Part shown: piece after piece, positions 1 to 64,000 of the stretch
Numbering within the stretch: the first letter of the stretch is position 1
Layout: the number at the start of each line of letters is the position of its first letter
Assembly: GCA_021613535.1 (NCBI GenBank)
Contig: CP075492.1
Location: 11,594,001-11,658,000 of the forward strand
Origin: Adineta vaga
Lineage: Eukaryota > Animalia > Rotifera
Direction: 5' to 3'
Length of the DNA stretch: 64,000 nucleotides
Made by a program: the position numbers and the translations under genes
Notes under the pieces: generated by a model
Database searches by the model: none
Seen by the model: only the letters and a program-made list of their open reading frames with translations
Told to the model about the DNA's origin: nothing

Positions 1-778
1 AAAATGTTGTGTTGACATGTATGTATTGAGTACTTACTAATTTACAAAACAATAACTGTCCAAGTATAGAAAATGCACTGTATTGATCAAGTTGACATCC
101 CCCTCCCCATTCTAATAGGTGAGCTATTTGATGAATGACTTCCTTTGTTTATTACTTCAAAATTTTAGTAAAAAAATATATAAAAAAACAATGTCATTGA
201 TATAAACATATTTACAAAGAGAATCATTGAGAGAAGATCATATTTTTATTGATCTTGAAGAAAATTCACCCTCAACTTTTAGCATGTCGTTACGCTCGAA
301 CAAAATTGAATAATATATGACCTACTGCAGCGTAATCATTGGAAAAAAGGTACATCAACGTATAGAAAAACATTGCAAAATATAAAGAGATCATTGACAT
401 TGTTTTTAACTTCAGCTAGTATTGATCACTTGTTTTGTCCGTACGATTTTGTAAGTACATAATATTAGTCAAACTATATTGAGTGTTTTTCGAATTTTTA
501 CATACTGAATTGGAATGTTGGAGAATAGAATAGATACGATAATCTGTTTTGATTTACATTTAAAGTTATGTACACTGTCGAGTTAGATTTCAACTACAAA
601 TTTTGAAATTTTACACTGTGAAATGTACTTCCAGAGTGTAGATAACAGACCGAATCTGTATATTTATATAACTATTGATATGATGGCGAGAGGTTTTTAT
701 ACGAATTACCCGAAAAAAACTGACAGTAGTTCTTCTTTTGTTTATAAAGATGTAATATACTTTAGAAATTGCCATTCA

Positions 779-3700
779 ATGATCAATTATTTATTTTTTT
801 ATGTAAATGGCAAGGAGATAATTGATTATCATGTTGAACCTGAATGGACTCTTCTTTGGTACTTAAGAAATAGTGCGTAATGATTTATTGTATTGAAACG
901 TATATTTCGTTTTTTATTTAATGTGTAGAATTAAGACTGACTGGTTCAAAATTAGGTTGTGGAGAAGGTGGTTGTGGAGCATGTACTGTACTTGTTTCAA
1001 GACTTATTGATAAAAAGCCGAATGAAATTGAACATCGAACAATTAATGCTTGTTTAACATCGATCTGTGGTGTTGATGGATGTCATGTTATAACGGTTGA
1101 AGGATTAGGCTCAATAAACAAGTCTAATCTACATCCAGTGCAAAGGCGTCTTGCAGAATTATCTGGTTCACAATGTGGATTTTGTACTCCCGGCATGATC
1201 ATGTCTCTATATGGTACATTGACTACTGGAAACAGTTCACTACCACTAGTACAAGATATTGAAGAATCTTTTGATGGAAATCTTTGTCGATGTACTGGAT
1301 ATCGTCCAATTCTTGATGCTGCAAAAACATTTGCAAGTGATATCAATCAAATATATCATAAAAATTCATTATTATCATCAGAAACATCAACGACATACGA
1401 TAAATGCCATTTATATGCTAAACAAAATTCTGAAATAATGAATCCATTTGATTTTCCAGAAAAACTTCGAGAATATATTCCTCAATCTCTTCACATTCAA
1501 GGTTCAGTTGATTGGTATCGTCCGGTGACACTCAGTGAATTATTTCATCTTCGTTCCATGTATTCAGGCAATCAATCCAAACTTATCTTTGGTAATACGA
1601 CCGTACAGATAGAAAGCAGATATCAAAAGATATCCTATCCTCGTCTGATTACGATAACACATATTACAGAATTACAAGAAATCAAACGAACGCAAGACTC
1701 TTTATTGCTTGGAGCTGGTATAACATTTTCACAATTGAAATCTAAATTAATTGAATGGACCAATGATGATAATAGTCTTAGTGCTTGTCAAGCTCTACTA
1801 GATCAATTGAAACATTTTGCATCAATACAGATAAGAAATGTCGCCTCACTTGGTGGAAATATTATTTCCGCTTCACCAATGTAGATACGAATTGCAACAT
1901 GATTATATAGATTTTATTTTTATTTCTAGTTCTGATATCAATCCAGTTTTGATTGCTATTGGTGCAATACTTGAATTTCATTCTGCTAATAGACCGAACG
2001 TACGAAAAGTTCTCTTAAGTGATTTTTATCTAGGAGATCATCGTGTATCAATGTTAGACAATGAAGTTCTTGTTACGATTCATATTCCTATTTTTAATTC
2101 ACCTATAAATAAATACTTTCTTCGTTCCTATAAACAAGCTCGTCGTCGAGATGATTCCAAAGGGATTGTAAGCGCAGCGTTTCAAGTTGAACTTCAACCA
2201 CTAAAGATCAATAACGATCAAAAATGGAAAATTATTTCCACATGTTTCTCATTTGGTGGTATGGCATCAAAAACAATTGTAGCAACAAATACTCAACGTC
2301 AATTAATTGGCTTATTTTGGACCAAACAAACGATGAATCAAGTATATGATTTACTCTTAAAAGACATGGTATTAGATGAATTAAGTCCTGGTGGTATGCC
2401 TAAATTCAAGTAATAATTTCTTTTTACAATTATATATACATTCATGTAATTAATTTAGACAAACATTAGTTCAGTCATTTTTCTTTAAATTCTATTCATA
2501 TGTGTGTAATAAATTATCTCATCAACCAATCAATGATCGAAATATTTTGTACTTTAATCGTCCCGTATCCCATGCACAACAGACAATACCTGAACGACCA
2601 AAATCACAAAAAATTGTGGGTAGTTCATTGCCACATTGCACAGCTTATTTACACACTACAGGTGAAGCAATGTATGTCGATGATATGCCATCTTTAATTC
2701 ATACACATTATGGTGCTTTTGTATTGAGTACAAAAGCAAATGCTCGAATTAAACATATAGGTAAATGAGATATTTTCAATTGATCATGAATTATTTGCAA
2801 TAATCTTATCATAGATATTAGTGAAGCATTGAAAGTGCCCGGTTTTGTTTCATTCGTCAATCATTTAGATGTGCCTGGAATGAATAAACCTAACCATGGA
2901 ACTTTCATTGATGAAGAAATATTCGTTTCGTCGTCGCACTTTGTATTGGAGCAATTATTGGTGTTGTTGTTGGTAAAACAGAAGATTCAGCAAGATCTGC
3001 TGCTGATCTTATTCATATTGAATATGAATTATTAATTCCAAGGATATTTTCAATTAATGACGCTATTGATCATCAATCCTATTTTGGCGATGAATTATGT
3101 TTGAACAAAGGTGATGTGGAAAAGTGTTTTCATAATGCAGAACATATCTTAGAAGATACAATTTATATTGGTGGCCAAGAACATTTCTATATGGAAACAA
3201 ACTCATTTATTGTTATACCTTCACATGATGACCAAGAAATTACATTATATTCAGGAACTCAGACTCTAGCAGAACTTCAAGAATTAGCTGCATTAGTATT
3301 GAATCGAGATTCGAATCGTATAACATGTCGTGTAAAACGAATAGGTGGAGCTTTTGGTGGTAAAGAATCACGATGGTAAGTTTAAAAATTTTCTTGTTTT
3401 TTGTACGAAAGTGTATAATTTCTGTTTTAGTGCACCATTATGTCTTGCTGTTGCTGTAGCTGCTGTCAAAGTTGCTTGTCCCGTACGTTTAACTCTTGAA
3501 CGTCATACTGATATTTCAATAACTGGACAACGACATCCATTTAAAATTCATTATAGAGTAGCTTTTACTGATCAAGGTCATTTTCAAGGTTTAGATATTC
3601 AAATGTGGAGTAACGCTGGTTGTACAGTAGATTTATCAAAAGCAGTCATGGAATGTGCAATGCTTCATATGGGAAATTGTTATCAATTTCCTAATATACG

Positions 3701-5136
3701 TATACGTGGTTATGTTTGTAAAACACATCTACCATCCAATACTGGTTTGAGATTATATATAGTTCTTTTTGATTTAAATAATTTATTCTATTTGTTTCGA
3801 AAGCTTTTCGTGGTTTTGGTGGACCTCAAGCAATATTTGGTTGTGAAACAGTTGTTGAACATGTTGCTGCATATCTTAAACGTGATTCCTATACGATTCG
3901 TTGTCTTAATTTATTTCAAGAAGGTGATATGACACATTATGGACAAGTTTTACAGTCATGGAATATTCCGAGAATTCTAAATCAACTTTGTATATCAAGT
4001 GATTTCGATCAAAGACAATCGATTACTGAAGAATTTAATCATCAAAATATTTATCGAAAACGTGGTATAAGTATACTACCAGTTAAATTTGGAATTGGAT
4101 TTACTAATAAATTTCTTAATCAAGCAGGTGCACTTGTTCATATTTATAAAGATGGAACAGTTTTACTTACTCATAGTGGAATAGAGATGGGTCAAGGTTT
4201 ACATATGAAAATGATGTCAATAGCTTCTGAAGTTTTACATTGTGATATAAATTCTATACATATTAGTGAAACATCAACAGATAAAATACCTAATATGACT
4301 CCAACAAGTGGATCAGTTTCATCGGATCTCAATGGAATGGCAATAAAAAATGCTTGTGAACAACTTCGTCAACGATTGGATGCATTTATTGGTACTGGTA
4401 GTGATGATATTACATGGAAAAATCTGATTGAACAAGCATACTATGCACGTGTCGATCTATCTGCTCATGGATTTTATGCAACACCATACATGTTTGATGC
4501 TGATTTTAGTAGTAATCGAGCGACTTTCAATTATTTTACTCAAGGCGGTGTTGTTACAGAAATTGAACTAGATATTTTAACAGGTGATTGGCATATTTTA
4601 CGTGTTGACATTCTCATGGTACGTTTATCGCGTATATATTGAGTTGACTTTACGTTTTTCTTTAGGATGTAGGTATTTCACTCAATCCACAAATTGATAT
4701 TGGACAAATCGAAGGTGGTTTCATGCAAGGAGTTGGATTATTTACCATGGAAGAAGTTCTCTGGGGTGATAATAAACAAAATACATGGATTGAACAAGGC
4801 AAACTAGCTATTCAAGGACCAGATACATATAAAATTCCATCATTTAGTGATGTTCCACTCGATTTTCGTGTTTCACTTTTATCTGATTCATCAAATCCTC
4901 GAGCAGTTTATTCATCGAAAGGTATTGGTGAACCACCACTTATACTTGGTCTTTCGACTTTTTTTGCTTTGAAACAAGCATGTACATCTTATCGAAAGCA
5001 ACAAGGTGCATTCGATTATTTTACATTTCATTCACCAGCAACTGTTGAACGACTTCGAATGGCCTGTACTGATCAATTTACATGTCGTACACATCCTGAT
5101 ACACACGAAACATTTCCATCGAAAGATTCCGATTGA
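779..5136 (+). CDS. XDH: Xanthine dehydrogenase / aldehyde oxidase-family molybdo-flavoenzyme (multi-exon; apparent 1-nt frameshift near 2932)
   Basis: 2Fe-2S motifs LTGSKLGCGEGGCGAC, SQCGFCTPG, GNLCRCTGYRPI; FAD domain QIRNVASLGGNI, KQARRRDD; Moco domain GGQEHFYME, GGAFGGKE, AFRGFGGPQ, GIEMGQGL, SKGIGEPP. Short GT-AG introns join the ORF pieces. Start is approximate. Confidence 0.93.
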
Positions 5137-5374
5137 TAATCTTCTTCCTTTCTCTACCATAATAGTTAGCAATTAAATAGATAAGTACTGAAATATGTAC
5201 AATATTCTTCCTAAATTTTTCACTAATCTTTTCTAATTAGCAATAGAAAGATAAACGAGAAGAAATCAAAATAATATCGGTATATATTGTGTCACAATGA
5301 ATGTACGATATGAGAACGAAATAAACATCACAAGATGGAGAACAGTAATAATAAAAATGCATTCTTATTTGCAT

Positions 5375-5600
5375 AGATTGTGTTGATTGCTCTGCGGAGA
5401 AAAAACACATATTTGACAGTAGATTTAAGGACGTTCCAGATGGGTGAGAAATGCGTATTTCGAAAGATTATTTATCTAAAATCGCTAAATAAGTAGCAGA
5501 TACTAATAAAGGATCTTCTCTATCATTGTCCAAATACATAATACAGAGTTGATATCGGTACTAGTCACTGGTTTTCTCCGTAGAGCAATTAACACAATCT
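5375..5600. mobile_element. Short non-coding element bounded by 29-bp imperfect inverted repeats (MITE-like)
   Basis: 5375-5403 agattgtgttgattgctctgcggagaaaa versus the reverse complement of 5572-5600 agattgtgttaattgctctacggagaaaa (27/29 identical). No ORF inside; no clear target-site duplication. Confidence 0.55.
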
Positions 5601-6574
5601 GCGTTGGTATATATGAAAGATCTCGGGAATTTAGATTAAGGTTAATTGCACGAACTTCCAGGACGACCTATTTACGTACAAAAATCTCTCTTTTTCTTAT
5701 TTATTCAGATTCAAGATAAATTAAGGTATTGGTCTTATGATATTAAAAAACAGCTAATGTAAGTATTCCGACCATTCAAACCTTGAAAGAGAATAAACAG
5801 TTGCTTATTACAGCTCGTTGATTTTAGTATCATAAGTGATGTCATTGCATTATTTATACTTATTGACTGGTGAATAACAACCTTTTTCTTATATGTGATA
5901 AAAAGAAACGTTTTTATCGCATATGTTCCGCTAAAATATATGATTTTATGACATAAAAAAAATTATATACATCTTCTTAATAGATTATTTGATTTGATAA
6001 CAAATGTTTATAGTGGTCATGTCTTTCATAGACCCCAGTCTGTAAGGTTGGATGTAGAGGGAGAGCCTGAAAATCTCTTCATTTGAAACTTACACTTAGT
6101 ATTCTTCAAAAATATATCTGAGTTCCACAATAGAAACAGTCACTTTGAAACCAAATAATGGCTATTTCGTACCATAGATACCTATTGGTAGCATAGCTAC
6201 GAAGTTAATTCAATAAAAAAGCGGTCATTTCTGGAGGACGAGAGAAAGAGTTTTTTGAACCGTATTACGGACAAAATGTGTTAAACTGAGTTTTCGTCTA
6301 TCGACCCTATCCTTACAGTCTAGGGAATATAATACACGTCTGTTTGCGTATGCATGAATGACTGTTCTTGATAAAAACGTTCTTTTGGTCTCAGTGCATA
6401 AATACACATGTATTGACCTTCATAGCATTCTTTTTACTGGCCGTTTAAAACAAATAAGTCGGTAAGTGAGTGCACGATGAAATGAGTAGATTTGATAAAA
6501 AAATCGAACACATATGTCCTACTCAGAGCAGAATATTCTATATAGGTATTTTATTTTAGTATTGCATAGAAAGA

Positions 6575-9346
6575 ATGTCATCCGCACGAATTGATGCACC
6601 CATATTTAAAATCGATGAAATTGATCTGAACAATATTCTTAAATTTATTTATAAATATGAAAATATTCTGAAAGATTATGGTGGAATCAAAATTCAATTG
6701 AATTCTCAATGTCAATTAGCATTAAAAGAATATTTAATTTCGCCAATATGTACACATATTCAAAAAATTACGAAATTTGATCATCCATTTCAATCGATTT
6801 ACTCTATTGAAGAACAAGTGAATATTGGCTTTGATGATGAAAACTTCTTATCAAATATGAGTGAAGATGATTTTTGGTCACTTTTAACGAAATCAAATGA
6901 ACATCATTCGAAATCAAGTATTTCAATTTTACCAGACGAAAGTTTATTTTATCGAAACTTGGATCAAAAATCTTTTTCCATTCATTCTTTACCCGAACAA
7001 TCCTTATTCAACGTAAGCGAAAACCAATCGACGAAAGAATATCAATCATGTTTAACGAGAACACATGGACCAGGTTCAATATTTCCACTGACTTCCTCAC
7101 GACAACAACTTCCTTCATTAATTTATCATTATGAAGGTGGTGCACGTTATTATTATATTATTCCAAATTCTCAAAGAAAATTGTTAAATACTGTATTTAC
7201 AGATTTGAATTTTTCGTCTTGTCTTGAACACGGCGAAGTGTTAATCGATCCAATATTATTAGATAGACATCAAATTCGTTATCACCGTATTGTTCAAAAT
7301 CCGAATGAATTTGTTGTTCTAGCAGCTGGAGCTTTATCACAAAGTTTTACGGAAAATGCTTGTTGGAATGAATCAATTGATTTCGCTCTACCAAATTGGA
7401 TAGACGATAATCATATGAATTATCAAAATTCTTTATGTCAATGTAAAAGTCGAATATTGACATTACCAAGGGCAGTCGATTCAAAATTATTCTCACATAG
7501 TCTCAAAAATCAATATATTCAAACGTATCTAAACACCGATTATCGAGCAAATGCATCAATAAATCCAGGTTTGATTATGTTTTATTATACTCAAATGAAT
7601 ATACAATAGAGTTCTGAAGAAAAAGTCTATTTGTACTATGAGACCAAGTATCGCAACACACAGAAAGTTAATGCACAGAGAAGAAGACATATAACGTATA
7701 TGATACTTCGCATTCTAAGTATCATACAACGGTAAATGTCATTCTGAAACAATCTCATCTTAAGTTGCAATGAATAAACTATTGAAGAACGTTTCTTATA
7801 AATTTTTAGTTCCGATACACTCTTCAGCCATTGTTGACGTCGTTAAAGAAGAACCATATGATTCATTGATAAGTTTTCCATCTCGTGATAATGGCTCAAT
7901 AAATAAACATCACTCTGAACAAGCTGTCGACGATTTTATTAAACAAAATCAATTACAAAGGTTAGTACTTTGACTTTTTCGATCGTTGGCTAATAAATTT
8001 GACTTTTATTTGTTATTCTAGAACAAATGAATCGTACAATGCTACTGGTGAGAGATCGTCTCCGACAGAGCCAATGGAATACAATTCGAATGACAATATC
8101 CGTAAGTTTATCGATATATCAGAAAGTCAATGTAATCAACTAACGTATATATTCTAGTCAAAACTTCATCTTTATCTATAACAACTGCTGAACTGCAAAA
8201 TACATCATCTGTTAGTAATATTATTTCTCATAATAATCACATTCTCAGAAGTTATTCTTTACAATATTTAGATACCTTCATCAATAACTGCCATACATGC
8301 AGAAACGACTCGTAGGCATGTTTCAAGAAAATCCAAGTCGAACAACTTTAATAAAATTGAAATTCGTCAGAGAACACTTGTTGCATCAGGATTACGTAGT
8401 AGTATAAATAAACTTGAATTACATTGTTACTTTATCAACAGTGTCAAAGTGACCATAAAGCAAGCCGTGTCTACATCTGACAAGTATAATGTTTTCGAAT
8501 GAATGATAAAATCAAAGAAAACATTTTTTTCTTTCGTAGGTATGCTTTTATTGTACACAAAACAATAAAAGATGCACTGCACAATTTTGCTCAACCTATC
8601 GATTATAAATTTCTTGGTCCTAAGTGTCGAGTCAAATATATAGCTAGTCCTCCGTCAATTTCTACCGTTCATGACTCTCAATATTCCCGAATAGTTGTGG
8701 TTCGAAATATACCGCAACATGCTAATGAAACCGATTTGCATCGTCTATTCCCCAACTGTTCTGTGGAAAGGTTTGACCCAGCACGTTCTATTTATCGAAA
8801 GAACGCTACAGCTAATATGGCCAATGCGTATAAGATATTGACGGGGTAAGCACAATGCTCTAATTTTCGATTATATGGTCTCATAGAACCAATATGTAGA
8901 AATGACCTATAAGTTTTATGCTTTAACAGATGGATTATTGGCGTTCTTTTCTAAATTTTACTCTATACATAAGAATGATAATGATATCATGCTTCGGCGT
9001 CAAACGCTTTAAAATAAGTTTATAGATAAAATATAGACGTTAAGTATAAGTAACGTTAGAAGAAATACAATGAAGTTATATTTCAACCAAAATCAAAATA
9101 TTCCTTTTCTTGATTTCTGTATGTTAGTCTCGTTAATCCACTTATTCATAAGATTAGTTCAGAATTTAGAACAAATAAAATTATATAAATAAAATTCATT
9201 TTCATTTTAGATTTGCGTTTCTTCTCTACAATAGTGCTGAAGAAGCTGCTAATGTAGTTCAACAGGCTGATCAATATGGATATCGAATCAATGATCAACT
9301 ATTGAAGGTTTCATTGAATAAACCTAAAGAATCCGGCGACCGCTAA
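6575..9346 (+). CDS. JmjN plus degenerate JmjC (KDM4/KDM5-like) protein with two C-terminal RRM domains
   Basis: JmjN-like APIFKIDE..LKFIYKYENILKDYGGIKI; JmjC-like YHYEGGARYYYIIP and HRIVQNPNEFVVLAAGALSQSFTENACWNESIDFA. Downstream exons splice in frame to RRM1 (RTLVASGL..YAFIVH) and RRM2 (RIVVVRNIP..TGFAFLLY..LLKVSL); stop at 9344-9346. Confidence 0.75.
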
Positions 9347-10921
9347 AAAACTAACACTTTACTTATTGTCTATGATGATTAACTTGAACATTGAAATAAA
9401 TAGTCGTTCTTTATGATTTTTGTTCTCCAAATATATCGATAGAAAATAGTTACTTTCAATACTGTCTCAAACAAAAAGATTATCTAATATCAATATTGCC
9501 AAGTAATGATGTAAAAACTAATAATAGCATTGTTTACCGTCTTTAATTGACATTTTATTATAGCATTGATCTATGTTCGTACGAAAAAAAAGCAAACAAT
9601 AAAAGAATTAGAGTGCAGTAGATACGAATGGTTCAATAAGATGAAACATTAAACAAATACGTAGACAACAGAATAATACTCAGATTCACATGGCAATTAA
9701 CATTCAATTTCTTACACACGTTAAATCTCATTGTCTCTACTTTTTCATGATATTTCCGATCAAAATGGTTACTTCTTCATTCATTTCATTGCCAGTCCAT
9801 CATTCCAGGACCACATACATCGTTGATTTCTGATATATGTTTAAAAGAAAGATACTCACACGTAATGTAATAAAGTCATAAGAATCTTCACAGTGTGTGA
9901 GATTTTATATTTCGATGATTCTATCACAAAATTGAGAGTAAGATCAATGTCGACCAGGTACCTAACATTGGTCATATGTTCTAAATACTAGTCATTCTAT
10001 TTATAATATTTGCTCACATCTAAATACATACACACACACATACGTATGTGAATAGGAGAACAAGTCTTTCGTCTGTTATAAGTTGATGCATATTCATACA
10101 ACTTTGAATGATCCTATCCTTAATCAGTCGTAATGACTATGTAAACAAAAGCCAAATATATTGATTCGGACGAATGCACAAAATGATTATATAAAAAGAA
10201 ATATAGTCATATAATGAAACAAGACAATCTAATCGCAAATAAAAGTAACCAAATGCATTCGTGTAACAAAGAAACTTATGCCTCTATTGAAAAACGTTCG
10301 ATGGCGAATGAGAACTGTCCAAAGTACTCTATAACTAATTTCATATATTTTTGATGAGTTTCTCTCTTTTCCTCAATATCAACCAAGTCGAATATTCATA
10401 TTTTGAATCGATCATGATTTCTATAATAGTAATTTATAATATAACAAAACCTTGTATGAATATCAGACGTTTTTTTTCTATTAAGAAGATTAATTCCCAA
10501 TCAACATATTGACATTAATCTAGCAATATAAAACAGCAATCATGGTTATCCAACAAATATCACATTACTTTTCTCTATAGATTAGGATTATATAAACATT
10601 TGTCTACGTGTGTTTTATCCACAAGAATATGTATTAATTGATAAAAGTAAAAAATTCATTTAATTTGAATGAACAAAAAAATGAGACATTTATCGTTCCA
10701 CCTTTAAAAAAAAGCAACTTCACACTAATAGAACTAAATTCTAATATCAAATACGACATAGAGAAGAAAGAGACGTTATGTCAACCTGACTTTTCATTTT
10801 GACATATGGATTGCTCATATCATCGATTGATTTTCTTTTGATTTATATATACACCGAGATTCGCAAATCCTTCTGTCATGTTAGACCTGAAAAATAAAAT
10901 TGTTCGAATAATATGACATTG

Positions 10922-13900
10922 TTATGCCATTGGATCGAGCAAACATGGACGACGAAATTCTTGACCACGTTCATGAATCCATTTATTTGCAACCCATTTG
11001 TTTCCAATTAGTACAGGACAAGCTAACAATAAAACAGAAATTCTCATCATTACAATAAACAGAAAGAAAAGGTATGCTTACCTGCATGACGAGTATTGTA
11101 GTCACCTGAAAAGTACAAAAGAAAAACGAATGATAAGTATATGAAATAGAAATATTAGTGTTCATCTAACCTTCGCCGGATGCATAGAGATTATACCAAA
11201 ATGCTGCGCTTCCTTTTTTCGGTTTTAAATGACCACCAACGACTGGAAAAACAGTTGCACCGCCCTGTTCAACATCACTCATCTAGAAAAATATCTTTTA
11301 TCAAAATACTAACTGATATATGTTGATCTTACATAAGTTAACCATGTAGCAATACGATTTCCTACGCACACGAAAAAAAAGAGAAACTTTATTTTGTAAC
11401 CTTTTCGAAAGAATATTAACCTACCAGCACCAAGACTGGAAAATGCATCTTTTTCAGATCTCTAAATTTCATTTATAATTATATAATACTAATTCATCCG
11501 TACGTAGACTTACTCGTGCAAAATCAAAATGTGGTTCATAATGACCACCAACACCATAATTTGCAATCTAATAGTACAAAAATATTAAAACGACATATCT
11601 TTGAAGAAGACGACATACTTGAAGATCTTCAGCTGTGATCATACTTAAATTTGTTACTGCTTCAATCAATCGTGAGAGACGAGCGATCACTGGTGAATCG
11701 TCATTTCTCAACCAAGCACTAAACATCAAGTTAGAATCAACAAAAAAATTCATCTTCAGAAGTCTTTCTCTATAGATAATACATGCAGGATACAAAATAC
11801 ACAACAAATACGAATAGAACAGAATGATTCGATATGGTGAAAAGCGATAAAGAGATGTCATGCGCTGATATTTGAAGTTTGGGTTTAGTACCTTTTGCTC
11901 ACTCGATAGCTGGCATATTCATTCTTTGCTGTTTTAGGATTTTGTATAACCGCTCTGCTTAGCTACAACCATAATAAGAGATAATTATCTTAGATTCAAT
12001 CTCTACCGGATAATACAAAGAAGAAAGAAAAAAACGTTTATTTCAAAGAAGATTGATGATCCCATAGGAATTCATTGATGTAATATGATCTATGCGAATG
12101 AATAATAATATAGAAATGTTCTATTAACAATCCATTTTCGAATCGAAGATAATGTATGACTATGAGCTTTGTCTTTTCTTTTTACATACATCCATACAAG
12201 AAATGATTTAATAAATCAGTAATCACATTCTATTCTATATACAACTAAAAAATCAAATCATCCCGAATAACACAATTGTGCAATTTACTACAAGTGTCAA
12301 CAATTAACTACAAAGACATCGAATATTTTAATACCTCTTACTGATTCGATAATCAGCTGGTTTAAAAGTATCAGTCGCAAAATCACGTACGACCGCTCGT
12401 TGTAACTGTAAAATGAAAATTAGATTTCAAATCATTCGTTTTCTTTTTATTTATTCATATTCCTTATTGAATCTATGCAATACGTACTTTTGGCGAAGCA
12501 AGTGATTTGATTTCTTCAATATCTGCGTGATTAACAACATCATGAAAGAGAAATATAGCTGGTTGATCTAATAATTGTTCTTCTTTGACTGGACGAAGAA
12601 TAAGCGACGGATGATTGTTATGTCGATAACGACAAAATAATTTAGCTTGTCGTTTTGGACTTAACTAGAAAATGAAAACAATTGCAATTAGAAACTATAC
12701 AAAAAGTATAATACTACTTGAGTTCCATTTTGTCGACAAAGTTGTTCATATACTTCACGTTCTTCTAAGAAATCATCTGGTCTCTCATTTTTTACTTTAT
12801 AATTTTTATCTGTTGGATTCATTGGAAGTAATTTTTGATTTGGAGTTTCATTTGTATCCATATCACCTTTACGTTGTTGTTTAGTTAATGTTCGATTTTT
12901 AATAACAGTTTCATAATAAACTTTATTATTATTTGCACGAACATGACTTGGAACTATAGAAACAAAATTTCTTCTATCGATTCGAACACTTTCATTGTCA
13001 TTCATACCTATTTTCAACATTTCTTCGGTAATAGCTAATGCATGCTCAACATTTCCTTGCTAGCAAAAAAAAGAGAACATTACATTTCATGAATAGTACA
13101 ACAGATCTACCTGTGATGTTGAAAAAGCTAAATGATCTAAAATATCGATTTTATTAATTGATGTTTTATTCTTTTCTTTATCTAAATGATCCAATGCTTC
13201 TTGCATCCACATTAAAGTGTGATAGAAATCACCGTTTGTATATGCAATACGTCCTAAATCATAACATTCCAACGCTAGAAAAGCAAAACAATTAAAAAGA
13301 TCAAATAAATGAATTTCACGAACCACTCAATTCTTTTGATTTGAATTTCACACTTATTTCACCATTAGCTAATTGACTCGTATTTAATTTATATGTATCT
13401 TGTAAACGTAATAAACCCGTCGCCGATCCTAATTTATTTTTCCAAATAAAAGAACTTATCACGATAAATTACAATTCAATATTTACCTGTATAATCTTCA
13501 AATGAAGGAAATATCATATTGTCACCTAAAGTTTTTGAATAGTCTACAAAGAAGACGCAATGATTTTGTTTTTCTACTAAAATTTACTCATACCAGCAGG
13601 TAATAATTCTTCAATGTTGTACCAATCTGCAGTTAGATGTTTGATGAATAAATATGAATTAACTGGATTTCCAAAATAATATTCTTCATTTCCCTGAGCT
13701 TGTCGAATTTCATCTTTAATTACATTAACAAATCTATACGAATTAGATGAATAGAAATAGACAAAAATCAAATTATTTGAATAATATTACTTTTCTATTT
13801 GATCTAAACGTTCATATTCTTGTTTTAAATATGTTTCTAACTTTTTTCCTAATGCTATTTCAGTTTTTAATAGGTGAGTTAAATGTGTCGTGGAAGTAAA

Positions 13901-13963
13901 CGATTCACTATGAATAAGAATTGTTTTAATAAAAACAAGAGAAAGAATACGTATGAGAAACAT
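10922..13963 (-). CDS. P4HA: Collagen prolyl 4-hydroxylase alpha subunit (multi-exon)
   Basis: Signal peptide then ESFTSTTHL; GNPVNSYLFIK; TPR region ECYDLGRIAY..WMQEAL; catalytic ANYGVGGHYEPHFDFAR, GNRIATW, DVEQGGATVFP, TRHAACPVLIGNKWVANKWIHERGQEFRRPC. Confidence 0.95.
11892..11962 (-). other. P4HA mutually exclusive exon B (71 nt; LSRAVIQNPKTAKNEYASYRVSK)
   Basis: Flanked by ttgtag and gtacta; same length, phase and motif as exon A. Confidence 0.88.
12335..12405 (-). other. P4HA mutually exclusive exon A (71 nt; LQRAVVRDFATDTFKPADYRISK)
   Basis: Flanked by ttacag and gtatta; homologous to exon B. Confidence 0.88.
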
Positions 13964-14467
13964 GCGTTGGAGAAATCTAAAAGAAACAGCACTAACGATG
14001 TATATGTGTATGATTGAAAACGTCAGTACTAGTGGAAAATAAACCAAATGTCTGATTATATAAGAAAAAGATACAAGGGTGTGCTTCAAGTTCAATACAG
14101 TATCTGCCGGTGATGGTCGACCATTTTTTTCCGTTCTGCTCATCTAGAAACATTTATTAGTATAACGCCCTTTTCCTTCTTGTCTTGTTTGTTCTGATTC
14201 TGAGAATGGAGCAGACAGATTGTGTTTATAGAATGATCCATGATTCGATAGGAAAAGATGATATGTGCTGTGCAGTAGCTCAATATCATTTAATTGGAGA
14301 ATAAATAAACCAATCGAAATACATTCCTTGTCCTCGTTTGAAGTCAAATAATTAAATTCTTCGTCTCGTATTAAACTTATTTTTTTTTATATTTAAAAGT
14401 ACAATTTGATTATTAAAATAATCTAATACAAAGATACTTGCATCATATCAGTGCAACTACATAATCT

Positions 14468-14482
14468 AGAACATTCTCGAAC
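14468..14482 (+). promoter_or_regulatory. Heat shock element (three nGAAn units)
   Basis: aGAAcaTTCtcGAAc is a perfect nGAAnnTTCnnGAAn, about 150 nt upstream of the polyubiquitin TATA box; polyubiquitin genes are classic HSF targets. Confidence 0.75.
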
Positions 14483-14628
14483 AGGTGATCAATAATGCTT
14501 GGTCATTGTTGCAGTGTGGTTTTCTCGTATTCTTTGTTTTTCTTTCCACACATACGTGTTGTCGTCGTCATCGGTATCTCGTAATTTCTCAACTATTACA
14601 GTCTGAATCATCGGCATACAACCAACAA

Positions 14629-14636
14629 TATATAAA
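14629..14636 (+). promoter_or_regulatory. TATA box of the polyubiquitin gene
   Basis: TATATAAA about 80 nt upstream of the ATG at 14712. Confidence 0.6.
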
Positions 14637-14699
14637 GACATCGTTTTCTCACCCAACTTCATTCTTTTACTTACGTTATTCTCATTCATCATTTGCTAA

Positions 14700-16763
<2,064 letters not shown>

Positions 16764-18183
16764 ACGATCTTCATGGCGTTTAGAGAATTTAGCTGAAATG
16801 AATCTTTTCTCATTATCATTGTAATTATTTTTGAAATACATTATATTGCATTATGTCTATTCTATTTCTGATGTATTTTTATTGTCATTTAGTGCATTAT
16901 TTATCATGTCTTATGGGCGGATAAAAAAATAAAAAAACTAAGTGTTGATAAATCAAAATTTATTTGTTTTTCAAACAACAAAGAATACTGTTTTTAGTTT
17001 AATATAGTTTAGTAATGTATAAACTATTCGAAGATAAGTGTAATAGTCTAGGTACATATCGTCCATTAAACTAGAAGTATTTTGATTCATTTTAATATTT
17101 TTCGCTTAATATTTCTTGTAGTGTAACTTTAGTTTCCAAGCAATCGAAAACCAATTTATAGTTTCGTTCTCACGAGAGACGATTCCCAACAAGTACTTTT
17201 AACAGCTTATGTATGTCGATTTGTTCACTTACATATCAAATGAAGCTCGACTTTGCTAATTATGAATCTAGATACTAAACCTGAAATAAAATCAAAGTTT
17301 AAATTGACATCCACCTTGCCAGATGAAATTTAGCTACTAATATTTCATAATATTGTATTTTTAAATCGTTGTTAACGATGGTTACAAGCATTGACTGATT
17401 GTGAATATATAAAATAAAAGATTATGTATTTTCTAAGAATCGACTTTTTACCACTATTCTGTGTATATCTTGTCGTTTTTATTTTTCATTACCGATCGGT
17501 AGGAAGTCGTGATTAGTTCTGCAGAAATTTTCACATTATCATCTGAAAATATCGCTTGCTGGTTAACTCTCTATTTTCACTGAAATAAACATTATATATT
17601 CAAGAAAATACCATTCATCTGACAAATGTATTTTCATCAGATCTCTCGTTTACACAGGTTAATGAGAAAAATCTTCTTTCACTCATTCGGAGCACTATTC
17701 AACAAACATAAGGCTAGAAGTGAGTTAATATCAAACATTTTAAATACATGAAATATATGGATACATCATCATTCAAAAGAAAACAATAGAGTAGAATATT
17801 TCTTTGCATGAACAAATGCAATACTTATAATTTAAGTTTTATTTTTCTCAATTCTTGAATAGCGTATATACAAATTTTTGATAAAGAACGATACATGTGA
17901 TAGATGTATAGAGAAACATTTCAACGGAATTACGTCAAACAGTTTTACTTCCGATCTGACACAACTAATCGATAAATAGTGTAACAGTATGATCATTTTA
18001 GACGATAGATAGGTCTTTTTATTTGATAAAAAAAAATTCGATAAAACCAACAAAATTTCTTTTAAGCAACTTTGTGCTGATGTTTTATATTTATTTTCAT
18101 AATTCATACATTGCGCACACACACAAAACAACATGTCATGAGATTTTACTGTCATGATACGACACATCGTTCGTCACATAAAA

Positions 18184-18351
18184 TCATGCAGCGTTATAAC
18201 GATAATGATTTAATGGTCGACGTTGCTGTTGCTGCACATTTGCAATCGGTCTTTCTACTGGACGTTGTCTTGATGATATGACTGTTGGTGCCATCATTCG
18301 CATCATTGCAACTGGTTTTGGATTTGGTGGACTAGCCATTTTTTGTCCCAT
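18184..18351 (-). CDS. Small 55-aa ORF of unknown function (below the ORF-track cutoff)
   Basis: MGQKMASPPNPKPVAMMRMMAPTVISSRQRPVERPIANVQQQQRRPLNHYRYNAA*; GC-richer than its flanks; TATATAAG about 80 nt upstream (18433-18440). Confidence 0.55.
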   Translation of the reverse strand: MGQKMASPPNPKPVAMMRMMAPTVISSRQRPVERPIANVQQQQRRPLNHYRYNAA

Positions 18352-19260
18352 AGTACACTAGTTTGTTTTCTGACGTCAGTAGTATATTTTCGAAAAGTGT
18401 GCAACTAAGTCTACATGTACATGTTTATCACGCTTATATAGTTTCTATCATCATATGCGTCGATTTATTACAGGTAAAATATGTCAAGCGTATCAACAAA
18501 AATATTGCTCTCGCAAAAGTGAAACAAGACTAAAGTATGATGATTTTACCTGCGGAGGAAAAAAAACAACACAACAAAAAATATTTCGAACCAGCAAAAA
18601 TTCGATAATTGAATTGAGATAACATAATAAAATGCAGTTATTCTTCCCAAGACAACTTTCAATTAATGTGTTTGCTTTATGAACTATTTACACGGGTCAA
18701 CTAATTAGTTCTAATATACAGGTAAGTTTACTTTTCGAAAGAAGATTATTCGATCGCAACGTTCGTTATCATGTGAAAAAGTATACAAATAGTTTTTTGA
18801 TTAAACATCCAATGTTATAGAAGAAATTTTGATTAGATTGTTGATTAATAGCACCAATCAGTTCGATCGTAATTGATAATGTACGGAGTTCCTTTACCTG
18901 GATGATGAAATGAATATTTTACGTCGTATAAACTTTATTGCGTGATCGATGAAGAAAGTGAGAGTATAGTATAATTAGTCGTTCGTAGACAACATGATTA
19001 TAAGAATTCTAGGTAGTAGTTGAAGAAATAGATATCAGATGATTTTTTACTCATGCTATTAGTAATATTACTTCCATCTTGTTTTCTTAAAATAACCAGT
19101 AATTATATAGAATATTTCTAGTCAAATAAAACATATAAAAACTTGTTTTCTTTATCGAAAAATGTTCTTTTCCGATCAATATATACAAATAGATATGTTT
19201 ATATAGCATTTCACACTGGAAAAAAACATACACGTGCAATATTAAACAGAAAGTAAAGAT

Positions 19261-19659
19261 TTATGTATTTTTCTTTTGATTCTTTGCAGCAAGTTGTCCA
19301 GCATGATAGCCAGCCATATACCATGACGTTAACATTGAATGAAAAGCATCCTGTTCATTCTTTGGTGGAGTAATCATGTTTAACGGTATTGGAGTTGGTA
19401 ATGATTCTGCCGATGTTGCTACTGTTGATAATGGTGATGGCGATGACGTTGTAATATCGACTTTTTTCGTCTTTTGTTTGTGATTCGATTGAAGATTTTT
19501 CGTTTTTGAGATGTCCTTCTTGGCTTTTGGTGTGTTACGAAGACGATTTTGAATTTGTCGATGAGCACGATCATATGCACGAATTAATTCAGTATCATCC
19601 CATATTTCCTCATGATTATCTGATGAACGATCAAATAATGTTTCACCAACGTTTGACAT
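19261..19659 (-). CDS. SMN: Survival motor neuron-like protein lacking the Tudor domain
   Basis: Gemin2-binding motif IWDDTELIRAYDRA; C-terminal YG box SMLTSWYMAGYHAG; Lys-rich and Pro/Ser-rich linker; single exon. Confidence 0.88.
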   Translation of the reverse strand: MSNVGETLFDRSSDNHEEIWDDTELIRAYDRAHRQIQNRLRNTPKAKKDISKTKNLQSNHKQKTKKVDITTSSPSPLSTVATSAESLPTPIPLNMITPPKNEQDAFHSMLTSWYMAGYHAGQLAAKNQKKNT

Positions 19660-19951
19660 CGATATATTAAGAAATTTTTACTATTGCTTTACTTTCATCA
19701 TCTGATCCTTCTAAATACATCACATCTGATCACAACCAATCGAAAGAAACCAATGAAAAGTGACATCTGTTCGATATGTAAATCGTTTTAGGAACAGAAA
19801 TTCAAAAAGTGCTGAATGAAGTCCATCTTATACTTATACGATAATTGATTGAATGAGGGGTAAATCAAAGAAATCAAAATGAGATGTGGAGCAATTTTTA
19901 TTTAAGAGAAAAAAAACTCACAGAGTTTCATACATGTAATATTATATTGTT

Positions 19952-20227
19952 TTAACGAAAAGAGAATCCAAAACAAGCACCACAAACATACCATGATCCA
20001 CATGATTTTTCACAACAAAAATTTTTACATTTTGTGTCGAATTCACAACGATAATTGAGACATGTCATTACTAATGCATAGCATTTTGTTTTAGTCATAG
20101 TACAAACTGATCTGGCCGACAGTTCACTAACAAATGTTGTATTATTATTCACTGGTATTGAAGAAACATTACTTAAGAAGATCACAACAGCAATGAGTAA
20201 GCAAAGTATAATTTTTATTGAATTCAT
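19952..20227 (-). CDS. Secreted cysteine-rich peptide (10 Cys), WAP/crustin-like core
   Basis: Hydrophobic signal peptide, short pro-region ending LSAR, then CEFDTKCKNFCCEKSCGSWYVC; TATAAATA at 20273-20280 on the minus strand. Confidence 0.75.
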   Translation of the reverse strand: MNSIKIILCLLIAVVIFLSNVSSIPVNNNTTFVSELSARSVCTMTKTKCYALVMTCLNYRCEFDTKCKNFCCEKSCGSWYVCGACFGFSFR

Positions 20228-21468
20228 TATTAATAGGTTTATCTATATAGTTCCATATTGAAATTCCATTCGTATTTATACTCGATGAATGCGTAATAAA
20301 TCTATATACGCATGACTTCATTCTCTCGATCGTAATATATCTCACGAAGATTTCGATAGATCATAATTACGTTATGTGATGTCATGTATTGACGTATGTA
20401 CATACATATCTAAAAATAGTATTTGTATCAATATTAGTTAAATGTACTATATGTCTAGTAACTATGAAAACATGTTCTGATCTATTTTTCTTATTCTGAA
20501 ATGATTTTAACTGCAAAATATCGTTCAAACATTTGTTCTTTTATTCGACATAATTAAAAATCCATATCATTATAGTTCATGGTTTCATATGTAGTATATC
20601 AATCCAATTCTCATTTGTATTTTTTTTGCATCTCATCAATCGACAATTATTTTCTTCTGAGTATTACATACTTAATTCAACATCGATCCTAATTATCATA
20701 ACCATTGCATCTTCACAATGTCTATCTCCAATATATGTATATATATATACATTTTTGTTAGTTACTAATGGCATCTCAGATAAATATTCATTTGTTCATG
20801 TGATATAATCAATGTTGATGACAAGCTATGATTTGATTAACACTATGATCAACGATTGCTTGTGATAGCTCTGATTGAATAAGCACAAGAAAAGAGATTT
20901 GTTTTGTTAAGAGCAAGAAAGAATGTATTTCTCAATGGAATTCTTATCGCAACTTTTTTTTATCAGAGTTTAATATTCTATACTTTAGGAATAGGAACAG
21001 ACATGTTTCATTGAAGAATATTTCGTGTAAAATTCACAAGAGAAATTATTCGAATTGTCTGATTAATTACTTATTCCTTTTGTGAAGTTAATCTCTTCAT
21101 TTTTTTTTGTTACCAGTAAAGATGATAGAGGAAAAACCTTTACGGAAAGAATTAACAGATATTTCTCTCGAACTATGGTTTAAACAATTGAATCAATCGA
21201 TTGCATAAGTAAAATAAATGAGATCATTGTCTTCCAGACGAACATCATCTTAGAACAAAAAAAAAGGGAAAGAAGCAATTAGCATATCGAACTACTTCAA
21301 CTATTACGCTAGTACTTGACCTTCCTTAACATACATTGTTCGCATCTTTTTTTTTTGTTACTATAATAAAAAGATAGACATACATTGTTCAACGAGACAC
21401 TATATACCACATCGGTCATATAAATCTTTTCTTTTTCCTGTTCTTTTCCTTCTTTGATGAATTATTAA

Positions 21469-22852
21469 ATGTCTAGAAGAACAACAACTCAGTAAATGGA
21501 ATACATTATGTATTACACTCAGCTGTATTCATCGAGACATTTGTTCTTATTTACCTATATATACAAGTGTTTCTTTAGACGTTTTTTGTCACATTTACAT
21601 TGAAATTAAAATTGAATACATCAATGAGTCCAACGATGGAATCAGCATTTCAATCATCTTCGGTTCCCGAAGAATCCTATTGTGCACCATGGGATTTGAA
21701 AGCTGAAGAAGAAAAACTAAGACTTCTCAATCAGCAACATCATCTATCATCGCTCAATGTCATATCGAAAACTTCACATTCTCCACTTCATTCTGTTACT
21801 ACGAACAAACAATCATCGTTACTTTCATTTCATCGAACTTCATCCGTACGTGCATCATCTAAAATACAATCTGAACTTCCTCCATTACCATCACGTGATT
21901 TGATCGCAACTTATCAATCAAAAACGAATTTAAATATCAATAATTTCGATTCATCATTGAAAAAAATCGCCAATTGTCTCAATTCACATACGATTCGAAC
22001 TGATACAACAACTTCCCGAAGTTTCCTATTCAAAACAACATCACCGAAGAAAACAATGACTAAATATGATAATAAATCAATACCATTTGAAGTCAGTATT
22101 TCTTTTCTCGAATAGATAACAATTATTCTCTCGAATATTATCTAGACAGCTTTATTTCGTCTTAAATGTCTCAGTTCATCAATTCATAATAGTTCTCTAC
22201 CTAAAACATCACCATCATATGAACAACCCTGGGATGATTTACATACATCGTATCTTCATAATCGACATGGAAGATCATTACAAAAGCTTCCAAATACAGA
22301 AGAAATACCGACATTTTCTACGAGTTCATCTTATCGACAAGCAGATGATTTAGCAACAATGCCCATTGATAGATATTTGTAATTATAGATAGAATTTTTA
22401 CAGAAACAAAAAAAATAGTTCCTTGTTCATTATATATCTATTTAGTTGGTATCACTATGGTATGTCTCGACGTCAAGCAGAAAATATATTAGAATCTCGA
22501 CCAATGGGTAGTTTTCTTGTACGTCAAAGTGAAAGTGGAAATCCAACTGATTATTCACTTTCCATAAAGTAAAAGAAAAATCATTTGCTATGTTTTCAGC
22601 AATATTGTTTATCTATTCGCTTTTTGTTATAGAACAATGGCAGGTTGTATGCATATGCGTATCTGCTATTGTAATGGTTTCTATATTCTTGGTGAATGTT
22701 CTCGACCATTTTCAAGTGTTGCATATATGATTAAATATTTCACTCAAATATCTGTTCCTATTCATGGTGCTCCACATATAAAACTAGGTGCACCGGTCTT
22801 ACGATACGAGTTATTATCATCATCATTAATATCGAATGAAGAACTCTTGTGA
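21469..22852 (+). CDS. SH2 domain adaptor protein, SHB/SHD/SHE/SHF family
   Basis: YCAPWD and YEQPWD motifs; C-terminal SH2 WYHYGMSRRQAENIL..GSFLVRQSES..DYSLSIK..GCMHMRI across short introns. Start exon is tentative. Confidence 0.85.
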
Positions 22853-23010
22853 TTTGCTTTTCTTTTTCAATACTATTTCTAAAATCTAGCTCAGTATTCA
22901 TATTCAATACAAATAAAATAGTTTTTCTATGAACAGGAAATAGAATTTCATGTCAGGCAATAGAAACTTTTATCGATAATTAACGACATATTTGTTAGAA
23001 ACCTCCTTGT

Positions 23011-23023
23011 GTTGCTTGACAAT
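23011..23023 (+). promoter_or_regulatory. Possible RFX X-box upstream of a ciliary gene
   Basis: GTTGCTTGACAAT is an imperfect X-box palindrome about 70 nt before the CFAP126 ATG. Confidence 0.3.
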
Positions 23024-23092
23024 CACTTAATGATAAATATAAACACTAGGTTTCATTCATTTTTCTCTATTTATAATCGAATAAGAATAACC

Positions 23093-23567
23093 ATGTCAAG
23101 TAACTATACAGCTGGTCAATTTGAACAAACATTTGTACCAAAACGTTTACAAATGTATCAAATACCACGTAAACCTCAGCCAGGCATAGTTAGTACATAT
23201 TAGAATCAATTGATTATTACATCAATCTTGTTTGGTTTCTCCTAGTATGCTCAAGGATTGACATCAATTGATTCTACTAGTTTTCTTACTAATGATCATG
23301 GACATTTATTACCTGGAGTAGAAAAATCCAAACGATCATCATTTGGAGAATTCTTAGGTACATGGGATTTACCAAAAAGAATTCCTGTTCCTTATCATAT
23401 AGATCCAATGGGACGAACGAAAAAGAATTATAAATTACTCTGTACACAACGTGCTCAAATTATGGAAGAAATGAAGAGAGCACGAATTTATAAAGTATAA
23501 ACTCTAATTTAATTGTTTTTCAAAATACTAGAATTATTATGTATTTTAGAAGGAAAAATCTTCATAA
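23093..23567 (+). CDS. CFAP126: Protein Flattop / cilia- and flagella-associated protein 126
   Basis: MSSNYTAGQFEQTFVPKRLQ, TSFLTNDHGHLLPGV, FGEFLGTWDLPKRIP match the Flattop family; two short introns. Confidence 0.85.
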
Positions 23568-23922
23568 TTATTTTATCTTTCATATCTTCGACGTATTGAA
23601 TTGGACTATGATTTGTTGTCTATATTTTTATTTTTCGTTTAAAATTGCGATGATTGATGATTAAATAAACGAATCTAAGACTTCATTCATGAACGACATC
23701 TATCGAACTCCTCCTTCGCGCTGGTTTTATTTGTATCATATACACACCAATTAAATGTAATGATTTCAATAGTAAATTGTTGTTGTTCTATTCTATCAGT
23801 AAAGTAAAATGAATTTCGTAATAGAATAGAATCAAACTAACATCATCGATCGATATTTCTGCTAATATTTATATAAAACTCAAATTTATTCGATTATTTT
23901 AGACGATTAAAAAGTATCGAAC

Positions 23923-24704
23923 ATGCGTCTCGAAACTTGTTATTATTGTTCATCGACGGTCTGGCCTGGGCATGGCATTCAATTCGTACGCAACGATTGC
24001 AAAGTAGATTTCTTTTACTTCGATCTTACTTGTCTTTATTCATATAATAAATTAGATCTTTCGATTTTGTCGTTCACGTTGTCATCGTGCCTTTAAGAAA
24101 AAATGGAATCCACGTAAATCACGTTGGACAAAGGCCCATCGAAAATTTACAGGCAAAGATTTAACAACGGATACAACATTCGAATTTGAAAAACGTCGAA
24201 ATGAACCAGTTAAATATAGCCGTGAATTATGGCAAAATACAAGTAACTAATCGAAATAAAAATGAAACGGATCAATAATTTTCTTCTTTTAGTCGAAGCA
24301 ATGGGTAAAATTAAAGAAATCCGTACTAAACGAGAACGACATCATATTATGAAACGGTATGAGACATTTGTTTGAGAGAAAGATTAAATTCTTATGAATT
24401 TCGTTCTTTTTGTTTTTCTTCAAGTCTTCGACAAGGTACACTTGATCGAAAAGCAGCTGATCTACGTGAAGTACGTGATTATATTCATCTTGTTCGAGCA
24501 CCTAATGCAACAAAACCAATGGAAGAAATTGAAATGGTTCAAAAAGCCATGCAAAAACGAGAAGAAAAGGGTGAACTTCTTACAAAAATTGGCACGACAG
24601 TATCAACGACAAAGAAATTGTCAGCATTACGTCGCCGAGCACCCAAAATTGAAGTCACAATGGAAACATCAGATAATGAACATATGCTCAATGATGATAT
24701 GTAA
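23923..24704 (+). CDS. RSL24D1: Ribosome biogenesis protein RLP24
   Basis: [65 protein letters not shown]; three short introns. Confidence 0.95.
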
Positions 24705-25007
24705 TAAACATATCTTTCATTGTTTTGTTGTTAATCTCTTGAAAAACAATAAAAAAAATTCGTTGTCGATCGTCTTCAATTATAACTTAATACATTTCAC
24801 ATTCTTTTCTTTCAACTCTAATTGTCTTGATATATTCTTTGATTTCAATCGAACTTAAATGAGTCATGAGAGATTCTCTTCTATTCCTCAGCTTATCGAT
24901 GATTATTCTCAATACTGATAACATTTGTCGTTAACTCACACACTTTATATACACATTTATACTCATATCATTCTGATAAAGAATAAAACAAAGAATACAA
25001 AAGAATA

Positions 25008-26125
25008 ATGAATACTACAGACGTACATTACGATCAACTTTTGTCGTTGTTCAAAAAAATGAACTCGAACAAATCAATCATTATATCTATGCGATCGTAT
25101 TTCCTATCATATTTGTTTTTGGTTTAATTGGTAATTTATTTTCATCAATTATTTTCTCAATAACTAAACTTAATCAAACATCATGCGGAATATATTTTCT
25201 TCTACTTGCAATTTTTGATTCATTAGCATTAATCGGTGGTTTACATCATTGTTTAACAATTGGATATCATGTTCAAGTACGAAATGCAAACTACTGTCGT
25301 GTACGAAATTTTCTTTTATATACATCAATGGATATGACTTCATGGATGATTGTAGCTGTTTCCGTTGATCGTTGTTTAAAAGTTAAATTTCCTATTAAAG
25401 CACGAATGTATGCAACGAGAAAATTAGCAATTATTGTTTCATGTGTAATAACATTGATTTTTATATTGAAAAATATTCATTTATTAACAATTTTTATTGG
25501 AGATTTTACTGATGATGCTGCAGATAATTGTGATCCCAATCCAAACTATCCAACATACATGTTTTTCTTTAAAAATATTTGGCCATGGATTGATCTTACT
25601 ACCTTTGCTTTATTACCTTTTATTATTGTTACAATATGTAACATAATAATCATTTCGGATCAATATAAAAGACGTTTAAAATTACGTAAACGTAATCTTG
25701 ATCTTTCCTTAATAACATTACTTTTAGTTAGTTCAATCTTATTAATTCTTTGTAATCTTCCAATAACAATTCTTGCAGTTATTTATCCGTATATTTCAAT
25801 TTCATATGATACCAATGTAATTTATGATAATGTTGCATTTGCATTTGATCTCCTTCGATTACCATCTTATGTATCATTAGCATTGAACTTTTATTTATAT
25901 TATTATACATCGATTTTATTTCGTCAGCAAACTGTTCGTCTTTTTCGACGTTTATTTCGTCTTCAAACAAAGACAAATGAAATTGAACTACCAAATCGAA
26001 TATATACATTTGAAAATCGATATACAAATCGAATGGATTCACTAGACGAAGTCGAAGAGGATCAACAAACACCAATACCTTCGATAGTCGGCAGTAGTTT
26101 CATCTCAAACTTTTATAAACAATAA
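25008..26125 (+). CDS. Class A (rhodopsin-like) peptide-receptor-type GPCR; 5' end uncertain
   Basis: TM1 IFVFGLIGN, TM2 LAIFD, TM3 VSVDRC, TM6 LCNLP, TM7 LNFYLY. The frame is open from 24980 but the ATG at 25008 (MNTT) is out of frame. Confidence 0.85.
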
Positions 26126-26359
26126 TTTTCTAATGAATCAGTCATGAATTGTATTCAAATTCATTGCTGTACGAAAAAGCTTGTTTTTTTAAAAGATAAA
26201 TCAACTTGTTATGTAGAATATCATTGAGCATCAAAACAATAATCAAAAGAAAGATGAGCACACACTTATAACCATAACAAATGGAATAGATAATAAAAGA
26301 GAACGTGAACAGAATCATAACAAAGCAAAGAATACAGGAAAAAATTCTTCTAAATTCAT

Positions 26360-28527
26360 TTAAAGTTCATCAGTTGAACCTTTCTTTTTCGAACCATCAC
26401 GTTCAAAACCATCAAGTGCATCGGTAGCTTCTTTAGCTAAAAATTTGATAAAATCATCAACTTCTCGACCACCCTAAGAAAAACAAAATGATTTGAAAAA
26501 AACATATTTAAAAAGAAAATCGTCATCTCACTTCATATTTTCTTGGATTATTTTTATCATTCTTAGGTGCAAAGTAAATTGTTGGAAAACCACGAACATT
26601 ATATTGACTTGGAACATCATTCTCAGTTGCATCCATTTTAGCACTAAAATTTCAATTCAGATTTCTTTTCGAAACGCTTCAATTTTGTCATAACTTACAT
26701 GACAATGCCTTTTTCTTTGTTTAATTTCTTGGCCAATTCGTCATATTTAGGAGCAAGTGATTTACTAAAAAGAAAACAATGAGAATAGCTTATTTTACTC
26801 AAATCATCATTCGGATTCTTCGTTCTTACCAATGGCCACACCTAGAAAGAAAGAAAGAAAGAAGACAGATCAATTATTAAAATCACTATTTATAAACATT
26901 TGTTTTCGTTTACCATGGTGCATAGAATTCAATGAGAACATCTTTACTATTATCATTGACAATTTCATCGAAATTCTTGGCAACAATAACTTTAACATCA
27001 TCAGTTTGTTCTGGAACTTCTTGTGATTTTAAATATGGTTCAAGTTCACCTTTGAATAATTTACGAGCAAAATTTTCAAGAGCTTCAAAACTGAAATCTT
27101 CTGATAATTTGAATTTTTCATCCCGAGCACCACGTCCAAGTACATATTTAGCATCTTTTTTCACGTCGTTAATACCATATTGAGTTAGTTCATGACGAAA
27201 TTCCTCAAGATTACTAATAGCAAATCGAACATTAACACTTTCATCAGCTAATTTTTTTGCCACTTTCAAGATACGGTTACGGATGTAATTTGTACCTTTG
27301 GTATCACGTGCGTAATCAACATTATAATAGACAACAACAGATGGTTTGGAAAAGTCAGCAGCATTCGATGGTGTACGATGACCAACAAGACCATGACTAG
27401 TAAATAAGAAAGTAGGTTTCTATTTCATTCGGAAAAATCGCAATATCGGGACTACAAATGGGTGAAGCATTTTCTTCTCCTCCTTCGCGAATAATGACTT
27501 ACATTTTCTCTTGAATGTATGATTTGATTTTTTCACCAACACCTTCAACAACAGAAAAAGCATCTTCAAATTTAGATTGTAAACGTTTTGGTTGATGAAC
27601 AACGATTTTACTAAGAAAATTAAATGTATATGGTAAATTGATTCAATCATAGACAGAATTCTACTTTGAATATCCAACTTTGTCGAGAACATCTTTAGCT
27701 GTTGTGTAAGCAAAACGGAATTTTTCCGATAATTGATTAGCAACTTTAACTAAATCTTCTTTTAGTGTTTGTGTTTCACTATCAAAATAACCTAAACAAA
27801 TAATGACATGAAAATCATTCGTTTTCTTTATTTGAAATCATATACCGATGATACTATGATCATTATGTTCTAAATATTTTTCATAATCAGCTAAATTTTG
27901 AAGAACACGATAGGATGGACCAGCTTTTGAACGCATTGTTGAAACAATACCATCTAAAGAGGGAACAAAGCGATATTTATTTATTATACAGAATTCATTT
28001 TTTAGTATTTACCAGCTTCTCGAGGACCATTATAGTCTTCGGCAACTTCACCATTTTTGAAGATTTTTAAAGCTAGTTATCAAAGAATATACCACATATA
28101 AGTAAAGAAAATCAAACAGAAGACACATACTAGGATAACCACTAACACCATATTTCGTACAAGTTTTTGTTTCAACAGTACAATCAACCTATGAAAATAG
28201 TTTACTTTTTTTTCTTCGTTTGACAAACGAGTCTTTTCTTACTTTTGCTAAAGGTACAGGTGGATCATTTTTTCCTAAAGCTGTTGCTGCCTTTTCATAT
28301 TCTGGTGCAAGTCGTTTACCTAGAGAATAGACAGAATTTTAATTAGAAATTTTTCTCTCTTGAATAAACTTACAATGTCCACACCATGGTGCATAGAATT
28401 CTGCAAGTAATATGTCATATTCTTTAACTTTTGCTTCAAAATTATTGTCAGTCAAAACAAGTACATCACTTGATGTTGTAAATGCGATTAAACCAACAAA
28501 GAATGTTATGAGGAGAAATGAATGCAT
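26360..28527 (-). CDS. PDIA3: Protein disulfide-isomerase A3 (ERp57)
   Basis: Signal peptide, SDVLVLTD, two [11 protein letters not shown] sites, [31 protein letters not shown]-terminal TDEL. Confidence 0.95.
26830..26841 (-). other. 12-nt microexon of PDIA3 encoding the second CGHC active site
   Basis: ttctag|GTGTGGCCATTG|gtaaga lies between exons ending ..GCACCATG and starting TAAATCA.. Confidence 0.9.
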
Positions 28528-28625
28528 TTTATCTTTGAGCTATATAATGGAAGAAAAATGTATTTGAAAGAGAATAATATGATTTACATGTTTTTTTAAA
28601 AGGAGAATAATAATACTTGTAAAGA

Positions 28626-28644
28626 CTTGGAGAAATTTGATTGG
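28626..28644 (-). promoter_or_regulatory. ERSE-like ER stress element
   Basis: CCAAT-N9-CCAAG (consensus CCAAT-N9-CCACG, one mismatch) about 100 nt upstream of the PDIA3 ATG. Confidence 0.5.
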
Positions 28645-29245
28645 ACGAATGTTATCTACCAATGAAATTTTATTTGAAGTTAACGAAAATAATTTGTATA
28701 AAAACTTTACAAATTAATTTATTCATTTGATTTTTTGAAGTTCATCGAAAAAAGCTATAGTAGAGGATCAATTGATGTTATCGATTGGTAGACATGTATG
28801 TCATGTATATGATATGATACTTATCTCTCAGTTGGTTTATATTCAAAAGTAGATAGAATTGAATTCCTGTCGATTGAATCAGAAACTTGTCTTTTGCTCA
28901 TAGAAATATAATAAACTAAAACAGATGTATTGAATATGTGCATTAATTGATAGAAAACATCTTATGATTCAAGCATTATTTATTAGATGAAAAGAAATTG
29001 TTATTCGCATTTCTATGGTCTTATTCAATCAATCGACATACTCTACCTTAAGATAAACATCCTGTCACAGTTCGAACGATATTTTCTTCTTAACCTGTGA
29101 AGAGAATGAGTTTTTTTCCTTCTTTCTTTGCAACTTTCTTTTTTTTGCATTCTCGCAAATCAAAATGAAAACATTTACTTAACTTGCTTGACAGATTTTC
29201 ACTTACGATTTTTTTGATAAAGAATAAAGTTTCATCTAATAATCA

Positions 29246-29851
29246 ATGACATTAATTACACAAGCAAATTTCATTGATAAACTAAATCATCAATATAATT
29301 CCAAAATTCAAGATAATCTAAAAACTCTTTCTTTCAATGTCTATTCGTCTCGACATTTATCATCAACATCGAAATCAACTAAATATCATCGATCTGATCT
29401 TCCTATACTGCCTTCCATTACGAAAGATGAATATCAATATCAAAGAAAAACCAAACGTCCAACGTATCGTACATCTGTATATCATTCACTTGTATCCAAT
29501 GTCACTCCAGTTGATTTACCAGTCATTAATTCTCATCGACCCAAACCAAAACTCTTCACAATTCTTCGAGATGAATCATTCACACATTTTCGACGTCGTC
29601 CAGATCCACCACCCACACCATCAGATGATTTTCTAGATCACGCATCGGCAGAAACCAATCGAACAAGACAAACATCACCACAATTATATACAACTGATGA
29701 TGATTATGATAATGATGATGGTTTTATCCCATATCGTTTACCTGCACTCCATCAATCAACAAAACAAATGCGAACCGAAAAATATCTCACACGTCAACAT
29801 CCCAAAACAGTTTTATCTGACTATTATCAAACTTTGTATTCAAAATACTAA
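29246..29851 (+). CDS. Uncharacterised 201-aa protein, likely disordered
   Basis: Intact single-exon ORF with coding-like composition, divergent from PDIA3; no domain recognised. Confidence 0.65.
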   Translation: MTLITQANFIDKLNHQYNSKIQDNLKTLSFNVYSSRHLSSTSKSTKYHRSDLPILPSITKDEYQYQRKTKRPTYRTSVYHSLVSNVTPVDLPVINSHRPKPKLFTILRDESFTHFRRRPDPPPTPSDDFLDHASAETNRTRQTSPQLYTTDDDYDNDDGFIPYRLPALHQSTKQMRTEKYLTRQHPKTVLSDYYQTLYSKY

Positions 29852-30659
29852 TTTGCCTTTTTTTAAATTCGTGTATTCACAATACGCACGTTAGCATAAC
29901 AATTCTTTTCATTGACGAGAAAGCATACGGTAGCAATAGATTTGATCATTTGTTTTAATTAGATGTCCTCGAGAAGAGTTTTTAAAGAGTATTTCAAATT
30001 GACCTTGGATCAATTTATTTGATATGAAAAGGTTATATGCGCTGATTACAGACAAACAACTTGTCGATGATAAACACTTCACTATTCGGGAAGAATGATT
30101 TAATAATAAAGAACGTTTAAATCATGACTGTAAAATTTTATATTTGTTCTTGAAACATGTGTGACTTCAAGTACGGCAGCTGAGGACATAGGACATGAAA
30201 TATTCGACGAAGAATCAAAACAAAAGCACATATCGTCAAAATTGAATATGTATTTTCGATCTTTCTAGACTAAAAGTTCGACTGAATTGAACAAATTTCG
30301 TCTATTTTTTCGTTAGATATTTCGATATGTCTGACGAGGACATTATGACCCCTTGTATAGTTCTGTTAACAAAGAAAGCGAGAGAGTGATATCATTCATT
30401 GTTCTTTGTAAATAACAATGAAAAGAAGATGATGATGTGATGATTACGTCGGCCAACATGTTCACAGCTCGGTATAAATAGTCGATGTCAACTTATTTCG
30501 TGTTATTCAAGAAAGGCATTCTTACGTAATAAAGTCTTTCGATTACTTTTATTTATCGACATTTTAAAATCCAATCAAATACTTTGAGAGGTAAGTTTGA
30601 AAATCAATCAAAATTTCATCGATAGAATCATATATTTTCTTTAGGAGAAATTAAACAAA

Positions 30660-33600
30660 ATGAAAATTAGCTTATTTGTCGCTTTGTTGGTGCTTGTAGC
30701 AGCAACAAATGTCTACGGTGAAGAAAGACCGCGAAATAGTGGACGAACATCGCGTCCAACTAGTGATAATGGCACAATTGTAGTTGATCGAACAAAATCT
30801 ACAAATCTTGATGATGGTACAATTGTAGTTGATCGAACAAAATCTACAAAACTTGATGATGGTACAGTTGTAGTTGATCGAACAAAAGCTACAAATCTTG
30901 ATGATGGCACAGTCGTAGTTGATCGAACAAAATCTACAAACCTTGATGATGGTACAATTGTAGTTGATCGAACAAAATCCAAAAATCGTGATGATGGTAC
31001 AATTGTAGTCGATCGAACAAAATCCAGAAATCGTGATGATGGTACATTTGTAGTTGATCGAACAAAATCCAGAAATCGTGATGATGATACAGTTGTAGTT
31101 GATCGAACAAAATCCAAAAATCGTGATGATGATACAGTTGAAGTCGATCGAACAAAATCCAAAAATCGTGATGATGGTACAATTGTAGTTGATCGAACAA
31201 AATCCAAAAATCGTGATGATGATACAGTTGAAGTCGATCGAACAAAATCTAAAAATCGTGATCGTGATGAAATCAACGGCGAAGATCGTGATGATAAGAA
31301 ATTTAATATGGACACTAAAGATACCTTCGATAATGAAACACCATCTAAATTTGACAATGGTAACCGACGTATTCCAAAAAAGAAAGGATCTTTGAAATCG
31401 GATGAACATGATAATTTTGAAAAACTTGAAGGAAAAGATCATCAAGCACCAAATGATATGGAAGAAGATGATGATAAAAAACATTTATCAGGCAAAGATC
31501 GTCTCGCTGATTTAGACGAAAAGAAAAAAGGCAACGAGCAAGATAATATCAAAGTCGATATCAACGTATGTATTAAAACGTTCCGATTTTAATATGAAAT
31601 AAGTATTTGTATGGAATTTTTATTTTAGCCTGTTCGTCTTTCTGCCAAAACTGTTCATGCCTATGGTAACATCGTTCTTACTAAATTTCGTCCATCACTT
31701 GTCGATCCAGTACAATATGATCTTGACGGTTCATTCGCCATTAATAATGCTAACCAACAAGAAACTCGACCAGTTTCACCTTATGCTCGTGATTTTCTTG
31801 CACGTGGAAGTCGTGTTACACTTTATGTTTCAACATCAAAAACAACTAATCCAAAAATGGCTTTCGCCAAATTTCCCATTACATACAAAAAGGATAACTT
31901 TCCACTTACTTTCGATGTTGAAATTGAATTACCTGATAAACAACGTGGTCTTCTTGAACGTGCCGATATTACATTATATTTCTTTGTTTATATCACTGAT
32001 TCAGAACGACTCATTGAGACATTTCTTCCAGCTGGTACAAGTCAACTTCTTTTACAAGGAACAGATCGTAATGTTCGTCCACTCGATGTTTTCATTCGTG
32101 CTAATGGTGTTGAAATCAATGGTTTATTCCGTGGTAAATTTAGTCAACGATTTATTCAACCTGGAACTGTTTTTCAAATTCTCGTTGTTGATGGAAAAAC
32201 TCTTCGACAAGAGTCAATTTCAACAACTGATGCCGTTGCTCAATTAACAATTAGTAACGTTCCAGCTATGTTTCCAGTTCCATTCTCATTCTTAGTACAT
32301 TATCAAACATTAAAACCAAATACAAAATATTATGCTGTCGCATACATTTTTGAAAATGGTGTTCGTCGTTTAATCAACCAAGGACCTATCTGGATTATTA
32401 ATGAACAAAAACTTGCTGTTACAACACAATTGATCTTTACTGTTATTCCATCACCATTCATTTTGAGAGGTACAATTACACGTTCAATGCCAGGCACATT
32501 TGTTGTTCAACCTGATTCTTCAATTGTTCTTACTCTTCATGCCATTAATACCAATGAACCTGATATTGTCTTCCGTGTTCCAAAGATTAATTCATTTCCA
32601 CAACTCTTTTCAATCAATGTCAGTCAATCAAGTCGATTTGATCCATCAAAAAATTATGAACTCTCCGCACAAATTACTGACAAAAACAACGATATTTATA
32701 TGATTAGTTTACAATCCATTCAACTTACTGATGATATCGATAAGATTATTCTTCCAGTCGATGATTATCTTCACTATGTAAATGTTCGTCTTCAATCATC
32801 AACAAGTCAACAATTAACATTTATTCCAGGTAGTAACCTTCGAGTTCTTCTTACTGAAACACCTGAAATACCATCAAAACCACGTGTTAGCATGACTATT
32901 GAACGTATTCCAAATGATTTCCGTGAATTTACAATGAAAATTCCAACAACAGGTATTCAACGTAATCGAAATTATTATATAGTTTTAATGATTGAAATCA
33001 ACGGTATTATTACTCATGTCTCGAAAACTTTACTTATTTCAAATAATCAACCACCTCCACTTGTTATTCAATTACCAGTACTTTCACTCAATTTAATTCG
33101 TGGTGTTATCAATGATGTTGATCAACGTCCAGCACAATGGACATCATCAGCTACTGCTAAACTTTATTTACTTGATGATACTGTTTCTGATCTTGAACAA
33201 GCTATCGTTCAATCATGGACAATTCATTTAGAAAATGATTTTCCCATTCGTTTCGAAGTTCAAGTTGACTTTAGTCGTCTTCATGCAGGTCGTATTTATC
33301 GTTTACAAAGTGCCATTGAAAGTGGACGCAATCTCTTCGAATATAAACCAGCTAGTAGTGCTATTGCTGTTGACGCACGTACTGGTGTTCGCAATGATGT
33401 TCGCGTTTTCGTACGTAATGTCAAAGTATTTCAATTGATCAAAGGTCTTGTTCATATTCAAGGTGTTAAAGGACCATTACCAGAAAAAAGTGAAATCATC
33501 ATTCAACTTACTTCATCACCATCATTAGTTAATCCAAAAGTTGTTGATGAACTTCGTATTAAAGTTGATAACCGTACTTTACCAATTGATTTTGCAATGG

Positions 33601-34575
33601 AATTACCAATAAACAAGATTGATATCAATGCTGTCTATTACTTCCTTGTTCGATACACCGTTCGTGATAGTGTTGTTATTCCAGTTAGTCAAGCATTTGC
33701 TTTTGCACCACGTAATCAAGCAACTATTGTTATTTCATTATCAAGAACACCACAAGTTTCCGTTACTGGTCAAGTTACATCAACTGGTAGTGCACTTGAA
33801 TTACCACGTGGAGCAACTTTACACTTATACATTACCGATAATCTCGATGAAGAAAAACGATCTATCATCTCGGAAGTCTTTCTTCAATCAACACCAAACA
33901 GTCTCTATGAATTCCGTATGCTTGTTGATTCAATTATGCTTCAAAAGAAAACTCCACTCTATCTTCGTGGTGATATTATTTATGAAGATGCAGTTATCTT
34001 ACGTATGCCACGACCAGCTTTACTTCAATTAACAGCCGGTAGTGAATGGAATATCAATTTAGTTATCGATTTACCAACACTTGTTATCGGAGAAATTGTC
34101 TCACTTACAAATAATTTGAAAGTTCATGGTGAATTTGATGTTTATATTCAAGTTTTCGTAGCTGCTTCAAAACAGGTTATTCATACAATACGTTTACGTC
34201 TTGATGCTAATTTACCACAACGATTCCGTATTGAACTTGATAATAAATTTTTACTACGTAATTCAGACTTGAAAATCCGTGCTCTTATTAAAAATTGCAA
34301 AGAAGAAACTTTATATGAAAGTAGCAATGACGTTAGCATTCATATTGGTCTCAATTTGAACACAAGATTAACTGTTGCTGTCAATGATATGAGTATGTAG
34401 AATATTTCGTTTATTTCTCTTAAGAAATCAATATTCTCGTTTAGAAAAACTTACCGAACTTCGTCCCAATGTTGATGAAAGTGCTTCATTATATGCTGGT
34501 AAATGGAAAACAGTCATTGCTGGTACCGAAAATCAAGCAAAATCTGGTGAACTTATCCTAGTCGGTCAAAAATAA
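30660..34575 (+). CDS. Large secreted protein: signal peptide, 15-aa repeat region, charged linker, about 8 tandem YbaY/YscW-like beta domains
   Basis: Three coding exons (introns ~31566-31628 and ~34393-34444), a 5'UTR intron at ~30591-30644, TATAAATA at ~30473. Repeated ~110-aa units such as VTGQVTSTGSALELPRGATLHLYI and FPIRFEVQVDFSRLHAGRIYRLQSAI. Confidence 0.85.
30765..31259 (+). repeat. Coding tandem repeat, 45-nt unit x 11 (DDGTIVVDRTKSKNR)
   Basis: Directly visible in the DNA and in the 310-aa ORF translation. Confidence 0.95.
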
Positions 34576-35361
34576 TTCTTTTTTTCATAGTTTTACCAAC
34601 TTTTTCCTCTCAATAATATTTAACAATGCCTTTCTTGCGATAATAAAATACTTTTAATTCTTTCTGCTTATGTACCATCCTTTAGCAATGTATTTTCTAA
34701 AATTTTAACATAAAATAAAACGATTTATTTATATTATATTTTAAATTGTAAGCATTCGTCGTTTTTTTTGCGCCCATCCATCCAATCTACAATAAACATC
34801 TGGTAGATATTATGAGCCTAGTACCGACTTACTTATAGTACATTCGATATCTAAATTAGAAATAAGATATCTATCTTGTTATAAAACAGAATTCGTTCTT
34901 CGAACTTTTTGTTAAATCAAAGTACATGAATTTGATTAGAGAAACTAGTTGATCAAATGATGTTTGTATTACATCTACAAAAATCTGACAATTGGTTGAC
35001 GTGACTAATAAGACAAAGTAGATAGATAAAATATGCTTTACATTGCATTATCTATTTCAAATCCAATAGAGTTAAAGAAAAATATGAGAACAAAAGGCTA
35101 CTAATACATAATCAATCACATTTTAATATCTTTTTTCTTTTAAATAAAAGGAAGAGTATATTCAATATTGATAATCCTTTTCTTTGATCTGTAATGTTGC
35201 ATTTCTTAATATTCTTTTCTATCGGATACCTAACCTACTTGTAGGATATAATTACTAGATAAAACTATCGACTCGTCACACGAATGACTATCCATATCAC
35301 GCAATGTATGTTGAATAAAACATTCGTTTGTACTTAAAAATGAGTCATCAGTTTTGTATCT

Positions 35362-35398
35362 GGATGGATGGATTGATTGATTGATTGATTGATTGATT
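35362..35398. repeat. Compound microsatellite (GGAT)n(GATT)n
   Basis: ggatggatggattgattgattgattgattgattgatt. Confidence 0.8.
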
Positions 35399-35588
35399 AT
35401 AGTCGAAGTCATTTAACAGCGATATAGATATACATGAAAGAAAAAAAAATAAGAATAGAGAAAGAAGAACAACAACAACAAAAAACTAATGATGAAAATC
35501 TTCGCATGAGAACTTTGTCTCTCATTTATATAAATAGATCAAAGATTTAGTAGTACTTATATTCGTGGTTCGAGGTACACGCATACAA

Positions 35589-36992
35589 ATGATGTTGACT
35601 GCTTACCGTGTTATAGCATTGATTCTTTTTTGTCTTGTGTATATTGTTGGTTTAATTGGAAATGGACTATTGATTTGTAAGTATTAAATTTATGAAAAAA
35701 AGATATCATTCGTTTATTTTTCTCGAATAATCTAGTTATTGTATTTCGTCAAAAAAATCTACGAACAGTACCAAATTTACTTGTTGTTAGTTTAGCATTA
35801 GGTGATTTTTTGTTCGTATTATTCTGTGTTCCATTTGGTGCTGTTGCTTATTCACTTGAATATTATCCATTTTCAACATTTTATTGTCGTTTTGAGAATT
35901 TTATTATCAATCTCTCTCTTGGCGTTTCAGTCTTTTCCTTATTAGCCCTCAGCGCTGATCGATATAAAATCATTGCTAGACCATTAGCAAGTCATGCGAA
36001 TGATCCATCAAATCAATTGAAAATTATCGTTCTTTTTATTTGGTTAATTGCAATCATTTTAGCCATACCTGAAACAATCTATAGTGGTAAGATTTCGTCT
36101 AAAACTTAATTCTTTGACAAACAAATGATCTCTCTCATTATAGGTATTATTACCGAACGAATATTTCAAGCAGATAATTCAACAATTGAATTAGTTTATT
36201 GTTGGAGTCCAAACACACATTCGTTACTTGTGAATCATACATTTATGATTATTCGTCAAATTTTACGTTTAATTATTTATTATCTTATGCCATTTATATG
36301 TATATCAGTATTTTATAGTTTAATTGCTAAAACATTATTCAATACAAGAAATGTTATCTATTCACCGAATAGATCAGCACGTAACATTCAAACGAATCTC
36401 AATGATGAAACTAATCGTATTCAATTAAATTCGAATTCAAAACTTTATTATCATTCTCAAGCAACTCGAACGATGAAACAAGATTTTCGTGCAAGAAAAC
36501 AATTACAAGCAAGACAAAAAGTAGCGAAAACTGTTCTATTTCTATGTTTAGTCTTTTTCATCTGTTGGTTACCAAAACAACTTCATGATCTATATTGGTA
36601 CAGTAATCCTATTCTCTTTTCTTAGAAAAAAAAAACAGAATCCTTTCAATTTTCTTAGGTTCATCGGTGTACTTGTATATTCATTCGATTGGAACTTGTT
36701 TTGGCAAATCAATAAAACAATTGCTTTAATATTAACTTATGTCTATTCATGTATTAATCCGTTTGCACTCTATTTTCTTTCATCAACATTCCGGTATTTT
36801 TATAAGCGTCATTTATTCTTTTGGACAAAAACCAATCGTTGTATTCATCGACAAGTTATCAAATCGAAAAAACGACCAATGACAAGTTCAACAAATTATC
36901 CACGTTGTTCATCAATGAATAATTCAAGTACAATCTATTATGAATTAAATCGTCTTAAAACATCCAAATATTATCGACAACAAAGTCCATAA
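35589..36992 (+). CDS. Neuropeptide GPCR, CCHamide/bombesin/endothelin receptor-like
   Basis: VGLIGN, LRTVPNLLVVSLALGD, GVSVFSLLALSADRY, RQKVAKTVL..FFICWLP, YSCINPFALYFLSSTFR; three short introns. Start uncertain. Confidence 0.85.
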
Positions 36993-39107
36993 TGAAAAAC
37001 ATTTGTTTATTCTTTAGTTTATCGAGGTTTTGTTTTGAGTATTATCTATAACATACGTTTATGAATTGATTTATTTATATAACATTAATAAATATTTAGC
37101 CTTTTATTTCTTACTCGTAGATAGAGAAAAAATAATTCCAGTCTTCTGTTGAATAGATACATATTTCAGTAATTAAGTGTCGTTGTAAATTTAGAATAAT
37201 GAAAAGCAAAATGAATAATTGTCGTTTTTTCTATTTTTCTCCTCATTAAATCATAAAATCGCAATTGATTATATTCGCCTCGTTGTTTTACTTCTATTCC
37301 GTATTTTCAAAAAAGCTATTATTTATTCCTGTTAATAGATTCACTATATACATTTATTTGTTACCGGAAATGATCTTTTATTAGAGCTAAAAATAATAAT
37401 TCGTTCGATCGACAAATACATGTTTTTCTGTCAATAGTATTTTTAAATACCTTTCTTTTGTCTACAGAAAAACAAGAAATTTTCACTGATTTATAAAAAG
37501 AATAAATTCCAAACGAATCACTTCTTTTTCCTAAGACATGCTTGATGGTAGATATTGATTATTTATTCATGCTCTTGACAAGATTACCTATCGGCATCTA
37601 TTTATTTCATGTTCATTGAGAGGGAAATTATCTTTTATAATATTCATACTGCGTAAATAAAATAAACATGTACCCAACTGAGTTTTCATATTTTTGAACA
37701 TTAAATCAATGTTAGTTCGTGACCGTTGATGATTAAATAATCAGAAGGTTTACTTTATCAGATATCAATTCTCCAAGTGAGTACAATGAAAGAAATTCAT
37801 CTATCCTTGCGGTTGACGATAGAATAGACGACATGAATTGTCCTTGGACATTGTTCATTACATTTAGTAATTTAATTACGTTTTAAAAATAATCCGTTAC
37901 TTATTGATACTGTCTTCTCTTTTGCAATAGGTAAAGCATGTCTATAAAATTGGAGCACTCGATGATTATCTGAAAGATGTCTATCGAATTAACGAGAAGA
38001 ATAGAATAACACCTGATTAAATAGAAAATAATCGAAGTCTTTGATCATTCGAGAAAAATTCTTCTCTATCTTTTTGTTTGCAAAACATCGAATATTATAA
38101 GCATACCAAAAGAATATTTAGCCTTTAGCCTTATCGGAAAATCATATATCCTTAATTAATCTACTCGAATGTCTTCATCGTTCTCAATCAATCATTCTAA
38201 CCTTCACTATGATATTTTATGTTATTGTTGTGAAATGTTATGTTATTTTTTTACATCTAATATTCATTCTTGATGTCAAAATAAAACATGTCTGTAGTTT
38301 TTGTTTAATACTAAAAGATTTACTTGAAGAACAAAACAGGAAATATTTTCTCAATAGATCTATTCAACTGTTGACTGATTCTTTCATATCGCTTGACTTC
38401 ATAGGAAAAATTTGTGCATGAATAACTGTCTTGTTTGTCTTCCACTCTTTAATCTAGTTGAAACTTTTTCATTCGAAATACTTTTAGATATTTTTAGATT
38501 CTATCATAAATTATTAGAGAAAAAAAGTGAAGTTCGCAATGGAATCGATATAAATGAGACACTCATTGATCTCCCGTTAATATATTGTTTTCCTAAACCA
38601 GTTAACGATCATTCCCTTCGGCATATTCGTTCTAATTAGATTCATTGATAATTTGAGATGATTAAATATGTTAAGAAAAGGCTTGAATGAAAATGTTCAC
38701 TTCTATTACGTAAAGTAAATTTAATCAAGAACAAGTCGTAATAGAACATATGCGTGTATATATGGATATAATGAGTTTTTTTCCTTGTCTACTAAGATTT
38801 ACGATAAAATATTCGTATTGATATGCTATAACGGTTGACTTCTGTTTATTTATAAGTCTAAATGACAAAACAGCAAGATTCTATGTATCATTTGTCATCA
38901 ATTTTTTTGCACAGTTACTTTCGATCACTTATCAGATGTAGATAACACCTACGCAGGACAACAGGAGGTACTGCCTGGTAAAAAATTCTCATTTATATAT
39001 ATATATATATATGATTTGTCTGTTGGAAAAAAAAAGAGTTTTCGACAAAGCTCACATTCGATTTCTATCGATCCTCTGGACAGAGCATATCTATGGGCTA
39101 TAATAGA

Positions 39108-39197
39108 TAGAAAGAAGAAGAAAAAGAAAAAGGAAGAAGAACGAGAAGAAGAAAAAAGAAGAAGAAGAAGAAGAAAAAATTCAATCAAGAAAAGTAG
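39108..39197 (+). repeat. Purine-rich (GAA)n-like low-complexity tract
   Basis: aagaagaagaaaaagaaaaaggaagaagaacgagaagaagaaaaaagaagaagaagaagaag. Confidence 0.7.
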
Positions 39198-39712
39198 AAA
39201 GACTACAGAACATTTTTCTACTATGGAAGTATCTTTGTTACAGTTGCGGTTCTGTATTCAATGTTTTGATTATATACATTCTTTTATCCTATCTATTTAT
39301 TACAAACAACAATAACAATATACCATCAATTTTCTCTCGCTTTTTATAGATACACTCTATTCATTCATAGGCAATAGAACGTCATTGAATTGACAGTAAA
39401 TTTCCTTGTCAGTAATTAATACAATTGAGTACTCACAAGAAGGTAATTAGAAGTCATAATATAGATTAATATAGATCATCAAAAAATATCTCTGAAATGT
39501 TAGGAACGTGTTTTTTTCCTCTTCATATTTGTTCTTTTCCTCCGCATGATTTTTTAATGATTACTAATTTCAAATCAGTCAAGCAAGGTTTAATGATTTT
39601 CGTCTTTATCTTTATTTATATACTAAATATTTATAGGAAAAAATAGAATTTCATGCTTTTCTCTTTCGCGTCTATTTATAGAAGAAGAAAAATATATATA
39701 TATCAATTGATC

Positions 39713-40930
39713 ATGTCGTATAATGATACAATATCAGCATCATGTTCGCTTACAGAAAGTGATTTACTTCGTGATACATTTACACATAAAGTTTATCTCG
39801 GTTTGACACCATTTATTATTTGTATTGGATTATTGGGCAATATTCTTACTGTTTGTGTATTTATATTAACTGATCTTAAAAAACAATCCGTTTCAATAAT
39901 AACAATTGCGTTAGCTATTGTTGATTCATTTGTTCTACTCATTCCTGTCTCAATATTATGGTTGGAAAAAATCTTAAGACAAGAATTTACTGATCTTTCA
40001 TCATTCTGGTGTCGTACACATGGTTCGTCAAGAGAAAAGATTTTTTTTTTCATTGAAAATCTTCTGTTTTTAGGTTTTTTTGATTTAGCTTTTACATGCT
40101 GTTCAAGTTGGTTAATGGTATGCATAGCATTTGAACGTTTTTGTGCTGTTTGGTTACCACATAATAATAAAACAATATTTACACATTCTCGAACACTTCG
40201 TCTTGTTCTAATTATTGTTATTCTTTCCACAAGTTTATCAATATGGTTTATATTTGCTGTTAAAATGAGTCAAGTTTCATATACAACAACTCTCGATGAA
40301 TTATTAATATTTTCAACAAATCAAACAATAAATTCTGATTCTAAATGTAAAGTTTATGATGATAGTCTTTATGATTCAATGGGAATGTCATCGGTTATAA
40401 TGAATTATATTTTACCATTTATTCTTGTTTTATTATTAAATTCTACAATTATTTATCGTTTATGTCAACGTGGAATGGTTGAATTAACTTCATCAATAAC
40501 TGTTATGTTAACACTTGTTTGTTTAGTACATTTATTTTGTACATTACCATTTCAATGTTGGTGGATCTATTATGAAATACCTGATCGAACAGGTAATTGT
40601 ACATGGTTAAAAACAAAATTAATCTGGCGAACAATTACATTTACAATACGAAATATGAATTATATGGCCAATTTTTTTCTCTATTCTTGTTCATCAAAAT
40701 TTTTTCGTGATGAACTAAAAGGTTTAATTTTCTTATGTTTATTACCACATGAAAAATATCAAAATTATCATTATCGTCGACAATCTTTATATGATAATCT
40801 TCAACAACGTGTATCATTAACTCAATTAGTTATGCGACGTTTAAGTCGAGCAACTGAATTTACGAATGGTGGCGTGATTAATAATCCATCGACTGCTAAT
40901 ATACACAATGGACCCATTGGAAATGTGTAA
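39713..40930 (+). CDS. Class A GPCR, FMRFamide/peptide-receptor-like
   Basis: IGLLGN, LAIVD, IAFERFCAVWLP, YILPF, FCTLP, NYMANFFLY; probable stop-free 51-nt intron at 40023-40073. Confidence 0.88.
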   Translation: MSYNDTISASCSLTESDLLRDTFTHKVYLGLTPFIICIGLLGNILTVCVFILTDLKKQSVSIITIALAIVDSFVLLIPVSILWLEKILRQEFTDLSSFWCRTHGSSREKIFFFIENLLFLGFFDLAFTCCSSWLMVCIAFERFCAVWLPHNNKTIFTHSRTLRLVLIIVILSTSLSIWFIFAVKMSQVSYTTTLDELLIFSTNQTINSDSKCKVYDDSLYDSMGMSSVIMNYILPFILVLLLNSTIIYRLCQRGMVELTSSITVMLTLVCLVHLFCTLPFQCWWIYYEIPDRTGNCTWLKTKLIWRTITFTIRNMNYMANFFLYSCSSKFFRDELKGLIFLCLLPHEKYQNYHYRRQSLYDNLQQRVSLTQLVMRRLSRATEFTNGGVINNPSTANIHNGPIGNV

Positions 40931-42573
40931 TATGAGCAAAATGACTTTTCGAAAATAAAAAAAAACGAACACATTCCTGTGCTTATATGTATATGTGAAT
41001 AAATGAAAGGAAAATAAACAAGATTCTTAGAATGAATTTAAATAATTCATCGAATTTGAAAGAAAGTAGAAGACTATATCATTGAATAGAACTATATTTG
41101 ACGTTGCAAATAGAAAATGATTGATACAAGGCTGATCAAAGTACTCTTCGATCATGTTTTCGACATGATACGTCATACTTCATTGATAGTATTTCCTATG
41201 CGAATATGTCAGAATAAATATTTGTAAAACATATTCAATAAAATCTCTTTGAATATGTAATAATCAAGTGCCAATATATTTCTAACAAATATTTTTCCGT
41301 TCCGAAAAAAGTAATTTACTCGAAAACAACTATTTTAACTCTCCATATTGTTATTAATTATAACAAGTTTTGTAATAATATACTATACGTTAAAATAAAC
41401 ATCAACAGCCGTTGTCTAACTCTCAGAGATCTACATAACAGATTGTTTTATCTGTGCTTTTTTGTCTACTTGCTAGCTGATGTTGTCACAAAACAAATAG
41501 CTTTGTACAAAATAAGATCCATCAATAGAAGTTTCTACAGTCTTGTCTGAGGATTTCCTTTGAGACTTTCTGTAATGATCAAAGAAAACCCGATGAATGT
41601 GCCATGACAACCTTGTTTTTATTCTGTATAAATAATAATATTGTCAAACATATCTAAGAATATCAATAAGACATTGTTGTTACTCATTCAACATAATCAA
41701 TTATCGAAGCTCGAAACTCAATGTCAATAATACCAAATGATTCATTGACATGTTTTGTCTTTATAATTTTTAATAACTTGATGTAAACGTGCTAACACAT
41801 GAGATTATCTCGAATAGTCATATGATTACATAGTATTAAATGAATTTGATGATCGACATTGTAGACATTTTACATAAAAGGAAGTGAAAGTTAAAATAAA
41901 GGTTTCTGTACCATTTTTTTTAACAATACTACTCGTAGATTGATCGCTCTTGATGAATTGCATCGTTTTTTCTGTCTTCATATGAATAGGTGCTGGATAA
42001 ACTCTGTATATATTTCTTTCGTACTGATTTCAATAAAAAAAGAAAGTCGGATACATTCAGGCATCTGCTACTATCTATATAGGCAGTCTACAACAATTCT
42101 TCATACTATTGACAATCTTAATCATACTTGTAACAATCATCTCAATATCGATAAGGTTTACATTATCACGTGATGAAAACTAAACGAAGAAGAGAAAATC
42201 GTATGTCAATGTTTGACTTTCTCCTTCTTCGTCTTACTATTTTCTCGGATAATCCAATGACGTGAAACCTATTAATATTCGATTCACTTTTACTCTCGGT
42301 AGTATCGAATCATCTTTGGATACTTTTGTATATATGATTTTTTAATCTTGTTCCTAATAAATGCGCTTATTACGTAGGATTATATGCCGAGATGACATAT
42401 GAGTACATGATCTTAAATGAATTTGAAGCCATTTTAGCATTGTTTTCATTTTAAAAGATCACCTTTTATTTCATAAAAGTAAAATACAAATAAACTATCA
42501 CATATAAATCATTTATTGAATTACGTTCTACTAAAAAAATAAATATAAATTCGACTAGAAAATTAAATTAATC

Positions 42574-45500
42574 TCATGACTCAAGAAAATCTTCAAACAC
42601 ACTAATTTCGATATCATTTGTTTTATCAGATAGAACTAATTGATTAGTTTTTAAATAGGAAATATCATAAAGATGTATGTTAGATAAATAATGAAAAAAT
42701 GAACTCAATTCATTGATATTCGTTATTGTTCGTAGACGAAGATATGGACAAGTTAATGTAGGAATGATTGATAATGATTGAAATTTTTCGTCAAATAATT
42801 TCGATATACGAATGGAAAAACTTGTAAATGTATCAGGTAATGAAAGTTGATTGTGTATATTTTGATCAACAACAAATGCTGATCGAAATCTAGAAAAGAA
42901 TTCCAATTAATTATCGAATAATATTGTCAATTTACTTACAATTGAAAATGGTATAATTCTGAAGAAGGAATTGCTATGAGTACATCAAGTAGTTTCGATC
43001 CATATAAATAAAGTGTCAATGAAGGATTTGAAATTAAGTCTGTTCGTTGTATAGGTAATCTAAAGAATAGAATCATGTGATATAGAATTATGTTTCAAAT
43101 CATCATCATCTTGCTTACTTCGTATCTTCTTCAATAGTTACTGTAAGATCTTCTTCAATTTTTAGTAGAATATGAATCAATTCTGCCATAATGATTGGCC
43201 AAAATGAAACTAAATTTTTACTCGATATTCTAATCAATAAAACACGTAATAGGAGAAATAATTGTATATGTAGTACTGGTATTTGTGGTAATTTAAGTAA
43301 ATCAGTAATACAAGTAAGTATTTCAGGTAAATATTGATTATATTGATCTTTTTCTGATGCATAGATAACAAAAGCAAAACGTTTAATAAGCATCGCACGT
43401 TGTTCATATTCTTGTTCTTTCGAAACAAATAAACCTGTTTGAATTGTACTAATTCGATTGAAAACATCACGAAACGTTGATTTACCATTCGTTACTAAAT
43501 TATCAATAATTACTTTCCATGTACGTAATATAGAAATATCAACTTGAAAGAATCCACTATCAAATAATTGCTCAAAAACATCTTTTTTCCATGTTTTTCT
43601 TGTATAGGAATAGTGTGAGATATTCATGAGTAGAATCGATGCTGTTCGATAGGATGCAACATGTGTACGAACATAAGGCATTAGATTTGGTATAAGATTT
43701 TGTAAATAAGGAAGAACAACACGATCTCTATCATCAGTTAGATTATAGACAACATCAAGTAATTTTGCTGCATGTTCAGCTAGAATTGTCAATGTGTTTA
43801 AACTGGAATTTTTCGATTGAGAAGTATCTAGAAGAAAGAATGAAGAATTGGCGGAGATTATTCATCAAAGAAGACAGACCATCGACATCTAAAATTGGAC
43901 TTTCATTATCAGTTTCAGAAGATGAATCGTTGACAGTTTCGGAATCAGCTTGATCACGACGTACTTGTAAATTTTTACGTAACCAAGTTGTTTGTTTAAG
44001 TGATGAAGCGACTATTGTATTACATTGTTCCAGAACTTTCATTGTTATTTCCTATTTTTAAAGAAAAACACATCATTGATATTCTATGACAAGAAAAAAT
44101 ACATACTTGAAAATCTTTTAAATCACGTTTTTCAACAAAAACTGGTGATTGTTTTACAAAGTAACTCAATATTCTATAAATAAATCTGAATTACTAGTTT
44201 GTTGCAAGTATATTTCATACTTTATTATCAAAAATATTATTGATGATGACATTGATTGTGCTAGACATTCTTTAAACATAGCCGCTAACATGGACCAATA
44301 CTCAATGGAAAGATTCTTCTGTTGTTCGAAATAGGTCAAAAGAAATTGTAAACACCATACAATATAATTCTGTTTTTTCTAAAGAAAAATCTTATCAAAC
44401 GAACTATTTTTCTCTTAATAACTTTACTTTATCATTTTTTACCGATTGATTTTGAATAATAAGTTCATTAATATAATAAATAAGATCATTTATTGTTGGA
44501 TTATTGATGTTAATTAGAATATAAATCAACATTTGCTTTTCATCTATATTATCTTTCATTAATTTACTTTCGCCCCAATATTGTGCAACTGCACGCATAA
44601 ATGATACACCATGGGATTTGATTAATAGAGAAATCAATTCGAGAATTGTTTCACGTATCTGTTTGATATTACTATTAATCCAAATGGAATTTGTTTGATC
44701 AATACCAATCGTTTTCCATATGAATAAAAGACTCGAAAGAATTAATGGAAATTTTTTTAACATCGATCGACGTGCATCCGAGACATCAATGGTATTAATT
44801 GATAACTAAAAATAGAATTTAGTTTAAAAATAGAAATTAATCATATCTATTTACTCTTTTCGTCCAATGTTGAGGACATAAAATTGGAGTAAAATGTTGA
44901 AAATTATTCGTCGTAGTACCAAGACAATAATTACAAATGTATGAAAGACGTTCGATCAAGTAAATGATATAATCAAGAGTATCAAATGTTGATAAATCTC
45001 TAGCAGTAAAGAATTGCTTATCAAAAAATGAATTCTTCTATGATTCATTCTTACTTGAATTTCACTTGAATATCTTGTTGATTATGATATTGTGCAATGA
45101 AACATAAATTTCGACAAATTTGAACAATTATTCGAGTACTGATCGTCTTCAATGCTGATCCACAATGAGGTAATATTCTTACGACTAAACTGATTATATA
45201 TCGATGATTTTCAATGAAATGAATTTGTTTTAAATAATTTAAAATAGTAGAAAGAAAAATATCTTGTTGAACAATGAATTGTTGAATTAAATTGAGATCT
45301 GTTAATGAAATAAGATTTTCTAGGAGAATTATTTCTTCTAATAATTGAATTAATTGCTTTAAATATTGTTTCATTGATTGTTCATGTAAAACTTCTTTAT
45401 TGAAATTACAAATCAATGTTAATTGTAAAAAATCTGATGTTGGATTTATAATTCGATTGAATAAACATAAAATAATCTTTTGAAATGCGACTTTTTTCAA

Positions 45501-48500
45501 TAAACTAACGACATAATTCATTAAAATTCCATTTTCCATACATATTGATGATAAATTATGACATAAACGTGTTAAAATACTTAAACAATGTATATGTATT
45601 TGATGATTTTCTTGAATATTTTCAATATTCTCTTGATAACTATATGTCAAAATCAAAAGTATATTGAATAAAATATATAAATATGATTGATGTTCTTCGG
45701 TTGATAGATCAAAATCTTTTCCTTCAATTAAACAAAAATGTTTTCGATAGAATTCATGCATTTGATTGTTATCTATATTCATTGATGCTGATTGAATACT
45801 TGATGTTGTTAATAAACAATGAACAAGTTGTTCAGGAATAAAATCAATTAAATTTTCGATGATATTTAATGAAATTAGAATACGTTTCCAATCATAAGTT
45901 CCATTATAAAGTAAAATATAATCAGTCGGAGAATATGTTGGTAATAGAATTTCTTCATGAATGATATTATAGGTTGGAACGGAATGTGCTTGTGATGAAC
46001 TATTAATGAGATTGTTTTGACTTTGAATAGGAGACATTGTTGGTGTACGTGATTTCATTGCTTTAGATAAGATTGGTGGTGATAATGAACGAATATTGGA
46101 GAAAATTGAAGGAGAAAGACTTGAAAATGATGGAAATCTATTCGTTTGAGGAGATGATCGTACTTGATAGAGTGATTCACCGGGATTAATACAACTAATT
46201 GTACGAATCTATTTTGAAAAAAAAGTTGAATTTTAAAACAAATGGAATTGAGAAAGAAAATGAAATTTTACTCGTTTTTCTTCATCTGTTTCATCATATT
46301 CATTTTCATCGTGATCATCACTATCAAATAATAAACAAAATTGAATTTCATTTATTTCATCAACTGAATTTGATATAGGATCAATTCGTTGAATCTCATG
46401 ACGCATTGTATCGGAATGTAAAAGTTTCATCAAAAGTATATCAAATATTCGACACATATCACCTAAAACGAAAAATTCAAACAAATCTATTCTCCCTCTC
46501 TCTCTCTCTCTATTACCATGAACAAAACAATCATAAATCCATTGTTGTATCATTGATTTCAAACATGAATCATTCGATTCGTTTAATCGACTTAATATAA
46601 AAACTAAACAAGATTGAAATGATTTTCTACATTGTTCATTTGTTCGATGAAATCCCGAACGAGATAAATTCCATAATTTAAAAAATCGTCTATATTTTTC
46701 AACAACATTCCATTCATTGCTCGATTGATCGATATTGATTAATATAAAATCTTCACATAGATTATTAGGTAACATCGAATGTAATAAGGATAAATTATAT
46801 GATGCTTGAAAATGATATTCTCGTGAATATTTCTCACTTAAATATTCCCAAAGATCAGCAATGATATATTGAAAAAAATTAGTTTCATTCAATAGAAATG
46901 TAATTTGTTCTTGGGAATAAAAATGATCTATTGAATGATGATTATCATTATTTAAACTATAATTAAATACTTCAATTAATACAGATGTTGTTTTTGTTTG
47001 AAAGAAAAGTTGTTCAGTTCGACAAAGTGATAGAAGACATAAATCAATGAACCAATCATCAAATTGAGTCTTATCCGAAGAGATTGAAAATGATTGTTTT
47101 GAAAAACAAGATAATTCTGTAAGTAGTTTACAAGAAATATCAAAAGCTGTTTGATATTCATTGGCATTAGTATTTAATTTCAATTTGAATTCATTAGATT
47201 TTTCATATGAATTGAAAAGTTTCGAAAGATAGTCATTTGTTTTAGTTTGAATTATGGTAAAAATACTTTGAAATCGATCAGTAATTGATAGTTGATTTTT
47301 ATCAATTAAATATGTGACGATAAATCGATGAAACATGTTTTTATATAATCGAATAGAATTCTCTATATGAATCATTGATTCCATCTTTGCCTTTGTTATG
47401 GATTGTGTTCGTTTTTCTTCGGCTGAAGGATTATTTAATTTATAAATTTGTTTTTCAATTTTTCGTACCATTTGACGAAGTAATTGTTCGATATCATTTA
47501 AATCTTCTTGTTCAGCACGAATATCTGGACTTTGTAAATTACCGATACTATCAGTACGTACTAATTTATTATATATGTCTGTTGAATATACATTATCAAC
47601 ATAAATTAATTGATCATTTTCATCTTCGAAATCACTCTCGAGTATTTCTTTTGAATTTGTCGTTGAAATGATAGTTTTGAGAATTTTTAATAAAATTTCG
47701 AAACATAATACAATTTGATTTGATGTTAAACATTCGATATTGTTATCTATAGTTATCATTAAATGATCGAACATTTCAGATAAATATTCAAATTGTATAT
47801 CGGAAAATGATTCAATAGAAAATATATCAAGTAACATGTTAATTACACCACAAATTTGTTCAATAGTTGATTTATTGGTAAGACATTTCTCATCGATTTG
47901 TTGATTGAAAATAGTATTAAAACTTTTCGTTAATTGTTCCCAGATAAAATATGATTCTAATGTATCAAGTAAGATTTGAAATGTTTTTAATATTTCAACA
48001 TAATCATTCTCTTGTTGTTTAGTTATTGGTAAAATGACTTTAGATGGAAAATAGGCTTGCTTGTAAACCATAAGACAATAAGGCATAAATATGAATTCTA
48101 TAATATCAGGTCCAACATCATCTTTTTCAACTGAAATAGAAAGAAATGTATGAAGAAATAATGTTATATTTATCTTTCTCAATGAAATTCAACCTGACTC
48201 TATTTATAGCGAAGATTTATCCATCTGATTTGAAATTCTTCAGATGTGAATAGTACATTAGAATCATACCTACCAAGTACAAGAAGTACTCGAATAAGTT
48301 TTGTTAAAGGCCACATCAGTGGTAACGTTCTAGCATTATTTTGATCATGTAACGCATCAGTACTAAGCGATGTTGTATTCAATAAGTATTTTATAGATTC
48401 TATTAGAATATCTCGTGTATGCGTATGAAAATACGACGATGAAGTCACTGGATCATTTGATTGATATTGATCATCGCATAATTCATTCGTACCAAGAAAC

Positions 48501-49517
48501 CATGCATAAATTCTTCGACTCAATCCCATATCACGTTTCAATAAGATATGAAATGTCATTGTAATTATTTTGATCAGATTCATTTTCGATAAGAAATGTT
48601 TATGTAATGGTAAACAAATTAGAAGAAAATCAAGAATAAAACGTTGAACCAATGGGTGTTCACTATCATAAAGACATGTACAAACTGCAGAGACCTAAGT
48701 AAAAAGAAAAACTTTGATTTTTGTTAAGTTTTCCTTTGATTTTACCATTGTATCAGTTGATAAACCTGTCAAATAAATTTGATCTTCTAACGTTTTTCTT
48801 TTGTCAAAATGATTTATGATAAATGCTATTGCTGAATAACGTACTGTTGCTACCAAATGTACAGCTGACCATATGCATGTATAGAAATACATTTCGTCAA
48901 TTCGATTTGCTAAATTATCTAACAATCGAATGACTCGATCATAGAAATCTCCACCTTCTTCTAATGTTGAAAATAATCCAATTAAAAATCCTGTCAATAT
49001 GGAATCTAATGCTTCGTCAAGAGGCAAAAAATATGTTTCATACAATTTCAATAAAACTGGTTTTACATTTAATGCAGCAACTGGTAACAAGGGAAATAAT
49101 CCATATGAATACAAAACAATATCACGTTGTAAATGTACTTTATCAATCATTCGAAAGATTGTTTCATAAACTTCAAGAGTTTTCAAATGAACACCGGATG
49201 GCAAAGCTGGATGAAGACATTGAGCAAGTCGTTTAGTTAGAGTAAGACGTTTTGGTATGAATGAGCATTGTGCACAAGTTTCAATCAATGTCTTTCAAAA
49301 AGGCAAATTTAGTTTAGTTTTGTAATCATAGATTTTAATGATTTGATATTAGCGAGATGCGAGCTCTTACTTGTTTAACTTTGTCTAAAATAGGGATGAG
49401 ATCAGCCCATCCAGTTGAACGTTCAAATTGTTTCAGAACTTTTTCAATAGCTATTACTGAAGTTTTATATCGACTATCATTTTCTAAAGCCACTTCATCA
49501 TCCAACATTAAACTCAT
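42574..49517 (-). CDS. DOP1: Protein dopey-1 (multi-exon)
   Basis: N-terminal WADLI, KRLAQCLHPALPSGVHLKTLEVYE, LKRDMGLSRRIYAWFLG; C-terminal KEQEYEQRAMLIKRFAFVIY, SFWPIIMAEL. Confidence 0.95.
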
Positions 49518-49580
49518 ACTATTCTTTTAATCTAAAATAATTTTACAGAAAAAGAATACACGAAAGAACAAACAAGAGAT

Positions 49581-49859
49581 TCAAATCTCAATTGGAAGAT
49601 CAGTCACAAGAGAATCACAATCTGGACTATAGTATGGTGTTTGTTGATATTGTTCGTAAGTTAATTGTGATATTGATGATGTCAAAGGTAAAATTAATTT
49701 TAATAGATCAACATGACCATCAACAATTCCTTTACAATTTTGATTTGCACACATAATAAGACCTTCATTTAAACTAATAAAATACAGTCGAACTGGATAG
49801 AGTGCATGATTTGATGAATAACAAAATCGACAAAAAAATGTAGCAGGTTGAGTCGGCAT
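49581..49859 (-). CDS. 92-aa CxxC...CxxxxC zinc-ribbon protein resembling the USPL1 N-terminal (DUF4650-like) domain
   Basis: FCRFCYSSNHALYPVRLYFISLNEGLIMCANQNC parallels the remembered USPL1 N-terminal pattern CPAC..LKTYRISFQESIFLCEDLQC. Confidence 0.6.
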   Translation of the reverse strand: MPTQPATFFCRFCYSSNHALYPVRLYFISLNEGLIMCANQNCKGIVDGHVDLLKLILPLTSSISQLTYEQYQQTPYYSPDCDSLVTDLPIEI

Positions 49860-50048
49860 ATATATATAACCAACGAATTTTCGTGAGATAAAACAGAAGA
49901 TGTGAGGAGAAGAAGAAGAAGAAGTTATCTTGATAGGTTTTTATTGGTAGGTTAAATTCTCCAATCGAATAACTTCTTAAAAGAATGAATCAATCAATCA
50001 TCAGTTATTCAAATTCAAAATATCACCATCATTTAACAATAAAACAAT

Positions 50049-51684
50049 ATGGTGATCACTTTAATTCCTCCATTGTGGTTAGTATTGATAATATAAATTT
50101 TAAACTAAGATTGAATCTTTTCGAAAAAAATCAATTTAGGACTGAGCGCGATGATTGTTTTCGTTGTCATACATCATTTACAGCGTTTAATCGAAAACAT
50201 CATTGTCGTGCCTGTGGTGAAACATTTTGTGCTGCATGTTCGTAAAATTTTCTTCTTATTTTTTCATCCTATTATGAATATTTCTTCAACTAGGTTCATC
50301 TAGACAATGTCCTTTATTAGAATATGGAATTGAAGTTGATGTCCGTGTTTGTATCACTTGTCATGATCGTATTAAAACGTAAGATCATATCAATCTCTGT
50401 TCTCAATAGCAAATTTTCGTTTTAGAACCGGTAGTATTCGTCCAAAAACATCTGTTAGTACTAAAGCACAAGAGAGAAGTCAAACTGATTTTGAAGATGA
50501 AGCTGCTCTTCGGCTAGCTTTATCATTATCTCAAAATGAAGCAGAAGAAAAAGAGCGTCAAAAGAAATTATTAACACAACAGTATGCATATCCAATTATT
50601 CAATATCCACCTATACCTACAGGTTCAGCACCTATTGCCGACAATCAAATTCAAAACTATTGGGAAACACAAACAAAACACGATTTGATTACGATTAAAC
50701 CATTGATAAAGGTATTTCATGAAATTTTATGTTTACGAACGAACATTCATTTTTATCATTATAGGATTCTTTGGATCAATATGTACGTGATGATGAAATT
50801 GATACATTTGTGAATACTGTTAATGAACATATCAATAATATTAAATTTCGTATGTTAAGTAATCAACAACGTGGAAGAAATATAGCTAATGATACAGCTG
50901 TTCAATCTGTTTTTTTCATCTTACAAAGTATGTATCCAGAATTACATCGTTTTATTCAATCTCTCGATGATAAACAAGGTTTGTTTTCGACATTATTTTC
51001 AATTTTCTGAATTTATCTGTTCTACTATAGCGTACTACGAAAGTTTACAAGATAAATTAAGTCAATTGAAAGATGCAAGAGAAGCATTAAATGCTCTACG
51101 AGAAGATCATTTAGAAAATAAGAAACGACAAGCTCTAGAACGTGAACGACAACGGCAAATGCAGTTAGCCATTAAATTGGATGATATGCGTCAAAAGAAA
51201 CATGTAAAATGAAGATTTATTTCATAATAGAATGAAAATGAAATTGGAAAATTTATTCGTAGGCTTATTTGGAATATCAAAGGCAAATTCATTTACAACG
51301 TTTAGCAGAACAAGAAGCAGAAATGCAAGCAAGACTAGAACAACAAAGACGTTTTACTCTACAACGTGAACATCAAAATCAAGTAATTTCAAATTATCAA
51401 AAACTATTTCTATTCTTTCTATTCATTAGATGTCATTCATTCCACTGGCACCGACTGTTTATTATCCTCCAAATGCTTCTCAATTCTCCATGGGACGTAA
51501 GTAATTATTCTTCAATCTAAACAAAATCTCAATAATCTACAACAATTTCCTAGATGTACCCACTCATCTTCCAGCAACAGTCTTACCATTGCATTCAAAT
51601 ATTTATTCTCAACCAAATCTCCCATCTCAACCATCCATAACCACATCTATACCAACTGAACAAACATTGATCTCATTCGATTAA
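50049..51684 (+). CDS. HGS: Hepatocyte growth factor-regulated tyrosine kinase substrate (Hrs, ESCRT-0), lacking the VHS domain
   Basis: [30 protein letters not shown]; [21 protein letters not shown]; [20 protein letters not shown]; [26 protein letters not shown]; terminal clathrin box LISFD*. Confidence 0.93.
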
Positions 51685-51859
51685 ACTAAATTACTATCAA
51701 CAGTTGCACACATGCTTCTCTTATATTATATATTTTTTTCTTTTTCTTTGTGCAACTTCGCTCTTATCAATATTCTTTTTGAAAACTTTACACAAACAAT
51801 CCTTTTAACATGTGTATTTTATTTGTAAATTTGAAACTTTCTAGAAAAGAATAATTCAT

Positions 51860-53390
51860 ATGGCATCTAATCGTCCTCCCTTACCAAACTATTCCCATTT
51901 AATAACACCAGCTCGACGTACAAATACATTTCAAGGTGGACAACGACCTTCAAATATAATTAAATTAGCTTCATCAACTATGTCATTAAATGGACCGGAA
52001 ACACCATTGAATAAAACACATTTATTTTCACCTAGTGTCCATCCCCAATCACCTTTAACATCGAATGATCATCTTTTAAAATATGATATTCGAAGATTAC
52101 GAGCTAGTCTCGAACGTAAAGAAGAACAAATTAGTTGGTGGATGGAAAAATCAATTAGTGATAATGAAAAATTCGAAGGTTAGAATCGTTTTTCTCTTCA
52201 TCAATAATCAATCTCATATTCATATTCATATTTATTCTTTTCTAGCTTTAAAATTCAAATTAGAACAAACGAATTGTCAATATGATACGATATTACAATG
52301 TGTTCGATCAACACTTGATGGTTTAACTTGTATGAATCGATCTATTCATGTTATATTTATGCAAGAAGATAAAGAAAATAAATTATTCGATTATGATCAA
52401 GAAGAATTAATTGAAGAGAATCTTGATGAACATATTCCTCTCGTTCTTCTATCACGTTTAAATAATATTTGTATAAAATTAGCTAAAAATATTGAATTAC
52501 TTCTTCGTACACCGCTATCAACAGGTGTATCAACAATCAAACAAGCACATCCTGTTCGACGACATGAATCGAATGCTTCATCGATATCGAAACAATCAAC
52601 AGAAGATATCAATGATACAACAAATAATCTCTACGATGATATTATTGAGAAACTTAATCGTGAAATTATTGGATTAAAAACTCATCTTGCTGAACAAGAA
52701 ATTCGAACGTACGAAATGAATACAAAATGTTTCGTACTTATTATATTTAACTCATATTTTCATTTAGAAAAACACTTGAAGATGAATTAACTCAATGTAA
52801 ATCTGCTCATCTTACAGCAAAGATAACATTCGATACACTGGAAAAGAAACTTCAGGATCAATTACTTGTTAAAGATAAACAACTTTTATCCATTGCGACA
52901 AATGTTTGTTAATGAATTTCTCTTTGTACTTTGTTTCGTTCATTTGTTCGTTTGTTTAGGAACATGATGTTATACGACAATTATTAGATGAGAAAACTCT
53001 TGCATTCGAACGTCTAAATGAAGATTATGTATCATTAGTGACAAAATATCAAAGTGAATATAATCGAAATGTTGATTGTATGATTAAAACAGATGCTTTA
53101 CATGAACATATTCGTGTATTAAGTGAAACATTAGCAGAAAAAGAAATTAACGAAGAAAAATTAACTACACAACAACAGCAAATGAAAAAATTAATGACAT
53201 TACTTGTGCCAACAACAGCTACGCTGTCGATTAATAAAAAATCTAATGATAGAAAGGTAAGTGAAAAGAAGGAGAATTACAAAATATTCTTTTCTTTTGA
53301 TTCATTTAGACATTCGGTCGAAAAGTAAAACGTCATCTTCGTGAATCTTTTTCTTCACTTGTTAATCATAAGCCTACGTCAAATAATTAA
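51860..53390 (+). CDS. Uncharacterised coiled-coil protein (multi-exon)
   Basis: Consecutive ORF segments joined by short GT-AG introns; Glu/Lys/Leu-rich helical segments; no family recognised. Confidence 0.7.
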
Positions 53391-54311
53391 TCAATTCTTT
53401 TTTTTGTCGGATATTTCTTATATTGAAATGGTTGTATTTCTTTTTGTTATTTGTTTGTTTGTTTTTTTTTGTTGATTCAAATCTATCTGTCAGATGAAAT
53501 CTTAATAAAAAGATAATTTTTAACATATCTGCCATCTAATTCCTTGATAGACAGTATTCCATAGTGAGTTTTATAGATGTAATTATTGATATGAATTGAC
53601 TTTATTATTAAGTACAGAGTTTTAACTTCTGGGATTTTTACGCCTGTTCGCAATAATATATCAAAAATAGAATAGAAAATTGAGAATAGAGAAATAGTGT
53701 ATTGTGAATTAACACAATAATTAATTTGATTTCCGTGATATTAGAATACAATTAAACTCTCATGGAACAACCTACACAAAAGCGGAAGTCGAAGTATATC
53801 CTTTAAATTTATAGTATTTGTGAATAAAAATAGATATTCTAAGAAATTCATGGCTTATAATACATAAGTTTAAATGACGCAAGTCCTGTCACTGACTATA
53901 GATATGAAAGACAATTAGAGATTTCCTTTTTAGTTGATTAAAAAAAAGAACTTGACTTTATGTCTGTGTAGATAATAATCTACTCAAATTGATGTTCGTC
54001 GAATCATAAACTAAGGAAGAAAAAAACATTAATAAATTCAATCTTAATTACGATGTTGATGCATAAGAAAGAAACTAGAAGATACAACAAATAAAGGTAG
54101 TTTTTTATTTGGTTAATAATCACAGTAAAACAAGAGGAGAAAGTTTTGATCATACAAGCATTCTCAAACGAACTTCATAAATGCACATAAACATGAAAAT
54201 GAGAGGAAAGAAAACATTCACCGGTGAGATAGAATAGAATTTTACGAGATGTATCCTCGAACCTTTAACATAGTTGAACAATCGACCTAGTTTTGTCAAT
54301 GAATCGTAAAC

Positions 54312-55647
54312 TCAATTCATTGAAAATTTTGTCAATTGTTTCAATCCCTTGTATTTTTTTGGTCGTACATTTCTATTTCCAAGCTTTGGACATGTACCAT
54401 AATCAATAATATTGATATATTGCTCTTTTTCACATTGATCAAGTAATAATGAACAATAATTTTTATATAAATTTTCATTATTACCACATACCGGAATATT
54501 CATACTGCATTCGCCACTGTGCTTGAGAAACTCTATAGAATATTGACAACGAATGCAAGTGGGACGTGAACGTTTGGAATAGACACAACGTTCCGATGGT
54601 TCGCATAAATCTGGTCGACATTCGCGTTCTAGTTGATTATTGAAAATTTAAAATACTAACTTGAAAACAATTATTCTTACCGCAAGAACCTTTATGGGCA
54701 AGATCAGGCGTATAACCCCGTCGGTCTACATTTAAACGCATAGCACATATATTCGGATAAGTTACTCCATTTGTACCACACACAGGTTCAGGATCTAATA
54801 TTGGATTGCAATGATTTTTCGGATAACACATAGGTTCACCAGTATTTTTTATTAATAAACAAACTTTATCATGGGGACATCGAACATCTCGACAATCCTC
54901 TATTAAAGACGAAATAAACTATCTATTTTTGTTTTCAATCATTTCAAGACATACTTTGACATTCTCCATCATATCTTTTATATAATGCTGATTGATGCTG
55001 TGAACATGCCCACGCACGCATATGACACTCTGATTTGAACGTCATATTATTCGATGCACAGATTGGTTGTTGATCAAATGAATCCGATGAAATACATGAT
55101 GCCTCACTACATACACACATTGCTTCTTCATTGATCAACTGACATTCTTGACCAAGTCCGCAATCAATATCACATCGTTTCGGCAAGACTATGAAAGAAA
55201 TTTTTCTTTTTCATGAATTTTATCCTGAGAAAGAATAGATCTTTAGATCAATATTTCAAAATTTCTCATGCGTCATCTTAATCTAAATCTATACATACCA
55301 TTTACATCACGGCAATTTTCCGCATAAATATAATCATCAAGTTCAACAAGGTTCTCATCCGAATAATATAATCCAGTACATTGTTCTTCGGTTGTATTAA
55401 TTTCACTCACATCATAACATACATCCATGGCACGACTATAAAAACAATTGCCAGCTAGATAAAAACAATTAGATATTAATTTATACGAAATATGAATGAA
55501 CTAAGTATCGAAATAGAATGTTATTGATTCTCTCTGATCTTTGGAAAGTTTTCGCTCATAGAATATAAACATACCTTGAATATTAAGAATTATTTGAGAA
55601 TAAAGGAGAACACATGTAAACGTCGTTGTATAGATAGAAGACAACAT
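54312..55647 (-). CDS. FST: Follistatin
   Basis: Signal peptide exon, N-domain starting AGNC, three follistatin/Kazal domains (PICASNNMTFKSEC, PVCGTNGVTYPNIC, PVCGNNENLYKNYC). Confidence 0.85.
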
Positions 55648-58600
55648 TATCAACTGTGAACTAGTTCTTAGTTGTAATTTGTAGAAATGCTTAAATTCTA
55701 CAGTGGAAGCTGATGTCTAAATAGGAGAAAGAGAGAAAGAATAAGAGAAATAAGAAAAGAAAGAAGAAGAAAATAAGTGAATCAAAAGAATAGACGAGAA
55801 TCTTAAAAAGCATATACAAAACAGAAAAGAAGCGTTAGTTTTCTGACATGGTACAAGTTAGTTAATAATTCATGTTCATAAGAGGCATAAGAAAAAAGTG
55901 TAAACATGCTTTCTTTCGTTGGGAAACTTGTATATTGTTCTGCTTACGATTGTATGAAGATGAAAAGGAAACAAATGACATCAATTGATCGTTAATTTCA
56001 TATTTTTTTCCTTCCTTCTGTGTAAATCCTTATTTTCCACCTACAAGATTGTTTTCTCTGTTAATATCTCATTTAATGAACTTGATTTTCTACTTCTACG
56101 TAGGCGATCATGAGTATGTCTCAATAATGTTTACATCCATATTCAAATAACAATACTGTTTCTCTTCCGATAGAAAATATTTTTCTAACTCGAGAAATTA
56201 TATTTATATTTATATGTATTTGATTACATACAAGTACATATCAAACAATCGTTTGATTGAGAAGTCATGTTCGTTTTGACAGAGCGTAGGCATGAAGTAT
56301 ACTTATTCATAGATCAACTTTTCTTCAACGTTGGCGTTGACGAACAGACACATCGATGACGTCGTATCAGTTGATTTTCTTAGCATGATTAACATAATAA
56401 TAGAATTTTATCATACTTAATCAATGTTAACATACACGTAAAGAAATTTTCTCTTTCTACAACGAAATAACGTCCTTGACAATTTACTTTCGTTAATTAT
56501 ATAAACAAACATTTGAAATCTTGACAGTTATCTTTTCAACAAAAAAAAAACAACTGTCTGTGACGCATTGTAAATATTTTTTTATTGACATTTTAATCGG
56601 ATTTTTGACATAAAGACTTTTTTTGTAATTGTCAATATTGATGTAAATTCATTATTAATGACGTCAAAGGAAGGACTTATATTTTTGTAATAATAAACGA
56701 AATTTGTCAACTTTCAAAAAAGAAACCATGTTTTGAGTATACTATTTATATACAATCATAGGATACAGACATATGGAAACATTAGTCTTTCTGTTACCTG
56801 GAAATAACTATAACAGAACAAATGAACGAGCATTGCCAGTAATTAACGTTTATTTTTACTTGTTTATATTTGAAAAGGTACAGGAAAGTTAAAACACTTA
56901 TAATTAGAGACTTCTAAGTCATATTTTATGGTTGATAAAATTACACGCTACTTCAAAATTTATATAACTTTTTGAAAAATGTGCCATGGTCTGATGATTT
57001 CATATATGACTGACTACAGAAAAGGTTCAAAATTTGTTCTTCGTAAGAGAACAGTCGTGACTTTAGAAAACAAAACGGAATCATCACATGCCGATATAAT
57101 CTGTCAGTCTTAATAAGTTTTCAAAAAGAAGATAATATGACATCTATATGTTAAGTTGACAAAGACGTTGAATAATGTATGTGTGTTATTCAACCGATTT
57201 TCATCAAGTATTTGTCTATTATGATGTAGAGCGTGTCATAAAACAAATATTTTGTTTTTTCAAAAAGAATATTTTAACTACTTATTGATTAAATCAATAT
57301 TGAACGGTATATATATATTAGGCTAGAATGATTTCTTATCTTTTATATCGTCATCGGAGTGACGTCAATATAGATATTAACATATCCATGCACGGCATGA
57401 TTATTAAAGAATAAACAGTGTCTTCACGCGAACAACAAATGCAGATGATAACCAGTGGATTTTCTTTCTACAATCTCATTTTATGACTTATGATTTTGTA
57501 AAAATATGAGAAAAAAACTTATAGTTCATATTATACAGCTGCAGAGTGTCATGATATTTTATGAAAGATATGACTTCAATTCTTTTAGCATTTGTGGAAT
57601 AATTTTATTAATTATTAATAGTACGTTCTATTTATTTTGAAAGAACAGTTGTGAAAATTGTCTTATGTCGAACATATGTGTTAATCAGACAAGAACGCAT
57701 GATATTTCCAGACATTCAGTGCTAGACAACTGACATTTATAATTAGGTATTGATGCTGTTTTACATATTGTAAAGAGAAAACCAGTAACCTATTCTCCAG
57801 ATGAAATATCGTTCGGAAAGAACAAAAATAAGTTTCAAATGAAGAATAATTGGAAACGGCTATGATATTTTCGAAAGATTCAATATCCAGTTGTATTTTA
57901 TATATCTATTTGGATAGTCGTATTTTTCATAATATACACTGCGAGATTTTTGTAATAAAACGTCTATTTCAATGTCAGTGTCTTGTTGAAGGGATATGAA
58001 TTCTGATTAGAAGTTGATCGTTAAAGTGTTTATCATCATAAATTATTGCAGAAAAAGATTAATTTTCGTTTTTATATAAAAAAGAACATTTTACAACTTT
58101 TTCATACAGTTATGAGTCATAATAATTATTTGATAGGTTCTGTTGTACTCGTTGCATTCGATATAATTGAAACCTTACAGAACTAAAGAAATGTCATGTA
58201 CTTTCAAATAAAAGAAAATTATATATAGAACGGAATGAAAAAATTTCTCATATAGACATTAACTATTAATATTACTTATTATTGTATAATTAGTATATTA
58301 TAATATGGAATTACATTCTTTCAATTTAGTAATTAGGAATATATTTGTTATCCTGGATGATTACATTCTGTAGACAGCTACTTTGAAAAACTGATGCATT
58401 CCTACTCTTACGAATTATATGTAGATAGACATATTGAAGTTTATCTTGATGTCAACAATAGTTTCAAATGGAGTTTTTACCACCAAACATTGTTGTTACT
58501 CTTTTACATGAAGTGAGTTCTAGCTTGATTTGTAACAAGAGGATTGCTTTCAATTATTCATCATAATATTGCTCTGTAGATTATTAGAACTGGTATTAGG

Positions 58601-59128
58601 TTGCCAATTCCGTATTACTAGTAGTTAGGTGATGAGAATCACTGTGTAGTTGGCAAACATTCTTTTTTTTTATATCACATGATAGAGCGTGAAAGGAAAA
58701 TTACTGTGGACCATTTATCACCCGAAGGTACTACGATATCATGAAAAAGTTCGAAGAATTCAATGTTGTTGATGGCCGCCAACTTAGATCTCGCAAAGTG
58801 ATTTGCATCGCTCTTTTTCTATTTTTAAGCTTAAGTCTGTGGTAGATCGCTGTTTCTTCGATACAAAGCATGACTAAATTATGAATTTTCTTAATCAACA
58901 TTTCAGATATTTGATGATTTGTTGATTATGCATTCTATTAATTTTTATCGTTTGAATATGTCAAATCTAATTGCTACTCTACAATAACAAATACGAAAGA
59001 CAATTATTTGTGTTCTTTGATTCAATGAAATATATGTGCGTCAAGAATGAACATTTTCTTCAAGTAGAATTCAACAAAATTCGACGAACAAATTTCTTAT
59101 GGATAGATTTTCTTACTATTATTCATTT

Positions 59129-60968
59129 TCATTTGATTGAAAGTGGGGTTAATTTTGCATTTCCATTTAATGTTTCGATAAATTCTACTGCCTCAAGCAA
59201 TAATCCAAGTTTATTGTCGGTATTGATTGAAATTATAGAAGAATTTTCTTCAAGAATTTCTGGTTTACGTCGACGATGATAGTACAACGAGATTGATTCG
59301 ATGTTCTGAGTGGCATCAATGGAAATTTTCAAACAGGGTGCAATAATTTCAGGCAAATTTGACACTGTTTGGTCTGGCTTTTTGTCTGAACAATCTAAAG
59401 TTGGCAGCGGTCTTGTTTTCGTTGTTTTCGTTTTTGCATCATGTACTTTAAAACAGTCAATCGACTTCGATCTGTAATACGCCGTAGTTCCTTTCTCGTT
59501 CGAATATCTTTGATAGATGATTTTCTATACTTTTGTTTGCCGATCAAAGATTTAGTTTTCGATAATAACTTTACACTGCGGATTTGTGCTTTAGTTGACA
59601 CTTGTTCCATAGACTTTTGTGAAACTCTATCTCGTTTCTTTCTCTCTCTTTTAGGATTGGTTAGTGTAGATATTGAAGTAGTATGAGTGATAGTTTCCTG
59701 TGAAATAGCATCAGAAATCGTTGGCTTATTGTTTGTGGGTATCATTGTGGAAGAAATCCCACCACATTGTGAATGCACATAAGGCAATAACCGATGTAAA
59801 TGATAGGATGCATGATCTGTAAATGAATCGTTATTGGTTGATTTGTGTATTAGAGAATATTCTTGTGAATCAAAATATTGCTGTAACCTCGAATTTGCTT
59901 CAACGATATCCGTAAAAGTTCTTGATGAGGAAGATTGTTTGATTGGAACAACAGAAGACTCATTGTTACTATTCATTGGTGAAGATTTGGTGGAACTTAT
60001 CGAGGAAGATGGTGTTAAGGACACAAAATTGGTACTCATTACTGCATCTTTAGATACACACTGTTCATCCGGTGGAAAAGGAGATAGAGTAACTGTTGAC
60101 GGTATAATTGATGGCAAACCATTTGAATATGTTGGTTGTATGGGAACCGTTGAATGTGAAGAAAATTGTTGTGGTGGCTGAGATTGTTCCTCGGAGGCCA
60201 CCTTACACATTCTTTTAGAATATTCTTAATGGAATGATTAATTCGTATGTATTAACAACTGAGACAAACCATCTCTTACTTACTTCTTTTTGTTTTCTTT
60301 GATACAACTGGAGGTACTGATATCGATGTTAATGGCCTGGGAAGCGAATGACGACGATCGACTTCTCTCAAATTTTGATCAACATATAACAATTGAGGAT
60401 AAATATGTTTATATATATTGTTTTGAGTTGATGGTAGAGGCAATGTTTTCGCGTTGAGATGATTACCTAAAAATGACTCGTATTCACAAAACGCGGATTG
60501 TGTCATAATTCGTGGTACCGAGTTCGCGTTTGTGATTAGTGTAGACTCATTAGTTTGTATGGAGTTTCGTTGACTTTGAAATGGTGATGAACAATTTAAA
60601 GGTATGGGAAATGATGATTTTTGTTTATGACTCGTAGTACTCCCATTGGTGTCACACGAATTATTCGTAAACAGTTTGAAATATCGCTGAGAATCATCTA
60701 TATGTTGCGTTGGTAGAAAAAATGGCAAAGATTGAGGCGTCGTCGAAGTCATGCCTGCCGATCCTCTAGATATCTGTGGATTAATTACTACAGGAATGGT
60801 TTCATTTAATTGAGTTGGTTTTTTTCGACGAGGTTTTGTTCCTAAAGGCGAATAGTGTGTATCGGTCAATAACGAATAGATTTGTGGTTGACTTTGATCT
60901 TGCAATCCATTGTTTCGTGTTGGTAGCATACCAGCTTGTACAGCAGAGTTGGCTTGTAAGGGTAGCAT
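59129..60968 (-). CDS. Uncharacterised Ser/Thr/Pro-rich, probably nuclear protein with basic region and C-terminal SID-like motif; apparent frameshift near 59416
   Basis: Three adjacent same-strand ORFs, intron ~60218-60280; NLS-like KPRRKK and KRERKKR; terminal KLGLLLEAVEFIE. Confidence 0.6.
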
Positions 60969-62997
60969 TATTTTTTTTCTGAAATCAACAAGAATCCTGA
61001 TTGAAAGGTAAAGGAACTAAACTTGATAAAGAATGCATAATTTCGAAAAAACCTAGTTGGATTTTAGTACCTATGCACAAATTTTATCAACGAATAAATA
61101 ATATCCACAGAATCTTATCTCTGTGAAATATAAAGTAAAAGGCAAGCGTTACTCTTACGACAATCTTCTATTCTACCTGAGATTGTATAGGTAATGCTAT
61201 GTAAAAAGAAAACGAAGACAGAATAGAATTTGCCTTTTCTTTTTTCATTTCTCTTTTTTATAAATGTAACACTTATAAGCTACATAACGTTGAAAGAATA
61301 CCTTCGCTAAGATGTATCTTGGCTGCTTGTTCTCTCTTCTTTTTTTTGTCAATATTGGTTTTGACTCGAAAAAAAAAGGAAAAAATGATGAAGAATGCAA
61401 ACAATACACATTATACAATTGGTTACACTTTTTTATTTCGTTAACAAAAAAAAATTGATGATTAAACAAAAAGTACAGTCGGTTAGAAACAGAAACAAAA
61501 TACGTCGAAAAACAATAAAAGTTTCGTTTCATACTCACAATTATTGGATGATTGATTCTTGATTTAACTGGGAAAGGAATATAGAAATTCCACAATCGTA
61601 ACTTAGAACAATGATTTTCTCTCACAGTCATAATACAAATACACCATACTTCAATTGATATTTATGTTAGAAATTTTATCGATCATCGGACATATACAAA
61701 ACATGTCAGAATAATAAACAAAACAAAACATTCGAACTAAAGCTTTGTATTTTTTTTCTAAAGATTCGTAGCTGATGCACTCGAAGAAATGGGGACGATA
61801 GGTTGATGAATGCTAAATGTAAAAAAGAGAAAAAAAAGCATTCTGCATGGATCAGTCAATCGTCGTTTGCCGTTCTCGCCAATTTTCGATGAAAGTTTTC
61901 TTGGTCTGTGAAACCTTCCATTACGAAGGTAACTGAAATTGTTTGCGAACAAACCATGAGAAATATTTTCAATTTGATTGATTTTATACAATTTTTCGAC
62001 GAGAAGTTTCATCTTATCCACTAAAAAGTGCGCACTCAAATATTTACAGCATTTTTTATTGTCAAAAGATAATACGTATATAACCATATAATCAATCTAT
62101 TCAATAGTAACTATTGATAATTCTTATTTTCTACGAATCTAGAAATGATTTTTATGTTCAATTTGTCAATATCATATGAATAAACAAATCCGCATGTTTT
62201 CTTTTCATCGAATAGTATAATTAGAAAAGATTTGATTATCTTATACAAAAACTAATAAGAATGTAAGATTGTTTTCCGTCTGAAAAAAGAAAGCATAACT
62301 ATTCTCTGAAATGGCACATTTTTTACGCGTCGAAACAACGCCATGTTGTTTTCCATTTGCTTCATCTATGTTTTTGTGCTTTGCATCATTTACCATACTT
62401 TAGATAAATATATCAGACAGATAACAATAAAAAATAAAGACCGATAATCATTCACCTTCATCCATATCATATTAACGAATCAAAATCCATGTATTCCTAT
62501 TATCAATTTACAATCACCTGATTTTAATCAATTTTGACAAAATAAGAAGAAGAAGAAAGAAATCATGTTGACATATGCATTCGGTAATTATTCCCTAGTA
62601 AATCAGTTTCTACAAATCATCAATAAGAGAAGAATTCCGTCTGTTTTTCGATACTTTCTTTTCTCTATTTACAATGTTATTTTGATTAAATACAATGCAT
62701 ATATAATTAAACAATGAATGATTCATAAAAAACGTATACATGAGGAAAATAGAAAACATATATGTGTAGGTAACACCATCAACGCGTTTTACAACCTATG
62801 TATTCTTTTTTACAAACATGTGCTTATAATACTTGTTATTGTCGATAAGCTCGTCTCAGTATTTCTTACAGCAACAAATCGATTTTTTTTTACGTTGTTT
62901 GTTCTTCAGGTATTTACATATATTTCTTATTAGAATATTTATGAAATTATTTTCTTTTTGTAGAAGAATTAAAAGATTTTATTCAAAATATTAAACC

Positions 62998-64000
62998 ATG
63001 CTTTCGACGGAAAAAGATATTTATCGACTTGTGCCTTATCGATTTTTTTTCAATGAAATTAGTGCCGACAAATGTAAATTAGAGAAATTAACTAATCTTT
63101 TTCCAGAAATGAAAGCAATTATTGAATTAGGTAGATCGATTCACACATAGATTTTGGTTTATATTTTTTTTTCTATAGAATCATTTAAATTTAATAATTT
63201 AAATCGAATGATTGAACGACTTTCACAAATCTATTCCGTTTCAACCGTTATAGATAAACGGGATGATACTTGTCATGTTTTTCTTGGTCCCTATCATCTT
63301 TCGCTTGGACCAGCAATTTTTAGTGCGATTCATTTCAAGAATATATCAATTGCATTATTATCAAGTTCACATATCGACACAACGAATGATCATACAAATC
63401 AACATAAAAATCGAAGACATGAAGCTATTCTTCGACGTTTTCGACGTGCTGTACGAAAATTGATTTTAATTAAATCAATTATTGATAAACTTCGATTAGC
63501 ATCAATATTAACGCCATATAATCAATATGAATTATATACTCGAGGAATATATGATCTTGTTCTAGCTGGACATTTACATAATGGTAATTCAAACTTAACT
63601 GATGATAGTTTTATTCAACAAGTTAATGAGTTTCGTTCGATGGATAAATCCGAAAGAGAAACATTAGTTGCCTCGAAATATATGAAAATAAGTGCTTTAC
63701 TTCATTTAATTTCACCAACACCAAGTTTACATCAAGCAGATAATAATAGAACGATCGGAAACGAACATCAACCTCTATCTGATACATCTAATTCTTATCT
63801 AATGAATGAAAATCAATCTGAATCGTTAACTGAACCTATGTGTTGTCCGCAACATTGTCAAGAAGAATCTTTGATCAGATTTCCAGTTCGTCGATCAATA
63901 AGTCATCAATCGTCTCAATTCGTTGCCACTGAATCACGTTCAAGATTGAATACGAATCCTAGTACACGTAGAAAATCATCAGTAGTGCTTGGAAAAAACA
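62998..64000 (+). CDS. Uncharacterised protein, runs off the window end
   Basis: aaaccATG at 62998 (MLSTEKDIYRLVPY..), intron ~63131-63178, then a stop-free frame to 64000 containing the basic amphipathic segment ILRRFRRAVRKLILIKSII. Confidence 0.65.

Follow-up and report, generated by a model that had tools for sequence, protein, structure and literature searches.

A bdelloid rotifer gene for an eight-unit tandem array with domains of the bacterial YbaY/YscW family: probable acquisition and domestication of a bacterial lipoprotein gene

Organization of the locus

The window, that is, the whole stretch of 64,000 nucleotides that was analysed, is part of an Adineta vaga chromosome, and the gene described here is nuclear. 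The translation of its three coding exons is identical (100%) to the deposited A. vaga hypothetical protein I4U23_014490 (P0001, 1266 aa), in which automatic annotation already flags the domain discussed below. A sequence-only reading of the same DNA had delimited the span 31629-34575, which corresponds to exon 2, intron 2 and exon 3 of this gene. Three GT-AG introns are present, one in the 5'UTR and two in the coding sequence, and no further copy of the gene was found within the window. The features are as follows.

30472..30479, + strand: TATA-like box (tataaata), a putative promoter element read from the sequence, about 50 bp upstream of the alignment start of the homologous transcript contig L005
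30591..30644, + strand: 5'UTR spliceosomal intron, 54 bp, GT..AG; L005 aligns on either side, minus exactly these 54 bases
30660..31565, + strand: coding exon 1, 302 aa, 100% identical to residues 1-302 of I4U23_014490
30660-30719, + strand: signal peptide, the first ~20 aa, read by eye
30763..31262, + strand: tandem repeat of 45 bp (15 aa), 11.1 copies, 92% matches (Tandem Repeats Finder)
31566..31628, + strand: intron 1, 63 bp, phase 0, GT..AG; it falls precisely where the N-terminal region gives way to unit 1
31629..34392, + strand: exon 2, 921 aa without a stop codon, eight units
34393..34444, + strand: intron 2, 52 bp, phase 1, missing from L005
34445..34575, + strand: exon 3, C-terminal tail of ~43 aa and TAA stop, 100% identical to residues 1225-1266 of I4U23_014490
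34576..34700, + strand: 3'UTR with AATAAA at 34642-34647, conserved in part in the 3'UTRs of L005 and L004

In exon 1 the signal peptide is followed by the tandem repeats, which are charged, and by a low-complexity linker of acidic and basic residues. The Pfam scan of exons 1 and 3 gave no family, and only three weak fragments were found as relatives of exon 1 in a word-based search; the charged repeats at this position differ between orthologues and are species-specific. The N-terminus has the appearance, by eye, of a eukaryote-type signal peptide, and a bacterial lipoprotein leader with its lipobox cysteine is absent, while the bacterial relatives all have L-x-x-C leaders. The sole cysteine of the protein is residue 890 of exon 2, within unit 8; exon 1 has none and therefore no lipobox. 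The C-terminal tail is hydrophilic, contains no hydrophobic anchor and carries a motif that is conserved across orthologues. From these features the protein appears to be secreted, without a membrane anchor, and almost free of cysteine.

The neighbouring genes are rhodopsin-type GPCR genes, which are metazoan, a conserved ORF of no assigned function and DOP1, and the flanking genes are common to A. vaga and Rotaria sordida. The position of intron 1 is the same in Rotaria sordida, and that of intron 2 is conserved in Rotaria and Didymodactylos. No secretin or secretion-system gene context was present at this locus on a 20-Mb animal chromosome. The orthologues occur as contigs of 3.5-4.2 kb which contain only an uninterrupted ORF and short UTRs; lacking the introns of the window, they were read as spliced transcripts, and from them, rather than from the A. 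vaga copy, the gene is taken to be expressed.

The eight units of exon 2

The central exon codes for an array of eight beta-sandwich units, each joined directly to the next, that is assigned to the bacterial YbaY/YscW family (PF09619, COG3126; pilotin fold). Among the lipoproteins of this family are E. coli YbaY, Vibrio cholerae 5WEC, Pseudomonas ExsB (2YJL) and Yersinia YscW. Each unit consists of 105-116 aa, except unit 1 (158 aa), which is longer because of a disordered insert. About eight diverged tandem units with a common motif series, following a signal peptide and a repeat region, had been described in the sequence-only reading, and such an arrangement was indeed found; the motif series is present in every unit, and the example quoted there is unit 5.

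31629..32102, + strand: unit 1, 158 aa, a beta-sandwich in which residues 21-54 form a disordered insert; no direct YscW match, hhalign to unit 5 72%, strand pattern shared
32103..32450, + strand: unit 2, YscW-like; Pfam E=0.0028, bacteria-only HMM 19 bits, hhalign 92%
32451..32765, + strand: unit 3, YscW-like; Pfam E=0.03, hhalign against the bacterial domain profile 94%
32766..33083, + strand: unit 4, beta-sandwich, the most diverged; no direct match, hhalign to unit 7 82%, strand pattern shared
33084..33422, + strand: unit 5, the best-preserved YscW domain; Pfam 28.6 bits, E=2e-6, above cut-off, hhalign 97%
33423..33746, + strand: unit 6, YscW-like; Pfam E=1.7e-4, 22.3 bits, hhalign 95%
33747..34067, + strand: unit 7, probably YscW-like; hhalign 37%, in register, E=3.7e-4, bacteria-only HMM 7.8 bits
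34068..34391, + strand: unit 8, probably YscW-like, with the only cysteine; hhalign 95% to unit 5 and 47% to the bacterial profile

The match of exon 2 to the family is far beyond chance. The Pfam YscW profile (PF09619) recognised it in five stretches with 84.6 bits (E=7.4e-24), and an HMM derived solely from bacterial domains gave 99 bits (E=9e-30); the NCBIfam scan of the exon returned no family. When the units were scanned singly against Pfam, for which the curated gathering cut-off is 22.6 bits, unit 5 lay above it (28.6 bits), followed by units 6 (22.3), 2 (18.4) and 3 (15.1), and units 1, 4, 7 and 8 gave no match. The comparison of profiles by hhalign against the bacterial domains gave the same four units high probabilities (U5 97%, U6 95%, U3 94%, U2 92%) and the others lower ones (U8 47%, U7 37%, U1 4%, U4 3%), the low units being linked transitively through other units (U8-U5 95%, U4-U7 82%, U1-U5 72%). 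The YbaY/YscW assignment, to be checked unit by unit with HMMER and HHpred, was thus borne out individually for units 2, 3, 5 and 6, which alone are significant against bacterial profiles, and marginally for units 7 and 8. For units 1 and 4 the sequence does not demonstrate a YscW domain, and their tie to the family runs only through other units and the strand pattern in the model. The rotifer and bacterial domains align in register with invariant G, P and Y, and these core residues are the only ones common to both.

Fold

Unit 5, the sole unit modelled separately, gave an AlphaFold (AF2) model with a pLDDT of 94.4. In the Foldseek search with this model the first match was 5WEC (TM 0.76, rmsd 2.7 over 111 columns) and the second was ExsB 2YJL (TM 0.60), all other matches having E>8e-3, so that the structural comparison proposed in the sequence-only reading led to pilotins. 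The solved family member 5WEC also matches the joint domain profile by sequence (E=4.5e-29); ExsB 2YJL was reached by fold only, and with the orthologue profile no PDB sequence was matched. The AF2 model of the 921-aa chain is all-beta, with the same pattern of 7-8 strands in all eight units and linkers of 2-4 residues, and its inter-domain arrangement is not confident (pTM 0.37). The short linkers, together with the near absence of indels in orthologues, suggest a rigid rod. The whole-chain Foldseek search retrieved generic multi-beta-sandwich proteins only (TM 0.06-0.13) and was uninformative.

Distribution and conservation

A profile search of 1.84 billion representative proteins gave 32 matches, all of them bdelloid-type proteins or bacterial YscW lipoproteins apart from one fish artefact. 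In the latter (P0062, E=5.6e-10) the score adds up from 11 almost identical matches, each of 3-7 bits, within a repeat array of ADGRF3_N, and a YscW match is absent. The best non-bdelloid matches were bacterial lipoproteins in which 2-5 YscW domains stand in tandem, the top one having E=4e-11. Word-based searches for homologues outside bdelloids returned neither short nor long relatives, and nothing for unit 5 alone. The nearest non-bdelloid homologues are bacterial and metazoan ones are absent, no real match in another animal having been found in the protein databases searched, which is the distribution by which a horizontally acquired gene is recognised. Matches to metazoan Ig, FN3 or transthyretin-like domains with broad animal orthologues, which would have spoken against the assignment, did not appear.

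Colinear orthologues, 47 in number, were found in Adineta, Rotaria and Didymodactylos, and in all bdelloid genera sampled the eight units are present in unchanged order, with almost no indels across 921 aa. The dN/dS ratio is ~0.24-0.59 in every unit, the values being rough because dS was inconsistent between two comparisons; as judged by this ratio, all of the units are under constraint. Surface motifs that are particular to each unit are also strongly conserved from genus to genus. In bacteria, a genome scan with the six closer domains located at least 495 loci of the family, across many phyla. The family had been said to be usually single-domain there, and a single domain was indeed found in 78 of the 81 ORFs that carry it; tandem arrays with 3-5 domains also occur in bacteria, and are the best matches outside bdelloids.

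Origin and possible role

The identity of the domain, its fold, its distribution and its integration in the genome lend good support to a horizontal acquisition, with domestication, that predates the radiation of the bdelloids. The suggestion that a foreign gene had been domesticated agrees with the spliceosomal introns, the TATA-like box, the eukaryotic signal peptide without a lipobox Cys, the GPCR neighbours and the Rotaria synteny. No paper describing YscW/YbaY (PF09619, COG3126) in rotifers was found in the literature. The domain tree (102 columns) has long stems of 1-2.3 substitutions/site and unsupported deep branches (17). Each unit, unit 1 included, forms its own clade across bdelloid genera, and the bacterial domains lie on one side of a single branch with a support of only 17. 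No donor could be named from the tree or from the best bacterial match (E=4e-11), and the tree, with its unsupported deep branches, gives no order of amplification and transfer.

The donor array may already have been multi-domain, a tandem-YscW lipoprotein of Chloroflexota type having moved whole, with little or no amplification in rotifers; this is a serious possibility, though the less probable one. It would be in line with the 2-5 tandem domains of the top non-bdelloid matches, with the occurrence of such arrays in soil Chloroflexota (L009, L046, L049), and with the fact that the rotifer units are as distant from each other as from bacterial domains. However, no bacterial protein with more than 5 units was seen, and multi-domain proteins score higher merely by summing domains. 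Furthermore, the position of the bacterial domains on one side of a single branch (support 17) means that the rotifer units are not paired with particular bacterial positions, and the domains within one bacterial protein mostly cluster, which shows amplification to be easy and recurrent.

Taken as a whole, the data are probably best explained by a bacterial lipoprotein gene that was acquired and then domesticated as a secreted eight-domain chain. The gene would have been acquired horizontally before the bdelloid radiation, its lipoprotein leader exchanged for a host exon with a eukaryotic signal peptide and fast-evolving charged repeats, and a short tail exon added. The product would be secreted and could form an extended extracellular chain of rigid domains, ~30 nm long, whose disordered, charged N-terminal repeats would represent a variable end, possibly interacting with water or surfaces. 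A pilotin role is not expected, because an animal has no secretin partner. The product would rather act outside the cell as a rod-like structural scaffold or multivalent binder.

A cuticle, adhesive or desiccation-related role, as put forward in the sequence-only reading, would be a candidate. Two specific roles may be considered. The protein could be an extracellular desiccation or osmotic protectant whose repeats, charged and disordered, and whose stable beta domains, free of cysteine, would shield surfaces on drying, but this is rather unlikely. The charged disordered repeat of the N-terminal region, the near absence of cysteine and the presence of the gene in all bdelloid genera sampled would fit such a role, as would the strong induction of E. 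coli ybaY by salt shock (bioRxiv 10.1101/2025.05.13.653802), although little can be concluded for an animal gene from how the E. coli gene is regulated. The names YscW, YbaY, PF09619 and COG3126 are absent from the supplementary tables of the A. vaga desiccation/radiation and spaceflight transcriptomes, a weak negative, since such tables may omit Pfam names.

Alternatively, the peptide-binding surface of a pilotin could have been kept in a multivalent binder of bacterial envelope parts, which would agglutinate, capture or disarm Gram-negative food or pathogens. The fold is that of secretin-binding pilotins, for which binding of the secretin S-domain has been described (PMC6532946). Eight units would give avidity, and surface motifs are strongly conserved, unit by unit, across genera; nevertheless, only the core G, P and Y are common to the bacterial domains. 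We also know of no secretin partner for YbaY or for most YscW family members, and this role is very unlikely. A bolder view, itself unlikely, would unite these ideas: the pilotin fold would have become an abundant secreted eight-valent protein, either a binder of Gram-negative envelopes or a cysteine-free, drying-resistant scaffold aiding anhydrobiosis. In either form this would, if true, be the first case in which an animal made a large structural or immune protein out of a bacterial envelope chaperone domain.

That the gene is not foreign, being a fast-evolving metazoan Ig-like protein resembling YscW or a bacterial contamination, is extremely improbable: the YscW fold is listed among the Ig-like families of the broad Ig-like/E-set group (PMC8877628) and the whole-chain fold search matched generic multi-beta-sandwich proteins, but the PF09619 sequence match is well above cut-off, the bacterial 5WEC matches the joint profile, animal homologues outside bdelloids are lacking, and the location on a 20-Mb contig among metazoan genes, together with the introns and the Rotaria synteny, rules out contamination.

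Significance

If a bacterial lipoprotein gene was domesticated in this way, the foreign gene is here a non-catalytic bacterial envelope domain within an animal protein that is large and apparently secreted, whereas the majority of the foreign genes that bdelloid rotifers are known to have kept code for enzymes. The order of units, the introns and the chromosomal neighbours have been kept since before the Adineta/Rotaria split, and the arrangement offers a clear model of domestication, with the bacterial part in one exon, a host-type exon for signal peptide and repeats before it and a tail exon after it. The YscW/YbaY family would thereby extend into animals, where piloting of secretins is impossible, which points to a more general property of the domain; this is also the question posed by E. 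coli YbaY. The recurrence of full-length transcripts in environmental assemblies suggests that the gene may be a convenient bdelloid marker.

Comparison with known systems

The lipoproteins of PF09619/COG3126 have in common with the rotifer protein a beta-sandwich of ~105 aa, as indicated by the HMM match above cut-off and the TM values of 0.76 and 0.60, and their motifs (G in strand 1, P-x-x-F and Y-x-x-x-A-x-I) are in register with the rotifer units. In bacteria they are small envelope lipoproteins, mostly of a single domain, that carry a lipobox cysteine, and some of them pilot secretins. The rotifer protein, in contrast, comprises eight units, starts with a eukaryotic signal peptide and is encoded by a gene with introns; it has neither a lipid anchor nor a secretin context.

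Ig-like chains, such as the stalks of bacterial fibrillar adhesins and the macroglobulin arrays of alpha-2-macroglobulin/CD109, show a similar all-beta, beads-on-a-string layout. Proteins of these kinds headed the whole-chain Foldseek results, and the TM values of only 0.06-0.13 indicate that this likeness is generic. The rotifer protein is not related to these chains in sequence, and a thioester, an anchor and an adhesive tip domain are all missing from it. Of the features by which a fibrillar adhesin is recognised, the tandem array is present, and a surface anchor and a recognisable tip domain are absent.

The bacterial tandem-YscW lipoproteins (P0063 with five domains, P0067 and P0061 with four) are closer, their domains being arranged head-to-tail with short linkers as in the rotifer array. 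They comprise 2-5 units of 30-68% mutual identity, whereas the eight rotifer units show hardly any recognisable similarity among themselves, and only the bacterial proteins have a lipoprotein leader, proline-rich stalks and, in some cases, fusions with fasciclin. Proteins of this type occur in Anaerolineae, Thermoflexales and Chloroflexia MAGs, in bacterial gene neighbourhoods.

Other domesticated foreign genes of bdelloids are likewise of bacterial type, chromosomal, provided with introns, expressed and conserved among bdelloids; examples treated in the literature are those of trehalose-6-phosphate synthase (PMC4498783) and the N4-cytosine methyltransferase (PMC10406627). Those examples are enzymes, whereas in the present case the foreign element is a non-catalytic structural or binding domain within a large, apparently secreted, multi-domain protein.

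The gene and its product

ORF listing and direct reading of the sequence showed a eukaryotic gene with the following elements:

30472-30479, + strand, TATA-like box
30591-30644, + strand, 5'UTR intron of 54 bp
30660-31565, + strand, coding exon 1, 302 aa
31566-31628, + strand, intron 1, phase 0
31629-34392, + strand, exon 2, 921 codons plus one base
34393-34444, + strand, intron 2, phase 1
34445-34575, + strand, exon 3, ending in a TAA stop

The interval 31629-34575, read from the sequence alone as a secreted animal protein with bacterial-type domains, begins at the first base of exon 2 and ends with the stop codon. In a protein search the translation of exon 2 was 100% identical to the deposited A. 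vaga hypothetical protein I4U23_014490 (P0001, 1266 aa, 20.35-Mb contig). The translations of exon 1 and exon 3 matched residues 1-302 and 1225-1266 of this entry exactly, so that the exon model described here is the deposited one.

The first 20 or so codons of exon 1 specify a hydrophobic signal peptide; after it come a 45-bp (15-aa) tandem repeat with a charged unit (30763-31262, 11.1 copies, 92% matches) and an acidic/basic low-complexity linker. Exon 1 contains no cysteine and the entire protein contains one; a lipobox is therefore absent. The Pfam scan gave no family for exon 1 or exon 3, and a search of 5.8 billion proteins returned three relatives of exon 1, all weak. The signal peptide is kept in the orthologues and is followed by about 100-300 aa of charged tandem repeat, the unit and copy number of which differ per species; the N-terminal region thus turns over fast, the array behind it being fixed. 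The C-terminal tail of about 45 aa is kept among orthologues. The part encoded by exon 3 carries a motif resembling G-x-W-x-L-S-V-T-G-V-V, akin to the V-T-G-T-V start of YscW strand 1, and may be a remnant of a ninth YscW unit.

Identity of the eight units

About eight tandem units had been proposed, and the stop-free exon 2 indeed holds eight recurrences of the motif series. The unit borders were set at the strand-1 motif.

Units of exon 2 (exon-2 residues; single-unit Pfam scan for YscW, PF09619; bits against an HMM built from 39 bacterial domains only; profile-profile comparison of 25 orthologues per unit with the bacterial domain alignment)
U1; 1-158; no match; no match; below 5%
U2; 159-274; match; 19; 92%
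U3; 275-379; match; 12; 94%
U4; 380-485; no match; 3; below 5%
U5; 486-598; match, 28.6 bits; 30; 97%
U6; 599-706; match; 17; 95%
U7; 707-813; no match; 8; 37%, in register
U8; 814-921; no match; 10; 47%, in register

The entire exon 2 matched PF09619 in five stretches with E=7.4e-24 and 84.6 bits (curated cut-off 22.6), and reached 99 bits against the HMM built from bacterial domains. Profile-profile comparison between units linked U8 to U5 (95%), U4 to U7 (82%) and U1 to U5 (72%). A jackhmmer search seeded with one bacterial domain recruited all eight units in 6/6 bdelloid proteins, a result with some circularity, since the rotifer units join the profile. The eight units are real; four of them are YscW beyond doubt, two probably so, and two only by transitive similarity and structure.

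The AlphaFold2 model of exon 2, computed with an alignment of 25 orthologues, was an all-beta chain (mean pLDDT 77.5) in which 7-8 strands follow one another in the same way in each unit, the linkers between units comprise merely 2-4 residues, and one disordered insert occurs at U1 residues 21-54. The relative placement of the units in this model is unreliable (pTM 0.37), and the matches that Foldseek returned for the entire model were all generic multi-sandwich proteins (TM about 0.1 or below), including the alpha-2-macroglobulin family, a mastigoneme and a grappling-hook protein. U5 alone, aligned with orthologues and bacterial domains, was modelled with pLDDT 94.4. Its best PDB match was 5WEC (TM 0.76, rmsd 2.7 A), a Vibrio cholerae protein described as an alternative type II secretion system pilotin, followed by 2YJL (TM 0.60), the Pseudomonas aeruginosa type III secretin pilotin ExsB; all remaining matches had E>8e-3. 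The sequence of 5WEC also matched the joint domain profile (E=4.5e-29). The proposed YbaY/YscW identity is borne out by the PF09619 match of exon 2 and by 5WEC, which agrees both by fold and by profile. The outcome that would have contradicted it, units of Ig, FN3 or transthyretin-like type that are widespread in animals and lack a YbaY match, was not observed.

Distribution in rotifers

A length-matched orthologue search yielded 47 proteins, every one with E<1e-170, colinear over the full 921 residues at 47-70% identity and almost devoid of indels. The named sources are Adineta vaga, A. steineri, four Rotaria species and Didymodactylos carnosus, all Bdelloidea; the other orthologues are metagenome or transcriptome entries, and several orthologue entries bear the JGI automatic name "uncharacterized lipoprotein YbaY". 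The family profile, compared with 1.84 billion representative proteins without a length filter, gave only 32 matches, the majority being family members and their fragments. After these came bacterial proteins with 2-5 tandem YscW domains (best E=4e-11), with lipoprotein leaders and bacterial gene neighbourhoods.

The single animal match, a pipefish protein (P0062, Corythoichthys intestinalis, 2667 aa, E=5.6e-10), was rejected as an artefact: its score sums eleven near-identical sub-threshold matches of 3-7 bits each within an ADGRF3_N array of 21 repeats. Full-sequence E-values are thus unsafe for near-identical repeat arrays.

Genomic context and age

Within the window the gene is flanked by ORFs that encode rhodopsin-family GPCRs and DOP1:

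25328-26125, 36125-36625 and 39653-40930, + strand, rhodopsin-family GPCR ORFs (7tm_1) clustered around the gene
29246-29851, + strand, 201-aa ORF directly upstream of the gene, no family in Pfam
43115-43792, - strand, DOP1 C-terminal ORF

The ORF at 39653 additionally matches nematode-type Srw/Srx chemoreceptor models. In Rotaria sordida the upstream ORF has a counterpart at 2679-3278 of the orthologue locus L087 (41% identity, E=8e-28) and the GPCR at 36125 has another (57.5%, E=3e-42); the orthologue sits between them, with order and orientation as in the window, so that synteny is conserved.

Spliceosomal introns had been claimed, and the gene model contains three, of which the two in the coding sequence lie at exactly the same positions in R. 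sordida, one where the N-terminal region meets U1 and the other at the end of U8. In Didymodactylos the first of these two is missing and the second is retained, and further introns appear to lie within the array. In its orthologue (L086 4001-8356) residues 452-555 were not recovered by tblastn at >95% identity, and the several apparent extra introns could be a true gain or an imperfect gene model.

In the domain tree the sequences of every unit, U1 to U8, group in a clade of their own with Adineta, Rotaria and Didymodactylos members (support 93-100, U5 excepted) on a very long stem; all eight units therefore predate the divergence of these genera. The tree resolves neither the order of the units among themselves nor their relation to the bacterial domains, and construction of the array may have preceded or followed the transfer, either order being compatible with the present data. 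A single exon holds the bacterial-type sequence in Adineta and Rotaria, with one intron between it and a leader exon of host type and another between it and a tail exon; this arrangement suggests exon capture during domestication.

Expression and selection

More than 20 orthologues are found on contigs of 3.5-4.2 kb that contain only an uninterrupted ORF with about 70-130 nt on either side. One of these, L005 (protein 70% identical), aligns on both sides of the 54-bp 5'UTR intron, which is precisely absent, and is continuous across the exon 2/exon 3 junction. We take the short contigs to be spliced transcripts; this reading supports the gene model, and it supports expression at the level of the family, though not that of the A. 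vaga copy in particular.

Rough NG86 estimates of dN/dS were 0.24 against L005 and 0.59 against the orthologue on L004, with values alike across the eight units; these are used qualitatively only, since dS is inconsistent (0.48 to the more distant L004, 0.74 to the closer L005), possibly owing to saturation, codon bias in an AT-rich genome or the limits of the method. Qualitatively, they point to purifying selection on every unit and fairly fast protein evolution.

Proposed function

The product combines a signal peptide without an anchor, a rapidly changing, charged and disordered repeat region, eight beta-sandwich domains that abut closely and are free of indels, and a short conserved tail, with one cysteine overall. 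Such a protein would be secreted as an extended chain, about 30 nm long if the units lie in line, because a beta-sandwich domain of this type usually measures about 4 nm; outside the cell it might act as a scaffold or as a binder with several sites. It cannot work as bacterial pilotins do, given that both a secretin partner and a secretion-system context are lacking. Pilotins bind the S-domain helix of secretins (PMC6532946), and by analogy the rotifer protein might conceivably bind bacterial envelope structures. A role in drying or osmotic stress is likewise conceivable, by analogy with E. coli ybaY, which is strongly induced by salt (bioRxiv 10.1101/2025.05.13.653802); the family names are absent from the available supplementary tables of the A. 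vaga desiccation/radiation and spaceflight transcriptome papers.

Comparison with bacterial YscW proteins

The domain family is already known, the databases giving a precomputed PF09619 match and the automatic name YbaY for several orthologues; the literature search found no paper linking YscW, YbaY, PF09619 or COG3126 with rotifers. Bdelloids carry very many foreign genes, so that one more is in itself unsurprising. What is unusual is that the domain is not an enzyme, that the architecture comprises eight units and that conservation reaches deep (unit order, introns and synteny), as is the implication that the YbaY/YscW fold would have a use independent of secretins.

When each bacterial species, represented by one genome, was scanned with an alignment of bacterial domains, at least 495 loci were confirmed, those listed including Cyanobacteria, Chloroflexota, Acidobacteriota, Myxococcota, Gemmatimonadota, Deinococcota, Planctomycetota, Bacteroidota and Proteobacteria (among them Vibrio cholerae and Pseudomonas). 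The expectation that bacteria usually have a single domain agrees with the best 80 of these loci, where 78 domain-bearing ORFs had one domain as against three with 3-4, these three all being Chloroflexota. Bacterial architectures comprise fasciclin with four YscW domains (P0069), a multicopper-oxidase fragment with three (P0064) and five YscW domains alone (P0063). Domains from one bacterial protein mostly group together in the domain tree, and this clustering indicates that YscW amplification in bacteria was repeated and independent. Tandem YscW arrays are not an invention of rotifers, whose array has eight units compared to the five of P0063, the maximum observed in bacteria.
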